Made by a program: the position numbers and the translations under genes
Virus record (IMG/VR): IMGVR_UViG_3300049783_001162
Reading direction: 5' to 3' (one strand)
DNA: 64,000 nucleotides
From: an uncultured virus (IMG/VR IMGVR_UViG_3300049783_001162)
Lineage: Duplodnaviria > Heunggongvirae > Uroviricota > Caudoviricetes
The notes under the pieces: generated by a model
The model's database searches: none
Seen by the model: only the letters and a program-made list of their open reading frames with translations
What the model was told of the DNA's origin: nothing
In this document: positions 1 to 64,000 of the stretch, in pieces
Layout of the letters: each line of letters starts with the position of its first letter
Position numbering within the stretch: the stretch's first letter is position 1

Positions 1-136
1 TGAAAGCAGCTCGTCTTTGACCAGTGCAGGTGAAATGTTGTCAAAGTTGTATGATAATCAAATCAGTCAAGCTGCTGAAAGCAGCTCGTCTTTGACCAGT
101 GCAAGTGACATGTTGTCAAAGTTGTATGGCAATCAA
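1..136 (+). repeat. 75-bp in-frame tandem repeat (at least 2 copies, probably continuing upstream)
   Basis: tgaaagcagctcgtctttgaccagtgca..atgttgtcaaagttgtatg starts at 1 and again at 76; encodes ESSSSLTSAxxMLSKLYxNQ. Confidence 0.9.
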
Positions 137-505
137 TCTAATAGACTACTTGAATCGGTTGAAAATGTTACAAACGGTTTCCAGAGTTTCAGCAGAGGAA
201 CGCCGGGAATGTTGCACAACACAGAGGCAGTAGCGGCGCGCGACACTGATACAAAAAAAATGTTAGAACAGTTTCTTGACAGTCAAAAAAGAACATCGGA
301 ATTAGATAATTCTGATGATCAAAAAAGAACATCATTGTCAGCGTTATCAGATAACCAGACGGGCGTGATTGACAAGCTAAATGAAGTAAATAGTAACATA
401 ATAAGACTACTGACAGCCACACAACAAGGTGTTAACGTTCAGGAAAGAACAAGAAAAAGCGTGCGCGGACTTGGATCAGATATGTTCAAGGGCGCAGGAT
501 TATAA
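2..505 (+). CDS. 3' end of a long gene truncated by the window edge (possibly tape-measure-like or other virion protein)
   Basis: Frame is open from base 2 to the stop at 505; helical Ser/Gln-rich sequence with a 25-aa repeat; lies directly upstream of the portal gene. Confidence 0.5.
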   Translation, partial: ESSSSLTSAGEMLSKLYDNQISQAAESSSSLTSASDMLSKLYGNQSNRLLESVENVTNGFQSFSRGTPGMLHNTEAVAARDTDTKKMLEQFLDSQKRTSELDNSDDQKRTSLSALSDNQTGVIDKLNEVNSNIIRLLTATQQGVNVQERTRKSVRGLGSDMFKGAGL

Positions 506-526
506 TAAAAAGTAAGGTAACATAAT

Positions 527-2266
527 ATGTCGTGGAAAAAATATTTCACCCCAGTTCCAACAAGCACAAACCAAAGCGGCAGTTATAGCCCGTTTAGCTT
601 TTCAAAAGGACAAGGGCTCGGCCCAGCAGCATCCAACTATAGCTCACATCTTCCAGATGTGTATGTTGGAAATCCAAACAGGGTCGAACGCTACGGCCAG
701 TATAACACTATGGACAGCGATTCAGAAATCAATGCTGCCTTGGACATTCTTGCTGAATTTTGTACTCAAAAGAACAAAGAAAATAATACACCGTTTAAGA
801 TTGCATACAACGGTTCGCCAACCAACAGCGAAGTTCAAATTCTAAGTCAATACCTGCATCGTTGGGCCAAGCTACAAGAGTTTGAAACTCGTATGTTTAA
901 AATTATTAGAAACATTTTCAAGTACGGCGACCAATTTTTCATCAGAGATCCAGAAACTAAAAAGTGGTTCCATGTTGATACTGCTAGTTTAACTAAAATA
1001 ATTGTAAACGAAAGTGAAGGTAAGCGCCCAGAACAATATATAGTCAAGGATATAAATATATCATTTGAAAGCTTGTCAGCAACAAAACTTAATACCACTA
1101 ATGCGTATGGACCATCGGGCGCAGGCGGAATGGGAGGCCCAGCAGGCGGATCCGGCGGAGGTGCACCAGGCAGCACTCCTGATTCAAATACCAGTCGCTT
1201 TTCAAACGAATCCAACGAAACAGCAGTTGATGCAGAACATGTAATACACATGTCACTCAGTGAAGGCATGGACCAAAACTATCCGTTTGGCAACAGTTTG
1301 CTGGAAAGTATTTTTAAGGTTTACAAGCAAAAAGAATTACTAGAAGATGCAATCATCATCTACCGCGTTCAGCGTGCGCCAGAGCGCAGAGTATTTTATG
1401 TAGACGTTGGCAACATGCCAAGTCACCTTGCTATGCAGTTTGTGGAAAGAGTAAAAACAGAAATTCACCAAAGAAGAATTCCATCAAAGACAGGCGGAGG
1501 CCAAACTGTCATAGACAGCAGCTACAATCCGTTATCGATCAATGAAGACTACTTCTTTCCACAAACTGCTGAAGGCAGAGGATCAAAAGTTGAAACACTA
1601 CCAGGCGGTACAAACCTTGGTGAAATTGACGATTTAAGATACTTTACTAACAAGTTGTTACGTGGTCTGCGTATTCCTAGTTCGTATCTTCCAACTGGTG
1701 CCGACGACAGTGCAAGCCAATTCAATGACGGCCGTGTCGGTACTGCTTATATTCAAGAGCTGCGTTTTAACAACTATTGCGAGAGATTACAAAGCCTAAT
1801 TGCTGAAGTATTCAACAAAGAATTTAAGTTGTATCTCAATCAAAAAGGCATCAACATTGATGTTGCAATGTTTGATTTAAAATTACAGCCACCACAAAAC
1901 TTTGCAAGTTATCGTCAAGCAGAACTTGACAGCAACAGAATTTCAACATTCACATCCATGCAAGCTGTTCCGTTTATTTCCAACCGTTTTGCATTAGAAA
2001 GATTTCTTGGATTGTCTAAGGAAGAAATTGCCACAAACGAAAGACTGTGGAGAGAAGAGAATGAGGACGAGTTTGAAACTGGAGAGCAAGATTCGAGCGC
2101 TCAGATGAGAGATGCAGGAATCACCGGCGCCGACATTAGCACAGACATGGGTATGGCAGATGGGCCAGACTCTGATATAGAGTTAGACGATACAACTGGT
2201 GATACAAGTGCAGTTGGTGGACCAACTGCAGGTGCGCAAGGCGGCGATGCGCCGTTCGGGTCATAA
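527..2266 (+). CDS. gp20: Portal vertex protein (T4 gp20-like)
   Basis: Motifs LLEDAIIIYRVQRAPERRVFYVDVGNMP, EDYFFP, ETLPGG, YF..KL.R.LRIP.S; acidic tail. Confidence 0.95.
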   Translation: MSWKKYFTPVPTSTNQSGSYSPFSFSKGQGLGPAASNYSSHLPDVYVGNPNRVERYGQYNTMDSDSEINAALDILAEFCTQKNKENNTPFKIAYNGSPTNSEVQILSQYLHRWAKLQEFETRMFKIIRNIFKYGDQFFIRDPETKKWFHVDTASLTKIIVNESEGKRPEQYIVKDINISFESLSATKLNTTNAYGPSGAGGMGGPAGGSGGGAPGSTPDSNTSRFSNESNETAVDAEHVIHMSLSEGMDQNYPFGNSLLESIFKVYKQKELLEDAIIIYRVQRAPERRVFYVDVGNMPSHLAMQFVERVKTEIHQRRIPSKTGGGQTVIDSSYNPLSINEDYFFPQTAEGRGSKVETLPGGTNLGEIDDLRYFTNKLLRGLRIPSSYLPTGADDSASQFNDGRVGTAYIQELRFNNYCERLQSLIAEVFNKEFKLYLNQKGINIDVAMFDLKLQPPQNFASYRQAELDSNRISTFTSMQAVPFISNRFALERFLGLSKEEIATNERLWREENEDEFETGEQDSSAQMRDAGITGADISTDMGMADGPDSDIELDDTTGDTSAVGGPTAGAQGGDAPFGS

Positions 2267-2274
2267 ATAATAGT

Positions 2275-2526
2275 ATGATAATACGTGAATTATATTACTT
2301 TGATAAAGAGACAATGGAACCTGTTGACGACGAACGTTATGATGCAGGCGAAGACGATTCTATTGTCGACATTGACGATACGCGCAAGACAAGACTTACG
2401 CTGAAAGACATCAACAAAGCAAGACGTGCTGACGATATGCACAGAAAAGAAGCCAACAAAGATTTGGTTCATGTTAAAGCAATGTACGGTATTGCTGCAC
2501 AGATGCAAGAGCAGCCACCATTGTAA
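2275..2526 (+). CDS. Small prohead-associated hypothetical protein
   Basis: 83 aa, right after portal, preceded by TAAATA at 2264-2269. Confidence 0.7.
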   Translation: MIIRELYYFDKETMEPVDDERYDAGEDDSIVDIDDTRKTRLTLKDINKARRADDMHRKEANKDLVHVKAMYGIAAQMQEQPPL

Positions 2527-2536
2527 GGAGATTCTT

Positions 2537-3253
2537 TTGACAAAAGATTTTTTACCAAACGAAACAAAGCAACAGCGCAAAGATAGAAAGCGCGCCGAAA
2601 AAACGTCAATCCGTGAACAACATTTAATTGTTGATAATCCAATTCCGGCCACTACAGATACCAATGTTGCATTTGTGCTAGGCAACGGGGTTAGTCGCCA
2701 AAGTATCAATCCTGCAGACCTTGCACTTCACGGAATTACATACGGATGTAACGCATTGTATAGAGAATTTTCGCCCGACTACTTGGTTGCAGTTGATACT
2801 AAAATGATTAGAGAAATTACAACTGCTGGATACCATAAACTACATTCGGTGTGGACTAATACAAATAAATATTCAAAAGAGATCAGTGGATTAAATTTGT
2901 TTAATCCTTCACAAGGTTGGAGCAGCGGTCCTAGCGCATTAAATTTAGCAAGTACACATGAAAATAAAACAATTTATATTTTAGGATTTGATTATGCAGG
3001 TATTGGAAACAAAAATGAGTTGGTAAACAATATATATTCGGGTTCTGTTAACTATAAAAAAGTAAATGATAGAGCAACATACTTTGGAAATTGGCAAAAA
3101 CAAACAACAACCTGCATTAAGCAAAATACAAAAATTAAATACATACGTGTAATTGCAACAGCAACCTCATTTATACCAGACACATTAATAGGAATATCTA
3201 ATTTAACCCATATAACAGTTGAAAACTTTAAGAAGAAATTTCAACTTGTATAA
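2537..3253 (+). CDS. Maf/MptE-like (DUF115; sialyltransferase-like fold) putative sugar transferase
   Basis: AFVLGNGVS, YGCNALY, PDYLVAVD, SSGPSALNLA, IYILGFD motifs; start re-called to TTG 2537 behind SD AAGGAG (2525-2530). Confidence 0.6.
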   Translation: MTKDFLPNETKQQRKDRKRAEKTSIREQHLIVDNPIPATTDTNVAFVLGNGVSRQSINPADLALHGITYGCNALYREFSPDYLVAVDTKMIREITTAGYHKLHSVWTNTNKYSKEISGLNLFNPSQGWSSGPSALNLASTHENKTIYILGFDYAGIGNKNELVNNIYSGSVNYKKVNDRATYFGNWQKQTTTCIKQNTKIKYIRVIATATSFIPDTLIGISNLTHITVENFKKKFQLV

Positions 3254-3266
3254 GGTAAATAAACGA

Positions 3267-3302
3267 ATGGGCTCGTTTGAGCCCGTTTCAGCATACTTTT
3301 TT
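3267..3302 (+). terminator. Probable intrinsic terminator or hairpin
   Basis: Stem-loop atgggctc-gttt-gagcccgt with a T-run shortly downstream. Confidence 0.5.
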
Positions 3303-3351
3303 CGATTGTATGTAAATACAATTGACAGCCTTGGACATACAGGAGAACAAC

Positions 3352-4485
3352 ATGACTGAACGTAGCAAATTTGAACAAATGGTCGAGCGTCTTATTAACG
3401 AAGACAAAGCCGGCGCCGAAGAATTATTTCACGAAATCGTAGTAGAGAAATCAAGAGCAATTTACCAAAATATCATCGAGTCCGAAGACGACGAAGATCT
3501 AGATGAAGAAGAAGAAGACGACCTTGACGAAGATGAAGACGACAACCGTCGTGCATTTGACAAGGCCGACAGTGAACCTAAGAAAAAAGTAACACTTAAA
3601 AAAGCGCCTTGGGACAAAGAAACCAACGAAGCTGAAGATGACGATGACGATGAAGACGAAGTATCTGAATCAAGCGACAACGACGACGAAGACCTTGACG
3701 AAATGTTTGGTCTAAACAACATGGCAGAGGAAGATCCATCAATGATGGGTGGTGACGCCACTGATGACATGATGGGCGACATTAGCGCAGACGATGACGA
3801 CAGCGAAATGGATCCAATGGACGGCATGGACGACATGAACGACGAAGGCAGCGACGACGCAATGGATGTCATTGACGACATGGGAGATGCACTAGAAAAG
3901 CTAAGAGCTGAATTTCAAAACATGATTGATGGCACTAGCGACGACGACGAATCAAATGCATACAGCGATGATGAAGGCGACGAAGAAGAAGAAGAAGGCG
4001 ACGAAGAAGAAGGCGACGAAGAAGACGATAATCCTTTTGATGACAAAGAAGAAGAATCGTTTGCTTATGAATCAACAAATTCAGAATCACCAAGAGGTCC
4101 TAAGAGCGCAGGCGAGCAAATGCGTGAATACGTTGAAAAAGTTCAAGGCGGCGACTTAGGTTCCAAGATTGGCGGCGACAATGGCACAAACACAAAGTCA
4201 ACTGTTGCTACAAAGAATGATATGGGCGGAACAACTGCAAACGTACTACGTACAGACACAGAAACACCAACTGAAGCAAACAAAGGTCACCTAAAAGGCC
4301 AGAGTGTATTCAAAGGTAACCCAAAAACAGATAACGCAGGGAATATAAACGTTCCAGGCGGGAAGGCTGGTAAATCTTCCTTTAAGAAGACTGAACCAGG
4401 TCATGGCGCCGAAAAGAAAGGCAAGCCAGAAACTGCCGACAAGGGTGCAGGTAGTACAATCAAAACTACTGTGCGCTCGAAGTAA
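3352..4485 (+). CDS. Highly acidic prohead core / internal head protein
   Basis: D/E-rich low complexity with basic C-terminus; between portal and protease; ATG 3352 behind AGGAGA. Confidence 0.7.
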   Translation: MTERSKFEQMVERLINEDKAGAEELFHEIVVEKSRAIYQNIIESEDDEDLDEEEEDDLDEDEDDNRRAFDKADSEPKKKVTLKKAPWDKETNEAEDDDDDEDEVSESSDNDDEDLDEMFGLNNMAEEDPSMMGGDATDDMMGDISADDDDSEMDPMDGMDDMNDEGSDDAMDVIDDMGDALEKLRAEFQNMIDGTSDDDESNAYSDDEGDEEEEEGDEEEGDEEDDNPFDDKEEESFAYESTNSESPRGPKSAGEQMREYVEKVQGGDLGSKIGGDNGTNTKSTVATKNDMGGTTANVLRTDTETPTEANKGHLKGQSVFKGNPKTDNAGNINVPGGKAGKSSFKKTEPGHGAEKKGKPETADKGAGSTIKTTVRSK

Positions 4486-4507
4486 GGCAAGAAGGTAAGG
4501 ACAACAG

Positions 4508-5131
4508 ATGAATTTCTTAACAGAGAGTCTTAGTTTCGACCAAGCTAAAATAGTAGTTGAGTCTACTGGAGATGGCAAATCCCTTCACATGAAGGGTATT
4601 GTCATCCAAGGTGGAATACGTAACGCAAATCAACGTGTGTATCCCGTAAATGAAATTGGCAGGGCTGTCAGAACTCTTAACGACCAAGTTAGCGGAGGAT
4701 ACTCAGTTCTCGGTGAAGTAGACCATCCAGAAGGCCTTAATATCAACCTAGACCGTGTAAGTCATATGATCACAGAAATGTGGATGGATGGCCCAAACGG
4801 TTATGGTAAACTAAAGATACTTCCTACACCGATGGGACAAATAGTTCAAATAATGCTTGAATCAAGTGTTAAACTAGGCGTCTCATCGCGTGGAAGTGGT
4901 AACGTCAAAGAAGACGGCTCCGGCGAAGTATCAGAATTTGAAATTATTACTGTTGATGTAGTGGCACAACCAAGTGCTCCGGGTGCATACCCAACACCAA
5001 TTTATGAGCACCTCATGAACGAACGAGGCGGTTATAAAGCATTTATGCGAAGTAAAGAAGTAACAGGCAACCCACAGGCACAAAAATACATTGCAGAGAG
5101 TCTATTGAACATAATAGACAGACTCAATTAA
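4508..5131 (+). CDS. gp21: Prohead protease (T4 gp21-like)
   Basis: NANQRVYP, GEVDHP, LGVSSRGSG, DVVAQPSAPGAY catalytic motifs. Confidence 0.95.
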   Translation: MNFLTESLSFDQAKIVVESTGDGKSLHMKGIVIQGGIRNANQRVYPVNEIGRAVRTLNDQVSGGYSVLGEVDHPEGLNINLDRVSHMITEMWMDGPNGYGKLKILPTPMGQIVQIMLESSVKLGVSSRGSGNVKEDGSGEVSEFEIITVDVVAQPSAPGAYPTPIYEHLMNERGGYKAFMRSKEVTGNPQAQKYIAESLLNIIDRLN

Positions 5132-5143
5132 AAGGAGAAAATA

Positions 5144-6232
5144 ATGGAAGCACTAAAAGCCCTTTTAGAGAGTGACGCGATATCTGAGCAAATGAAATCA
5201 GAGATTCAAGAAGCCTGGGACGTTAAGGTTGTAGAAAACCGCAAACAGGTAACATCGGAACTTCGTGAAGAATTCGCTAAGAAATATGAGCATGATAAAA
5301 GTGCTATGATCGAAGCAATCGATACTGTTGTAAGCGAAAAGCTTACAGAGGAAATGGTAGAATTCAATGAAGACCGTAAACAGCTAGCTGAAGCTAAAGC
5401 AAAGTATGCAATTAAAATGCGTGAAGACGCAAAATTAATGAAGAACTTTGTAATGGAACAACTTGCTGGTGAAATTTCTGAACTACACAGCGATCAAAAG
5501 ACAACAGCAACTAAGTTTGCTGTACTTGAAGATTTTGTTGTAGAACAACTTGCAAAAGAACTTGCTGAATTCCAGGAAGACAAAAATGACCTTGCAGAAA
5601 CTAAAGTACGTCTCGTAAGAGAATCAAAATCGCACTTTGCTAAAGTTAAGCAAGACTTCATTAAGAGAAGCGTAACTGCATTATCTGAAACAGTTGAAAA
5701 GGGACTACGTTCCGAAATTCTTCAACTCAAAGAAGATATTGAAGTTGCACGCATGAACGACTTCGGTCGTAAAATATTTGAGGCGTTTGCTGGTGAATAT
5801 CTGAACAGTCACTTAAATGAGAAGTCAGAAACCAAGAAACTACTAAAAGTACTTGATGCAAAAGACAAACAGCTTGCAGAAGCTAAAGCCTTTGCCGTTA
5901 AAGCAAAGCACTTAGCAGAATCAAAGAATAACGAAGTCAAGCACCTAGTTGAATCTAGAGACAGAGCAAAAGTACTAAACGACCTCACTGGTCCCCTAAG
6001 TAAGGGACAGAAGGCAATAATGAATGACTTGTTAGAGTCGGTACAAACAAACAGACTGCAAAGTTCGTTTAACAAGTATCTTCCATCAGTAATTGACGGT
6101 AATACTCAAACAAGAAAAAAGGCAACCCTTAAAGAAGGCAAAGAAATCACAGGCAATCGTAAACAAGAACACATGACATCGACAGCAGACACAAATGTAT
6201 TAGACATGCGTCGTCTTGCAGGATTGAAATAA
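5144..6232 (+). CDS. gp22: Prohead scaffolding/core protein (T4 gp22-like)
   Basis: Long coiled coil between protease and major capsid genes. Confidence 0.8.
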   Translation: MEALKALLESDAISEQMKSEIQEAWDVKVVENRKQVTSELREEFAKKYEHDKSAMIEAIDTVVSEKLTEEMVEFNEDRKQLAEAKAKYAIKMREDAKLMKNFVMEQLAGEISELHSDQKTTATKFAVLEDFVVEQLAKELAEFQEDKNDLAETKVRLVRESKSHFAKVKQDFIKRSVTALSETVEKGLRSEILQLKEDIEVARMNDFGRKIFEAFAGEYLNSHLNEKSETKKLLKVLDAKDKQLAEAKAFAVKAKHLAESKNNEVKHLVESRDRAKVLNDLTGPLSKGQKAIMNDLLESVQTNRLQSSFNKYLPSVIDGNTQTRKKATLKEGKEITGNRKQEHMTSTADTNVLDMRRLAGLK

Positions 6233-6244
6233 GGAGAATCAAAA

Positions 6245-7426
6245 ATGTCAGAACTATTAGAAAGTAGATGGCAGGAGACCAAGGGTGCCCTTCTTGAAGG
6301 CCTTGCAGGCAACAAAAAAGCAGTGATGAATGTTACACTGGAAAATACCCGTAGGTATCTTTCGGAAAGTGCAACTGCTGGAGCCACTTCTGCTGGTAAT
6401 ATCGCAACACTACACCGTGTAATCCTTCCAGTGATTAGACGTGTTATGCCTACTGTTATTGCAAACGAACTTGTTGGTGTACAGCCGATGCAAGGTCCAG
6501 TATCACAGATCCACACTCTACGTGTACGTTACAGTGACAACTTCACTGACGCCACTGGTGGAAACGTAACAGCTGGTGAAGAAGCACTAAGTCCATTCAA
6601 AATTGCTGAAGGTTACTCCGGTAACGTCGGCACTGGCAACGGACGCCCAGCAAATACTTCATCGCTTGAAGGCGTTGCAGGTAATAAGATGTCTATCCAG
6701 ATTCTCAAGCAGACTGTTGAAGCTAAATCACGTAAGCTATCAGCACGTTGGACTTTCGAAGCTGCACAAGACGCACAAGCAATGCATGGCATTGATGTAG
6801 AAGCAGAAATAATGGCTGCTCTTGCACAAGAAATTACTGCTGAAATCGACCAAGAAGTACTACGTAGCCTTCGCTCACTAGCGGGATCTGCTGTAGAAAC
6901 TTACGACCAAGCAGCAGTATCTGGTACTGCTACTTTCGTTGGTGACGAGCACGCTGCACTAGCTGTTCAGATCAACAGAGTATCAAACCTAATTGCTCAG
7001 CGTACACGTCGCGGTGCAGGTAACTGGGCAGTGGTTTCACCAACTGTTCTTACACTTCTACAGTCAGCAACTACTTCGGCATTTGCTCGTACTACTGAAG
7101 GCACATTTGAAGCACCAACTAACACTAAAATGGTTGGTACTATCAATAACGCAATGAAGGTATATGTTAACACATATGCAACTTCAGATGATGTGATCAT
7201 TGGTTACAAAGGAACAAGTGAATCAGATGCAGCGGCTTTCTATTGCCCATACATCCCACTTATGAGCTCCGGCGTTGTTCTTGATCCACAAACATTCGAG
7301 CCAGTAGTTAGCTTCATGACACGTTATGGTTATGTTGAACTAACAAACACTGCGTCATCACTTGGTAACGCAGCAGACTACTTGGGTGTTGTTGGAGTTA
7401 CAACTGGTAACCTTAGCTTTAGCTAA
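6245..7426 (+). CDS. gp23: Major capsid protein (T4 gp23-like)
   Basis: LVGVQPMQGP, VEAKSRKLSARWTFEAAQD, EITAEIDQE, FYCPYIPL, FMTRYG motifs. Confidence 0.97.
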   Translation: MSELLESRWQETKGALLEGLAGNKKAVMNVTLENTRRYLSESATAGATSAGNIATLHRVILPVIRRVMPTVIANELVGVQPMQGPVSQIHTLRVRYSDNFTDATGGNVTAGEEALSPFKIAEGYSGNVGTGNGRPANTSSLEGVAGNKMSIQILKQTVEAKSRKLSARWTFEAAQDAQAMHGIDVEAEIMAALAQEITAEIDQEVLRSLRSLAGSAVETYDQAAVSGTATFVGDEHAALAVQINRVSNLIAQRTRRGAGNWAVVSPTVLTLLQSATTSAFARTTEGTFEAPTNTKMVGTINNAMKVYVNTYATSDDVIIGYKGTSESDAAAFYCPYIPLMSSGVVLDPQTFEPVVSFMTRYGYVELTNTASSLGNAADYLGVVGVTTGNLSFS

Positions 7427-7450
7427 ATTTAACCACAAGAAAATAAGATT

Positions 7451-7474
7451 AGGCCCTACGGGGCCTTTTCTTTT
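7451..7474 (+). terminator. Intrinsic terminator after major capsid gene
   Basis: aggccc-TACG-gggcct (UNCG loop) followed by tttctttt. Confidence 0.9.
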
Positions 7475-7506
7475 GGCAAAAAACTATACAACGCTGTAAA
7501 TAGAGG

Positions 7507-7535
7507 TTGACCTCTGCTGTATGTAATGCTATATT
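7507..7535 (+). promoter_or_regulatory. Sigma70-type promoter with extended -10
   Basis: TTGACC-17 bp-TATATT, with TG two bases upstream of the -10. Confidence 0.75.
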
Positions 7536-7577
7536 AAGTACAACACAACAAACAACAGCACATAGGAACATAGGCAC

Positions 7578-8156
7578 ATGAAAATTACACTACGCAAGGC
7601 AAACGCTGTACAAGCAGCAATTAATGAAGCAGTTACTTCTTTGGATCTTACCACTGATGTCAGTGTTAATGAGTTCCAGAAGCCATTGGCAGTAATGGCT
7701 TCCGCAAGAGACACGTTTTCTGCAAACCTACACACGCGCACCAACTTGCTGAACGCATTGTATGGTATTCGTCGTGACGTTGCTCGTGCAAATGCCACAG
7801 CAGGCGTTAATGACACGCTTACAAAGGTCGCGCATCTTGAAAAAGAAATTGGACATATGACTAGGCTGTCAAAGTTGAAGCCACAAGTTGAAATTTCTGT
7901 AATCCGTGGCAAGCTTGGTAAGATTAAAGCTAGAGATTCTAGCGCAAGTGATTCATACCGCTTTGGAGAAACCGACGATTTGGTCAAAACATCAATTTTT
8001 AAACGAAACGAAATTGAAGATTTCCGTAAGCAGGTCGTTGACATGAAAAAGAGAAAGTTGCTGCTACAAGACGCACTTCTTGAATTAAATGTGAAGACCG
8101 AAATTGAAATCGACACAGACAGCCTGCCAGTGCTCACAGAAGCTGGTATCCTGTAA
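7578..8156 (+). CDS. Coiled-coil hypothetical protein, possibly a remote DIP1984/DUF6847-like family member
   Basis: 192 aa helical ORF with its own promoter; MKITLRKA ... IRRDVARANAT ... LQDALLELNVKTEIEI layout recalls the DIP1984 family (recognised from memory, not searched). Confidence 0.6.
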   Translation: MKITLRKANAVQAAINEAVTSLDLTTDVSVNEFQKPLAVMASARDTFSANLHTRTNLLNALYGIRRDVARANATAGVNDTLTKVAHLEKEIGHMTRLSKLKPQVEISVIRGKLGKIKARDSSASDSYRFGETDDLVKTSIFKRNEIEDFRKQVVDMKKRKLLLQDALLELNVKTEIEIDTDSLPVLTEAGIL

Positions 8157-8163
8157 ACAGTTT

Positions 8164-8448
8164 GGTAATTATGCGGTGAAAACTGTAAATTACCCAGAGG
8201 AGAAAGAGAAAAAGAAATCGACTTCCGTTTGAGATCACTAAGTGATCATAAACATATGTTCAATGATTTATTCATTTTAGCAAATCTTGACCCAGTTACT
8301 TATTAGCCTTGATTGTGCCTGCACATTGTTAACTGGAAATATGATTCTTATGCATTTTGCTTTTTGAATTTTGCCGCTGGCCACGCCGTTAATGGGATAC
8401 GCCTGTATGCACTTTGTCTTAGTCAATTTTTATACTTTTTCTTCTCTG
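8164..8448 (+). ncRNA. Candidate structured ncRNA / long structured 3' UTR
   Basis: No ORF; GAAA-tetraloop hairpin 8164-8194; 14-bp long-range stem 8195-8208/8435-8448 with G-U pairs; internal stems; repeated 9-mer. Confidence 0.7.
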
Positions 8449-8455
8449 TTCTATT

Positions 8456-8485
8456 AAAGACTAGTCTCCGGACTAGTCTTTTCTC
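8456..8485 (+). terminator. Intrinsic terminator
   Basis: aaagactagtc-TCCG-gactagtcttt followed by T-rich sequence. Confidence 0.9.
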
Positions 8486-8510
8486 TTGACGACCCTATCT
8501 GTTCTTTTGA

Positions 8511-8590
8511 TAAATATAAGTGTCTAGAACTGTGCAAACAGACTTATGCGGAGACCCTCCGCGTAGACCTAGAACGTCAACATAGGAGAA
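8511..8590 (+). promoter_or_regulatory. Late-type promoter plus structured 5' leader
   Basis: TAAATA at 8511-8516; ctgt-GCAA-acag and ttatgcggag-acc-ctccgcgtag hairpins enclosed by tctag/ctaga; SD AGGAGA. Confidence 0.6.
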
Positions 8591-8594
8591 ACAA

Positions 8595-8969
8595 ATGGGA
8601 CGTCCAATTAATAAAAGATACCTCGGTACCACAGGCGGAACCGAAGACGGCACAATGCCAGCAACAGTTAAAGTAGGTGCAAACGCTGTTTCAGTTAATG
8701 GAATAATAATTTCACAAAGATCAGAAACTAAATTTCAAGTCAACGACGCAGCAGACGGATCGGGTAATGCCGGGTCTTGCGTTCTAGTCGACAAAGATGT
8801 GCCAGATGCTGGCGAAATGGTTGTTAAGGGATATGTCACTGGTACAGGCGACGGTGTTAACATTCGTAAGTTTCACAACAGAACAGTAGTTGACTTTGAT
8901 AATGTTCATTACACCTGGACAGTACAAGATGATTCAACATCTAACATTTTAGTGTTAACTGCAATATAA
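8595..8969 (+). CDS. Putative virion structural protein
   Basis: 124 aa, beta-rich, strong SD, late promoter upstream. Confidence 0.6.
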   Translation: MGRPINKRYLGTTGGTEDGTMPATVKVGANAVSVNGIIISQRSETKFQVNDAADGSGNAGSCVLVDKDVPDAGEMVVKGYVTGTGDGVNIRKFHNRTVVDFDNVHYTWTVQDDSTSNILVLTAI

Positions 8970-8982
8970 TAGGTGATACGAG

Positions 8983-10407
8983 ATGGCATTAAGTAAGGTA
9001 ACAAACTACGGAGTCGATCTCTACAAGATAAAAGTCAATAGCGGAGGCGCTATTGACTTTGATATGGGTGGGTCAGGTACTGCTACTATTAGAGGTAACT
9101 TAGTCGTTATTGGCGACACTACTACTGTTAGCTCCAAAGACTTATCAGTGGGTGACAACGTTATTGTAGTTAACAGCGGCGAAGAGAACGCTGGTATAAC
9201 ACTTGGTGTAGCAGGGTTGTTAATTGATCGCGGCACATTGTCTAACATTGAATTGTTTTACGACGAATCGTTGAGCACATTCCGCAACGGATCTCTACAA
9301 GCCAACGAAGGTGCGTTTGCATTGCGCAACGACGACGACAGCGACCTAATTGGACTGTATGTATCATCTATTAATTCACTCGAAGGCAACGACTTAAATT
9401 TTCTAGCTGGACAAGATGTTGGTGTATTAAGTGTTACTGGTACTCTAAATTATGAAGATCAAGTTATTGCAGGCGACGACGACGTTATTCCCAACAGGGC
9501 ATATGTTGTTAACAAGATAAACCAATTAATTGCAGATAATGATTCTGGCGGATTAAACATAAATGGAGACTCGGGTGGTCCGGTAGCATTGGTATTATCT
9601 ACTGATACATTAGATGTTGAATCAGACGACGGCCTTATTACAGCGATTAATAAAGTAGGAACCCAAGTAACATTAACAGTAGGCGCACTTGATGCAACTG
9701 ACGTTCAAAAAGGAATTTCGAGATTTGAAGCTGCACATTTTTTGGTTGCTGCTGGAAAAGTATTTTTAAAAGATGCTGGCATCGACAATGTAAAACTAGT
9801 AAACGACTATTATACACTGTCTACTAATAACGGGGCTCCTAGTATTGATGTCCAGCTTGGAGATGTTATTAACTTTAACAAAGGAGACGGTATTGATGTT
9901 GTTATTGCAAATGACACTGTTACTATTTCCAATACTCAAAAAATATTTAATACAATTAGTGTATCGGGTCAACCAGATGTTGTAGCAGAATTAAACAACG
10001 ATAACCTTACTCTAGTCAATGGCAACAACATCAGTGTTACTACAAACAATGCAACTGATTCTATTACTATTAGCAGTTTAGTTGATGGTGATAGTGCATT
10101 TAAAACTACAGATTCGATTACAACAAATACATCACCAACTGTAATTGATAGTTTTACATTAGCAACTTCTCGTTCGGCAAAGTATCATATTCAAATTACA
10201 CAAGGTAGTACTTATCAAGTTTCTGAATTGGTACTTATGCACAACGGCACTGTAACATTTGATACTGAATATGCAATACTAACATCAAATGGAGTTCTTG
10301 GTGTACTTACTACAGCAGTAAATGGCACCGAAGCCGAACTTATTGTAACAATGAATAGTGCAAGTCCTTCGAGTATTATTATTAAAAGGTTGTTATTTGA
10401 TGTTTAA
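8983..10407 (+). CDS. Putative fibre/structural protein
   Basis: GNLVVIGDTTTVSS..L.V.DN motif and C-terminal SAKYHIQITQG..YQVSELVLMHNG domain typical of T4-like fibre proteins. Confidence 0.65.
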   Translation: MALSKVTNYGVDLYKIKVNSGGAIDFDMGGSGTATIRGNLVVIGDTTTVSSKDLSVGDNVIVVNSGEENAGITLGVAGLLIDRGTLSNIELFYDESLSTFRNGSLQANEGAFALRNDDDSDLIGLYVSSINSLEGNDLNFLAGQDVGVLSVTGTLNYEDQVIAGDDDVIPNRAYVVNKINQLIADNDSGGLNINGDSGGPVALVLSTDTLDVESDDGLITAINKVGTQVTLTVGALDATDVQKGISRFEAAHFLVAAGKVFLKDAGIDNVKLVNDYYTLSTNNGAPSIDVQLGDVINFNKGDGIDVVIANDTVTISNTQKIFNTISVSGQPDVVAELNNDNLTLVNGNNISVTTNNATDSITISSLVDGDSAFKTTDSITTNTSPTVIDSFTLATSRSAKYHIQITQGSTYQVSELVLMHNGTVTFDTEYAILTSNGVLGVLTTAVNGTEAELIVTMNSASPSSIIIKRLLFDV

Positions 10408-10457
10408 TTATTTAAATTACTCTCTTAGAAATAACACCACTAGTAAGAAAGTTTAAC

Positions 10458-11645
10458 ATGTCAATAAGAATGGGTCCAACAAACAAAACTGTGTTAAATT
10501 CATCATGGAATAGCAACACAGACACATATACTACTACTACTACTGACAACGTTATAAGTGCAGTTCATTTACAGATGAGACGGTGTGTCTTAATGCCAGA
10601 TGGTACAGTGAATTATTATTTAGATCCAGATGACAGTACTAAAAAGATCGACGGAACTCCGTCGGTACTAACTGGTGCAGACGGAAATGTAATGGTAGAA
10701 ATTCCAAAATTTTCATTTAGCCGAACATTAGCCGCCGGCAATACAACTTGGGAGATTGTTTTTGGTACCAGAGAAGGGTACACATTACACCCGGCTTTTT
10801 TCAAAGCTGGCGTAGAAGTTAGCCACCGGTATGTTAGTGCATATGATGCATGTTATTTAGATGCAACAGATAGCTTATACAAGTCTGGCACAAATCTTGA
10901 TGATGCTACCAGTACCCTCGACTTGTCCAATGACAAATTATCATCTGTTTCTGGCATACATCCGCTTGTTGGCGCAACCCGTAACGAATGCAGTATGCTT
11001 GCTGCAAACAACGGATCTGGATGGGTGCAGCTTGACTTTAATCTTTGGTCAGCTATTCAAATTTTATACATAGTCGAATACGCTAATTTTAATTCTCAAG
11101 CTACACTTGGAAGCGGTAATACCGATGGAAGTTATGTTGCATCTTCTAGCAGTCAGGCAGATAGTCCTCATATAATTGCAGGCGCAACAAACAACTTAGG
11201 AAACAATAGTACTGATTTGGCAACAGGAACTGGGTTTGTAAGCTACCGAGGAATTGAAAATCTTTACGGAAACTGTTCAACGTGGACTAATGGTATTAAT
11301 GTTAATATTGGCACAGCAGGCACTGTTTATGTAGCAAGTGACTACAGAAATTTTGCCGATGATACTTTGATAAATTATGATCTTATTACATCTGCGTTTG
11401 AGACAACAGACGGATTTATTCGTAATCTATTGCAAACCGGCGCATATTTCCTTTCTTCAATAAATCTTACTGCAACGTCAATAACTTATGTAACAGACTA
11501 TCACTTTGCAAGCACATCACTTTTGCAAATAGTCTGTGTCGGCGGCGATGCAAGTGCAGCAGGCGGAGCAGGAATTTTAGGAATATCGTCAAATAAATTA
11601 TCAAGTAGTGCTGATAGAAAAATAGGATGCCGTCTTTGTTTTTAA
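10458..11645 (+). CDS. Fibre/adhesin with C-type-lectin (Mtd/FGE-like) fold
   Basis: VMVEIPKF, HPAF, YRGIENLYGN..W, VGG and terminal IGCRLCF motifs. Confidence 0.65.
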   Translation: MSIRMGPTNKTVLNSSWNSNTDTYTTTTTDNVISAVHLQMRRCVLMPDGTVNYYLDPDDSTKKIDGTPSVLTGADGNVMVEIPKFSFSRTLAAGNTTWEIVFGTREGYTLHPAFFKAGVEVSHRYVSAYDACYLDATDSLYKSGTNLDDATSTLDLSNDKLSSVSGIHPLVGATRNECSMLAANNGSGWVQLDFNLWSAIQILYIVEYANFNSQATLGSGNTDGSYVASSSSQADSPHIIAGATNNLGNNSTDLATGTGFVSYRGIENLYGNCSTWTNGINVNIGTAGTVYVASDYRNFADDTLINYDLITSAFETTDGFIRNLLQTGAYFLSSINLTATSITYVTDYHFASTSLLQIVCVGGDASAAGGAGILGISSNKLSSSADRKIGCRLCF

Positions 11646-11707
11646 ATATCAAGTATGTGTAACTTACATTTTTGATAAATACTTAACAAGCAAGGGGCAT
11701 AGAATCT

Positions 11708-12286
11708 ATGGATAATAATAATAAATTTGAAGTTAAAATTGGATTAATTACTCCTCGTATAGATTTTGCCTTACCAGATTCTCCTAATAGTATTGTAGCA
11801 ACAATGCTTAACAGTGACGATGTTACGTTTAACGGCGATAGCGGACGTCTTCTGTCAATTAGTGATACGTTAACTGGAAATGTTTTTTCACTTAACAACG
11901 CAACTGGTGTTCCTATTATCGAAGCCGATGACAACGGTGTCGTAAGAATTGCCGAAACATTTGGTAAAGCAGTAATTGGTAATATAAGCATCGACGGCAG
12001 CACTATTACCCATACTAATCCTACTGCTGTATTAACTATACAACAACAAGGTTCTGGCTATCTTAAAGTTGGCGGAGAACTAGGTATGGTTATTCCTGCT
12101 GGTGACGATGTTCAACGCCCTGCAGAAATATCTAGCGAAATAGGAATGACACGATTTAATATTGAGCGAAAATACTTAGAAATATGGAACGGCGAAATTT
12201 GGCAATCATCAGCAGGGGATGCATTGCAAATTTCTAGAGAAACAGCACGAGACATTTCAGTTGTGTATGCACTGATGTTAGGATAA
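11708..12286 (+). CDS. Putative structural protein
   Basis: IPAGDDVQRP...GMTRFN...LEIWNG..W motif common in phage fibre proteins; TAAATA upstream. Confidence 0.6.
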   Translation: MDNNNKFEVKIGLITPRIDFALPDSPNSIVATMLNSDDVTFNGDSGRLLSISDTLTGNVFSLNNATGVPIIEADDNGVVRIAETFGKAVIGNISIDGSTITHTNPTAVLTIQQQGSGYLKVGGELGMVIPAGDDVQRPAEISSEIGMTRFNIERKYLEIWNGEIWQSSAGDALQISRETARDISVVYALMLG

Positions 12287-12290
12287 TATA

Positions 12291-12623
12291 ATGGCAACAG
12301 AATTTAAAAATAAAATAGTAAAAGAAGTTGGCACTTCTGCAGTAATGTCGATAGAAACTGATTCGCTAACACAGACAACAGTAATTGGTCTTAAAATATC
12401 AAACTTAACTGAATACATGGTATATGCTGGAATTTTACTTCGTGATGCTGACAATGTAATGGGATACTTTATGAAAGATATAATGATTCCGGCAAACAGT
12501 AGTTTGCATGCTGTGGCGTCAGGGGAAAAGTTAATTCTTGCTGAGAACAATCAGTTATTTATAGTTGCAGATGAAGCTGCTTCGTTAGATGCAATTATTA
12601 GTTATATAGAAATTAGGGATTAA
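12291..12623 (+). CDS. Small structural protein (paralogue of 22787..23104)
   Basis: 110 aa, beta-rich, in fibre operon. Confidence 0.6.
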   Translation: MATEFKNKIVKEVGTSAVMSIETDSLTQTTVIGLKISNLTEYMVYAGILLRDADNVMGYFMKDIMIPANSSLHAVASGEKLILAENNQLFIVADEAASLDAIISYIEIRD

Positions 12624-12624
12624 A

Positions 12625-12999
12625 ATGTCATCAAATTACACAGGGGTTACTCCGGAACAGGTATTTATTGCAACCGACAGCAGATTCTTTTATGGGCTAC
12701 GTAGAACAGACAACGGTGAACTATTTTTAGCCAAGGCTGATCAGTTAAAAAAAACAGATTCAATTACTATAAACAAGCCAGGCGACATGGCAGAAAACTA
12801 TACAACTTTTTCTCAGGGAGTAGACTTTTATGATGGCAGAGACGATGATCATAACTTGATACATGAGAATTTAAATTATGAACAACACCGCTGGGACAAC
12901 AGAAATATATTGTACTATGTTAACAGCGAAGGTGAGCTAGTACAAAGAATAAATGAAAATTATATATATGATGATAACTCATCAAGTAACGGATTGTAA
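12625..12999 (+). CDS. Hypothetical virion-associated protein
   Basis: 124 aa, tightly packed in structural operon. Confidence 0.6.
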   Translation: MSSNYTGVTPEQVFIATDSRFFYGLRRTDNGELFLAKADQLKKTDSITINKPGDMAENYTTFSQGVDFYDGRDDDHNLIHENLNYEQHRWDNRNILYYVNSEGELVQRINENYIYDDNSSSNGL

Positions 13000-13010
13000 G
13001 AGAGAGTAAC

Positions 13011-16000
13011 ATGGCAGATTTTGATCTAAACAAAATTAAATTTAGATGGGTAGGCGATTGGGTATTATCAACTAGCTACACAAAGGATGATGTTGTACGC
13101 TTCCAGGGAAAGACCTATGTATGTTTACTTGGTCACACATCTAGTGCTACAACAATTTATCCTGATTTAAATCTTCAAGCACCTAACACTCGATGGGAAT
13201 TAATGTTCGATGGTAATCAATGGCGAGGAGATTGGTTATCTAATACACAGTATCATCTTGGCGATATTGCAAAATACAACGGATACCTTTATCAGTGTAC
13301 CACAGAGCATATTTCAACTTCGATCTTTGCGCAAGGCCTAGTTGATAATATTACCGATTGGACTATTGTAGCCGCAACATACAATTGGTTAAACGCTTGG
13401 ACTGCAACAATGGATGATAGTTCGTCTGCTCCGCAGTATTATAATTTAGGCGATGTTGTTAGTTATAATGGTATAACTTATATATGTATTGAAAAACACA
13501 TAGCAGGACTGTATCTTGAACTTGATCAAGATAAGTGGTCGGTTGTTACTCGTTCAGATAATTGGAGATACAATTGGCAAGCTAGCACTCGTTATAGTGT
13601 AGATGATATTGTAAAATACGGCGCTATCAGTTACAGATGTATAACTGCTCACGAAAGTAGTGCAACACTAGGATTAGAACAAGATCAATCGAGCTGGGAA
13701 ATATTCTTAGAAGGAATTGATTATAAAGGCAACTGGGCTACTTCAATTCGTTATAAAAAATTCGATATTGTAAAATCCAGCGGATCACTATGGAAAGCAA
13801 CACAGGGACATACATCAACTGTTAGTTTACGAGCTGATCAGGTTAACTGGGCAATATATGTACCCGGTCTTTCATACCAAGAACGCTGGGATACTATTGT
13901 AGAATATGCAATAGGAGACATTGTAATTTATGGTGGATATACTTATACTGCATTAACAAATAACAATAACAGTATACCAAGTGTTAATGGAATACTGCAA
14001 GATACTGGTGATTGGGAATTATTAGTAGCAGGATATAGACATCTTGGAGATTGGATTAACTCCACAGAGTATAATACCGGAGATGTTATTAGAGATAGTG
14101 GATATCTTTATATTGCAGTTGCAGACAGTAGCGCAATCAAGCCTGACTCGAATACTGCAATTTGGCAAGTATTAGTCACTGGTAAAAAGTGGAAAAACAA
14201 TTGGCAGGATAATACAGAATATTCATTAGGAGATATAGTAACGTATGCTGGCGTGGCATATACTTGCATACTACGTCACCAAGGAACCGAAAGCAACAGC
14301 CGCCCAGACTTGGACATTGTAAATACCAGTGAGAATTATTGGATTGTGTTAATACAAGGAACTGCCAGCAATGTGCTAACAACTGTAGGCGATCTTAGAA
14401 CACACAATGGCACTGATACTGAAAGATTTGAAATCAACATTCCTGGCAACTTATTAAAATCAGTTGACGGTCAACTAAGTTGGGAAAACCTTGATGAAGT
14501 ACCTAACACATATTATGTAAGTACAACAGGCACAGATACTGTAGGTTACGGGTCAACACTAGCATCGCCGTTTAGAACAGTAAAGTATGCATGTGAGTTT
14601 GTGTTAAACAATGTTGATGTTGATACAACAAATACTGTAATTTTTATTAAGACTGGCAGTTATGACGAAATACTTCCAATTAAAATTCCAAGAAATTGTG
14701 CAATAGTCGGCGATGAACTCAGAAGCACAGTTATCTTACCAGCAGACAGTTATGAGCAATCAAACATGTTCTTTGTCAACAACGGCAGCGGAATAAGAAA
14801 TATGACTTTACAAGGTCTGTCGGGTGTACTAGGCACCCCTAATCAGTACTTTACAAGCCGGCCTAGTGCTGGCGCATATGTTAGCTTGGATCCAGGCACT
14901 GGTCCAAACGACACTAGTGTATGGATTATCAACAAGTCGTGTTATGTACAGAATGTAAGCACATTTGGCACAGGATGTGTTGGCATGAAAGTTGACGGAT
15001 TATTACACAACGGCGGAAATAGATCGATTGTTGCAAACGACTTTACTCAAGTATTAAGCGACGGAATTGGATATTGGGCATCTGATCTAGGAAGATCAGA
15101 ACTTGTGAGTGTGTTTACATATTTCTGTCATATTGGGTATTTGTCCGAAAACGGCGGAATACTTCGTGCAACAAATGGCAACAACTCATATGGTACATAC
15201 GGAAGTGTAGCTGAAGGAACAAATTCAAGTGAAACTGCGATAACTGCTGAAATAGACAATAGGACATTAGAAGCACAAGTTGACATAGTACACACTGACG
15301 GAAGTAAAATAATAGCAGTTGGATACAAGCATGCTGGACAAGAGTATAGTTCTGCTACTGCATCTATTCTAGGATCCGGTGTTGATGCAAATGCAATATA
15401 TGAAGAATTTAGAAACGGTGCAATAAGTGAAATTAGAACTATTGATCCTGCTGATTCTACTACACCTGGCGGACTCAACTACCAGTTTCTATTAAACAGT
15501 GCGCAGACTGGGTCAGCAACTAGCATTACATTGTCGGCTGCTGACGGAACAGGTACTAGTGCAAAGTATGTCGGGATGCGAATATTTATAAACAGCGGTC
15601 CGGGTATTGGACAATATGGTTATATTGCTTCTTATAACGAATCTACCAAGATTGCATCTGTTAGTAGAGATTCCGACGATGCCGCAGGGTGGGATCATAT
15701 TTATCCAGGATACCCAATCGAAGCAGTACTCGACGACACAACGCGATATAATATTGAGCCACTAGTTAGTATTGCAGAACCAATCTTTGATTCAACTGTG
15801 ATAAACACAGGTACAACTGCCAACACTTATAAATTTATAGTGTCTGATAAGGATCAGAAAATTTTAGTTGTGCCAACTGCACTAAGTGAAACACATGCGT
15901 ACAGCAATGATGCCGGTAGTACATGGTTAAACATAACAACTGCAATTGAAACTGATGGGTCAATTGCAACCGGAGTTATATATTCCGGACAAGAATTTAT

Positions 16001-17711
16001 AATTACAGGCGGCCTAAGTTATTATACATCCGTAGGCGGCGCACTAGACAACTTTAATAAGTCTTCTGCTGCGGCAAACAATTACACAGGCATTGCGTCT
16101 GATGGCAATGGCAGTGTTATATTAGTACTAGATGACGGAAGTGTAAGCTATTCAACCAATCACGGATCCTCATATTCGCCAGCAACTGGTATTGCTGGTA
16201 TTCCGTCATACGGAACTGGACAGTTTATTATCATTGGTGATAATGGAGATGTTGCATATTCAATAGACAACGGAGCAAACTGGGTCACTACAACTTCGGC
16301 ACTGACTGCTAGTACATGGAATTCAGTAGCATACGGCGACGGAAAGTTTGTTGTAATTGGATCAGCAAATAAAGTAGCATACAGCCATGATGCTATTACA
16401 TGGTATGAAAGCAATATTGATAATGTTGATACATTTGATACAGTATCTTACGGTGCAGGAGTTTTTGCTGCAACTGGAAATTCATCTAATCTTGCAAAAT
16501 CTCAAGATGGTAAATCATGGAAGACATACAACACAGACAGTACCTCGTATGCATTAGACAATATTAGACTGTGGGGAGGAATGGTATATATGCCACTAAT
16601 CCAAAACTGGATTGTAGTAGCAAACGGATCGACGTGGAATACCATACTTCTTGGTGCAAGTGGATTTGCAAGAGCTGTAGTAAGCTCGAGTAGAATTCAA
16701 TACTTTGTTATCTACGATTCTGGCAGCAATTATTTAACAGCTCCGGTGGTAACAGTATTTGATCCAGAAGCTACTGATTTTGTAGATTATAATGTAAGAT
16801 TAGCTGATGGTGTATTGTGTCAGCCTGTTATTAAAAATCGTGGTACCGGTTATGTTACAGCAACTATGAATGTTACAGGAAACGGATTTGCTGATATTTA
16901 TCAAGTAGGCAAAACATTAAATCTTAAAAATGTTTCACTAGTACCGGGTCCAGGAGCAAACGTTATTATAAATGGCATCAACGATGTTACATATCGACTA
17001 ACAAAAATAATTTCACAGACTGGCACATCTCCTAATTTTAATTTGGTTGTTTCGATTAGTCCAGTAATAACCAATCAAAATTCTCCCAACCATCTTGAAA
17101 GTATACTTATAAAAGAAGAGTACAGTCAAGTACGATTAACCGGTCATGACTTCTTGGACATCGGAACAGGTAACATTAATAGTACTCGCTATCCAGAATT
17201 ATATTTAGTAGGTGAAGATGCATTAAACCCAAGACGACCATTTAACGAAACAGTCGAAAACGGCGGCGGGAGAGTATTTTACACCAGCAGCGACCAAGAC
17301 GGTAATTATAGAGTTGGTGATTTATTTGCAGTTGAACAATCAACAGGTACTGTTACAATAAACGCCGATTTGTTTGATTTAGACGGTCTGTCGGAATTGA
17401 GTTTGGGAGGAATACAAGTTGGAGGAAGTGCTGTTGTTGTGCGAGAATTCAGCAAAGACGGTTCTTTTATAGCAAACTCAAACAACATTATTCCTACACA
17501 AGCAGCAATTCTAAAATACCTAGGAAGTAGAATCAGCGGCGGCGGCGCAGATGCGTTAACCAATACCTTAACAGCAGGACAAGTTAAAATTACAAGTACA
17601 ACGATTACAACAACTTCAAATTTGCAAATAAATATTCCTGTAAGTACAAATATGCTAGGCGGCATAGACGGCGACTATCTAGCACAACAATTTTTTCTAG
17701 CTAAGAATTAA
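13011..17711 (+). CDS. Giant fibre/appendage protein A: CBM5/12-like repeats, beta-helix-like region and propeller-like region
   Basis: About 50-aa repeats W....Y..GD.V.Y.G..Y.C; YYVS..G.D...G.....PF.TV; S.D.G.tW (BNR-like) repeats; YTSSDQDGNYRVG. Confidence 0.75.
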   Translation: MADFDLNKIKFRWVGDWVLSTSYTKDDVVRFQGKTYVCLLGHTSSATTIYPDLNLQAPNTRWELMFDGNQWRGDWLSNTQYHLGDIAKYNGYLYQCTTEHISTSIFAQGLVDNITDWTIVAATYNWLNAWTATMDDSSSAPQYYNLGDVVSYNGITYICIEKHIAGLYLELDQDKWSVVTRSDNWRYNWQASTRYSVDDIVKYGAISYRCITAHESSATLGLEQDQSSWEIFLEGIDYKGNWATSIRYKKFDIVKSSGSLWKATQGHTSTVSLRADQVNWAIYVPGLSYQERWDTIVEYAIGDIVIYGGYTYTALTNNNNSIPSVNGILQDTGDWELLVAGYRHLGDWINSTEYNTGDVIRDSGYLYIAVADSSAIKPDSNTAIWQVLVTGKKWKNNWQDNTEYSLGDIVTYAGVAYTCILRHQGTESNSRPDLDIVNTSENYWIVLIQGTASNVLTTVGDLRTHNGTDTERFEINIPGNLLKSVDGQLSWENLDEVPNTYYVSTTGTDTVGYGSTLASPFRTVKYACEFVLNNVDVDTTNTVIFIKTGSYDEILPIKIPRNCAIVGDELRSTVILPADSYEQSNMFFVNNGSGIRNMTLQGLSGVLGTPNQYFTSRPSAGAYVSLDPGTGPNDTSVWIINKSCYVQNVSTFGTGCVGMKVDGLLHNGGNRSIVANDFTQVLSDGIGYWASDLGRSELVSVFTYFCHIGYLSENGGILRATNGNNSYGTYGSVAEGTNSSETAITAEIDNRTLEAQVDIVHTDGSKIIAVGYKHAGQEYSSATASILGSGVDANAIYEEFRNGAISEIRTIDPADSTTPGGLNYQFLLNSAQTGSATSITLSAADGTGTSAKYVGMRIFINSGPGIGQYGYIASYNESTKIASVSRDSDDAAGWDHIYPGYPIEAVLDDTTRYNIEPLVSIAEPIFDSTVINTGTTANTYKFIVSDKDQKILVVPTALSETHAYSNDAGSTWLNITTAIETDGSIATGVIYSGQEFIITGGLSYYTSVGGALDNFNKSSAAANNYTGIASDGNGSVILVLDDGSVSYSTNHGSSYSPATGIAGIPSYGTGQFIIIGDNGDVAYSIDNGANWVTTTSALTASTWNSVAYGDGKFVVIGSANKVAYSHDAITWYESNIDNVDTFDTVSYGAGVFAATGNSSNLAKSQDGKSWKTYNTDSTSYALDNIRLWGGMVYMPLIQNWIVVANGSTWNTILLGASGFARAVVSSSRIQYFVIYDSGSNYLTAPVVTVFDPEATDFVDYNVRLADGVLCQPVIKNRGTGYVTATMNVTGNGFADIYQVGKTLNLKNVSLVPGPGANVIINGINDVTYRLTKIISQTGTSPNFNLVVSISPVITNQNSPNHLESILIKEEYSQVRLTGHDFLDIGTGNINSTRYPELYLVGEDALNPRRPFNETVENGGGRVFYTSSDQDGNYRVGDLFAVEQSTGTVTINADLFDLDGLSELSLGGIQVGGSAVVVREFSKDGSFIANSNNIIPTQAAILKYLGSRISGGGADALTNTLTAGQVKITSTTITTTSNLQINIPVSTNMLGGIDGDYLAQQFFLAKN

Positions 17712-17755
17712 GATAACAATAATGGTAAATATATTAAATAGAGCGGAGTTTTTAA

Positions 17756-20700
17756 ATGGCAGAGTTTAAATTAGGTAGAATTAGATTTATATGGAAAGGC
17801 GACTGGGTTGCCTCTTCAGTCTACTTTACAGACGATATTATTCGTAATGGCGGCAACACATATGTATGTATTGCTGGGCACACTTCTACAACATTATTCA
17901 CTGATGCACAAGCAACTTATTGGAATAAAATTTCTGATGGTACTGAATGGAAATCGTCGTGGGGTCTTAATACCTATTACAAAGTAAATGATATTGTAAC
18001 ATACGGCGGATTGTTATACATTGCAAATGAAGCACACACTGCGGCTGCAACTGTATTATCCGGACTGGAAGCAGATCAATCCAAGTGGGATTTATTTGCA
18101 GAAGGATTTGATTACAAAGCAGACTGGGCTGTAGACTCTCGGTATAAAATAAATGATATTGCAAAATACAACGGCACTGTATATATTTGTACACAGGACC
18201 ACTCAAGTGCGTTGACACTAACAGACGGACTTGAATTAGATCAAGCCAACTGGGATATATTTTCAACAGGATTCTTTTGGACCAATACTTGGTCGGCTAC
18301 TACTCGTTACACAGTAAATGATATTGTACGATTTGGCGGAACATTATATGTTTGTAATACTGGGCACACTAGCTCAGCAACAGACGAACTAGGACTAGAA
18401 GCAGACCAATCCAAGTGGGATTATTTACACAACGGCATTGAGTATCGATCAGATTGGCTAACTACTACTCGTTACAAAATAAATGATGTTGTTAAGTACG
18501 GTGGCGGAATCTGGATCTGTACAACTTTCCATACAAGTTCTGCAACAACACTAGCAGATGACGAAGCTAATTGGTCACAATTTGTAGAAGGTTTGGAATT
18601 TGAAGATAGCTGGGATTCAACTACTGATTACCAGCCAGGTGACTTTGTAACGTACGGTGGATATAGTTATGTTTCGACTACAAACAATATCGGTGCAAAA
18701 CCCAGTGATACTCCAGCTGATTGGGATTTGTTTACAACTGGCTTCCGCTTTATCGGAGACTACGAAGATGATAGCTCAACTAGAGAATACATCGAAGGCG
18801 ATGTAGTTCGGTTAGGCGGATACACATATTTGTGCATCGACAAGCACGAAGGAGTTCGTCCACCAAGCGCTGTTCAATGGCAGCTACTCAATCAAGGAAT
18901 TGAGTGGAAAAGTGACTGGACTGACGCAACATTCTATGATGCAGGTGACTCTGTTCAGTACGGAGTAAACAGCTATATTAGCATACTTGCGCACACTTCA
19001 GACGAAACAGTAGACGAAAATAGACCAGACCAAGATGTCACAGGAATTAATTGGAACCTATTGGTTGCCGGCGCAGAGTCGGGCAATTTAACTACACTAG
19101 GCGATATTGTATACTTTGGAGGAGCAGGCGCAACTAGATTGCCAGTTGGTACTCCTGGGCAAGTTCTTACAGTTAATTCTCTTGCAACTGCTCCACAGTG
19201 GACTAGTTTTGGCGAAGTTAACAATGTTTATTATGTCGAATCTACAAACGGTGCAGATAATCCAACACCGTTAAATGGTGTTACATTGGACCGTCCGTTT
19301 AAAACAATTCGCTATGCAACGGAACAAGTTTTAGCAGGAGCACTGCGGTTCAATGCTAAAAATCTATTACTAAGAAACAGAAGCTTTATTCAAGACGAAG
19401 TTATTGAATACATCACTGCGACGTATCCGGCCCTAACATACAATGCAGTAAAGTGCCGCAGGGACGCAGGACAAGTTATTGATGCAGTTGTTTGGGATTT
19501 AACACACGGCGGAAACGCCCGTTCTAGATTAGCATCATTGTCATATTTTAATGAAAATGGAGACACTTATCTAGCAGACAACGCAGCTGAAACTGCAGAT
19601 AGTTTAAATTATATTAAAACTCTCAGTGATGCAATTCTATCAAATATTGCACCAGCAACAGTCCGAGGCTCGCTAAATCAGTATACTAATGCTGCATTTG
19701 TTGAAGAAAACGATGCACAATCAACTGTAGTAAGCTTGGTAAATATTGTAACAGACGCTATAACAGCTGGTGACACTTCTGCAATACCCGTAGAAAGAAA
19801 AGCACAAAATAGTATATTTGTTAAGACAGGACAATTCAACGAAGTATTGCCAATTGTTATTCCTGAAAATACAGCAATCATTGGCGACGAACTACGTTCA
19901 ACTAGAATATCACCGGCAGCAAGTCTTGTAGACAGTGGAGATTCTGTCTACAGTATAGCTGCTCTTGCACGATTGCAAGCTATTATAAGCAACATTGTTA
20001 CACATGATACAGTAACTAAATCTTCTGGAAATGCACTTGATCCAGTTACAACATCACCACCTGGTACTGCACCTGCTGGTACATTTGCTACTGAATTAGT
20101 ACAACAAATTTCTGATTATATCGATTGGGGAATTAACGGAATTACTAGCGATAGTACTGTTCCGCAATCGTATGGATCGAATATTCCAAATACTACAACA
20201 GACTATACATATGCAGTTGAAACACTAGAAGCAAATAGAGAATTTTTAGTTGCAGAAATATCGGCATACATTACTGTTACTTATCCTGGATATGTATATG
20301 CTGTGGCTTCGTGCTCAAGAGATGTAAATTCTTATATCGATGCTATCAAGCACGACTTGATCTACACTGGTAATTATAAGTCGTTGCTCGCAGCAAGATA
20401 TTATGTAAATGCAGTAACTGGCTCAACAGCAGAAGACATGTTCTATGCACGAAATGCCACCGGCTTGAGAAACTGCACAGTTGCAGGATTGTCCGGAACA
20501 CTAGGAAGTGATAATGCATATGGAACAAAACGTCCGAGTGCTGGAGCATTTGTGAGTCTAGACCCTGGATGGGGCCCAGCTCATGTCGCTGCGTGGATAA
20601 TTAATAAATCTCCATACATACAAAATGTTACTACATTTGGTACAGGATGCGTTGGATGTAAAGTTGACGGCGATTTGCACGCTGGCGGCAACGACTCAAT

Positions 20701-22771
20701 TGTTTGCAACGACTTTACTCAATTAATCAGCGACGGTATCGGATTCTGGGTTACAAACCTAGGAAGAGCAGAACTTGTTAGTGTGTTTACATACTATGCT
20801 CATATTGGATACTTGTGTGAAAACGGCGGCAAGATTCGTGCTACAAACGGCAATAGTTCGTACGGTACATTTGGTACTGTAGCAGAAGGAACAGACGCTA
20901 CAGAGATACCAGCGGGTGGCAACATAACCAACCAGTTTTTTGATGCAATAGTTAGTAAAGTATTCACCGATGGTAATGAGATATTAACGTTCGAATATTC
21001 AAACGCCGGTGTTAATTACACAGAATCAACAGATGCTCTTCTTACTATAGAGGCCCAAAGCGCTGCATCTGCAGGAAGAGTAACCGGAACCTACTACAAT
21101 GTTTCTGGATCATCGAGTGGTGCAGGCATTGGACAAGAGTTTGATATCACAGTTGACGACTTTGGTGCAGCTAGTATAACGGTTAACAAAGGTGGCAGCG
21201 GCCACTTGGTGGCAGACACTATTACAATCAATGATAGCAACCTCGGCAATGGCGGCGGTGACAACTTAACATTTGATATTGCAACAATTGGTGATGCTAC
21301 ACAATACATTGTAACAGGCGAAGGATTTGGAGCAAGTATTGCATCAACTAACGTAGTGGATGGTGGAGTATTTGAAGTTAGACTACTCAACCCTGCTGAC
21401 AATATTGGCGGCGCAGGATATATTGACTCGGAAAATGTTGCACAAAGCGGTACAGCTACACAGATCACACTATCAAATACTGAACAAAGATTAGGAAGTC
21501 AGTATATAGGAATGGCAGTTTATATAACATCTGGGCTAGGTGCTGGACAATATGCATACATTGATGTATACAACGAAGGAACAAAAATAGCATCTGTTAA
21601 GAAGTTCAGCGACGATAGTGCAGGATGGGACCATGTTATTAGCGGGACAGGAATTGAATCTTCCTTAAACGATACTTCTAATTATAGTATTGAACCAAGA
21701 GTAACTTTTGCAGCACCTATTTCTGGATTGTATTCAGATACTGCAAAAGGAAGAGCATATGTAAGTGAAAATCGAATTGTGTTGATTACCATTTATGACC
21801 CAGGTAATGGATATAGCACAGCGCCTGTAATGACAATCACAGATCCAAATAATACAATTGATGTGCCGCATGATGTTAGAATAGGCGACGGAGTATTGTC
21901 ACAACCTACTTGGACCAGCAGAGGCACATCAATGGTAACTGCTAGTGCAGAACTCACAGGTGATGGATATGCTGATTCATTCCAACCTGGCACGTTTGTT
22001 AGAGTTACAAATCTCTCAGACATCCCAAAACCTGGATCCAATGTTGAATTTTCTGGAATTCCTGGACAATACTTTAGACTAGTAAACTTAAGAGACTTAG
22101 GCGGAACCGGCCCGTATTCGGCACAATTTCAAATAAGTCCAGCAATTAGTGTTACAGACGCAGTAGACCACAACGATACTGTTGAAATGCGCATTAGATA
22201 TTCTCAAGTACGATTGACAGGACACGACTTCTTAGATGTCGGTACTGGTAACTTTGCTGACACAGGATACCCTGGTGTACCGACTAATCCTGTAAATGCA
22301 GATCGCGAAATCGTACAAAGCGGTGGCGGCCGTATATTCTACACCAGCACTGACCAAGACGGTAACTTTAGAGTTGGAAGATTGTTCAACGTTGAACAAT
22401 CAACTGGTATTGCTACATTAAATGCTGATGCGTTTAACATTAGTGGATTAAATGAACTATCACTGGGTGCAGTTTCACTTGGAGGCACAGGTGCAATCAT
22501 TACTGAATTTAGTGTAGATGGTACATTTACTGCCAACAGTGATAATATTGTGCCGACTCAGAAAGCAATTAAAACTTATATATCTAGCCAAATCGGTGGA
22601 GGTGCTGGTGAGCTAAACGTCAACAGTATTACAGCAGGTTCGATATTAATTAGCGGACAAGAAATAACTACAACATCTGGTGCACAGATAAATATACTAC
22701 AGAAAGTTAATTTCACAGGTGGAATCCAAGGGGATCCAGTTGCATTAAATTACTTTTTATCATCGTTTTAA
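17756..22771 (+). CDS. Giant fibre/appendage protein B, paralogue of 13011..17711
   Basis: Same N-terminal repeats; shared RPSAGA.VSLDPG, YSQVRLTGHDFLD.GTGN and YTS.DQDGN.RVG motifs. Confidence 0.75.
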   Translation: MAEFKLGRIRFIWKGDWVASSVYFTDDIIRNGGNTYVCIAGHTSTTLFTDAQATYWNKISDGTEWKSSWGLNTYYKVNDIVTYGGLLYIANEAHTAAATVLSGLEADQSKWDLFAEGFDYKADWAVDSRYKINDIAKYNGTVYICTQDHSSALTLTDGLELDQANWDIFSTGFFWTNTWSATTRYTVNDIVRFGGTLYVCNTGHTSSATDELGLEADQSKWDYLHNGIEYRSDWLTTTRYKINDVVKYGGGIWICTTFHTSSATTLADDEANWSQFVEGLEFEDSWDSTTDYQPGDFVTYGGYSYVSTTNNIGAKPSDTPADWDLFTTGFRFIGDYEDDSSTREYIEGDVVRLGGYTYLCIDKHEGVRPPSAVQWQLLNQGIEWKSDWTDATFYDAGDSVQYGVNSYISILAHTSDETVDENRPDQDVTGINWNLLVAGAESGNLTTLGDIVYFGGAGATRLPVGTPGQVLTVNSLATAPQWTSFGEVNNVYYVESTNGADNPTPLNGVTLDRPFKTIRYATEQVLAGALRFNAKNLLLRNRSFIQDEVIEYITATYPALTYNAVKCRRDAGQVIDAVVWDLTHGGNARSRLASLSYFNENGDTYLADNAAETADSLNYIKTLSDAILSNIAPATVRGSLNQYTNAAFVEENDAQSTVVSLVNIVTDAITAGDTSAIPVERKAQNSIFVKTGQFNEVLPIVIPENTAIIGDELRSTRISPAASLVDSGDSVYSIAALARLQAIISNIVTHDTVTKSSGNALDPVTTSPPGTAPAGTFATELVQQISDYIDWGINGITSDSTVPQSYGSNIPNTTTDYTYAVETLEANREFLVAEISAYITVTYPGYVYAVASCSRDVNSYIDAIKHDLIYTGNYKSLLAARYYVNAVTGSTAEDMFYARNATGLRNCTVAGLSGTLGSDNAYGTKRPSAGAFVSLDPGWGPAHVAAWIINKSPYIQNVTTFGTGCVGCKVDGDLHAGGNDSIVCNDFTQLISDGIGFWVTNLGRAELVSVFTYYAHIGYLCENGGKIRATNGNSSYGTFGTVAEGTDATEIPAGGNITNQFFDAIVSKVFTDGNEILTFEYSNAGVNYTESTDALLTIEAQSAASAGRVTGTYYNVSGSSSGAGIGQEFDITVDDFGAASITVNKGGSGHLVADTITINDSNLGNGGGDNLTFDIATIGDATQYIVTGEGFGASIASTNVVDGGVFEVRLLNPADNIGGAGYIDSENVAQSGTATQITLSNTEQRLGSQYIGMAVYITSGLGAGQYAYIDVYNEGTKIASVKKFSDDSAGWDHVISGTGIESSLNDTSNYSIEPRVTFAAPISGLYSDTAKGRAYVSENRIVLITIYDPGNGYSTAPVMTITDPNNTIDVPHDVRIGDGVLSQPTWTSRGTSMVTASAELTGDGYADSFQPGTFVRVTNLSDIPKPGSNVEFSGIPGQYFRLVNLRDLGGTGPYSAQFQISPAISVTDAVDHNDTVEMRIRYSQVRLTGHDFLDVGTGNFADTGYPGVPTNPVNADREIVQSGGGRIFYTSTDQDGNFRVGRLFNVEQSTGIATLNADAFNISGLNELSLGAVSLGGTGAIITEFSVDGTFTANSDNIVPTQKAIKTYISSQIGGGAGELNVNSITAGSILISGQEITTTSGAQINILQKVNFTGGIQGDPVALNYFLSSF

Positions 22772-22786
22772 TAGAGGAAACATAAA

Positions 22787-23104
22787 ATGGCCACAGGAAG
22801 ATTAGCAGCAGCAGATATAGTTGCAACAACATTAACTACAGTGTATACATGTCCTGTGGACACTTATGCAGTAGTTTCTTTAAACGTTTGTAATAGAGGT
22901 GCTGTTAGCAGTGCAGTTCGAATTGCATTAGCCGACATAGACACTCCTACATTATCTGAATATATCGAATATGACGTCGATGTGTTTTCAAAAAATGTTA
23001 TAGAGAGAACCGGTATAGTTCTCTCTGCAGGACAACGAATAGTTGTTTATTCAGGTCAGGCAAATGTAAGTGCAGTTGTTGTTGGAATCGAAACTTTGTC
23101 ATAA
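22787..23104 (+). CDS. Small structural protein
   Basis: 105 aa; TTVYTCP..TYAVVSLNVCNR; similar size and pattern to 12291..12623. Confidence 0.65.
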   Translation: MATGRLAAADIVATTLTTVYTCPVDTYAVVSLNVCNRGAVSSAVRIALADIDTPTLSEYIEYDVDVFSKNVIERTGIVLSAGQRIVVYSGQANVSAVVVGIETLS

Positions 23105-23127
23105 ATATATAAAAGAGGTACTATACA

Positions 23128-23403
23128 ATGGGAAGACTTGTTAATTCGTCTGTTACTAGCAGTAATGTATCAGTACACTACGATGGCACTGATACAATAT
23201 ATGATGCTGATGGATATGTAACGGCATACAATGCAAACGGAATTATGTATACTAACATAACATATACCACTGACGTTGGCACAGCTGGTGCACAATACGG
23301 TGGATCTTATAAAACAGTATCTGGATGGACTGAAAATAATTCTCGAAATATATCAGTAAGCTACAACGCCACTGGCCGTGTATCTATTCTAGCAGTGACG
23401 TAA
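23128..23403 (+). CDS. Hypothetical protein
   Basis: 91 aa, SD GAGG, TAAATA upstream. Confidence 0.6.
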   Translation: MGRLVNSSVTSSNVSVHYDGTDTIYDADGYVTAYNANGIMYTNITYTTDVGTAGAQYGGSYKTVSGWTENNSRNISVSYNATGRVSILAVT

Positions 23404-23415
23404 AAGGAGAATAAT

Positions 23416-24465
23416 ATGTCAGACCCGTCAGTCTACAACGCAATTTTACAACAAAACAAACAATTGCAAAACAGTATTCAAGAAGAACGAATATATGCAA
23501 TTGACTCATTAACAGACGCTGCAACAATAATCAGTGGCGATGTGACCGCTGCTGCTCTGCAAGGACTGGGCATCACACCCTGGGAGCCTGCTAACTGGAG
23601 TGCGCTACCGTTGCTGGAAAGTCCAGTAGGATGTTTGTGTGTACTTGACGGCGCTTCTGGATGCATGCGCTGCGGCGCGTCTTGCACGTGGACAGTGCCA
23701 GCAGCTACTACAAAAGCACAATTTCAACTTTGGGGCCCAGGGGCCGGAACAGGTAATGGCCAGTGCTGTAGCGGATCACCGTTCGGCGCTAATGGCGCAT
23801 ATGCAACAACTATTATAGATGTAACACCGGGCGACACGTATGATTTGTGTGCAGGATGTGCATATTGTTGTTATGCATCTGCCACCTCCCAGAGCTATAG
23901 CGGGATTACATGTTCTACTACAGTAACTGGCAACGGATTAACTGGGCTTTGCGCCCAAGGTGGCATGGGCAATTTAGCGTGTGGCATGAAAGATTTCCAC
24001 GACAGCTATATTCAGTGTCGTTGGCGTGGCGAAGGATCAGGCGACACTCAAGGACCCTGCCTTTGCGCAGCAGGAACTTGGTATTGTTTTGGCGGAAGTT
24101 GCTCAACCTGTACTATAGTTCCTTTCATTGCATCCACAGAATTTACATACAACGGGTCTTCAACTGGCACTGAGGTAATCGGATTGCCGTCTATATATGG
24201 TGGCGGATGTATTGACGGAAATCACTATGGATATTTTACTAGTCCGCCAGTGATAGGTCCATGTCATACTGTACAGACTTGTGCGCAGTGTAAATGTGAG
24301 ACATTCACTAGCGGAAGCTGTTGCGGCGGGTGCAGGTGTCAAGCAAACACCAGTTATAAATGTGTCCCGGGCGCCGGCGGAACATGGACGCACATGATGG
24401 GTGGCTCAACCAGCTGGGCAGGCGATGCAGGCCGCGGTGGCATGGTAAGAGTAAGCTGGTGTTAA
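23416..24465 (+). CDS. Cys/Gly-rich putative virion fibre-tip protein 1
   Basis: CTWTVP...QFQLWGPGAG glycine-rich domain, about 31 Cys, terminal GRGGMVRVSW. Confidence 0.65.
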   Translation: MSDPSVYNAILQQNKQLQNSIQEERIYAIDSLTDAATIISGDVTAAALQGLGITPWEPANWSALPLLESPVGCLCVLDGASGCMRCGASCTWTVPAATTKAQFQLWGPGAGTGNGQCCSGSPFGANGAYATTIIDVTPGDTYDLCAGCAYCCYASATSQSYSGITCSTTVTGNGLTGLCAQGGMGNLACGMKDFHDSYIQCRWRGEGSGDTQGPCLCAAGTWYCFGGSCSTCTIVPFIASTEFTYNGSSTGTEVIGLPSIYGGGCIDGNHYGYFTSPPVIGPCHTVQTCAQCKCETFTSGSCCGGCRCQANTSYKCVPGAGGTWTHMMGGSTSWAGDAGRGGMVRVSWC

Positions 24466-24477
24466 AAGGATAAAATT

Positions 24478-25128
24478 ATGGAAAAAACATTTACAATAAA
24501 CGTTCCGGACGAAATTTGGGTAGACTCTTGGAACAACGATAAAATAGAAACTTATACATATACTGGCCCAGACACAGTATACGTATTAATCAGTGACAAA
24601 ACAGATGACATTGTCACCTGGAGTGAAGATCTTATTACAACAGATGAAAACAGTTTGGACTTTGTAGTAGAAATAGATGCAACTTTAGAAACAATGACTT
24701 CGGTTGCTCACTATATAATGAGCAACGGAGCAGAACATGAATACGTGTACAAAGAAGTGACCAATCATGACGGATCTGTGCATACACAATTTACCAACCC
24801 AGTAATCGGTGATTACTTTGATGTATCATATAATCGAATTTCTGGAGTAATCTTGGAACCTGTTTATAAGAATATTAAAACCACTGCTGAAGAAATTGCC
24901 GAAAACAGATTAGCATACGTTAAAAAATATGACAACATATACGATTTTGGTGACACTGATCAGGCGAGTATTGATGCGTTTGTAGCAAAAATAGATTCGT
25001 ACTTGACAACTATGAGTGATGTATTTCCGTGGAAATACATAACCATAGACAATTCAAATATTCCTAAAGTGCCAGTAAAATTAATACAACTGTTCTCAAC
25101 ATTACCTGATATAGACGCAGGAGAATAA
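24478..25128 (+). CDS. Hypothetical acidic protein (possible chaperone of the Cys-rich proteins)
   Basis: 216 aa between the two Cys-rich paralogues. Confidence 0.55.
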   Translation: MEKTFTINVPDEIWVDSWNNDKIETYTYTGPDTVYVLISDKTDDIVTWSEDLITTDENSLDFVVEIDATLETMTSVAHYIMSNGAEHEYVYKEVTNHDGSVHTQFTNPVIGDYFDVSYNRISGVILEPVYKNIKTTAEEIAENRLAYVKKYDNIYDFGDTDQASIDAFVAKIDSYLTTMSDVFPWKYITIDNSNIPKVPVKLIQLFSTLPDIDAGE

Positions 25129-25129
25129 T

Positions 25130-26173
25130 ATGAGTGACGTTATATTATATGCTGCATTAAAGGAAAATAAAAAGCTGACAGCTGAGTTAGAACTTATTCA
25201 AGCTGCGAGAAATAATTCACTATTGGAATACGGAGTAGGAGGAACTGTTGCCGGAGGCCCTTACTCCAATGAATTGCTATCAAAAGCTGGTGTTTGTAAA
25301 CCTGCAATGGTAGTCGATTGGGAAAACAAATTAAAACCGTTTGTAGAAACTCGAGCCAACGGATTGAAAATTTGTGATGTTAGTGGAAATTTCCAGCAAG
25401 GCGCGTCTTGCACATGGACAGTACCAGTAGGCGTTACAAATGTTCAGTTTCAGTTGTGGGGAGCAGGTGCCGGATCAGGAACTGTAGATTGTTGCGGCGG
25501 TTCGGCATTTGCACCAAGTGGTGCGTATGCCGTTGCCAAAATGGATGTAACAGCAGGAGACACATATCAATTAGAAAGCGGCTGCGCAAGACTTTGTTAT
25601 GCAACAGCTTGTACAATCACAGGTCTGTGCGGCCAGGGGAGTAGTGTAATCGGCAACGGAATAACTATTTGCGCTCAAGGCGGGATTAGCTGTTATTGTC
25701 ACTGGGGACAAGACATTGACGCAATTGGCTTGGGCGCCAGCACTTGTGGCCTACCTTATCTACAAGGAGATTCATGTGCGCCCAACTCTTGCGCTGGCTA
25801 TAATTTTTGCTGGGATACCGGCAATGATAATACTGATATTTGTCATGCATTTAGTCGACAGACTTGGGTTCTTCCTGTTGCAAATGCTGCATGCAATGTT
25901 GACGCATACGGAATCAACGGAATGTGGCCTAGTATGTATATTGGCACCAACGGCCTAACTGATGCATACAGTGTTAGTGCTCCAGTGTTTGGTTTTGAAA
26001 ATATGACATGCTGTAAAGTATGGACTGCACTTAGTACCAGTGGATTGCGGGCAAGTGCTGGCGTGCAAGCAGGACCAGGGTTTGGCGGATTTGCTTCTGC
26101 AGTTAGGTCCGGTATTACCGGAATGACTGGCGATAGTGGTGGCATGGGAATGATATGTGTGAGTTGGAATTAA
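25130..26173 (+). CDS. Cys/Gly-rich putative virion protein 2 (paralogue)
   Basis: CTWTVP...QFQLWGAGAG, about 21 Cys, terminal GGMGMICVSW. Confidence 0.65.
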   Translation: MSDVILYAALKENKKLTAELELIQAARNNSLLEYGVGGTVAGGPYSNELLSKAGVCKPAMVVDWENKLKPFVETRANGLKICDVSGNFQQGASCTWTVPVGVTNVQFQLWGAGAGSGTVDCCGGSAFAPSGAYAVAKMDVTAGDTYQLESGCARLCYATACTITGLCGQGSSVIGNGITICAQGGISCYCHWGQDIDAIGLGASTCGLPYLQGDSCAPNSCAGYNFCWDTGNDNTDICHAFSRQTWVLPVANAACNVDAYGINGMWPSMYIGTNGLTDAYSVSAPVFGFENMTCCKVWTALSTSGLRASAGVQAGPGFGGFASAVRSGITGMTGDSGGMGMICVSWN

Positions 26174-26189
26174 ACTAACTTTCACTTCT

Positions 26190-26239
26190 GTCCTTTGTGT
26201 TGTTTTTAAACTATAAGTATTATAAACAACACAAAGGAC
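26190..26239 (+). promoter_or_regulatory. 16-bp perfect inverted repeat covering the RBS, with TAAGTA box in the loop
   Basis: gtcctttgtgttgttt (26190-26205) / aaacaacacaaaggac (26224-26239). Confidence 0.7.
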
Positions 26240-26245
26240 TTTTTC

Positions 26246-27211
26246 ATGAAAAAAGCGTTTTTTATAAACGGTGGAGCAGGCAGAGTACTTTGTAGTATTC
26301 CTGCTCTTGAATATTACAAAGAAAACACTGACCCGGATGTAGTAATAGTTGCAGAGTCGTGGTCAGAGCTGTTTCTATCTACGTCTTTGAGAAACAACAT
26401 TTACCCAGTTAATTCAAAGGGGCTATTTGAACTCTTAAAAGACAAAGAGATTATCAGCCCAGAACCTTACAGATTAAATGCATATTTTAACCAGCAAGTA
26501 AATTTAATTCAAGCATTCGACATGCTGATCAACGAAGTTGATAATACTGTAAGCAGCAAACCAATAACTCTTGATGTTGGAAAGAACGATCAAATATACG
26601 GGCATAACCTAGTTAATCAAATTAAATCTCAAATACAAAAAGAAAAAACAATAGTATTTCAGCCATTTGGCAGTGGCGCAAGACTAGAAGGTAACTTTAT
26701 ATGGGACACAAGCGGACGAAGTTTTGAATTAAAAGATATCTTTAGAATAGTCGAAGAACTGTCAAAAGACTATGCTGTGATATTAATGAGTCAAATAAAA
26801 ATTCCTACTGAAAAGCCTATGGGAGCAGTTATTCCTGACAATGCAAGTTTACTGCAATGGATGGGCATAATAAATGCTGCTGATTATTTTGTTGGCTGCG
26901 ATAGTATGGGACAGCATTATGCTCATGCGCTAGGCAAGCCTGCAACTGTTGTCATTGGTGCTACATATCCGGAAAACATCAGTTATCCTGGAAACAAAGA
27001 TTTTACCATTATTGACAATGCTGCTGATAAAAGAACTTACACTCCTTATAGAATCACAGGAGATCCTGCATCAGAAAGAGACAATGAAGATAATATGATT
27101 TTGTCTGATGAAACATTCAAGGAAGTTATTACTAGTGTAAAAAACAAATTAGGAAAAAAGAACAACAATTTGTTTCCGCTAGCGTCACCAAAGAATTTAA
27201 ATAGGAATTAA
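26246..27211 (+). CDS. Glycosyltransferase, GT9 (heptosyltransferase)-like
   Basis: N-terminal GGAGRVLC and C-terminal FVGCDSMGQHYAHALGKPATVVIG signature. Confidence 0.75.
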   Translation: MKKAFFINGGAGRVLCSIPALEYYKENTDPDVVIVAESWSELFLSTSLRNNIYPVNSKGLFELLKDKEIISPEPYRLNAYFNQQVNLIQAFDMLINEVDNTVSSKPITLDVGKNDQIYGHNLVNQIKSQIQKEKTIVFQPFGSGARLEGNFIWDTSGRSFELKDIFRIVEELSKDYAVILMSQIKIPTEKPMGAVIPDNASLLQWMGIINAADYFVGCDSMGQHYAHALGKPATVVIGATYPENISYPGNKDFTIIDNAADKRTYTPYRITGDPASERDNEDNMILSDETFKEVITSVKNKLGKKNNNLFPLASPKNLNRN

Positions 27212-27214
27212 TAT

Positions 27215-29017
27215 ATGTTATCTGGATACATTTTAGGAATATCAAGAGGCCACAACGCAGGAGTGTGTTTGTTAAAAGATGGCAAGATTGTTTTTGCAAT
27301 TGAAGAAGAGCGTCTGAGTAGACAAAAATATGACGGCGGCCCGTATGCTGCAATGATCAAGGTAAAAGAATACACCGATACTGTTGATGTTATTGTAGTG
27401 TCGCACACACAGACGTTAGAAGATACTTGTGCAACAGTGGACTACACTGGCGACTATGTTTATACTGGTATAGCACGCAAGCTAGGACTGATCGACCGAA
27501 AAGCAGACTTGCGAAACCATCCGCAAGTTATAGACCTAAGCAAACAGCATCATAAAATACATGCAGCGTGTGCGTTTTATCGCAGCGGGTTTGATGAGGC
27601 CGCAGCCGTGATCATTGACGGAGCAGGGTCTGTACATGGATGCAACATTGGCAACACATCAACTCATGTTTGGGAAGTAGAAACAATATTTGATTGTTCT
27701 TATCCTGCTAATATTAATACTGTATACAAGCATTACGGATCGCGCGACCCTATTCCTACAGTTATAACGTCCGAAGTTTCCAGTGAACGATTTGGCGAAC
27801 CTGGCAATCACATAGAACTAATATCAGGCAACGCTGGAATTGTTAAAGTGTTCGAAGCAGTAACTGAGTACTGCGGATTTCAGGCAATTGAAGCAGGAAA
27901 AACCATGGGTCTGTTTCCTTATGGAAAACCAAATCAAAAAATTCCTGCACTGTTTAACAAAGACACAAACTTTCCAATATCCAACAAAAACGTTGTTCTA
28001 CCCAATTATCCAAACAGCGCAATTGTAAACATGTTCAATTATTCAGAACTTTCTCAATCAAGTACAGTAGATGTATCTGATCTAACAACTATGGAGAACA
28101 GACGAGACCTGGCATACACATGTCAGACAGAAACACAGGAACAGGCAGTAGACTTGATTAGAACAGCAGCCAAGCTAACTGGAAAAAACAAAGTTGTAGT
28201 CAGTGGCGGGTTTGGATTAAATTGTGTTGCGAATTATTATTATTTAGAAAAGCTCAAAGAAGAGAACATCGAAATATTTGTCGAACCAGTTAGCAATGAC
28301 GGTGGCACAGCTATAGGCGCTGCATTATTGTATTATTACAATCAATCACAGTCAACTACTCCTATGCCAGCAGATGTATATCTAGGTCCGGAATACAATT
28401 ATAGCAACAGCGACATTGATGCCATTGTAACAAAGTACAACGGCGTTGTACAAAATGATATCACAGACGATGATGTAATCAAACTGATGCGCGATAAAAA
28501 TATTGTAGCAATGTTTCAGGGCCGCAGCGAAGCAGGTCCACGTGCATTAGGAAACAGAAGCTTGATGTTTGATCCAACATTCGAAGACGGAAAAGACTTT
28601 GTCAACGAAATCAAACGCCGAGAATACTTCCGTCCATTTGCAGGATCGATCCTTGTTGAGGACGTGCATGAATGGTTTGATTTACGCGGAATGGATGACA
28701 GCCCGCATATGATGTATGCAGTATCGTGCAAAGAAGGAATTGCTGAAAAGATTCCAAGTATCATCCATGTTGACGGATCATGTAGAATTCAAACTGTTAG
28801 CAAAGAAGATAATCCAGTTTATCATAGAATTATTTCAAAGTTCAAAGAACAAACTGGGGTTCCTATCATTTTTAATACCAGCTTTAATTTAGGTGGTGAG
28901 CCTCTTGTAGAAACATTAGAGGATGCTTTGTGGACACTACAGCAGAGTCGCATTGAATATTTGTATCTACCAGAGTACAAAAAACTAATCACAGTTGGTA
29001 ACTTTACCATAGCATAA
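27215..29017 (+). CDS. Carbamoyltransferase (NodU/CmcH family)
   Basis: EEERLSRQKY, HHKIHA, GKTMGL, GGFGLNCVAN, EAGPRALGNRS, KRREYFRPFA, NTSFNLGGEP. Confidence 0.93.
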   Translation: MLSGYILGISRGHNAGVCLLKDGKIVFAIEEERLSRQKYDGGPYAAMIKVKEYTDTVDVIVVSHTQTLEDTCATVDYTGDYVYTGIARKLGLIDRKADLRNHPQVIDLSKQHHKIHAACAFYRSGFDEAAAVIIDGAGSVHGCNIGNTSTHVWEVETIFDCSYPANINTVYKHYGSRDPIPTVITSEVSSERFGEPGNHIELISGNAGIVKVFEAVTEYCGFQAIEAGKTMGLFPYGKPNQKIPALFNKDTNFPISNKNVVLPNYPNSAIVNMFNYSELSQSSTVDVSDLTTMENRRDLAYTCQTETQEQAVDLIRTAAKLTGKNKVVVSGGFGLNCVANYYYLEKLKEENIEIFVEPVSNDGGTAIGAALLYYYNQSQSTTPMPADVYLGPEYNYSNSDIDAIVTKYNGVVQNDITDDDVIKLMRDKNIVAMFQGRSEAGPRALGNRSLMFDPTFEDGKDFVNEIKRREYFRPFAGSILVEDVHEWFDLRGMDDSPHMMYAVSCKEGIAEKIPSIIHVDGSCRIQTVSKEDNPVYHRIISKFKEQTGVPIIFNTSFNLGGEPLVETLEDALWTLQQSRIEYLYLPEYKKLITVGNFTIA

Positions 29018-29019
29018 TA

Positions 29020-29056
29020 AAAAAGCCTAACAGCATCAAACACTGTTAGGCTTTTT
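29020..29056. terminator. Bidirectional terminator between convergent operons
   Basis: aaaaagcctaacag ... ctgttaggcttttt. Confidence 0.9.
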
Positions 29057-29061
29057 GTTAT

Positions 29062-29670
29062 TTAAAGAGATTGTGCAAAGTCCCACAAGTTATCAAATAC
29101 TATTGTCTTCTTTTTAATACTCTTATAAGAAAATTTATTTAATTCTTTTTCGGTTACTTGTCCGTATCCGGTCCTAACTAATATAGGAGTTGCTCCCATT
29201 TTAACGGCAGCTTTTAGATCTGATAGTTTGTCACCTACAAATATACCTTTTGAAAACTTGATAGCAGGATGTTCTTTTTCACAACGTTTGAACATTCCGG
29301 TGTTTGGCTTTGCGTACATGTTATTTTTCTGACTACTTGCACTGTAATACAGAGCGTCAACACTAGGACACCCAGCTTTGCCTAGTAATTCAAACATGTA
29401 AGTGTGTACACTATCTACATCCGATTCTTTCATTATTCCTTTTTCGATCCCGCCTTGGTTTGTAATAATAGCAATCTTGTGTCCTTTAGATCGTATTAGT
29501 GCAACTGCTGCAAGGCTATTTTCAATTGGAATAAACATATTGGCATTGGTTACATACGTACCTATGTCTTGATTAATTACTCCATCCCTGTCTAATCCTA
29601 CTACACATTTGTCGTAAGAATCATTATTATAGCTTACTGCTAAGGCATTATCTAAAACATTTTTAGCCAT
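29062..29670 (-). CDS. gmhB: D-glycero-D-manno-heptose 1,7-bisphosphate phosphatase (HAD family)
   Basis: LDRDGVIN, ITNQGGI, KPNTGM, VGDKLSD, LVRTGYG. Confidence 0.9.
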   Translation of the reverse strand: MAKNVLDNALAVSYNNDSYDKCVVGLDRDGVINQDIGTYVTNANMFIPIENSLAAVALIRSKGHKIAIITNQGGIEKGIMKESDVDSVHTYMFELLGKAGCPSVDALYYSASSQKNNMYAKPNTGMFKRCEKEHPAIKFSKGIFVGDKLSDLKAAVKMGATPILVRTGYGQVTEKELNKFSYKSIKKKTIVFDNLWDFAQSL

Positions 29671-30055
29671 CTAGTGGCGTTGCTTGCTGACTATCGCCTG
29701 GTAAAACTCTATAATTATCTTCAACACTGTCAGCAGTGGACACTTCGGATATCGAACTTCCTGCTTCTAAACATTCTAGCTGATGAGGCTGCAATGGTGG
29801 ATTGTGCCATACATCGCCATGGCCGAGCTCTTTTTCGTACATTGATGCAGTGGCAGTATCAATCCATCTTACTTTAAATTTTCCGTTATTTACAAACCAT
29901 GTTTCGTCTTTTTCTTTGTGAAAATGCATGCTAAACTTGGCTCCTGCTTTTTCAAACACCATAATTTTTCCGCAATACTCGTCAGTGGATGCCCAAATTA
30001 GTTCATATCCCCACCCTTTGGTTACTACTCCACTTAGTCTAGTTGGTTGTTCCAT
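29663..30055 (-). CDS. Cupin-fold sugar isomerase-like protein
   Basis: KGWGYE, SMHFHKEKDETW, PLQPHQL, EVST..SVEDNYR. Confidence 0.75.
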   Translation of the reverse strand: MEQPTRLSGVVTKGWGYELIWASTDEYCGKIMVFEKAGAKFSMHFHKEKDETWFVNNGKFKVRWIDTATASMYEKELGHGDVWHNPPLQPHQLECLEAGSSISEVSTADSVEDNYRVLPGDSQQATPLDG

Positions 30056-30863
30056 TGATATAATCCTCTATGGTTGTCCATTCCATCTTTACAACAGAAT
30101 TTAATTTTTTTAGATTTGCACACGTATATTTTTGATATTGTGCTTTTAAATTTTCAGGCATTGGTATATATTGCAAATCAGCAGCATACTTGCGGGCAAT
30201 TGCTTTTCCTACGGTATCGAAGCTAACAGCAGTTCCTGTGCCGATATTAAATATGCCTGTGGTGTTTGCATCAAACATGAGTTCGTGTACTCGACATATG
30301 TCTTCTACACAAACAAAATCTCTTTTAAAATATTCACTACCTTCGAATAGTGTTACTATACCAGTGCCTGTTGCTTGTTGTACAAACTTGGTATACGGGC
30401 TTGCTTGGTCGCCTTTGTGCTGCTCTCCTGGACCGTATGCATTAAAGTATCGAAATCCTTGTATTAAAATTTGCCAATCGTTAGCATGTTCAATAACATA
30501 CCTGTCAAACAAATACTTTGACCAAGCATAAGGACTTTGCGGCAACAACGCACCGTCTTCGGTAAAATGAATTGTAGGGCCGTATACACTTGCACTTGAT
30601 GCATATTGCAAATTGGTTCCTGTTTGGTTGCAACGATGCGCAAGCTCTACACTGAAATCAAAGTTTTGTTTGAGTATTTGATCAACATTTGTGTATGTAG
30701 TACTACTGATAGCACCAGTGTGTATACACCAGTCATATCCTTGTGTAGACGGAAAACTTTCAGAGTGCCACTCCCACCCGTCTACAGTGTGCCCAAGAGC
30801 GTGTAAGTGATGCACTAGATTATGACCAATAAACCCGTGGTGTCCGGTAACTAATATTTTCAT
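30039..30863 (-). CDS. hldD: ADP-L-glycero-D-manno-heptose 6-epimerase
   Basis: VTGHHGFIG, GAISSTT, YASSASVYG, YAWSK, FRYFNAYG..EQHKG, RDFVCVED, YQKYTCAN. Confidence 0.9.
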   Translation of the reverse strand: MKILVTGHHGFIGHNLVHHLHALGHTVDGWEWHSESFPSTQGYDWCIHTGAISSTTYTNVDQILKQNFDFSVELAHRCNQTGTNLQYASSASVYGPTIHFTEDGALLPQSPYAWSKYLFDRYVIEHANDWQILIQGFRYFNAYGPGEQHKGDQASPYTKFVQQATGTGIVTLFEGSEYFKRDFVCVEDICRVHELMFDANTTGIFNIGTGTAVSFDTVGKAIARKYAADLQYIPMPENLKAQYQKYTCANLKKLNSVVKMEWTTIEDYINGTTN

Positions 30864-32002
30864 TTGCTTGCTTCTATGATGCTGGTAGTAGAATAACTTT
30901 CAACAGTGTTTACAATATGAACTGGGGCCAAGTCGTTTCCTACAACTTGCTCTACAGTATAATCGCCGCCTTTGACAATTAGGTTAGGCTGCAATTTCTT
31001 AATTAACTCATATGGAGTATCTTCGTCAAAAACTATCACTTCGTCTATCCACGGAAGTATTTCCAACTGTGCAATGCGCTTCTTGACATTGTTGATCGGA
31101 CGGCTGTCTCCTTTGAGACGTTTTACACTTGCATCACTGTTAATACCGACAATTAACTTTTCGCCTCGACTCTTTGCTTCTTGAAATAATTCAAAATGCC
31201 CAGTATGCATAATATCAAATACTCCGTTGGTAAAAACTATTCTATCTTCTAGGTCTTTGTTTTCAAGTATGTATGTTCCTGCATGTTTAACAGACTCAGA
31301 TGATCCCTTGACTGCCATTTCCAACGCTGCTTGATAATCTTTGTTGCGGGTGAGCGCATACACAAATGCTGCAAGGAAACAGTCGCCTGCTCCGGTTACA
31401 TCGTTGACTGCTATTGGCGCAACGGGTATATCATATACTACATCATCGATGTTGGCAATTACATTCTTGAACGAATCAGTTACAATAATATTATCGCGCC
31501 AATCTAGAAAGTTGTATTGACTAAATTCTTTTGCATTGGGCTTTACCAACCACGCACCAGCAAATCCATCTGCTGGACCTTTTGGATCTACAATAACACG
31601 ACATCCAAATGAGTTTATGTGTTTGATAATTTCGAGACTTTCATCTAGAGTGCCTTTGTCATAATCGCTTAAAATCACGTAAGTGTATTCGTCAAAGTCC
31701 ATCGACAGTACGTAAGTAAGAAACTCATTTCCGTTAACAATATGATCATTGTCAATGCGTGTGACATAATGCCCGTCACAAATTACTCTAGTCTTTATAC
31801 TCTTTTGTGGAAAGTAATCTAGTAGTGTAACGTCTACTCCTAGATTTTTAAGGTTGTTGTAGACTAGACCAGCGCCACCAACAGTTTCAACTTCGTGTTG
31901 ATATGTAACAATAGGAACAGGTGCTTCCGGACTTAGTCTACTAGCAGTGCCGTAGAGGTACCTATCAATTATTATATCGCCTAGAACTAATACTTTTATC
32001 AT
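30860..32002 (-). CDS. hldE: Bifunctional heptose kinase / adenylyltransferase
   Basis: RLSPEAPVP, LSDYDKG, DVTGAGD (PfkB) fused to FTNGVFDIMHTGH, NSDASVKRLKG..RP, VKGGDY. Confidence 0.92.
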   Translation of the reverse strand: MIKVLVLGDIIIDRYLYGTASRLSPEAPVPIVTYQHEVETVGGAGLVYNNLKNLGVDVTLLDYFPQKSIKTRVICDGHYVTRIDNDHIVNGNEFLTYVLSMDFDEYTYVILSDYDKGTLDESLEIIKHINSFGCRVIVDPKGPADGFAGAWLVKPNAKEFSQYNFLDWRDNIIVTDSFKNVIANIDDVVYDIPVAPIAVNDVTGAGDCFLAAFVYALTRNKDYQAALEMAVKGSSESVKHAGTYILENKDLEDRIVFTNGVFDIMHTGHFELFQEAKSRGEKLIVGINSDASVKRLKGDSRPINNVKKRIAQLEILPWIDEVIVFDEDTPYELIKKLQPNLIVKGGDYTVEQVVGNDLAPVHIVNTVESYSTTSIIEASK

Positions 32003-32008
32003 AATCTT

Positions 32009-32037
32009 ATTATACGGTTAAATTGCTGAATTGTCAA
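32009..32037 (-). promoter_or_regulatory. Consensus sigma70 promoter giving leaderless hldE mRNA
   Basis: Minus strand TTGACA-17 bp-TATAAT; ATG at 32002 is 7 nt after the -10. Confidence 0.85.
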
Positions 32038-32464
32038 GAAGATTGATAATTTGGAATACAGTTTCTAGTTTATTTAAATTTATTTTACTCTGCAAAGTTT
32101 TCTTTAATCCTGAATGTAAAGGCGCAGGCCACTTTTTAAAACTTGTCCAGCAATACCCGTCGTGCTCGTGATTCAATATTGGGATAAACTCATTTTCTAT
32201 CACACACAAATATGTGTGAAAGCTAAAATGATCATCATTGCTGACAAACGTTTCTAGTGGAATAGTTTTCTTGATATCCGGAATAGTTCCAATTTCTTCT
32301 TGAATTTCTCTTCGCAGACCCTCCCACGGAGTTTCTTTTTCTTCGTTAGTTCCACCGACTAATCCCCAGACATTATTTTGCTTACTCTGGGTTCGATGAA
32401 GTAATAAAAATCTGTTGGTATCTAATGTGTAGAATAGGGCGCCTGAGCATACAATCTTTTTCAT
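32018..32464 (-). CDS. NUDIX hydrolase
   Basis: Nudix box GGTNEEKETPWEGLRREIQEEIG. Confidence 0.9.
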   Translation of the reverse strand: MKKIVCSGALFYTLDTNRFLLLHRTQSKQNNVWGLVGGTNEEKETPWEGLRREIQEEIGTIPDIKKTIPLETFVSNDDHFSFHTYLCVIENEFIPILNHEHDGYCWTSFKKWPAPLHSGLKKTLQSKINLNKLETVFQIINLLDNSAI

Positions 32465-32472
32465 ACTAATAG

Positions 32473-33966
32473 TTAGCCATCTAAGTACAGCATCCAGGTT
32501 CCTCCTGAATACTCACCTTCGAACGACTTAATCCATCCTTCGGTTGTCCACTTGTATTGTATACCGGTGTTGAGGTTACGGGTGTAAATAGGATCAGTTG
32601 CACTACTTGCATCAAATATAATAGACCAATCTGAGCCGCTCCATTCAACAATATCTCCTTCGTCTGCTACAAAGTCTGTATTGTCGGTGTTTTTCCATGC
32701 AGTTGCACCGTTTGCATTTACTACATCCCCGATGTTATCAAGCAGTAGCAATCTCAATCCTGGTATTAGTCTGTCTTGCGGGTTCCAGCGCAGCGGGTCG
32801 ATAATGAAATCAATTGTTGTTCTTTCGTTACCATCAAACCCGGTTAATGCAGTGTTTGATGGAATAGTATCAGTATCCCATGTAATGTCAAGTTTTGTTT
32901 CATCTGTGCTGTCAATTTCAATGCTACCGATTACATACAGTCCTTGCTCGACTGTTTTAAGTCTAATCTGACTAATGCCTGCTTGATATGTTCCTGGATG
33001 CACATCCATCAACGACTTCCATGATACGGTTCCTATAGCAGAGCCGTCTACAAGCATTGCAGTATCGTTTACTACATACGCTCCGTAGTCCTGATATGTA
33101 GTACTAAACCTAACTGCTGCACCTTTGTCCGAAGCAGGACTACGGCTAGTGTTAACATCAACTTGACCGCTACCAACATTAGGAAATTCTCCGTTGTCAA
33201 CAGTTGTAGAAATGTTGCCGCTGCTATCTACAAAACTTGATTTTTCTTGTAAGGTTAAATCTCCAATTCCGGCTAAGTCGAGTTCGAGATTATCGCTGAC
33301 ATCTGCAAGAACGCTTGTAATAATATTTGTAACCACTCCTAGGCGTTTGACTTTGGCAGGCGGTGAAATATATATAGGTGTATTAAAGTTTAACGTAGCA
33401 ACGTCAATATCGCTTTCGGTGCCCACTGGCATAGTTCTATTACTAAATTCAACTCTTTCTAAATTAACTACGCTCAAACTTGTCCAATCAAGATAATTAT
33501 CAGACGTTTGTATTTCCAAACTTGGGTTGAACAACATTAATATTTGTTCTAAAATTTGTAGCTTCTGATCAGTGTTGCTCGACCAAATATCCACATTCAG
33601 TGTTAGTGTGTACGGAGTTGGCATAAGTCGTTCCACTGTGTAGTTTTTGCCCTGAGTGTTTAGATATTCTTTCCCATCAACATCAAATGCTTGTTCTCGA
33701 ATATTTACTTTGCTTACAAAACTAGAATCGCTTGTACGTGAACGATCAATGTCCAGTCCTGTGATATACACACTCATACGCGGAACACTAATTAATTTGT
33801 TTTCGCTATTTTCTTTTATAATTGATGCAACTTGTCGAGTCATGTCACCATACATAACAGGAATTTGTTTTATGTCTCCGCTGCCATTTTTCCAATAGAA
33901 GTTGCTCATCAAGCGCATTACTTGAGTAAGATATCTTTTTACCTGTCCGTCATAAAAATGATTCAT
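32473..33966 (-). CDS. gp15: Tail terminator / sheath stabiliser (T4 gp15-like) with C-terminal extension
   Basis: HFYD.Q..RY, IPVMYG, PRMS, MPTPY.L, QILEQILMLFNP; next to neck genes. Confidence 0.75.
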   Translation of the reverse strand: MNHFYDGQVKRYLTQVMRLMSNFYWKNGSGDIKQIPVMYGDMTRQVASIIKENSENKLISVPRMSVYITGLDIDRSRTSDSSFVSKVNIREQAFDVDGKEYLNTQGKNYTVERLMPTPYTLTLNVDIWSSNTDQKLQILEQILMLFNPSLEIQTSDNYLDWTSLSVVNLERVEFSNRTMPVGTESDIDVATLNFNTPIYISPPAKVKRLGVVTNIITSVLADVSDNLELDLAGIGDLTLQEKSSFVDSSGNISTTVDNGEFPNVGSGQVDVNTSRSPASDKGAAVRFSTTYQDYGAYVVNDTAMLVDGSAIGTVSWKSLMDVHPGTYQAGISQIRLKTVEQGLYVIGSIEIDSTDETKLDITWDTDTIPSNTALTGFDGNERTTIDFIIDPLRWNPQDRLIPGLRLLLLDNIGDVVNANGATAWKNTDNTDFVADEGDIVEWSGSDWSIIFDASSATDPIYTRNLNTGIQYKWTTEGWIKSFEGEYSGGTWMLYLDG

Positions 33967-35120
33967 TAATTGTCTGCCTTTGGTCTAAGCGCCTTTGACA
34001 AGCTCTGTCTTTCTTCAACTTGATCACCGCCGATTGTGCTAACAGTTGTGTTGTTAATAAACGAAGTTTTTTGAGTTTGTCTATCGCTAGTGTTTGTTAA
34101 TGTGTGTCTTACATTGTCCTCTATTTTTGCCCACGACGATCCGTTAAATCTATACAATCTGTTTGGCATAAAGTCTGTGCGCAAAATATAGTCACCCTCT
34201 GTGCCATTTGTAGGAAATTCTCCGCCTACTCCAAAGTATTCTCCATTAGGAGCCAGTCCGTCACCTAATAAATATCCGCAGTATCCTGATCGTTCCGGCG
34301 ACATACTTATTCTGTCAACCATTAAACTAGAGCTAGCGTCAATGGTAGACATGTCAACTGTAATTAGTTCAGGTTTACCATCTTTGTCAACTTGTAATGT
34401 ATAAAAATGACTAGTGTCGTATCCACTTAGTTTTGCGTCAGCTTCGGCCTGACCAATAATTGCATTATTAATTTTCATGTCGGTTCCGTATGTGCTTAGA
34501 ACATCACCTAGTGTGTCAGTAGTGCCTTCGCCAACTGGCATACTGAGAATATCTTCGTATTCCTGGCTGGCTGTAATTTGTTTTAACTTTAATCTATAAA
34601 GGTGCGGATACCAAGTCTGACTGTAACCTTCGCTGGCTCTTGTAACTTCTTCGACAACATAGAATCTTTTTAGCGCCACTGAATAATCATTTAGTGCATA
34701 TTCGTCCTCAAGGTGTGGCAGTTCTACAACATCGCCAGCAATGATTTTTCTTCCAATTGTCTTTACAGAACCGTTGATGTGAATAGTCACATACAGTATG
34801 TCATTTGACAAAAACAAACCAAATTGACTTAAATTAAAGTCATTGTCGGACACATTGTACACAGCTCGTATTCTGTAAACATCAGTGTCGTATTTTCGAT
34901 CTCTATTTTCTAGAAAAACAAAATCTTGAATATTAAACGGACTGTCGACATCATATGCCGGCGCGCCTGGCGTAGCAGCTTCTTCAGTAGGAGTCTTTGG
35001 ACCTAAATATTTGTAGATATGTAAGTCGGTCCCTCCAATTGCAAATTGTTCATAGATAATCCTATCTATAAATTCGTAGTCTTTGGTTTTTTCGGGTCTA
35101 TATAAACTGAGTCTTGGCAT
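33966..35120 (-). CDS. gp14: Neck protein (T4 gp14-like)
   Basis: LSQFGLFL, AGDVVELPH; position between gp13- and gp15-like genes. Confidence 0.65.
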   Translation of the reverse strand: MPRLSLYRPEKTKDYEFIDRIIYEQFAIGGTDLHIYKYLGPKTPTEEAATPGAPAYDVDSPFNIQDFVFLENRDRKYDTDVYRIRAVYNVSDNDFNLSQFGLFLSNDILYVTIHINGSVKTIGRKIIAGDVVELPHLEDEYALNDYSVALKRFYVVEEVTRASEGYSQTWYPHLYRLKLKQITASQEYEDILSMPVGEGTTDTLGDVLSTYGTDMKINNAIIGQAEADAKLSGYDTSHFYTLQVDKDGKPELITVDMSTIDASSSLMVDRISMSPERSGYCGYLLGDGLAPNGEYFGVGGEFPTNGTEGDYILRTDFMPNRLYRFNGSSWAKIEDNVRHTLTNTSDRQTQKTSFINNTTVSTIGGDQVEERQSLSKALRPKADN

Positions 35121-35147
35121 ACAGATATTTATCGTATAAATACTGTA
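35120..35147. promoter_or_regulatory. Back-to-back late promoters in a quasi-palindrome
   Basis: tacag-a-tatttat-cgt-ataaata-ctgta between divergent gp14 and gp13 genes. Confidence 0.75.
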
Positions 35148-35157
35148 GGAGACAAAA

Positions 35158-35922
35158 ATGGCAGATTATGATTTAACTACACAAAAACAAGAAGTATTTG
35201 ACTACGTTTATGATATGCTAGGTGGCGGCATGGTGGACGTTGAATTAGAACCAAGAAATTACAACAGCGCACTGAGTAGAGCACTGGCCCGATACAGACA
35301 AAAGTCTGATCACAGCGTCGAAGAAAGCTATGTGTCATTGCAACTAGTCGAAGATCAAAACGAATACATTATGCCACATGAAATAATGGAAGTACGACAG
35401 ATATTTAGAAGAAGTGTAGGATCTCGCAGCGGCGGCGGCGACGGCAGCAGCATATTCGATCCATTCAACTTGGCATATACCAACACATATTTAATGGCTG
35501 GCTCAGGAATGGGCGGCCTTGCAACCTACGAATTGTTTGCACAGAAACAAGAGTTGCTTGCGCGAATGTTTGGCGGAGCAATGGAGTTCAAGTGGAATAA
35601 TACAACTAAGAAACTAACCATGCTTTCTCGTCCAAGAGGCGACGAAATTGTGTTGATATACGTTTATAACCATCGTCCTGACAGTCAATTATTGCAGGAC
35701 TATTTGGCAAACCAATGGATCAAAGATTACACATTGGCTACTTGTAAATACATGTTAGGCGAAGCACGCGAAAAGTTTGCTACCATTGCTGGTCCACAAG
35801 GCGGAACCAGCTTAAATGGAGGAAGCCTCAAGGGCGAAGCCCAGGCAGAAATGGAAAAGTTAGACAACGAGGCAATCCTAGCAGTGTCCGGCGGCAAGGG
35901 ATACGGATTTCTAATCGGATAA
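35158..35922 (+). CDS. gp13: Neck protein (T4 gp13-like)
   Basis: LGGGMVDVEL, WIKDYTLA.CK..LGEAREKF..I.GPQGG..LNG. Confidence 0.8.
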   Translation: MADYDLTTQKQEVFDYVYDMLGGGMVDVELEPRNYNSALSRALARYRQKSDHSVEESYVSLQLVEDQNEYIMPHEIMEVRQIFRRSVGSRSGGGDGSSIFDPFNLAYTNTYLMAGSGMGGLATYELFAQKQELLARMFGGAMEFKWNNTTKKLTMLSRPRGDEIVLIYVYNHRPDSQLLQDYLANQWIKDYTLATCKYMLGEAREKFATIAGPQGGTSLNGGSLKGEAQAEMEKLDNEAILAVSGGKGYGFLIG

Positions 35923-35925
35923 CGG

Positions 35926-35954
35926 TTGACAAAACCTCCTAGATCCTTTATAAT
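35926..35954 (+). promoter_or_regulatory. Consensus sigma70 promoter
   Basis: TTGACA-17 bp-TATAAT upstream of the kinase gene. Confidence 0.85.
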
Positions 35955-35973
35955 AATAAAAAAGGATAAATGA

Positions 35974-36525
35974 ATGTTTGGCAAGTTTAAATCAAAACCT
36001 GTACTCCCTAGGTTATTAGTAATTGGCCACGGCCGCCACGGCAAAGACACAGTATGTGAAATCCTTAGAGATGAGTTTGGGTACAGTTTTAAGAGCAGTA
36101 GTAAATTTTGCAGCGAACTGTTTATATTTGATAATCTAAAGGACAAGTACGGATATGATAATGAAGATGAGTGTTATGCCGGCCGCCACGATCACAGAGC
36201 AGAATGGTATGATGCTATCTGCGATTATAATGTTCCTGATGCAGCTCGACTGGGTAGAGACATTTTTGAAAAACATGGAATTTATTGTGGGTTGAGAAAC
36301 AAGAAAGAATTCTTTGCTATGCAAAATTCTCGTGTGTATGATTATGCTATCTGGGTAGATAGATCTGAGCATCTTCCATTAGAACCAAAAACTTCAATGA
36401 GTTTAGAACAGTGGATGTCGGATTTTACTATTGACAACAATGGTAGCATAGAAGATTTAAAATTTAATGTCAGGCAATTTATAAATGCAAAGACAGGCGG
36501 GCATGGGAGAGATATATGGATTTAA
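35974..36525 (+). CDS. Deoxynucleoside monophosphate kinase-like P-loop protein
   Basis: IGHGRHGKDTV P-loop; D.TIDNNGS C-terminal motif. Confidence 0.75.
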   Translation: MFGKFKSKPVLPRLLVIGHGRHGKDTVCEILRDEFGYSFKSSSKFCSELFIFDNLKDKYGYDNEDECYAGRHDHRAEWYDAICDYNVPDAARLGRDIFEKHGIYCGLRNKKEFFAMQNSRVYDYAIWVDRSEHLPLEPKTSMSLEQWMSDFTIDNNGSIEDLKFNVRQFINAKTGGHGRDIWI

Positions 36526-36558
36526 CTGCTAGTTTAATGGGCTAAAAACTACCTTTTT

Positions 36559-36597
36559 CTATGGATCTGCTAAATAATATTAACAACAGATCCATAG
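36559..36597 (+). promoter_or_regulatory. 11-bp inverted repeat with TAAATA in the loop, upstream of the sheath gene
   Basis: ctatggatctg (36559-36569) / cagatccatag (36587-36597); TAAATA at 36571-36576. Confidence 0.7.
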
Positions 36598-36610
36598 GGG
36601 AAAAAATACA

Positions 36611-39600
36611 ATGGCATTAGTATCATCAGGTGTACAAGTTTCAGTTATCGACGAGAGCTTTTATACTCCGTCAGAACCGGGTACAACCCCGCTGATTTTT
36701 ATAGCAACAACTGAAAACAAATCAAATCCGGGCGGAACCGGGATTGCACCAGGAACATTGGCAGCAAACGCCGAAAAGGTTTATCTAGTAAGTTCACAAA
36801 GAGAACTTTCAGAGACGTTCGGCGACGCAAGATTTTATACTGATTTAAATAACAACCCAATACACGGTGGTGAACAAAACGAATACGGGCTGCAAGCTGC
36901 TTATTCGTTTTTAGGTGTGTCAAATAGAGCGTATGTAGTAAGAGCAAATATTGATCTTTCATCATTGGATGCAAGTGCAGAAGAAACTGCTGGCAAGCCA
37001 ACAAACGGCGCATATTGGTTTGACACCAATGATACAAATTATGGAATCTTTGAGTGGAATGCTGCTCCTGCAAGTACAACCAATGGTCAAAGCTTTTCAA
37101 ACAAACTTCCATTAGTAATTACTGATACTACTAAAGTCGTTGACTTTACTGGCGAAGATTACACACCAAAAGGCAGTGTTGGTGCAGTTGGCGAATATGC
37201 TATTGTAGCAGTTACAAATATTAACAAACTTTGGTATAAAGCAGCAAGCGGCACATGGCACGAAGTTGGATCAACTGGATGGGTTGGAAGTATTCCAGCA
37301 GTTGTCGGTACTGCTACTGCTAATGTTGTTGATTTAGAAGACTTTACAATCAACGGCAATACTGTTACAGTCAGCGGAACAGTAGTTGCGGATTTTGTTA
37401 CACAGCTTAATGCTCTTACAGACATTGCAGCTGAACTAGTAAACAGCAGACTTGTAATTTCAGTTACAGGAGCGCCCGGCGCAGATCTTGTAATTACCGG
37501 AGATACAGCATTGCTGGATGCAATCGGAATACCGGCTGCTACATACACATTACCAAGATTAACAATTGCACCTCACACACAAGTACCTCAGTATAAAACT
37601 GGCGGCATAAGTGTTAGCCCAAGTGGCAGCATCTGGTTAAAAACAACATCACCTAACTTAGGGGCAAACTGGAATGTTAAAGTTTACAATTCAGCAACAG
37701 ATGCATGGACTGCAATACCGGCCACAATCCACGCAACAAATCACGCAGCATTATTTGCACTTGACCAAACTGGCGGCGGAACAAACGTTTCCGAAGGTGC
37801 GCTGTACATTCAAAGCAATACTTCCGAGGCAGCAACACCGCTCGGCTCATTTAAGATTTTCCGTAAAAATAGCAGCGGCCCAGTTTCGATTGTCAGCGCT
37901 AAGGTAAATGCTCAGCTAACTGCATCAACATATACGTTTGAAATTCGAGAGAGTGTAGTCGGACAGGCTGCATTGTCCGGAGTAACATCGGTATCCTTTA
38001 CAGCACTAGGTGAACCTACTGACGCAGACGTACTAGCAAATGAAATTAATTCAGCTGGCCTAACTTATGTTACTGCTGGTGTTGACAGTCAGAACCGTGT
38101 TGTAATTAGTCACAGTACTGGCGGAGAAATACGTATAACTGATACTGCCGCAGGACTGGCTAAAATCTTTACAGTGTTTGATAATACTAATTCAGCATCA
38201 ACTCTTAATTTTTACAGCGACCCAATTGCAGCGAATGCATACATAGTATCGCACTGGAAGGGATTAAACTACACTGCAAGTGTAGGAGAACCGACTACAA
38301 CACCAGCAGATGGTGCATTGTGGTATAGCAGTATTATTGACGAAGTTGATATGATGTATCACAACGGCACAACATGGGTTGGATATGCAGACGTTAATGC
38401 GTTTCCGGATGCAAATACATCCGGACCACTTGTATCGGCATCTGCTCCACTTTTGCAATCTGACAACTCTGCATTAGAAGAAGGCGATCTTTGGATATCA
38501 ACAGCTGACATTGAAAACTTCCCAATCATCTATCGTCGTACTGCTGCTGGCGCATGGGACTTAATAGACAGCACTGATCAAACTAGTGAAAATGGCATAC
38601 TATTTGCAGATGCACGTTACAACACGGCTGGTAAAAACAGTAATGTTGCAGGAGATATTAGTGAAATGATGTCGAGCAACTACCTGGACCCAGATGCACC
38701 AGACCCAGCATTGTACCCACAAGGCATGTTGCTTTGGAACCTTCGTAGAAGCGGATTTAATGTTAAGCGTTTTGAAAGAGACTATATTGATGTAAACGAT
38801 CTAAACACTAGATTCCAAGCTGCTGGTGTAGACGAATCAATGGCAGCCTACGCTGCTGATCGTTGGGTTACTGAAAGTTCTAACAATGCAGACGGATCCG
38901 GAAGTTTTGGTCGTAATGCGCAACGCAAGGTAATTGTACAAAAACTACAATCTGTGGTCAACAGCAGTGAAGATGCACGCGACGACGAATCACGTATTTT
39001 TAACTTGATTGCAACTCCAGGGTATCCCGAACTAATTGGCGAAATGATCAACTTAAACTTTGATAGAGGATTAACATCGTTTGTTATCGGTGACAGTCCA
39101 CTCAGACTAAAGCCAACTACAACAGAACTTAACAACTGGGCAACAAACGTTAACCTAGCAGTCGAAGACAATGACAGAGGCTTGGTAAGCAGAGATGAAT
39201 ACATGGGTGTTTACTATCCTGGAGGATTCACAAGTGATAATTCCGGCAACAACATTGTGGTTCCAGCAAGTCATATGGTACTAAGAACATTTGCACTAAA
39301 TGACCAAGTTGCATATCCATGGTTTGCACCAGCTGGTACACGACGCGGCGGAGTTTCCAATGCAACAGCAGCAGGATACATCAGCAGTGAAGGTGAATTT
39401 GTAAGTATTGCACTAAACGAAGGACAACGAGACACATTGCAATTAAACAATGTTAATCCGATTACCTTCTTAAATGGTGCAGGTCTTGTTATATTTGGCC
39501 AAAAGACTCGCGCAAGAAATGCAAGTTCGCTGGACAGAGTTAACGTTGCTAGATTGGTAATATATTTACGTAGTCAATTGAAGCAAGTTGCAAAGCCATA

Positions 39601-39850
39601 TATCTATGAGCCAAACGACAAACTCACACGCGACGAACTCAAGCAGCAAGTTGAAAGCTTGATGGTTGAATTGGTTAGCTTAAGAGCGCTGTATGACTTC
39701 CTTGTGGTGTGTGACGAATCAAACAACACACCTGCAAGAATTGATAGAGGTGAGTTGTATGTTGATATTGCAATCGAACCTGTTAAGGCAGTAGAATTCA
39801 TCTACATTCCACTACGTTTGAAGAACACAGGGGAAATTTCAGGTCTATAA
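36611..39850 (+). CDS. gp18: Tail sheath protein (gp18-like) with large insertions
   Basis: MALVSSGVQVSVIDES, PWFAPAGTRRG, NPITF, GQKT, LDRVNVARL, IAIEPVKAVEFIYIP. Confidence 0.95.
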   Translation: MALVSSGVQVSVIDESFYTPSEPGTTPLIFIATTENKSNPGGTGIAPGTLAANAEKVYLVSSQRELSETFGDARFYTDLNNNPIHGGEQNEYGLQAAYSFLGVSNRAYVVRANIDLSSLDASAEETAGKPTNGAYWFDTNDTNYGIFEWNAAPASTTNGQSFSNKLPLVITDTTKVVDFTGEDYTPKGSVGAVGEYAIVAVTNINKLWYKAASGTWHEVGSTGWVGSIPAVVGTATANVVDLEDFTINGNTVTVSGTVVADFVTQLNALTDIAAELVNSRLVISVTGAPGADLVITGDTALLDAIGIPAATYTLPRLTIAPHTQVPQYKTGGISVSPSGSIWLKTTSPNLGANWNVKVYNSATDAWTAIPATIHATNHAALFALDQTGGGTNVSEGALYIQSNTSEAATPLGSFKIFRKNSSGPVSIVSAKVNAQLTASTYTFEIRESVVGQAALSGVTSVSFTALGEPTDADVLANEINSAGLTYVTAGVDSQNRVVISHSTGGEIRITDTAAGLAKIFTVFDNTNSASTLNFYSDPIAANAYIVSHWKGLNYTASVGEPTTTPADGALWYSSIIDEVDMMYHNGTTWVGYADVNAFPDANTSGPLVSASAPLLQSDNSALEEGDLWISTADIENFPIIYRRTAAGAWDLIDSTDQTSENGILFADARYNTAGKNSNVAGDISEMMSSNYLDPDAPDPALYPQGMLLWNLRRSGFNVKRFERDYIDVNDLNTRFQAAGVDESMAAYAADRWVTESSNNADGSGSFGRNAQRKVIVQKLQSVVNSSEDARDDESRIFNLIATPGYPELIGEMINLNFDRGLTSFVIGDSPLRLKPTTTELNNWATNVNLAVEDNDRGLVSRDEYMGVYYPGGFTSDNSGNNIVVPASHMVLRTFALNDQVAYPWFAPAGTRRGGVSNATAAGYISSEGEFVSIALNEGQRDTLQLNNVNPITFLNGAGLVIFGQKTRARNASSLDRVNVARLVIYLRSQLKQVAKPYIYEPNDKLTRDELKQQVESLMVELVSLRALYDFLVVCDESNNTPARIDRGELYVDIAIEPVKAVEFIYIPLRLKNTGEISGL

Positions 39851-39854
39851 GAAA

Positions 39855-39885
39855 TTGGGGGTTTGAAATATAACCCCCACTTTTG
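39855..39885 (+). terminator. Probable terminator after sheath gene
   Basis: gggggtt...aaccccc followed by a T-run; TAAATA immediately downstream. Confidence 0.65.
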
Positions 39886-39916
39886 ATAAATACTTGTAAC
39901 AAGGAGTTAATAACAC

Positions 39917-40546
39917 ATGGCAATTTCATCATTAACAAAACTATCAGTGCCGTTGGCAACAAATGACAGTGCAAGCGCACAAGGCTTGCTTATGCCCAAG
40001 CTGCAATATCGCTTCCGGGTAACACTCGAGGGATTCGGAATTAGTGCCCCTAGTACAGAGTTAACTAAGCAAGTTGTTGACGTAACTAGACCAAACCTTA
40101 CTTTTGAAAACATGGTACTTGATGTTTATAACTCAAAAGTAAACTTAGCAGGCAAGCACACATGGAACCCGATTACACTCAACTTACGTGAAGATGTAAA
40201 CAATAACGTTCAAAAACTAGTTGGCGAACAACTACAACAACAGTTTGATTTCATGGAACAAGCTAGTGCAGTATCTGGACAAGATTATAAGTTTTTAACT
40301 AGAATTGAAATCTTAGACGGCGGCAACGGTGCATTTGTTCCGGTTGTACTTGAAACATGGGAAGTATATGGTTGCTACGTTAGCGAAGCAAACTATAATA
40401 CACTTGCTTATGCAACTAGTGAACCAGTAACAGTTTCGCTAACAATGCAATATGACAACGCAATTCAAGTTGACGGCAGCGGCAGCGCAGCAGGAGTTGG
40501 AACAGCAGTAGGTAGACCTGGCGGATCTCTATCAACTGGTACTTAA
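39917..40546 (+). CDS. gp19: Tail tube protein (gp19-like)
   Basis: PKLQYRFRV, LAGKHTW.PI, W...GC, follows sheath gene. Confidence 0.85.
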   Translation: MAISSLTKLSVPLATNDSASAQGLLMPKLQYRFRVTLEGFGISAPSTELTKQVVDVTRPNLTFENMVLDVYNSKVNLAGKHTWNPITLNLREDVNNNVQKLVGEQLQQQFDFMEQASAVSGQDYKFLTRIEILDGGNGAFVPVVLETWEVYGCYVSEANYNTLAYATSEPVTVSLTMQYDNAIQVDGSGSAAGVGTAVGRPGGSLSTGT

Positions 40547-40568
40547 TTTAACTAATATATAATTTCTG

Positions 40569-40599
40569 AGAAAAGGAGGACACTACGTCCTCCTTTTCT
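40569..40599. terminator. Intrinsic terminator after tube gene
   Basis: agaaaaggagga-cactacg-tcctccttttct. Confidence 0.85.
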
Positions 40600-40637
40600 A
40601 TTATATACGCATAGAAATGTATAAGATAAATATTAGT

Positions 40638-41651
40638 ATGAACAACTTTGATAACCTTACTGTAAAAGACTATGCACATGCTTCGAGATTGTATGTAGCT
40701 GGAGACATGCGTCTTGCGCCAAAGTTCAAGCATTTATACCATGTGGTATTCAATGTTAATTCGCAAGCAAAGTTACAATCTCCTTTATTATCCGGTGTTG
40801 ATGCATCGGAAGTAAATATACTAGCAAAGAGTGTGGAGTTACCAAGGTACAACTTGCAGACAGCTTCACTTAACCAGTATAATAGAAAAAAAATAGTACA
40901 AACTGGTGTGCAGTATGTGCCGATTAATTTAGAATTTCACGATGATAATGCTGGACTAACTAGCTTGTTTTGGGAAGCATATTTTAGATATTACTATACT
41001 GATAGCAGTTATACTTCACGAGATGCGTCTGGCTCTCCTAATGCAACAACAGAAGCTTATCAAAAGGTCGCAAATGGACTTAACAGAAGTTACGGCAACA
41101 GCGAGACACAAAATTTTAGATACGGATTAGACAGTCCAAACAAGTCACAGAATTTTCTCAACAGCATACAGGTATATCAATTACATCCACAAAACGGAAA
41201 ATCGACATTTACTAGCTTTACATTGATTAATCCGTACATTGAGTCACTTGTACATGATACAATGCAGCAAGAAGGTTCGGAATTTTCAGTTAACCGAATG
41301 TCAATCAATTATGAATCTGTGCAGTACGGAAGAGGACAAACAAACACCGAATCGGCTCCGCAAGGGTTTGGCACACCTCAACATTACGATACATTTCCTT
41401 CGCCTATATCTGCTCAGCCGCGTCCTGAATCATCAATACTCGGTGCAGCCAACAGCGTTCGTGAATTAAGAAATACAAGTAGCAATGGCACATCGGCTGA
41501 ATTACAGCGTAGATTTTACCTAGGAACCAAGGAACAACAGTTACCTGGCACACCAACTACAACAACTCCTGCAAGGCAATTTGGCGCATATTCGTTTGCA
41601 AATATGCCAGTAGCAGGCAGCGAGACTATAGCATCAGCAAAGAGATTTTAA
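40638..41651 (+). CDS. Tube-like baseplate/tube initiator protein
   Basis: KSVELP.Y, NQYNRK, Y.PI...FHDD pattern of tube-fold paralogues; start re-called to 40638 after TAAATA. Confidence 0.6.
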   Translation: MNNFDNLTVKDYAHASRLYVAGDMRLAPKFKHLYHVVFNVNSQAKLQSPLLSGVDASEVNILAKSVELPRYNLQTASLNQYNRKKIVQTGVQYVPINLEFHDDNAGLTSLFWEAYFRYYYTDSSYTSRDASGSPNATTEAYQKVANGLNRSYGNSETQNFRYGLDSPNKSQNFLNSIQVYQLHPQNGKSTFTSFTLINPYIESLVHDTMQQEGSEFSVNRMSINYESVQYGRGQTNTESAPQGFGTPQHYDTFPSPISAQPRPESSILGAANSVRELRNTSSNGTSAELQRRFYLGTKEQQLPGTPTTTTPARQFGAYSFANMPVAGSETIASAKRF

Positions 41652-42019
41652 TGTCAACAATTGAAAATTTACAACAACCTCCGGACAGTGCAGACAAAAC
41701 ACGTTTGCTGTTTGATAGATATTTTACACAACAGTTATCATACCCAAGTAATCAAGTTAACGCAGTAGTGGGATTTTTTGAAAAAAGAGGGTTTGACGAA
41801 CTTGCGTCAACTAGTGTAACCAGTGTATTACTGCAACAGGCAAAGATTGATGGTATAAATGTATTTGAACTGCTTGACAGTTTAAAAGGATTCGACAAAG
41901 TAAAGTTGAGCAACATGGTAACAGCAGTGTTAAATGCCAATCGAAGTAAAATCAGTAAACTAGGATACAGAGAACCCCCTAACTTAGACAACCTCGAAGC
42001 AAGAAACATTGTTGTCTAA
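41651..42019 (+). CDS. Hypothetical protein
   Basis: 122 aa, translationally coupled on both sides. Confidence 0.65.
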   Translation: MSTIENLQQPPDSADKTRLLFDRYFTQQLSYPSNQVNAVVGFFEKRGFDELASTSVTSVLLQQAKIDGINVFELLDSLKGFDKVKLSNMVTAVLNANRSKISKLGYREPPNLDNLEARNIVV

Positions 42020-42453
42020 TGGCAAAATATGCACAAGGCAAATACACTGTCAAAAATCCCGGTAAGTATGTAGGTAAAAATTCTCCGACTTTTCGCAGTG
42101 GATGGGAATTTGCTTTTATGAAGTTTTGCGACGAGAATCCATATGTTACTAGTTGGGCAAGTGAAGCTATCCGCATTCCGTACAAAAATCCATTTACTGG
42201 AAAAAACACAATATATGTACCTGACTTTTTTATAGCATACACTGACGCAAAAGGCAAGCAACATGCAGAGCTAATCGAAGTAAAGCCTGCGAACCAACAA
42301 ATTAAAGAAAAGGCAAAAAGCCAAGTGCAGCAAGCACACTGGGTACTGAATCAAGCAAAGTGGGAAGCTGCAAGAGCATGGTGCAAACAAAGCGGACTGG
42401 TATTCAGAGTTGTAAATGAACATGACATGTTTCACAACGGTACTAGAAAATAA
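42019..42453 (+). CDS. gp4: Head completion nuclease (T4 gp4-like)
   Basis: FRSGWE..FM.FCD.NP....WASE, YVPDF, IEVKP, N.AKWEAA..WC. Confidence 0.9.
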   Translation: MAKYAQGKYTVKNPGKYVGKNSPTFRSGWEFAFMKFCDENPYVTSWASEAIRIPYKNPFTGKNTIYVPDFFIAYTDAKGKQHAELIEVKPANQQIKEKAKSQVQQAHWVLNQAKWEAARAWCKQSGLVFRVVNEHDMFHNGTRK

Positions 42454-42489
42454 TTGCTAAATAATAGTAGTATATTATAGGATACTGTT

Positions 42490-42993
42490 ATGACTAAGAA
42501 ATTAGAAGATTTACTTAATTTACCAAGTTCAAAAGAAGTGATCAAGAAGGCTGAGAAGCAAGAACATGATCAGGTAACTTATGAAATAGATCAACAAGAA
42601 AAAACTTTTAGAGATATTGGCGAATTTGACAAGATCAGTCTAGCGTTACCAGCAGTAAAAGGCCTCGGTGAACTAGCAGACAGAGAACTAAATGAAGTTT
42701 CTGATAAAGCAATGGCAGCATATGATGATTTAATGGACCTAGGCATGAACGTTGAAGCACGTTACAGCGGCAGAATATTCGAAGTTGCGGGCAATATGCT
42801 AAAGACCAATCTTGATGCAAAAGTAGCTAAATTAGACAAAAAACTAAAAATGATAGAATTGCAGCTTAAAAAAGAAAAATTGGACAACGATAGTAATACC
42901 ACTCCAGAAGGATTTACTGAAGGCGAAGGGTACGTTGTAACAGATAGAAACAGCTTAATTGAACGTCTCAAAGGCCTTAACAAAGATAAATAA
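42490..42993 (+). CDS. Putative terminase small subunit or other packaging protein
   Basis: 167 aa helical protein upstream of TerL; assignment positional. Confidence 0.4.
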   Translation: MTKKLEDLLNLPSSKEVIKKAEKQEHDQVTYEIDQQEKTFRDIGEFDKISLALPAVKGLGELADRELNEVSDKAMAAYDDLMDLGMNVEARYSGRIFEVAGNMLKTNLDAKVAKLDKKLKMIELQLKKEKLDNDSNTTPEGFTEGEGYVVTDRNSLIERLKGLNKDK

Positions 42994-43013
42994 TAAGTAA
43001 TAGGACCTTAAAC

Positions 43014-43565
43014 ATGAAAACTTTAAAAGATATTTTAGCAGAATCAAAGAAAACGTATCCGTTCAAGGTTGGCGTTGCAGGAGAACTTCCTGAGGAATTT
43101 GAAGACAAGCTCAGAAAAGCACTTGGCAAATTTGGACTCGAATCATTATCGGCTGGTAAAAAAACACCAATTCAATCACATCCATTAGACTTTCCAAAAT
43201 TGGAAAACATGGAAGTGACATACTGGGATATAGTATTAAATTATCCAACAACTGACAATGTGTTAAAAGAATACTTGGGCAATTTCTGTACTGTACATGA
43301 TTCTAATATCACAGTTCGAAATGCACATGGCCCAGTTAACAGACAAGAAGAAACAATTGGTGACGATTCACCATATGAAGCTCTAATAACCAAAGAAGAA
43401 CTTGATTGCGAATCTGCACAAGAATCAGTTGGTGACAGCCGCGTTATGGAATTACTAAAAGAGCTGGAAAAAGCCCGTAATGAACGCGACATGGGAGACA
43501 GTGGATTTAGCATTGAAGAACCAAAAGCTGAAGCTGAAAATACAAAAAGCATGATAGGAAAATAA
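43014..43565 (+). CDS. Hypothetical (probable internal head) protein
   Basis: MKTLKDILAES N-terminus resembling protease-processed head proteins; TAAATA upstream. Confidence 0.55.
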   Translation: MKTLKDILAESKKTYPFKVGVAGELPEEFEDKLRKALGKFGLESLSAGKKTPIQSHPLDFPKLENMEVTYWDIVLNYPTTDNVLKEYLGNFCTVHDSNITVRNAHGPVNRQEETIGDDSPYEALITKEELDCESAQESVGDSRVMELLKELEKARNERDMGDSGFSIEEPKAEAENTKSMIGK

Positions 43566-43566
43566 C

Positions 43567-44535
43567 ATGGACAACAACCAAGATATGAGAAGAATTCTAG
43601 CAGGCTTTAATAAGCTCACAGCTAGAAAGAACATAAACGAATCTAGATCAATATATGAGTGTCCGCCAGACGCTGACATGGGCTCCCCTGCAGAGTCTGC
43701 CGGAGGACAAATTAGCATTACTGGAGATGTAAGTGCAATTGGTGCAATGCTATCACAACTAGCAAGCATAGAGTCAAGTGGTAAAACAACAAATTTAACA
43801 ACAGTTGACGACCCTGCAATTCCAGGTGTAGACAGAGATCCGTTTGATAGCGATTCTGACGAAGGCCTTCTTGGTAATATAGCAGGCAGCGGCGTAGGAG
43901 CAATGGCAGGCACTGCACTTGGCGGCCCTATAGGCGGCGCAATTGGCGGCGCAGCAGGCGGCGCAATTGGCGACAAAATGACAGACGAAGAAGACTACGC
44001 AAACGCGCCAGAAGAAGATTATCGCGATACTGACTATATGACCAAGGACATTGCAGGCGGCCTCAACGGCGAAAAAGGTGCATACGCAGACGCCGAAGAT
44101 GGCGACAATCCAATGGCAGTTAAAGAAAAACAGAACCAATCCACAGAAGGCGAGTTTTTTGACGACGACGACAACTTAACAATCAGATGGTCGTATGACA
44201 ATGAAATGAACGACGAAATTGAAATATCTGCATACGACGAAGATGACAACGAAGTTGACCTAGATCAAAAGCAAACACGTCATTATCAAGAAATGATCAG
44301 AGACGAAATGCAGCGCAACGATGACGACCGAGGCGATGCAGAAATGCATGCACAACAAGATCGTGACCGCGATGCCATGGAACAAAGAGAAATAGCAGTT
44401 GAGGAAATTAAAGCTCGTCTGTACAAAGCCTTGTCAGAAGCATCCAAGCCAGACTTCCTTGATGTAGACAAAGATGGTGACAAAAAAGAACCATTCAAAA
44501 AAGCTGTTAAAGATAAGGCCGCTAAAGGAAAGTAA
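43567..44535 (+). CDS. Acidic modular protein with glycine zipper and KPDFLD module
   Basis: GLLGNIAGSGVGAMAGTALGGPIGGAIGGAAGGAIG; C-terminal KPDFLDVDKDGDKKEPFKKAVKDK. Confidence 0.65.
   Translation: MDNNQDMRRILAGFNKLTARKNINESRSIYECPPDADMGSPAESAGGQISITGDVSAIGAMLSQLASIESSGKTTNLTTVDDPAIPGVDRDPFDSDSDEGLLGNIAGSGVGAMAGTALGGPIGGAIGGAAGGAIGDKMTDEEDYANAPEEDYRDTDYMTKDIAGGLNGEKGAYADAEDGDNPMAVKEKQNQSTEGEFFDDDDNLTIRWSYDNEMNDEIEISAYDEDDNEVDLDQKQTRHYQEMIRDEMQRNDDDRGDAEMHAQQDRDRDAMEQREIAVEEIKARLYKALSEASKPDFLDVDKDGDKKEPFKKAVKDKAAKGK
44446..44516 (+). repeat. 71-bp dispersed repeat, copy 1
   Basis: Matches 47142-47212 with 5 third-position differences. Confidence 0.95.
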
Positions 44536-44538
44536 CCT

Positions 44539-46125
44539 ATGGCACCATCGACACTAGACGGCGTATTAATTAAGAAAGCCAACCGTCAGGAAACATACAC
44601 TGAACAACAAATCGAACAACTAGTTCAGTGTATGGATCCTGACGAGGGCTACCTTTACTTTGCCAGGATGTTTGCATATATTCAGCATCCAACTAGAGGC
44701 AAGCTACTTTATGACCCGTATGATTATCAGTTAGGATTGATGCACACGTATCACAACTATCGATTCAACATCAATATGATGCCTAGACAAACAGGCAAGA
44801 CCACTTGTGCAAGCATCTATCTTGCTTGGTTTGCAATGTTTAATCCAGATCAAACTATTTTAATTGCAGCACACAAATACACAGGTGCCCAGGAAATCAT
44901 GCAGCGTATCCGTTATGTTTACGAACTGTGTCCTGACCATATTAGAGCCGGAGTAACCAGTTACAACAAAGGTTCGATTGAATTCGAAAACGGTTCGCGT
45001 ATTATCAGTCAAACAACCACACCTACTACAGGACGTGGTTTGGCAATTTCGTTGTTATACTGTGACGAATTTGCATTTGTGCAACCAAACATTGCTGAAG
45101 AATTTTGGGCTTCTATCTCGCCTACACTAGCAACTGGTGGTCGTGCAATTATTACAAGTACTCCTAACTCAGACGAAGACACATTTGCTACTATTTGGAA
45201 AGATGCAGAGAAACGATTTGATGAGTACGGCGCTGAACAAGAATTAGGTGTCAACGGATTTCGTAGTTTTATCTCAGAGTGGCACGAGCATCCGGATAGA
45301 GACGAAGAGTGGAAAAAAGGCGAAGTAGGCCGAATCGGTGAAGAGCGCTTTAGACGCGAGTATGGTTGCGAATTTCTTGTATTTGACGAGACACTTATAC
45401 ACTCATTGAAACTTGCTACAATGGCTGGTGAAATGCCTATATTAAATATGGGGCACACTCGTTGGTTTAAAAAGCCAAATCCAAAGTACAGTTATGTGGT
45501 ATCATTGGATCCATCTATGGGCACAGGCGGCAATAATGCAGCATTGCAAATATACGAAATTCCTACTTACGAACAAGTTGGCGAATGGTGCCACAACGAA
45601 ACAGGAATTCCTGGCCAGGTACGTGTATTAAAAGACATTTGTCAATACATTTCTGATGAAACCAAAAGCAACGGCGACAACATATACTGGAGCGTCGAAA
45701 ACAACGGATTGGGCGAAGCAGCACTTATTGTAATCAACGACTACGGTGAAGAGAACATACCGGGATTGTTTATCAGTGAACCTATGAGAAAAGGCCATGT
45801 GCGAAAGTTCCGCAAGGGATTTAATACAACACACGGTGCAAAGATGACAATTTGTGCAAGATTAAAAACAATGATTGAAAACGATCAATTGTTGTTGCGA
45901 AGCAAGCCGCTGATATCCGAGTTAAAAAACTTTGTAAAATCAAACACTAGTTTTCAAGCAAAACAAGGACACGGTGACGACCTAGTTAGTGCTACATTGC
46001 TAGCTTTGCGAATGATTACAGTAATCAAGGACTGGGACCCATCTATTTACAATACCTTTATTCACCTCGAACCTGACGAAGATTATGAGCAGCCTATGCC
46101 TATCTTTGTCAGCAGTAGCTTTTGA
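44539..46125 (+). CDS. gp17: Terminase large subunit (T4 gp17-like)
   Basis: PRQTGKTT Walker A, LYCDEFAFV Walker B, ITSTPN, FRREYGCEF, VENN, DDLV. Confidence 0.96.
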   Translation: MAPSTLDGVLIKKANRQETYTEQQIEQLVQCMDPDEGYLYFARMFAYIQHPTRGKLLYDPYDYQLGLMHTYHNYRFNINMMPRQTGKTTCASIYLAWFAMFNPDQTILIAAHKYTGAQEIMQRIRYVYELCPDHIRAGVTSYNKGSIEFENGSRIISQTTTPTTGRGLAISLLYCDEFAFVQPNIAEEFWASISPTLATGGRAIITSTPNSDEDTFATIWKDAEKRFDEYGAEQELGVNGFRSFISEWHEHPDRDEEWKKGEVGRIGEERFRREYGCEFLVFDETLIHSLKLATMAGEMPILNMGHTRWFKKPNPKYSYVVSLDPSMGTGGNNAALQIYEIPTYEQVGEWCHNETGIPGQVRVLKDICQYISDETKSNGDNIYWSVENNGLGEAALIVINDYGEENIPGLFISEPMRKGHVRKFRKGFNTTHGAKMTICARLKTMIENDQLLLRSKPLISELKNFVKSNTSFQAKQGHGDDLVSATLLALRMITVIKDWDPSIYNTFIHLEPDEDYEQPMPIFVSSSF

Positions 46126-46136
46126 TAAATAATAGT

Positions 46137-47603
46137 ATGAAAAACTTAGATCGCATCGGTGCTGAATTATTCAATAAAATTCGTGGACGTTTTCCTAACG
46201 TAACAATCGGCGACGAAGAAGGCAATGTAACAAATATTCCAGAGGAAGCCCGTTATTACGATTTTTCGTATACAAGCAACGGCGTTAGTCTTGGTAAAAT
46301 CAGTGTATCTCTTGACAACGAATCCGGAGTTTCTGTTATAGTAAGCAGAGACTTGGTAGCAGGTCAAGACGAAGACGTACAGGATGTATGGTATGACTTT
46401 TTAAGAGAGCTACGAATGTTTTCTAAAAAGAGACTAATGTCATTTGATGTACGTGATATAAACAAAAAACAATTAAACAAAAAAGATTATTACTTTTTAG
46501 CAAAAAATCGTTCTGGAGATGATCAGATGTCTGAATCAAAAATGTATGGTACAACAAATACCAGTTATCAAAAAATAGGCAACGCTAGGTTGGCAATCAA
46601 ACATTCGCAACCTATCAACGTAGAGAGTGTCAACAGTAGAACTCAAAAAATCAAAGCAATTTATGTTGAATCACCAGAGGGTGAAAGATTTAAGTATCCT
46701 TTCAAGCACCTAAGCGGCGCACGCGCAATGGCAATGCATGTTAGCGAAGGCGGCAATGCATACGACGACTTTGGCAAGTACATTTCCGGACTATCGGAAG
46801 AAGCATCCAAGTTGCGCAAGTTTAACCAATACATTGGACGCAGTTCAGTTATGGCAGAAACACTGGGCGGATACAAAGACATTGTTAAGAGCAGAGTCAA
46901 CGAAGTTAAAAAAGAAATTATGGGCCTGCAAAAAGCATCCTATTACAAGGAAGCAATTGCAAAGTTTACACCACCGTTGATAGAAGACGTTCCAGATGAC
47001 GTTTCAGAGAACTGGATTGACCAACTTACTATTAAGCAATTTAATGAAGAGTTAACAGACATTTTTCCTTACATTTATCGTTTAGTCGGTGAAGCATCCA
47101 AAGCCAAGGAAGTATCGTATGACGACCTTGTTGCAGAAGCAAAGCCAGACTTCCTTGATGTGGACAAAGATGGTGACAAAAAAGAACCATTTAAAAAAGC
47201 AGTCAAGGATAAAAAGAACAAAGAAGATGTAGCAATTGAAAGTGCATTTGATAAGTTAATGGGCCAGTGGAGCGAATCGCCAGACAGCAACGACGAAGTT
47301 CCTACAGACGACTCAAACATCAGTGACGAAGAACCTGCAAAGACTCCGTTAGGCGAATTTATTCTTAGTTACTTTGATAGGGAAACTAGAAAATTTCCAA
47401 AAGGCGAAACCGCAGTGTTAACGGCTGTACAAAAAGAATACGGCGAACAGCATGTAGTACCTTCCGCGTTGTATATAAAACGCATAGCAAACACCAACAC
47501 AGACCATTCGCAACTAAATGGCACACAGACACAACCGCAACCACAACCACAAGGCACACTAGCAGACGATACAGCAAGGCTAAGACGTCTATCCGGAATG
47601 TAA
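46137..47603 (+). CDS. Hypothetical (probable internal head) protein with KPDFLD module
   Basis: GERFKYPFKHLSGARAMA.HV..GG; ends RLRRLSGM; start re-called to 46137 after TAAATA. Confidence 0.65.
   Translation: MKNLDRIGAELFNKIRGRFPNVTIGDEEGNVTNIPEEARYYDFSYTSNGVSLGKISVSLDNESGVSVIVSRDLVAGQDEDVQDVWYDFLRELRMFSKKRLMSFDVRDINKKQLNKKDYYFLAKNRSGDDQMSESKMYGTTNTSYQKIGNARLAIKHSQPINVESVNSRTQKIKAIYVESPEGERFKYPFKHLSGARAMAMHVSEGGNAYDDFGKYISGLSEEASKLRKFNQYIGRSSVMAETLGGYKDIVKSRVNEVKKEIMGLQKASYYKEAIAKFTPPLIEDVPDDVSENWIDQLTIKQFNEELTDIFPYIYRLVGEASKAKEVSYDDLVAEAKPDFLDVDKDGDKKEPFKKAVKDKKNKEDVAIESAFDKLMGQWSESPDSNDEVPTDDSNISDEEPAKTPLGEFILSYFDRETRKFPKGETAVLTAVQKEYGEQHVVPSALYIKRIANTNTDHSQLNGTQTQPQPQPQGTLADDTARLRRLSGM
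47142..47212 (+). repeat. 71-bp dispersed repeat, copy 2
   Basis: Encodes the same KPDFLDVDKDGDKKEPFKKAVKDK peptide as 44446-44516. Confidence 0.95.
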
Positions 47604-47632
47604 TTTTTCTTCAGAATTAATTAAAATATTGG

Positions 47633-47747
47633 TAGACAAGATAAATAAAATAGTGTAGTATAATACTTGTACTGCACTACAAACAGGCACTACGATTAAG
47701 AACAAATAAAGAACACATAGGCAATAGCATTAACAGGAGGCATCACT
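47633..47747 (+). promoter_or_regulatory. gp32 promoter/leader region
   Basis: TAGACA-17-TAGTAT and TAAATA (47642); hairpin 47651-47679; A-rich leader with three AGGCA; SD AGGAGG. Confidence 0.6.
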
Positions 47748-48725
47748 ATGGCATCACTAGCAGAAATCAGAGCTAAACTAAAAGAACAAGAATCTCGCAC
47801 AGGTGGAAATAAAACCGGGGGCGATAACGCAATTTACCCATTTTGGAATATGAACGAAGGTGAAACTTCTACTATCAGATTCCTACCAGACGGTAACGAA
47901 GACAACACATTTTTCTGGACAGAACGTTTGATGATCAAACTTCCTTTTGCAGGGGTTAAGGGCGATACTGATTCTCGCCCGGTACAGGTACAAGTTCCGT
48001 GTATGGAAATGTATGGCGAAAGCTGCCCAATACTTGCAGAAGTACGTAATTGGTTCAAAGACCCAAGTTTGGAAGATATGGGTAGAAAGTATTGGAAAAA
48101 GCGTTCGTACGTTTTCCAAGGCTTGGTAACAGACAATGCATTAAAGGAAGATAGTACACCTGAGAACCCAGTTCGCAGATTTATTATTGGCCCGCAGATC
48201 TTTAAGATCATTAAGGCAGCACTTATGGATCCGGATATGGAAGAACTACCAACTGACTATGCTGGTGGTGTAGATTTCCGGTTAACTAAGTCCAGCAAAG
48301 GTGGTTATGCTGACTATTCAACATCAAATTGGGCACGTAGAGATCGTCCTTTGTCCGATGAAGAATTGGCTGCTGTCACTGCAAACGGATTGTTAAACCT
48401 AAGCGACTTTCTTCCTAAGAAGCCATCTGACATCGAAGTTAAAGTATTAACTGAAATGTTTGAAGCAAGTGTTGACGGAGAACCATACGACCCGGATCGC
48501 TGGAGTCAATACTTCCGCCCCGCAGGTATGGCACAACGCACAGGTGATCCAAAAGCACCAGCTGCTACACCAGCTGCTACCCCAGCAGTTACTAAGACTG
48601 AAGACGTTCCGTTTAAGTCTGATGAAGAAGTAGCAACAGAATCAGCACCAGCTTCTGCTCCGGCAGAAAACGCAGGCGGCGCGCAAGATATTCTTGCAAT
48701 GATTCGTTCACGTCAAAACACATAA
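47748..48725 (+). CDS. gp32: Single-stranded DNA-binding protein (T4 gp32-like)
   Basis: IRFLPD, C...YGESCPI, YWKKRSY, G.DF.L.K..KGGYADY..S; upstream of uvsX. Confidence 0.85.
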   Translation: MASLAEIRAKLKEQESRTGGNKTGGDNAIYPFWNMNEGETSTIRFLPDGNEDNTFFWTERLMIKLPFAGVKGDTDSRPVQVQVPCMEMYGESCPILAEVRNWFKDPSLEDMGRKYWKKRSYVFQGLVTDNALKEDSTPENPVRRFIIGPQIFKIIKAALMDPDMEELPTDYAGGVDFRLTKSSKGGYADYSTSNWARRDRPLSDEELAAVTANGLLNLSDFLPKKPSDIEVKVLTEMFEASVDGEPYDPDRWSQYFRPAGMAQRTGDPKAPAATPAATPAVTKTEDVPFKSDEEVATESAPASAPAENAGGAQDILAMIRSRQNT

Positions 48726-48730
48726 AATTA

Positions 48731-48774
48731 AATAACAGCCTTGGCTACTGAAGTATTCGAGGCTGTTATTCTTT
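48731..48774 (+). terminator. Hairpin/terminator between gp32 and uvsX
   Basis: aataacagcctt ... gaggctgttatt then cttt. Confidence 0.6.
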
Positions 48775-48793
48775 GGCTTAATAGGAGAAATTA

Positions 48794-49900
48794 ATGGCTA
48801 CTAAATCATTTGATCCCTCGAAATTTCGCAATAGTTTAACAAAATCTATTAAAGGAATGAGTTCGGGATTCCACGACCCAACAGACTGGGTTTCAACAGG
48901 AAACTTTGCACTTAACTATTTGATCAGTGGAGACTTTACCAAAGGTATTCCACTAGGAAAAGTAAGTGTGTTTGCAGGCGAGTCTGGCGCAGGTAAATCT
49001 TTTATTTGCTCTGGTACACTTGTACGCGAAGCACAAAAGCAAGGAATCTTTGTAGTTCTTGTTGACACTGAGAACGCACTTGACGAAAGCTGGCTACAGG
49101 CTCTTGATGTAGACACTGACGAAAGCAAAATGTTAAAGCTCAATATGGCAATGATCGACGATGTTGCCAAGACAATTCACATGTTTATGAACGACTACAG
49201 AGACATGGTGGAAGAGGATCGACCAAAGGTTCTCTTTGTTGTTGATTCGTTGGGCATGCTTATGTCACCAACTGAAGTTAATCAGTTTGAAGCAGGCGAC
49301 ATGAAAGGTGACTTTGGACGCAAAGCAAAGGCACTAAAAGCACTGGTTACCAACTGTGTTAACATGTTTGGTTCATACAATGTAGGAATGGTTGTTACCA
49401 ACCACACTTACCAAAGTCAAGACATGTTTGATCCAGACGATAAGATTTCCGGCGGCCAAGGCTTCATCTATGCATCATCAATTGTTGTTGCTATGAAGAA
49501 GCTAAAACTAAAAGAAGACGAAAACGGTGTTAAGTCATCAACTGTACATGGTATTCGAGCCAAGTGCAAGATAATGAAAACTCGTTATTCAAAACCGTTT
49601 GAAAGTGTTGAAGTGCGTATTCCTTATGCAACAGGCATGGATCCGTACAGCGGATTATTTGACTTGTTTGACGGTCAAGGCCTTCTTGAAAAAGTAGGAA
49701 ACCGTTATAAGTACATAATGGAAGACGGCGAAGAAATTCTTGAGTTCCGCAAAAGGTGGACTGGCGATCTTCTTGATCGTGCAATGGTCGACTTTATCAT
49801 CAAGAAAGAAAAAGCAATAACTGATAGAGCAAACGGCATTAGCAACGACGACGATGTTGACGAAGCAGTCAATGTTGATTATGCCGAGGAGCAAGAATAA
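48794..49900 (+). CDS. uvsX: RecA-like recombinase UvsX
   Basis: AGESGAGKS Walker A, DTENA, VVDSLG, TNHTY, SGGQG..YASS. Confidence 0.93.
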   Translation: MATKSFDPSKFRNSLTKSIKGMSSGFHDPTDWVSTGNFALNYLISGDFTKGIPLGKVSVFAGESGAGKSFICSGTLVREAQKQGIFVVLVDTENALDESWLQALDVDTDESKMLKLNMAMIDDVAKTIHMFMNDYRDMVEEDRPKVLFVVDSLGMLMSPTEVNQFEAGDMKGDFGRKAKALKALVTNCVNMFGSYNVGMVVTNHTYQSQDMFDPDDKISGGQGFIYASSIVVAMKKLKLKEDENGVKSSTVHGIRAKCKIMKTRYSKPFESVEVRIPYATGMDPYSGLFDLFDGQGLLEKVGNRYKYIMEDGEEILEFRKRWTGDLLDRAMVDFIIKKEKAITDRANGISNDDDVDEAVNVDYAEEQE

Positions 49901-50130
49901 TGAACGAAGACCAAGTAGCTGATATTTGGAATTTATTCAAGGAGTATCTTGATAAAAAGCATGTCGAACTTGCAGCAGAAAAGTATGTTGATTTATTAGC
50001 AGACTATGGCGTTGACGACATGACTCTTAAAGAGGTTAGCGGAACTGACAAGTTCTTAGATCACGCTATTAATTACTATCTTGATCTAGATACCAACGAC
50101 GACGAAGACAACGAAGAAGACGAGGACTAG
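49900..50130 (+). CDS. Small acidic hypothetical protein
   Basis: 76 aa, coupled to uvsX. Confidence 0.7.
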   Translation: MNEDQVADIWNLFKEYLDKKHVELAAEKYVDLLADYGVDDMTLKEVSGTDKFLDHAINYYLDLDTNDDEDNEEDED

Positions 50131-50132
50131 AA

Positions 50133-50588
50133 ATGGGATGGTATAGCAAAGTCACCAATGACATTACTGAAATTCCAAATGCTATACAATACTTTGAAAG
50201 CGAGCTGGCAACAGCTCGCTTTGAAACCCAGATCAAGGGTAGTATTGAAAAAGCAGCAGCAATGATGCCCGGGATTGTTGAACAAAGATTTAATCAACTT
50301 CAAGAACTTGAGGCTATACTAGAATATCTAAATATTGAATTGCGCAAGCTGCGTAGCTCGTTTTTTAGAAAATATCTAGAAAATTACCAGCGTGCATTAT
50401 CCAGCCGTGATTGCGAAAAGTATGTAGACGGCGAGACAGCAGTTTGTGACTACGAACAACTAATCAACGAATTTGCACTGTTGCGAAACAAATGGCTAGG
50501 TGTACTAAAAGGACTGGATCAGAAACAATGGCAAATGACAAATATTGTCAAACTGCGAGTTGCAGGACTAGATGACGCGGCAATATAA
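50133..50588 (+). CDS. uvsY: Recombination mediator UvsY-like
   Basis: Helical 151 aa, KYVDGE motif, terminal IVKLRVAG; downstream of uvsX. Confidence 0.75.
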   Translation: MGWYSKVTNDITEIPNAIQYFESELATARFETQIKGSIEKAAAMMPGIVEQRFNQLQELEAILEYLNIELRKLRSSFFRKYLENYQRALSSRDCEKYVDGETAVCDYEQLINEFALLRNKWLGVLKGLDQKQWQMTNIVKLRVAGLDDAAI

Positions 50589-51142
50589 TGGCATATAGTA
50601 AAGAATACGTAGAAGAATTAAAACTGTTACATAGTAAAAAAACATTTGGTTTAAATAAAAATATTCCAGATATCGTTCATAAGTTGATCAGCGAAAACGC
50701 TATTAACAGTTTTTTAGACTTTGGGGCAGGCAAGGGCAATACCAGCGAGACAATACGAACAGAATATCCTAATATTAAATTACATACATTTGATCCTGCT
50801 ACATTTCCAAATCCGTTACCGGAACAAGTTGAACTTACGTACAGCAGCGACGTATTAGAACATGTAGAAGAATACTACATTGACGATACTCTACAAGATT
50901 TATGTAACAGAACAACTAGGTATCAATATCATCTTATTGCATGTCATCCTGCAAAGAAGTCACTTAGTGACGGCAGAAATGCACACCTTATTATTGAATC
51001 TCCTAAATGGTGGAAACGCAAACTTGAAGCAATACAAGGATGGCACATCATTCACGAAGAGATTACAGAAAGACATGCAGAAGTTAAAAAAGGCCCGCCG
51101 AGGCATGTTGTAAAATATATCGTAATACTGGAAAAAGAATGA
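50588..51142 (+). CDS. Class I SAM-dependent methyltransferase
   Basis: LDFGAGKG, DVLEHVE, GRNAHLI. Confidence 0.85.
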   Translation: MAYSKEYVEELKLLHSKKTFGLNKNIPDIVHKLISENAINSFLDFGAGKGNTSETIRTEYPNIKLHTFDPATFPNPLPEQVELTYSSDVLEHVEEYYIDDTLQDLCNRTTRYQYHLIACHPAKKSLSDGRNAHLIIESPKWWKRKLEAIQGWHIIHEEITERHAEVKKGPPRHVVKYIVILEKE

Positions 51143-51759
51143 AAAAAGTTTACAACTACTGGATGCCTGACAGTGATGACCACTTTGAGAGGTTGATTGC
51201 CAAGCGTATTAAAAATGGCGGCCCACCAGAATATCAAGACGATGTTAGAGACGCTGCATACAAATACGTCACTGATTTTAATATAGCAGTTGATGTTGGA
51301 GCAAATGTCGGACTATGGTCAAGGCCATTGACAAAGATGTTTAATCATGTTATAGCATTTGAACCATTAGAACAAGTATATAAATGCTTAGAAAAAAATG
51401 TGTCAGGGCTAAACATTGAGATTCACAAACATGCACTAGGTAGTGTTGACAATGTAGTTGAAATGGTTTATGATAGCAAAAACACAGGCGGCAGCTTTGT
51501 TAGTGAAGTTGGTACAGGTGACATTATAATTAAACGCATGGATGAATTGGATCTTCCAAAGTTCGGACTATTGAAAATTGATTGCGAACGGCACGAGTTA
51601 GAAGTACTCAAAGGTGCAACTGAAACGATATTGAAGTATAAACCTATTATTGTTTGCGAGCAGCAAGCAGACACAAATTACAATGCAGGCGCATATCTTA
51701 AAAGTATCGGAGCAAAGGAAATCACTAATGTCAGAAAAGATTATATTTTTGGTTGGTGA
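51139..51759 (+). CDS. FkbM-family methyltransferase
   Basis: VDVGANVG, AFEP, KIDCE..E..VLKGA. Confidence 0.9.
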   Translation: MKKVYNYWMPDSDDHFERLIAKRIKNGGPPEYQDDVRDAAYKYVTDFNIAVDVGANVGLWSRPLTKMFNHVIAFEPLEQVYKCLEKNVSGLNIEIHKHALGSVDNVVEMVYDSKNTGGSFVSEVGTGDIIIKRMDELDLPKFGLLKIDCERHELEVLKGATETILKYKPIIVCEQQADTNYNAGAYLKSIGAKEITNVRKDYIFGW

Positions 51760-51773
51760 AAATAAGTACTTGT

Positions 51774-52544
51774 ATGAAAACAGTAGTATTAGTTTCGGGC
51801 GGATTTGACCCATTGCATTCAGGCCACATTGAATATTTCAAAGAAGCCAAAAAGTTAGGCAACAAGTTAGTTGTGGCTGTCAATTCTGACGCATGGTTGA
51901 CACGTAAGAAGGGCAAGCCGTTTATGTCCTTCGAAGAACGTACAAACATTATCAAGCACTTGGGCATAGTTGATCAAGTTATTGGTTTTAACGATGATGA
52001 CGACAGCGCATGTTGTGCTATTTTTCAAATGCTATCAACACATGGAAGTAGCACTGATATTATCTTTGCCAATGGCGGCGACCGAAATAACATCAACAGT
52101 CCAGAATACAAAATGTACAAGCATCAACATGGATTGCAATTTGCATGCGGCGTAGGCGGCGAAGATAAAAAGAATTCGAGCAGTTCAATTCTCAAAGAAT
52201 GGAGTCAGCCTACAACTAAGCGTGCATGGGGAACATACACTGTATTAGATAAAAATAATGGATGGCAAGTAAAGGAATTATCCTTCTTAGAAGGCAAGTC
52301 ATTAAGTGATCAGAGACACTTCGACCGCAGTGAGCACTGGCATGTTGTGTCTGGACAAATACAAATGAATTTAGAGTTCGAGGACGGCCGCACACTTAAT
52401 AATTTATACATAGCTGGTGAAAGCATTGACATTCCTAAAAATACATGGCACAAAGCAACCAACACTGGCCAGAATACTGCCAAGGTAATAGAAGTTTGGC
52501 TAGGCAACAATCTAACGGAGAACGACATTGAACGAAGAGATTAA
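51774..52544 (+). CDS. Cytidylyltransferase fused to mannose-6-phosphate-isomerase-like cupin
   Basis: SGGFDPLHSGH, NSDAWL.RKKG, FANGGDR, then RAWG.Y, LS.QRH..RSEHW, IEVW.G..L.E.DIER. Confidence 0.85.
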   Translation: MKTVVLVSGGFDPLHSGHIEYFKEAKKLGNKLVVAVNSDAWLTRKKGKPFMSFEERTNIIKHLGIVDQVIGFNDDDDSACCAIFQMLSTHGSSTDIIFANGGDRNNINSPEYKMYKHQHGLQFACGVGGEDKKNSSSSILKEWSQPTTKRAWGTYTVLDKNNGWQVKELSFLEGKSLSDQRHFDRSEHWHVVSGQIQMNLEFEDGRTLNNLYIAGESIDIPKNTWHKATNTGQNTAKVIEVWLGNNLTENDIERRD

Positions 52545-54228
52545 ACCATTAAGAATTTTTATTGGCTGGGATAGCCGAGAAGATATTGCTTATCAAGTCT
52601 GCAAACAAAGTATACTTGACACTGCTAGTGTCCCAGTAGAAATAGTTCCTCTAAAACAAAAAGATTTAATAAGAAAAGGACTGTACAGCAGACCAACAGA
52701 TACTCTTGCATCAACAGAATTTACATTTACTAGATTTCTATTGCCCGAACTTTGCAATTTTCAAGGATGGGCGCTGTTTATAGATTGCGATGTAGTCCTT
52801 AAGACAGACATTAAAGAACTGTTTGATCAAGTAGATGATCAGTATGCAGTTATGTGTGCCCAACATGACTACACTCCTAAAGAAGGCACAAAGATGGACG
52901 GCAAGCAGCAACTTCCGTACCCTCGTAAAAACTGGTCAAGCATGATGCTTGTCAATTGCGGGCATACTAGTAACAAAATAGTTACAAAAGAATTTGTTAA
53001 TGACCCCGAAAAGACCGGTGCTTTCCTACACAGATTTAGCTGGCTACACGACTCTGAACTTGGTAAGATTAGCCATACGTGGAATTGGTTAGTTGGATGG
53101 TATAGCCAACCTACTAACGGTATTCCTGACCTTATTCATTACACAAATGGCGGGCCGTGGTTTGAAGAATACCAAGATTGCGAATACGCAGTTGATTGGT
53201 ACAAGGCACATATTAACTTTTTAAAAACTAATATAAATGTCCTTGAAACTAGAATGACCGCTAATGAAGAAAGAGTAATAGGCATAAGTGACTTGACTCT
53301 TTCGGATCAAAAAAAAAATCTAATTGAGTTATTTTTACAAAGTACAATAGATCCAGACGAAGTGGCATATAAAACAAAAAAGCAATTGCACGATTTAAAG
53401 GACATCGAAATGGGAGTAAAAGTTGTAGCTATATCGCCATCAAAGGGTGATTTTAATACTGCTAAAAAAGGACATTTATATGATCCATATCTTAGAGATT
53501 TTGTATTAGGCAGCGGCGGCACCATTAGTGAATGGAATAAAATAAATCCTAGTGGCGAGTCGACACTAGTTATTCGAGGCCTTGGTAGCACTAGTCAAAC
53601 TGCTCTTCGATATTGTTTAGAAAACAAAAGAAACTTTTATGCTATAGACACCGGATATTTACAACCCGGAACTAAAAAACAGTATCATAGAGTATCATTT
53701 AATGGACTGCAAAATACAAATCCGCTGGTCGCTAGAGACAATAGCCGTCTTGATAAATTAAATTTTAAACCCGGAAAGTTCAAGACTGGTCGTAAAATAT
53801 TACTTGTACCACCGAGTGAAAAAGTAATGATGTTTTACGGCAAGGATCTCGACGAATGGATGTCTGAAACTATTACCGAAATTAAAAAACACACCGACAG
53901 GCCTATCGAAATTAGATTAAAACCTAATCGAACAGACAGAGTTACTAGCAACCCAATTTGGCAAGCAATGCAAGATGACGTACATTGTTTAGTTACATTT
54001 AATAGTATTGCTGCAACAGAAGCATTTTTGTTTGGACTACCTGCTATTGCATTAGCGCCCAATGCAGCAACATCTGTGTGCAATACCAGTATTGATCAGA
54101 TTGAAAACTTAACAACTCCTGCGATAGATTTACAAATACCGTTAGCAAGGCATTTGAGCTATTGTCAATTCACATCAAGTGAATTAGCCAATGGAACTGC
54201 ATGGCATATTTTAAATGAAGGTAGTTAG
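52528..54228 (+). CDS. Two-domain glycosyltransferase (GT-A/GT8-like plus KpsS-like)
   Basis: IFIGWDSRE, STEFTFTRFL, FIDCD, YPRKNWSS, HYTNGGPW; C-terminal VTFNSIAATEA...GLPA. Confidence 0.8.
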   Translation: MNEEIKPLRIFIGWDSREDIAYQVCKQSILDTASVPVEIVPLKQKDLIRKGLYSRPTDTLASTEFTFTRFLLPELCNFQGWALFIDCDVVLKTDIKELFDQVDDQYAVMCAQHDYTPKEGTKMDGKQQLPYPRKNWSSMMLVNCGHTSNKIVTKEFVNDPEKTGAFLHRFSWLHDSELGKISHTWNWLVGWYSQPTNGIPDLIHYTNGGPWFEEYQDCEYAVDWYKAHINFLKTNINVLETRMTANEERVIGISDLTLSDQKKNLIELFLQSTIDPDEVAYKTKKQLHDLKDIEMGVKVVAISPSKGDFNTAKKGHLYDPYLRDFVLGSGGTISEWNKINPSGESTLVIRGLGSTSQTALRYCLENKRNFYAIDTGYLQPGTKKQYHRVSFNGLQNTNPLVARDNSRLDKLNFKPGKFKTGRKILLVPPSEKVMMFYGKDLDEWMSETITEIKKHTDRPIEIRLKPNRTDRVTSNPIWQAMQDDVHCLVTFNSIAATEAFLFGLPAIALAPNAATSVCNTSIDQIENLTTPAIDLQIPLARHLSYCQFTSSELANGTAWHILNEGS

Positions 54229-55129
54229 TTATTTAAAAACTGTTCCGGCTCGCAATAGCAATCAGCAAAAACCGCAATTGTTAATTAACTTTATTAAAGG
54301 CGTAAATGCAGCAGGCGACACTGGAATTGTTAGTAACTCAGAAGTTATACAAACTGCAGATGTAGCAGTGATACAGGGGTGGGTGTATGCTGACACTAGC
54401 AGTGCTCATTTGAAATTAAGAAAACAAATTATTGATGCTCAAAAAGTAGTAACTGGTGACGCCAATTTATTTTTGTATAAAGATAAAACAAATCCGCACG
54501 GGTACTTGCGATACAGCTTTAATGGCATATTTCCGACTACTGGAATTTATTGCGACACTGATGTTAATCCTATACGATGGAATCAAATTTCCAAAGATAC
54601 TAATATACAATTAGAAGATTACAAAGTTAAAGGAAAAAGTATTGTTTTAATGCTGCAACGCAACAAAGGCTGGAGTTTAAAAGGTACAGATGTGCAACAA
54701 TGGGCAATAAAAACAATTACCCAACTGCGCCAACATACTGACAGGCCTATAATAATTAGAACACACCCGGGTGATAAATCAGCAGCTACATATATAAACA
54801 CTTTAAATAATTCTATAAAACATATGAGCAATGTCAGAATAAGTGCAGTTGGCACTAGCTTGACTACTGACTTGCATAAAGCATGGGCCATAATAAATCA
54901 TAATAGTAGCGCAGCAGTCGGCCCAATTATAGAAGGGTATCATTGCTTCTTAACAGATCCTGCTGATAGCCAGTGTGCCGAAGTTAGCAATATCGATTTT
55001 AGAAATATCGAAAATCCTCAAGAGTTTGACCGCCAACGGTGGCTGGAACGTATTAGCATGTTCCATTGGAAATTTGATGAACTAGAATCAGGCGAATGCT
55101 GGCGGCACATGCGCAATTACTGCCAGTAA
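54215..55129 (+). CDS. KpsS/capsule-synthesis-like glycosyltransferase
   Basis: IIIRTHPGD, INHNSSAAV; paralogous to the C-domain of 52528 and to 55998. Confidence 0.6.
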   Translation: MKVVSYLKTVPARNSNQQKPQLLINFIKGVNAAGDTGIVSNSEVIQTADVAVIQGWVYADTSSAHLKLRKQIIDAQKVVTGDANLFLYKDKTNPHGYLRYSFNGIFPTTGIYCDTDVNPIRWNQISKDTNIQLEDYKVKGKSIVLMLQRNKGWSLKGTDVQQWAIKTITQLRQHTDRPIIIRTHPGDKSAATYINTLNNSIKHMSNVRISAVGTSLTTDLHKAWAIINHNSSAAVGPIIEGYHCFLTDPADSQCAEVSNIDFRNIENPQEFDRQRWLERISMFHWKFDELESGECWRHMRNYCQ

Positions 55130-55959
55130 CCTTCGTTTCTGTCAACTATTAGGTCCTTAGTCAAACTCTTTCCGGCGTTCTTTCGGTTGCCCTTCATGTG
55201 GTCAATCCATTGTCCTAACTTGGTATTAATAAGAGGATGCCCGCCTCCGCCTGTCTTTGCTTCCCTCAAGTACATCTCTGCACTATAATCCAACACATTT
55301 GGCGCAAGTTGTTTCATCTTGTTTACAATATCTCCAAACACAAAGCTGTCGTGCCATTCTTCGAGTAAAAAGATTCCATTTGGTGCATCAGTGTATACTC
55401 TTTCAAACTCTGCCAAGAATTCCTGACACACTGTATCTTTTAAATTCATGCCATAGAACCCACACTCGGGCCATGTTTGCGATCCTTTGCCACGGCCCAC
55501 ATATGTGATCCAGCTGGTCTTCGGCAGGCACTCGTTGAATTGATCAAAACTCCAATCACTGTGTACAAACGTGTCGGCATCCATCCACACACACCAGTCT
55601 GTACAGCGTCTACAAGCGTCGTACACGGCGTAGGTCTTGTTGGCAAACCGTACAGCATCCCACTTGAATGCTTTGTGATGATCGCGTTGTCGCTTTGCAC
55701 GAATGTCAGCAGGAGGAATTCCGTTTGCTTTTGGATCATCTTTCCACCGCATCTTAAACGCATTCAAGTCTGGTAAAACCAGTGCTGCATCAAGAATTGT
55801 AATCTGATTCTCGTCTGGGTTAACAGGCTTGCAATTTTCAGTGTACACTAAAAGTTTAACTTTCTTGTCGACTCGTTGAGCAAAGCTATCTAAAAACCGT
55901 TGTCCGTACAAGTCCATTCCCTCTTTGTGAAATGTTGTAACCACAGTTATATCTGTCAT
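55117..55959 (-). CDS. GT-A fold glycosyltransferase
   Basis: VVTTF, AVRFANK, VWMDAD (DxD), ECGF, EWHDSFVF, DHMKG.RK. Confidence 0.7.
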   Translation of the reverse strand: MTDITVVTTFHKEGMDLYGQRFLDSFAQRVDKKVKLLVYTENCKPVNPDENQITILDAALVLPDLNAFKMRWKDDPKANGIPPADIRAKRQRDHHKAFKWDAVRFANKTYAVYDACRRCTDWCVWMDADTFVHSDWSFDQFNECLPKTSWITYVGRGKGSQTWPECGFYGMNLKDTVCQEFLAEFERVYTDAPNGIFLLEEWHDSFVFGDIVNKMKQLAPNVLDYSAEMYLREAKTGGGGHPLINTKLGQWIDHMKGNRKNAGKSLTKDLIVDRNEGYWQ

Positions 55960-55971
55960 TTGTAAATCCTT

Positions 55972-55994
55972 TAAATACAGTAGTAAGGTATTTA
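55972..55994. promoter_or_regulatory. Crossed divergent late promoters
   Basis: TAAATA on + at 55972-55977 and on - at 55989-55994 in a 38-bp intergenic gap. Confidence 0.65.
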
Positions 55995-55997
55995 ACT

Positions 55998-56843
55998 ATG
56001 AAATTCAGTCTCTTTAGAGAATATGGTGCGCTCAACAGCAAACCTGTTTTTGATGCATTTGAAAAGAGTTTAATTGACAGCGGTCACAGATCACTAGGCG
56101 ACGATATGCATGCTGATGTTGCAGTAATATGGAGTGTTCTCTGGAATGGTAGGATGGTAGGCAACAAACCAATATGGGATTATTTTAGAAAAACTCATCG
56201 AAATGTAATAGTTCTTGAAGTCGGCGGGTTACAACGAGGTACTACATGGAAGGTAGGACTTAACGGAATAAACCGAGATGCATACTTTTCACCAACTGGA
56301 AACAACAACAGTCGTGCTGATCAGCTCGGCCTTGATCTAAAACCTTGGCGGAGCAAGGGAGGACCTATTTATATTTGCTGCCAGCACAACAAAAGCCTAC
56401 AATGGGCAAATATGCCGACTATTAACGCATGGGTATCAGAATCAATTGACACTATCCGACAACACACTGATAGAGAAATTATTGTACGACCTCACCCGCG
56501 TTGTCCATTATCATACAACAATTCTAAATATAAAGATGTAAGTATACAGCAGCCCCGGTTGATCAAGGGATCGTATGACGATTACGATTTACAGTACAAA
56601 GATGCATGGAGTGTTGTAAATTGGAGTAGTAACCCTGGGGTGCAAGCTGTTAGAGAAGGAGTGCCGGCATTTGTAGGATCCAGCAGCTTGGCACATGATG
56701 TAGCTTCGCAAGACCTAACACAAATTGAAAACCCTCTAATGCCAGATAGACAACAATGGCTAAACGACCTTGCACACACAGAATATACTATTGCAGAAAT
56801 TGCTCACGGTATTCCGCTGAATAACTTGACACAGTACATGTAA
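55998..56843 (+). CDS. KpsS/capsule-synthesis-like glycosyltransferase
   Basis: LEVGGL.RG.TW, IIVRPHPR, VNWSSNPGVQAVREGVPAF. Confidence 0.65.
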   Translation: MKFSLFREYGALNSKPVFDAFEKSLIDSGHRSLGDDMHADVAVIWSVLWNGRMVGNKPIWDYFRKTHRNVIVLEVGGLQRGTTWKVGLNGINRDAYFSPTGNNNSRADQLGLDLKPWRSKGGPIYICCQHNKSLQWANMPTINAWVSESIDTIRQHTDREIIVRPHPRCPLSYNNSKYKDVSIQQPRLIKGSYDDYDLQYKDAWSVVNWSSNPGVQAVREGVPAFVGSSSLAHDVASQDLTQIENPLMPDRQQWLNDLAHTEYTIAEIAHGIPLNNLTQYM

Positions 56844-56854
56844 CATGCTAGTAT
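56826..56854 (+). promoter_or_regulatory. Sigma70-type promoter, leaderless
   Basis: TTGACA-17 bp-TAGTAT with TG extension; ATG at 56861. Confidence 0.75.
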
Positions 56855-56860
56855 TACATT

Positions 56861-58039
56861 ATGACACAAACAATTGAAGATGTAATTCTTAAGATCAACG
56901 AAGTCGACCTTGGTGAATCAGACAAGCAAGTACTGTTAAGTTTGCGTTCGCAGTTATTGAAAAATGTTTCTCTAACTGATCGTCAATACGAACTTTCCAA
57001 GGAAAAACTAGTCAAATACAAGGACGAATTGTGTGAGTTGGGTATTACAGACCTAGCAACATCAATGTCTACACTTGGTTCCACTCTTCGCTTTATCGAC
57101 CGAGCAAAAACTATAACTATAGTTGATGATGTGAATTTGAGTTATCCTTTACTGAATCAGTTAAGTCCAACATACATTAAGATTGATTTCCCTTTCAATA
57201 AGAAAACTATTGCAGCAATTGACAATATGGCCCGTGCTGAACCAAAATCTGGCTATTTTCATCCACGCGGCGGAAAGTCTCACTATTTTCCGTTGACTGA
57301 ATTAAATATTGCAATGGTAATAGATACATTTAAAGATAGGAACTTTAACATCGACCAAGAACTCATTGACAACGCCGCAGCCATTGAAGAGATTAAAACA
57401 ACCAAATCGCTTTTTGTTCCTGGCATTTACAACAATCAGATGTTAAACTTGAAACCTGCAGCGACGGAATTAATTTCGGAAGAAATTAGTCTTGACGACC
57501 CTAATAGGTTAATCAAGCTGTGTGATCGTCGATTCAGGTACGGCCTTAATCATGTTGATATAGATACTGACAAAGATACTTTAGATCCAACAAGTGTACT
57601 TTCACACATTATAAGTCGACTTGCACCGCTTGTTGAAATGGAGTTAACTGATTGTAACATTGCTGAGACATCTGCTGCACTTAGTACATTGGATCATTTT
57701 CCAATATTAGTATTAGTTGATGGCAAATCGGCACTAAAACAAATTACTATGATGCATCAAGCATTTCCTAATATTGATAATGCTACTCAGTCTGTGCTAT
57801 TTAGAGAACCCAGCGGCGACGGAGACCTTGTTAACACTTATATAAAGGAAAATAACCTCAACAATTGGGTTGACGACACTACAAAAATAGTGTATATTAA
57901 TAAGAAAAAGCTTCCAAAGATCTTGCTTAAAAGTAACTGGAAGCCAAGGTGTGCTATAAGTTTCTCAGAGCAACGCTCTTGTGAACACATTAGAATATAT
58001 GCAGCTCAGCACGCAGACCTAATTATACGTCCAAAATAA
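56861..58039 (+). CDS. Hypothetical protein
   Basis: 392 aa; LTDRQY motif; upstream of helicase. Confidence 0.7.
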   Translation: MTQTIEDVILKINEVDLGESDKQVLLSLRSQLLKNVSLTDRQYELSKEKLVKYKDELCELGITDLATSMSTLGSTLRFIDRAKTITIVDDVNLSYPLLNQLSPTYIKIDFPFNKKTIAAIDNMARAEPKSGYFHPRGGKSHYFPLTELNIAMVIDTFKDRNFNIDQELIDNAAAIEEIKTTKSLFVPGIYNNQMLNLKPAATELISEEISLDDPNRLIKLCDRRFRYGLNHVDIDTDKDTLDPTSVLSHIISRLAPLVEMELTDCNIAETSAALSTLDHFPILVLVDGKSALKQITMMHQAFPNIDNATQSVLFREPSGDGDLVNTYIKENNLNNWVDDTTKIVYINKKKLPKILLKSNWKPRCAISFSEQRSCEHIRIYAAQHADLIIRPK

Positions 58040-58058
58040 CGAGTAGAAAAAAAATATT

Positions 58059-59516
58059 ATGAGTTTATGTAAATTAATAATCGAAGACGAAGTAAATATA
58101 AAATTTGAAGGATTGTCAGTGGATGTGCGACGACAGATGTCCAACGCACTGAAGTTCGAAGTTCCTTATGCAAAGCACATGCCACAGTTTAAACTAGGTC
58201 GGTGGGACGGTAAAGTTGGCTTTTTTGGGCTCGGCGGCGCCGGCTACTTGAGTCATCTAGACGTATTGTTACCGATACTTGAAAAGAATAAGGTGAATAT
58301 TTCAGAAATTGTTGATAAAAGATCTCCAATTGAATTGAATTTTCAACCTATTACTTGCAACTATTGGGGCTCTACAGTGTGGCCAAAAGGGCATCCTGCT
58401 GAAGGCGAACCTATTATACTACGAGACTATCAAGTCGAAGCAATTAACAATTTTATACAAAATCCACAAAGTTTACAGCAAATTGCAACCGGCGCAGGTA
58501 AAACAATTATTACAGCAACGTTATCTAAAATGTGCGAAGTGTACGGCAGGAGTTTGATTATTGTACCTAACAAAAGTCTAGTTGAACAAACAGAAGAAGA
58601 CTATATTAATTGCGGACTAGATGTAGGTGTTTACTTTGGAGACAGAAAAGAACTAGGAAAGACACACACCATCTGTACATGGCAGAGTCTTAATATACTC
58701 AACAAGCGCCACAAAGACGGCATCTCAACTCTTAGCTTGGCCGAATTTTTAGAAGACGTAGCGACTGTTATAGTTGACGAAGTACACCAAGCCAAAGCCG
58801 ACGTACTGAAAAATATTCTAACACAAAACTTGAAGAATGCACCAATACGCTGGGGACTTACAGGAACAATTCCCAAAGAAGCATTTGAATTTCAAAGCAT
58901 ACTTGCAAGTCTCGGCCCTGTTGTAGGAAACGTAACAGCAAAGGAATTGCAGGACAAGGGTGTGTTATCAAAATGTCATGTTAATATATGTCAACTGATG
59001 GATATCAAGGCATTTACAAATTATCAAGAAGAACTCAAGTATCTTGTATCAGACGAAGCTCGCCTTGAATATCTTGGTAAGTTGATGATTAAGATAAAAA
59101 GTTCAGGAAATACATTAATCTTAGTTGACCGAATTGCAGCAGGCGAAAAATTACAACAACTAATTCCGGGCTCTGTTTTCATCAACGGATCTGTAAAAAC
59201 CAAGAATAGAAAAGAAACATACGACAAGGTGCAGGATGCCACAGACATGGTAATTATTGCAACATACGGCGTAGCTGCTGTTGGAATTAACATTCCGAGA
59301 ATCTTTAATTTAGTATTGTTTGAACCTGGCAAAAGTTTTGTTAGAGTTATTCAGTCAATTGGCAGAGGCGTAAGAAAAGCAAAGGACAAAGACTTTGTCC
59401 AAATATGGGATATTACCAGCACATGTAAGTTTGCCAAGCGGCACCTTACTGCACGTAAGAAATTTTACAAAGAAGCAGAATACCCATTTACTATAGAAAA
59501 AATAGATTGGAATTAA
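58059..59516 (+). CDS. uvsW: Superfamily 2 helicase UvsW-like
   Basis: LRDYQ, ATGAGKT, VDEVH, GLTGT, ATYGVAAVGINIP, QSIGRGVR. Confidence 0.92.
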   Translation: MSLCKLIIEDEVNIKFEGLSVDVRRQMSNALKFEVPYAKHMPQFKLGRWDGKVGFFGLGGAGYLSHLDVLLPILEKNKVNISEIVDKRSPIELNFQPITCNYWGSTVWPKGHPAEGEPIILRDYQVEAINNFIQNPQSLQQIATGAGKTIITATLSKMCEVYGRSLIIVPNKSLVEQTEEDYINCGLDVGVYFGDRKELGKTHTICTWQSLNILNKRHKDGISTLSLAEFLEDVATVIVDEVHQAKADVLKNILTQNLKNAPIRWGLTGTIPKEAFEFQSILASLGPVVGNVTAKELQDKGVLSKCHVNICQLMDIKAFTNYQEELKYLVSDEARLEYLGKLMIKIKSSGNTLILVDRIAAGEKLQQLIPGSVFINGSVKTKNRKETYDKVQDATDMVIIATYGVAAVGINIPRIFNLVLFEPGKSFVRVIQSIGRGVRKAKDKDFVQIWDITSTCKFAKRHLTARKKFYKEAEYPFTIEKIDWN

Positions 59517-59523
59517 AACTAAC

Positions 59524-60030
59524 ATGAGAATACTAACTCTAGAAAACGAAACATTTATACTTAATCAATTGCCGGAATCAGTTGACGAAGCATTGCGCTT
59601 TGCAGTGCTAGACAACAGTAATCCAGCAGATCCGGATTTCTTTTTTAATCCATTGATATTTCTAGAAAGCTTCAACAGCCCTGCTATTGTGCTAGAGATA
59701 AACGGCAACGAGATTACAATGCCGTTGGACTGGTGTCTAGCAGTAGGTTGTAGCGAAGCAGGCAGCGACTTAGAGGTATTACCTCTAACCAGCTTGAACG
59801 ATAGAGGATTTGAAGCATTTGTATTCAATCCCCTAACTGGAACACATCCGCAATACGCAAAGGTAGAAATAATAAATTTCTACAATGATGTCAAGTGGTA
59901 TTTTCCAAAAATGAGAAACGGACAATTGTTAGCAGTTCCCCTTAACGAGGAACCGAACGCAAATTGTGCGTTTTTTGTAAAAGACATAAGTCGCCAGAGT
60001 GAAATTATCGACTTCGGCAAATTATTATAA
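59524..60030 (+). CDS. Hypothetical protein
   Basis: 168 aa, beta-rich, follows uvsW. Confidence 0.7.
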   Translation: MRILTLENETFILNQLPESVDEALRFAVLDNSNPADPDFFFNPLIFLESFNSPAIVLEINGNEITMPLDWCLAVGCSEAGSDLEVLPLTSLNDRGFEAFVFNPLTGTHPQYAKVEIINFYNDVKWYFPKMRNGQLLAVPLNEEPNANCAFFVKDISRQSEIIDFGKLL

Positions 60031-60098
60031 AACGAATAAACTAAATTATTAACAAAAAAAAATAGGCATACAAAAGGCATTAAGAAAAGGAATTTACT

Positions 60099-61229
60099 AT
60101 GAAAATAACAAAAACACCCAAGCCATACAAAATGAAAACTATTCCAGAAGTAATAAAAATTAGAAAAGAAATATCTCAGCATATTAACAGCACTAGCTGT
60201 TTGCATACGCTAACATCTTACCACAATTATCTACTCAAGGGAAATTTACAGCCAGTTATAAAATCTGCATTGGTTTCCAAGTTTGGTAGGTCAAACGGTA
60301 ATGATAAACGGTTGCTCGATACATTTATAAATGGGCAAGGTAGTATACAAGAAAAAATTGAATTATTCAATAAAATTATAAGCAAAGACGGCGTGTTTTC
60401 GGGAAGTAAACTTTTAAAATATAGCTATGCCAACTTGTATGATATGATCAATGCAGAATCTCCATTGTTATACCAGTATGTTAACGACATTTCGGCAATG
60501 GCCGGCAAGATGGGATACAGCAGCGGCGATGTTGGACCTGGAGAGTTTTTGTTAGCCACATTCGGCAAAGGTATAAATTTTGCAGAAAAAGGCGATTTGA
60601 CATTTACTGTGCCAACTTCCACTAACCCTATTGTTGTCGAAGTTAAAGGAACAGTAAAAGGCAGGAAGTCGTACAGCGGCGGCCGCCTTTGTGGAACTTC
60701 GGGCTACGGTAGCCCTACATCTGTTCGCAAGCAATTGTACAAAGTAATGGCAGATGTAGGCATCCTAGAGGGAGAATTACTCGAGCATGGCATGGAAGTT
60801 GACAAGCCAGTAATACGCGGCGGATTTAATTTAAACATATCTGGATTAACAAACCTAGATCGAGTAATTGGTGATTATACAGATTACAATGGATCGGTTA
60901 AGATATTCACTACTATGCTTCAGGGATTGTACACACGCATTGACCAATTGTTGATTGATGAATTCTTGACAGTATTGGATAAAAACGGAAGATTTACAGC
61001 AATCGCAATGCAAATGGCATTGGCACAAGTTGCATTTAGTTATTACAAATCTGTTGAAGACCACGATTGTGTAATGTTTCTAAATACTAAAAACGGCTGC
61101 TACGGCATTGCACACACTGCTGATGATATCAAGTTCCTTTATGATGAAGGACGCCTAACATTTACTTGCGAAATAAATTGGCACGATGACAGAGCCAAGG
61201 GTAGCACGCAATTTATCTTTGGAAAATAA
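60099..61229 (+). CDS. Putative PD-(D/E)xK nuclease-fold protein
   Basis: GPGEFLL...KGDL...VEVKG pattern. Confidence 0.5.
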   Translation: MKITKTPKPYKMKTIPEVIKIRKEISQHINSTSCLHTLTSYHNYLLKGNLQPVIKSALVSKFGRSNGNDKRLLDTFINGQGSIQEKIELFNKIISKDGVFSGSKLLKYSYANLYDMINAESPLLYQYVNDISAMAGKMGYSSGDVGPGEFLLATFGKGINFAEKGDLTFTVPTSTNPIVVEVKGTVKGRKSYSGGRLCGTSGYGSPTSVRKQLYKVMADVGILEGELLEHGMEVDKPVIRGGFNLNISGLTNLDRVIGDYTDYNGSVKIFTTMLQGLYTRIDQLLIDEFLTVLDKNGRFTAIAMQMALAQVAFSYYKSVEDHDCVMFLNTKNGCYGIAHTADDIKFLYDEGRLTFTCEINWHDDRAKGSTQFIFGK

Positions 61230-61239
61230 AGGAATTACC

Positions 61240-61800
61240 ATGAAAATTAAATCTAAAAAAGACGAGCATAACCGACTAAATCTTGATTTTTATCAAAATC
61301 GGGTAGATACTAATATTGCAATTAAAAAGTTTTTAATTAATAAGATATTTGAGCACGATCCGGATTTTAAAATGGATAAAGAAAGTATGATGGCGGCCTT
61401 GGTTTATGAAGACTTATTAGAGATAGCAATTGCTGTAGTGAACAAAGATCTACGTATTGTACTCGGTCGGGGCAGAGATTACTGCGATAATTCTGATGCT
61501 AAGTTTACGTGTGTTAGAACAAGCGGTTATGGCAAATCATATTCGGCAATGGTTTCTGGAACTAGGAATAAAATTGGAGATTTAAGAGTACAATGTTACG
61601 AAAGAAAATTAGATCAATTTTATTATTTTGTTATTCCGTACAAGATGTATAAAGATGTTCCAAAAACAAGTAATATTGAAATTCGATTTAACTTAGACGG
61701 AACACCAAAGAGAGAAAACAACTGTAGAATCAATTGGTGGGACTGGGAAGAGGCATCTTTCGAAGATATGTGTACTGTAACTCATACAGGAGAAAAGTAA
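61240..61800 (+). CDS. Hypothetical protein, possible restriction-endonuclease fold
   Basis: LLE.AI...RDYCDNSDAK pattern; start re-called to ATG 61240 behind AAGGA. Confidence 0.45.
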   Translation: MKIKSKKDEHNRLNLDFYQNRVDTNIAIKKFLINKIFEHDPDFKMDKESMMAALVYEDLLEIAIAVVNKDLRIVLGRGRDYCDNSDAKFTCVRTSGYGKSYSAMVSGTRNKIGDLRVQCYERKLDQFYYFVIPYKMYKDVPKTSNIEIRFNLDGTPKRENNCRINWWDWEEASFEDMCTVTHTGEK

Positions 61801-62060
61801 TAGGAAACTTGTTAGAAGGCGAACGATTAATTTACGAAAGACTAGACAAAACAATATATGCTAGATACTCCAACAGGCCAGATATACCACGCTGGGTAAT
61901 AAGCAGCGACAGTCCTGACTTTAAGTATTCTGAATTTGTAGACTTGATAGCCTTGACCAACAATGACGAAATATTTAAAAAAGAGTTTGACAAATTAATG
62001 ACTCTGTATTATATTAAAAAAGAAGAAGAGAAAACATGCCAGCAGAAAAGCTTCCTGTAA
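61800..62060 (+). CDS. Small hypothetical protein (start uncertain)
   Basis: LIYER....IYARY...P.IPRW; in-frame ATA at 61800 lies 6 nt after AGGAGA. Confidence 0.55.
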   Translation: MGNLLEGERLIYERLDKTIYARYSNRPDIPRWVISSDSPDFKYSEFVDLIALTNNDEIFKKEFDKLMTLYYIKKEEEKTCQQKSFL

Positions 62061-62494
62061 AGGATCTACTAGCCGCAATTGACTTAAACGGAAAAGACGT
62101 TTGGGACGAGCTAGACACAGACCAACGCAAGCAAGTTAGCTTCTGGTTGCTAAATCGTTACGTTAGTAGTATAAAAGGTAACAGAACTTCTACCGAACTT
62201 GCAGTGTTTAAAACAAATGAATACTATAACAAAAACTGGGAAGTGCTAGGAGCAAGACATCCTAAGCTACAATGGCAATTGTTATGCATGGCCGGTAATA
62301 CTGGTAAGATACAGTATCATCCCTGGATTGGCTTGAAGCAACACAAGGATATTAACAACAAAGCGGTAAAACTGTTATTGGAAATTTACCCTAACAAAAA
62401 GATAGACGAGGTTGAATTACTTGCTAGAATATCTACCAAAGCACAAATTAAGGAACTTGCTAGAGAACATGGATATGACAAAGTCAGCATCTAA
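62036..62494 (+). CDS. Hypothetical protein, possibly clamp-loader small-subunit (gp62)-like
   Basis: FWLLNRYVS, HPKLQW, YHPWI pattern; replication context. Confidence 0.45.
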   Translation: MPAEKLPVKDLLAAIDLNGKDVWDELDTDQRKQVSFWLLNRYVSSIKGNRTSTELAVFKTNEYYNKNWEVLGARHPKLQWQLLCMAGNTGKIQYHPWIGLKQHKDINNKAVKLLLEIYPNKKIDEVELLARISTKAQIKELAREHGYDKVSI

Positions 62495-63167
62495 GAAATT
62501 TGTTTGCGAATATTGCAAAAAGAGTTATTCAAAAGAGAGTACTCTGATTGTGCATATGTGCGAGCCGAAACGCAGGTGGTTACAAAAAGACGAAAAGCGT
62601 GTGAAGCTAGGCTTGTATGCCTTCCAGCGATTCTATAAATTGAGTGCAGGAAACAAAACTGATAAGACTTATGCAGAGTTTACGAAGTCTACATTTTACA
62701 AAGCATTTGTAAAGTTTGGAAGTTTTGTAAACAATGTCAAGCCATTGTATCCAGAAAAGTATGTTGACTATGTTGTTACAAGTGGAGTAAAACTCGATCA
62801 CTGGTGCAAAGACGCAATGTATGAAGAATATGCTGCTAACCTTATAATAAAGGAAGGTGTTGAAACAGCACTAGAGCGATCAGTAAACACAATGGTAGCA
62901 TGGGCCGAAGCCAATCAGTCTGTGTGGAATCATTACTTTACATACGTCTCGACAAATAGAGCAGTGTATGATATAAAAGACGGCAAGATATCACCGTGGC
63001 TATTATTAAATTGTAATTCTGGAAAGGCACTTCTGGCCAAGTTCAATGACGAACAACTAGGCCTAGTTTTCCATATCCTAAATCCCAGTCACTGGGCTAT
63101 GCGATTTAAAAGACAACCCAGTGATGTAGCACTTGTAAAGTCTGTTGCCAAACAAGGAAACCTATGA
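62469..63167 (+). CDS. Hypothetical protein with N-terminal Zn finger
   Basis: FVCEYCKKSY..ESTL..HMC; start probably 62469 or 62475. Confidence 0.65.
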   Translation: MDMTKSASKKFVCEYCKKSYSKESTLIVHMCEPKRRWLQKDEKRVKLGLYAFQRFYKLSAGNKTDKTYAEFTKSTFYKAFVKFGSFVNNVKPLYPEKYVDYVVTSGVKLDHWCKDAMYEEYAANLIIKEGVETALERSVNTMVAWAEANQSVWNHYFTYVSTNRAVYDIKDGKISPWLLLNCNSGKALLAKFNDEQLGLVFHILNPSHWAMRFKRQPSDVALVKSVAKQGNL

Positions 63168-63722
63168 ATGGATATCGATATAGACTTTGCAGACAGAGAC
63201 ATATTGCTGTCTAAGATACAGCATCATGTTGCAAAACTTGAAAATGGAAAGAAGCACAATACCGGTGTATATGCTACTACAATTCCGCACAACCCTATTG
63301 ATAATCTTGCTACAATTGATTACAAAGCAGCCGAGGATAGAAAATATTTTAAGTTAGATTTCCTAAATGTAAGCATATACAAAGATGTTCGCAACAATGC
63401 TCATATGGACGACTTGGTCAACAAAGAACCTATGTGGGAGTTGTTACAATATAAGGAATTTAGTGATACAGTTTTTCACGTGTCAGGGCATCATAATATT
63501 TTGCAAAAGCTCAAGCCTGACTCTATTGCAAAATTAGCAGCATGTCTTGCAATTATTCGTCCTGCGAAGCGACACTTGGTGGACAAAGAGTGGAATGATA
63601 TATTTGAGGAAGTGTGGATCAAGCCGACTACTGATCAATATTTCTTTAAGAAGGCACATGCGTTTTCTTACGCAATGGCAGTAATGGTTCACATGAACTT
63701 AATTTGTGAAGCGTCTATTTAA
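63168..63722 (+). CDS. Miniature DNA polymerase III alpha (DnaE)-like protein
   Basis: DIDIDF, KHNTGVY, FKLDFL, LAIIRP, YFFKKAHAFSYA in only 184 aa. Confidence 0.8.
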   Translation: MDIDIDFADRDILLSKIQHHVAKLENGKKHNTGVYATTIPHNPIDNLATIDYKAAEDRKYFKLDFLNVSIYKDVRNNAHMDDLVNKEPMWELLQYKEFSDTVFHVSGHHNILQKLKPDSIAKLAACLAIIRPAKRHLVDKEWNDIFEEVWIKPTTDQYFFKKAHAFSYAMAVMVHMNLICEASI

Positions 63723-63999
63723 TTTTTTTAACAAGCTGGACGCTTTTTCTTTTTACTCGTTTCAATGATAAATTATTGAGATTCACACACGGTCCTACAA
63801 CAACCTTTACATCTTTGGAATTCATTGACATCATACAATAACGTACAGGATCAATTTCTCTCCTCATAAAGGTGCTAACTGGTATGAGTCTATTTGATTC
63901 CCACCACCATGTTTCTGCAATATCCAGTAACAACCGTTTATCACTATTGGTTTTTAATCCAGTGTACACAAACATTGTTGTCACATACTGATCTTGATT
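63715..63999 (-). CDS. Hypothetical protein, 5' end probably outside window
   Basis: Frame open to the window edge; WWWESNRLIP motif; convergent with the DnaE-like gene. Confidence 0.65.
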   Translation of the reverse strand, partial: NQDQYVTTMFVYTGLKTNSDKRLLLDIAETWWWESNRLIPVSTFMRREIDPVRYCMMSMNSKDVKVVVGPCVNLNNLSLKRVKRKSVQLVKKIK

Positions 64000-64000
64000 T

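What the first reader, a model, noticed from the sequence alone, without database searches (positions are those of the whole stretch)
7507..8485. Self-contained protein + structured ncRNA unit inserted after the major capsid gene
Seen: between two strong terminators (7451, 8456) lies a complete unit with a sigma70-type promoter (TTGACC-17-TATATT), a 192-aa coiled-coil gene and about 290 nt of non-coding sequence, the longest gap in this very compact window. The gap folds on the + strand: a GAAA-tetraloop hairpin (8164-8194); a 14-bp long-range closing stem CAGAGGAGAAAGAG/CTTTTTCTTCTCTG (8195-8208/8435-8448) whose only non-Watson-Crick pairs are G-U; and nested stems GATCAC/GTGATC, AATGA/TCATT, AGCAAA/TTTGCT and CCAGTTA/TAACTGG. 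Inference: this is a ribonucleoprotein or RNA-regulated module, such as an oligomeric protein held by a cognate RNA in the manner of type III toxin-antitoxin or anti-defence systems, expressed by host polymerase inside a late cluster. The protein layout recalls DIP1984/DUF6847-like coiled-coil proteins. I do not recognise the RNA as a named family.
Basis: partly seen in the sequence, partly recalled or inferred. Interest (0 to 1): 0.88.

Follow-up and report, generated by a model that had tools for sequence, protein, structure and literature searches.

The report
Phage UG-repeat RNA with partner protein
Many large phages keep a small helical protein gene beside an uncatalogued folded RNA that carries the letters UG every seventh base, eight times over, which points to an undescribed RNA-protein particle whose job is not yet known.

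Summary
The unit is real. A sigma70-type promoter, a 192-aa gene and a ~290-nt structured RNA lie between two terminator hairpins. The RNA accompanies the gene in 158 of 162 loci; the four misses end at contig edges. Searched from the RNA side, 53 of 55 strong matches have the gene. The core structure covaries: 93% of cells paired, 34 of 38 pairs compensated. One proposed stem (AGCAAA/TTTGCT) fails. The RNA can precede the gene or be separated from it by other genes, and two metatranscriptomes hold contigs of the RNA alone (weak hint), so it is probably trans-acting. The protein is predicted to self-associate and its best fold match is DIP1984 (3kdq), but it misses that family's HMMs. Its usual home is a tRNA cluster (51 of 78), not the capsid slot (18 of 78). 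Distant phage relatives use 8-nt UG or 7-nt AG-type repeats. Best reading: an RNA-scaffolded particle of about four protein dimers that displays a variable RNA domain in phage-host conflict. Binding and function are untested. It is not type III toxin-antitoxin.

The parts
7451..7476 (+). Intrinsic terminator closing the capsid-gene transcript; insulates the unit upstream
   Evidence: similar hairpin at the same place in other capsid-slot loci
7507..7535 (+). Sigma70-type promoter TTGACC-17-TATATT with TG before the -10
   Evidence: motif upstream in 42 of 63 gene-first representatives, 0 in control
7578..8156 (+). 192-aa helical-hairpin protein, DIP1984-like fold, predicted antiparallel dimer; invariant R6 K7 N9 Q12 E32 F33 R65 N72 K115 K160 D165 N171
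8161..8452 (+). Non-coding RNA, about 290 nt; ends approximate
   Evidence: metatranscriptome contigs 8177-8384 (identical) and 8175-8381 (a relative)
8164..8194 (+). P0, 5' hairpin; base conserved, top variable; weak or missing in some clades
   Evidence: helices 1-3
8195..8223 (+). 5' strands of the closing stems P1 (8195-8208) and P1b (8213-8223)
   Evidence: (helices 4-6, 93-95% paired)
8224..8282 (+). Variable domain of two hairpins (8227-8253, 8262-8276); a hairpin with a YUUGAAA loop in this slot in 30 of 78 representatives, not in this copy
8283..8346 (+). P4: outer stem AAUC/GAUU (8283-8286/8343-8346), internal loop with invariant UG at 8288 opposite GGAAAUA, inner stem 8292-8298/8330-8336; its loop holds UG units 1 and 2 (8320, 8327)
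   Evidence: helices 7-8
8351..8416 (+). UG units 3-6 (8351, 8358, 8365, 8372), optional inserted hairpin (8374-8407), UG units 7-8 (8408, 8415)
8421..8448 (+). 3' strands of P1b (8421-8431) and P1 (8435-8448)
8456..8487 (+). Terminator-like hairpin with T-rich tail; likely 3' end of the transcript here
   Evidence: seen directly, folded; similar hairpins in L003 and L008; not listed by the scan

Best explanation
The gene and the RNA form one ribonucleoprotein of fixed make-up. Host sigma70 polymerase transcribes both; the RNA is then released as a stable species closed by its terminal stem and capped by the 5' hairpin (inferred). The protein forms antiparallel dimers (predicted) whose conserved basic and polar residues read UG dinucleotides held single-stranded at 7-nt spacing (inferred). 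Eight UG sites, mostly as UGCAnnU-UG pairs, would seat about four dimers on one RNA, so the RNA sets the size of the particle (inferred). The protein acts as coat and scaffold; the variable hairpin domain, which is a tRNA-like element in a sister clade, is the displayed working part. Most likely role: a protected RNA decoy or tether that helps the phage against host RNA- or tRNA-directed machinery early in infection. Odds: real trans-acting RNA 0.9; bound by this protein through the UG tract 0.75; the decoy/tether role about 0.35.
For: Shown: co-occurrence in both directions (158 of 162; 53 of 55); covariation of five helical regions; UG spacing peak at 7 nt, 522 against 163 +/- 12; six units in the 3' tract in 69 of 78 representatives as 6, 4+2 or 3+3 around a hairpin; CA follows UG in units 1, 3 and 7 (56, 52, 54 of 67) but never in units 2 and 4; RNA upstream of the gene in 14 of 78 and other ORFs between the two in several loci; RNA-only contigs in two metatranscriptome studies; protein and RNA distances track each other, Spearman 0.68 against at most 0.16 permuted (expected of any linked pair). 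Same layout behind 27-29%-identical homologues in cultured CcrColossus and Kikimora, each with six UG at period 7; the model R1 finds the CcrColossus RNA as top hit in 73 kb, E 0.004. Period changes with protein clade: 8 nt in pEa_SNUABM_47, GAP32, Munch and Vp_R1. Predicted: self-association score 0.64 against best control 0.25; runs agree in at least 89% of contacts, pLDDT at least 83; the mark was reached by 20 of 30 solved homodimers and 1 of 23 monomers, calibration only roughly applicable and 3kdq may be remembered. Context: tRNA within 1 kb in 51 of 78; GOLLD nearby in 4 of 16 selected loci; tRNA inside the gap behind the ME3 relative.
Against: No binding, stoichiometry or function was measured. 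The four-copy prediction gave only a dimer interface, no ring. Unit 5 breaks the odd/even pattern (CA in 13 of 67), and the 3+3 clade splits a pair. The spacing across the inserted hairpin is not constant by folding (1-13 nt outside the stem, mode 6), so only the count of units is shown to be kept. A ninth invariant UG (8288) sits in an internal loop and may or may not be a site. R1 missed Kikimora and all 8-nt and AG-type RNAs: these share layout, not detectable sequence. The expression evidence is contigs only, with no strand, level or DNA control. This copy has no tRNAs in its 64-kb window and no YUUGAAA loop. Loci were the best 80 of 358 and 80 of 473 and were picked by a motif, so they lean to close relatives.
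Confidence: 0.65

Rival explanations
1. RNA-neutralised effector that works like a type III toxin-antitoxin pair: free protein polymerises or binds a host target and stops growth or excludes other phages; the RNA soaks it up through the UG sites until the RNA decays. This shares the binding model of the best explanation and differs in which part does the work.
For: Gene never found without the RNA where flanks allow a test; one promoter; RNA-only contigs suggest RNA excess; bacterial DUF6847 genes are patchy (over cut-off in 4 of 401 and 4 of 301 genomes) and each of those 8 is followed by a closed, folded-looking stretch (by eye).
Against: No nuclease fold or catalytic motif; no hydrophobic segment (highest 19-residue hydropathy 0.6); no PADLOC match; RNA usually downstream with no terminator between, the reverse of the type III layout; no intact orphan RNA was shown; RNA is far more elaborate than a sponge needs.
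Confidence: 0.2
2. Cis-acting autoregulation: the protein binds the repeats in its own transcript to control its stability or translation.
For: RNA starts within 40 nt of the stop codon in 47 of 64 gene-first representatives and shares the promoter.
Against: RNA lies upstream in 14 of 78, or 250-480 nt away beyond other ORFs or RNAs; closed 5'-3' stem; RNA-only contigs.
Confidence: 0.06
3. DNA site: the heptad repeats are iteron- or centromere-like binding sites for the protein on the double helix.
For: Fixed-period direct repeats next to a coiled-coil gene.
Against: Repeats sit inside a covarying RNA fold with frequent G-U pairs on the + strand only; hairpins of 21-43 nt interrupt the tract at different places; RNA contigs cover it.
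Confidence: 0.03
4. Virion or morphogenesis component tied to the capsid operon.
For: Lies between the major capsid gene and a conserved late gene in 18 of 78 representatives; RefSeq labels some far relatives of the ME3 clade 'tail fiber protein'.
Against: Own sigma70-type promoter and terminators cut it out of the late transcript; 51 of 78 lie in tRNA clusters and none of the 18 capsid-slot loci has a tRNA within 1 kb; the fold is not fibre-like; bacteria without phage context carry the DUF6847 version.
Confidence: 0.05

Closest known systems
DIP1984 family (NCBIfam NF038048, Pfam PF20935 DUF6847; structure 3kdq, Corynebacterium diphtheriae, function unknown)
   Same: Top fold match over nearly the whole chain (Foldseek E 0.023, TM 0.46/0.55; VIA Z 10.0, rmsd 4.9, 141 aligned); similar terminal motifs; the 8 bacterial members examined are also followed by a folded-looking non-coding stretch.
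   Different: 40 residues longer; no hit to either HMM; profile-profile probability 4.6% against 8 bacterial members; the RNA differs in sequence and repeat type. No paper on function was found.
Type III toxin-antitoxin systems (ToxIN, CptIN, TenpIN; PMC5086642, passages read)
   Same: One promoter, one protein and one RNA with repeated elements; probable ribonucleoprotein.
   Different: Those have an endoribonuclease, tandem 34-36-nt pseudoknot repeats upstream, and a terminator between RNA and gene. Here: helical-hairpin fold, one closed RNA with dinucleotide repeats, usually downstream, no inner terminator.
Ro60/Rsr with Y RNA or YrlA (recalled, no call)
   Same: RNA closed by a 5'-3' stem, kept next to its protein gene, with a variable domain that can be tRNA-like; found near tRNAs in phages.
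   Different: Unrelated protein fold; binding here is inferred to be through eight periodic single-stranded sites by several dimers; no Rfam match.
TRAP and HutP, oligomers that read spaced (G/U)AG or UAG triplets (recalled, no call)
   Same: A short motif at fixed spacing in single-stranded RNA, read once per subunit of a symmetric oligomer.
   Different: Those bind mRNA leaders in cis to control attenuation; here the target is a dedicated structured RNA gene and the fold differs.
GOLLD RNA (RF02032)
   Same: Structured phage RNA of tRNA clusters; present nearby in 4 of 16 loci scanned.
   Different: Different family; does not overlap this RNA; no dedicated partner gene of this kind is known to me.

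Membership tests
DIP1984 / DUF6847 | Score over the curated cut-off of NF038048 or PF20935 | tested here: not met
   No hit for the window protein in Pfam, for 64 aligned members among the 25 families listed, in the identical virus record or in NCBIfam, where a bacterial control scored 188 bits
DIP1984 / DUF6847 | Same fold as 3kdq | tested here: inconclusive
   Best hit in two searches and the only near-full-length one among the top rows, but E 0.023 and Z 10.0 lie in the range that helical bundles reach by chance; Atlas feature score 0.91 to a cluster with 19% DUF6847. Probably homologous.
Type III toxin-antitoxin | Toxin is an endoribonuclease (ToxN/CptN/TenpN) | tested here: not met
   Model is a long helical hairpin; no Pfam, PHROG, NCBIfam or PADLOC family of that kind
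Type III toxin-antitoxin | Antitoxin of tandem ~35-nt repeats upstream, separated from the gene by a terminator | tested here: not met
   RNA downstream in 64 of 78; repeats are dinucleotides at period 7; no terminator between gene and RNA in the window (definition)
Type III toxin-antitoxin | Pseudoknotted antitoxin | tested here: inconclusive
   No crossing helix among the top covarying column pairs of A2, but the variable domain aligns poorly
Type III toxin-antitoxin | Protein toxic alone and neutralised by the RNA | not testable with these tools
   Needs expression tests
Any Rfam 15 family | Covariance-model score at or above gathering | tested here: not met
   0 hits in the window; best E 9.5 on the opposite strand; only tRNA and GOLLD, elsewhere, in 13 and 16 related loci
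Ro60 - Y RNA | TROVE-domain partner and Y-RNA family match | tested here: not met
   Partner has no TROVE match; no Y/YrlA match in Rfam

The most novel reading that the evidence does not exclude
DIP1984-fold proteins and their RNAs are a widespread, undescribed class of RNA-templated particle. The RNA counts out a fixed number of protein dimers through a clade-specific code of periodic dinucleotides (UG every 7 nt here, UG every 8 nt in other jumbo phages, AG/AAG every 7 nt in T5-like and Bastille-like phages), and the coated RNA displays an exchangeable domain, up to a whole tRNA, as a decoy or tether in the phage-host conflict over translation.
Probability: 0.4. Interest if true: 0.9.

Novelty: categorically new. 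Interest (0 to 1): 0.8.

Why it matters
It would give the first function to a structurally solved but unexplained protein fold (3kdq) and add a new class of phage ribonucleoprotein, spread over hundreds of uncultivated large phages and present in cultured ones. A simple rule (one dinucleotide every 7 or 8 bases, eight sites) makes binding and stoichiometry directly testable, and Caulobacter phage CcrColossus gp272 with its 284-nt gap offers a harmless host for genetics. An RNA that sets the size of a protein assembly and tolerates inserted hairpins would also be a useful scaffold. The class as a whole has been noted before in unpublished notes of this scan for other branches; this UG-7 branch was not found among them by sequence.

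Tried and rejected
Family libraries gave nothing for the protein: Pfam, PHROGs, NCBIfam, PADLOC, PDB sequences. No longer or fused forms among 8000 candidates (weak evidence). Rfam gave nothing for the RNA. A test that the inserted hairpin keeps an exact 5-nt spacer was inconclusive. A search for a pseudoknot by mutual information found none in the alignable part. The DNA HMM and the model R1 did not detect the 8-nt, AG-type or bacterial RNAs, nor Kikimora. 25 of 80 long loci of the DNA pattern scan were chance matches without RNA or gene, and 40 short loci could not be tested. Run X2 had nothing laid, and the lack of cover over the ORF in X1 and X3 proves nothing by itself. The window's own assembly is not held. 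Literature: DIP1984 1 paper, DUF6847 0, 3KDQ 0, PF20935 0, septicolysin 34, two multi-term searches without a relevant paper (listings only). Fremin 2023 (PMC10690425; abstract, outline and supplement search): six motifs not found in six files searched, files 1, 2 and 4 not searched, so this RNA may be among its 10,006 candidates. No genuine cellular copy was shown: two MAG contigs carry gene plus RNA (L284, L285) and may be phage contigs.

Full report
SETTING. The window is the head, tail and replication region of a large T4-like phage: major capsid gene gp23 at 6245-7426, sheath, gp32, RecA-like and helicase genes further on. It holds no tRNA gene and no Rfam hit. The finding lies just behind the capsid gene.

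OBSERVATION. The non-coding part folds far better than shuffles on the + strand (z -4.0, 0 of 200) and only weakly on the - strand (z -1.8). The promoter match is not above chance in one sequence, but a like motif precedes the gene in 42 of 63 gene-first representatives against 0 in a control.

THE PROTEIN. It has 152 relatives by single-sequence search (120 listed, 64 of them aligned as A1) and 1,771 representatives at 50% clustering by profile. Atlas clusters of close relatives are 91-100% viral. No family library names it. The model (pLDDT 87, pTM 0.64) is a long helical hairpin with short strands at both ends. The best solved match in two searches is 3kdq, the Corynebacterium diphtheriae DIP1984 protein (Foldseek E 0.023; VIA Z 10.0, rmsd 4.9, 141 aligned). 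That is suggestive, not decisive, for a helical protein; the family HMMs miss it and the profile comparison is weak. Invariant residues in A1 are mostly basic or polar (R6, K7, N9, Q12, E32, R65, N72, K115, K160, D165, N171). There is no membrane segment. A four-copy prediction scored 0.64 against a best control of 0.25, with at least 89% of contacts shared between runs and pLDDT at least 83; 20 of 30 solved homodimers and 1 of 23 monomers reach that mark, the calibration fits only roughly, and 3kdq may be remembered. Only a two-chain antiparallel interface was confident, with residue 73 touching residue 73.

THE RNA TRAVELS WITH THE GENE. I fetched 161 loci (the best 80 of 358 and of 473 in the two profile scans). 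An iterated DNA profile seeded on 8160-8452 found one match in 158 of 162 loci, the window included. The misses are L014 and L070 (contig ends in the gene) and L065 and L105 (244 and 183 nt left, which resemble the inserts of long-gap loci); L080 is a weak partial hit at a contig start. Of the 80 with long flanks, 55 held a strong RNA match and 53 of these the gene on the same strand; the other two lie at contig ends; 25 were chance matches. Among 78 representatives under 90% identity the order is gene-RNA in 64 and RNA-gene in 14, and other ORFs or RNAs lie between the two in several. A simple 3' UTR does not behave so.

STRUCTURE. On 55 aligned sequences (55 of the 78, chosen for alignability) a 38-pair model gave 93.0% paired cells against 77.9% shuffled and at most 49.6% slid, 34 pairs with changes on both sides, and 0 of 500 shuffles as high on all five measures. 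The structure came from this alignment, so the slid control leans in its favour; the number of pair types per pair is the stronger evidence. The fold is a 5' hairpin, a long closing stem with an inner extension, a variable two-hairpin domain, and a stem with a conserved internal loop (UG opposite GGAAAUA).

THE UG TRACT. Apart from three at the 5' hairpin, the invariant columns are U, UG and UUG positions at 8288, 8320, 8327, 8351, 8358, 8365, 8372, 8408 and 8415. Over 80 RNAs, UG pairs 7 nt apart number 522 against 163 +/- 12 in shuffles, with a second peak at 14. Two units lie in the loop of P4 and six in the 3' tract. The six are unbroken in 10, split 4+2 by a hairpin in 54 and 3+3 in 5 of 78; 9 have an imperfect unit or a different count. 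CA follows UG in units 1, 3 and 7, never in 2 and 4, and seldom in 5. No covarying partner was found for the tract. Fixed period, fixed count and free spacers are what a symmetric protein oligomer would select for; this step is inference.

EXPRESSION. Two metatranscriptome studies hold stand-alone contigs inside the RNA: 208 nt identical to 8177-8384 (X1) and 186 nt of a relative over 8175-8381 (X3); X2 had nothing laid. Contigs show no strand or level and no DNA run was laid, so this is a weak hint of an abundant discrete RNA.

WIDER FAMILY. Caulobacter phage CcrColossus gp272 and Brevundimonas phage Kikimora gp177 (27-29% identity) are followed by gaps of 284 and 286 nt with a 5' hairpin, a closing stem and six UG at period 7; such a run arose in 1 of 1,600 shuffles. 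The model R1 ranks the CcrColossus RNA first in 73 kb (E 0.004) and misses Kikimora. Erwinia phage pEa_SNUABM_47, Cronobacter phage GAP32, Salmonella phage Munch and Vibrio phage Vp_R1 carry clear homologues (A1 profile E below 1e-8 in a 20-protein set; profile-profile 98.6%) followed by closed RNAs with UG at period 8. A more distant clade (Acinetobacter phage ME3, Vibrio phages Ceto and pVp-1, Pseudomonas phage Y1-MI, Bacillus phage Thurquoise; link to A1 weak, 31% probability) has AG-, UA- or AA-type repeats at period 7, clearest in the first four, and ME3 has a tRNA in the same gap. All 8 bacterial DUF6847 genes over cut-off in 702 genomes are followed by a non-coding stretch with shared motifs (judged by eye). 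Earlier notes of this scan describe those other branches; none matched this protein or RNA by sequence.

CONTEXT. 51 of 78 representatives have a tRNA within 1 kb; 18 lie in the slot behind the capsid gene, none of them near tRNAs. GOLLD lies nearby in 4 of 16 selected loci. The capsid slot is one of two homes, and terminators cut the unit out of the late transcript, which seems to resume at GATAAATA 8509 (T4-type late promoter, recalled).

MECHANISM. Shown: linked gene and RNA, covarying fold, periodic conserved UG, flexible order. Predicted: dimer. Inferred: the RNA is processed to a stable closed species; dimers read UG pairs; about four dimers coat one RNA; the variable domain is displayed. 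For the role I favour a protected decoy or tether acting on host RNA- or tRNA-directed machinery (about 0.35), from the tRNA-cluster setting, the early-type promoter, the lack of any catalytic or membrane feature in the protein and the tRNA in a sister clade. An RNA-neutralised effector is the main rival (0.2). Cis regulation, a DNA site and a virion role are each contradicted by specific results.

COMPARISON AND NOVELTY. It fails the type III definition in PMC5086642 (passages read) on toxin fold, repeat type and gene order. It works like TRAP or HutP in reading spaced short motifs and like Ro60-Y RNA in pairing a closed RNA with one protein (both recalled), but belongs to neither. Nine library searches found no description (listings only); subscription papers, bioRxiv supplements and three files of PMC10690425 were not seen, so a catalogue entry for the RNA alone cannot be excluded. 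I rate it categorically new against print, and as a new branch of a class that this scan has already met. Interest 0.8.

Noticed in passing
window 8509-8602: Conserved leader of the 124-aa gene at 8595: GATAAATA late-promoter-like box, a hairpin near 8546-8566, and an ACGTC that could pair with GACGT just inside the ORF and hide the ribosome site. Seen in 10 capsid-slot loci printed. It belongs to the next gene, not to the unit.
   Followed up: partly
L054 2774-3004; similar ORFs in L056, L058, L079: A phage-encoded RNA polymerase omega-like gene (Pfam PF01192, E 8e-13 for L054) lies between the RNA and the protein gene in four RNA-first loci; only L054 was scanned.
   Followed up: partly
L037, L107, L118 (344-480 nt), L047, L106 (140 nt), L009, L101 (80 nt), L036, L131, L029, between gene and RNA: Further non-coding, folded-looking inserts with no Rfam match where scanned; at least three distinct kinds.
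   Followed up: no
L057, L063, L064, L121, between gene and RNA: A 140-aa ORF without Pfam match (L057 scanned) sits inside the unit; it looks interrupted in L121, and L071 keeps only its last 55 nt.
   Followed up: partly
L305 downstream of the DUF6847 gene: Two tandem copies of the bacterial RNA, with short TTACTG/TTATTG repeats.
   Followed up: no
L192 2434-2728: The RNA carries an internal duplication of about 58 nt that repeats part of the UG tract (two pattern matches).
   Followed up: no
BFVD hits A0A1V0SA40 and A0A5K0UAD2: Catovirus and Yasminevirus proteins match the fold (E 9e-6, 6e-5), so the family may reach giant viruses of protists; their neighbourhoods were not examined.
   Followed up: no
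RefSeq records listed: Relatives of the ME3 protein are labelled 'tail fiber protein' in several RefSeq phage records although they lie in tRNA regions before a non-coding gap; probably a propagated mislabel.
   Followed up: partly
window 8509, 11674, 35135, 39885, 40625, 42985, 46124, 47640: GATAAATA/TATAAATA boxes at or near gene starts, probably this phage's late promoters.
   Followed up: no
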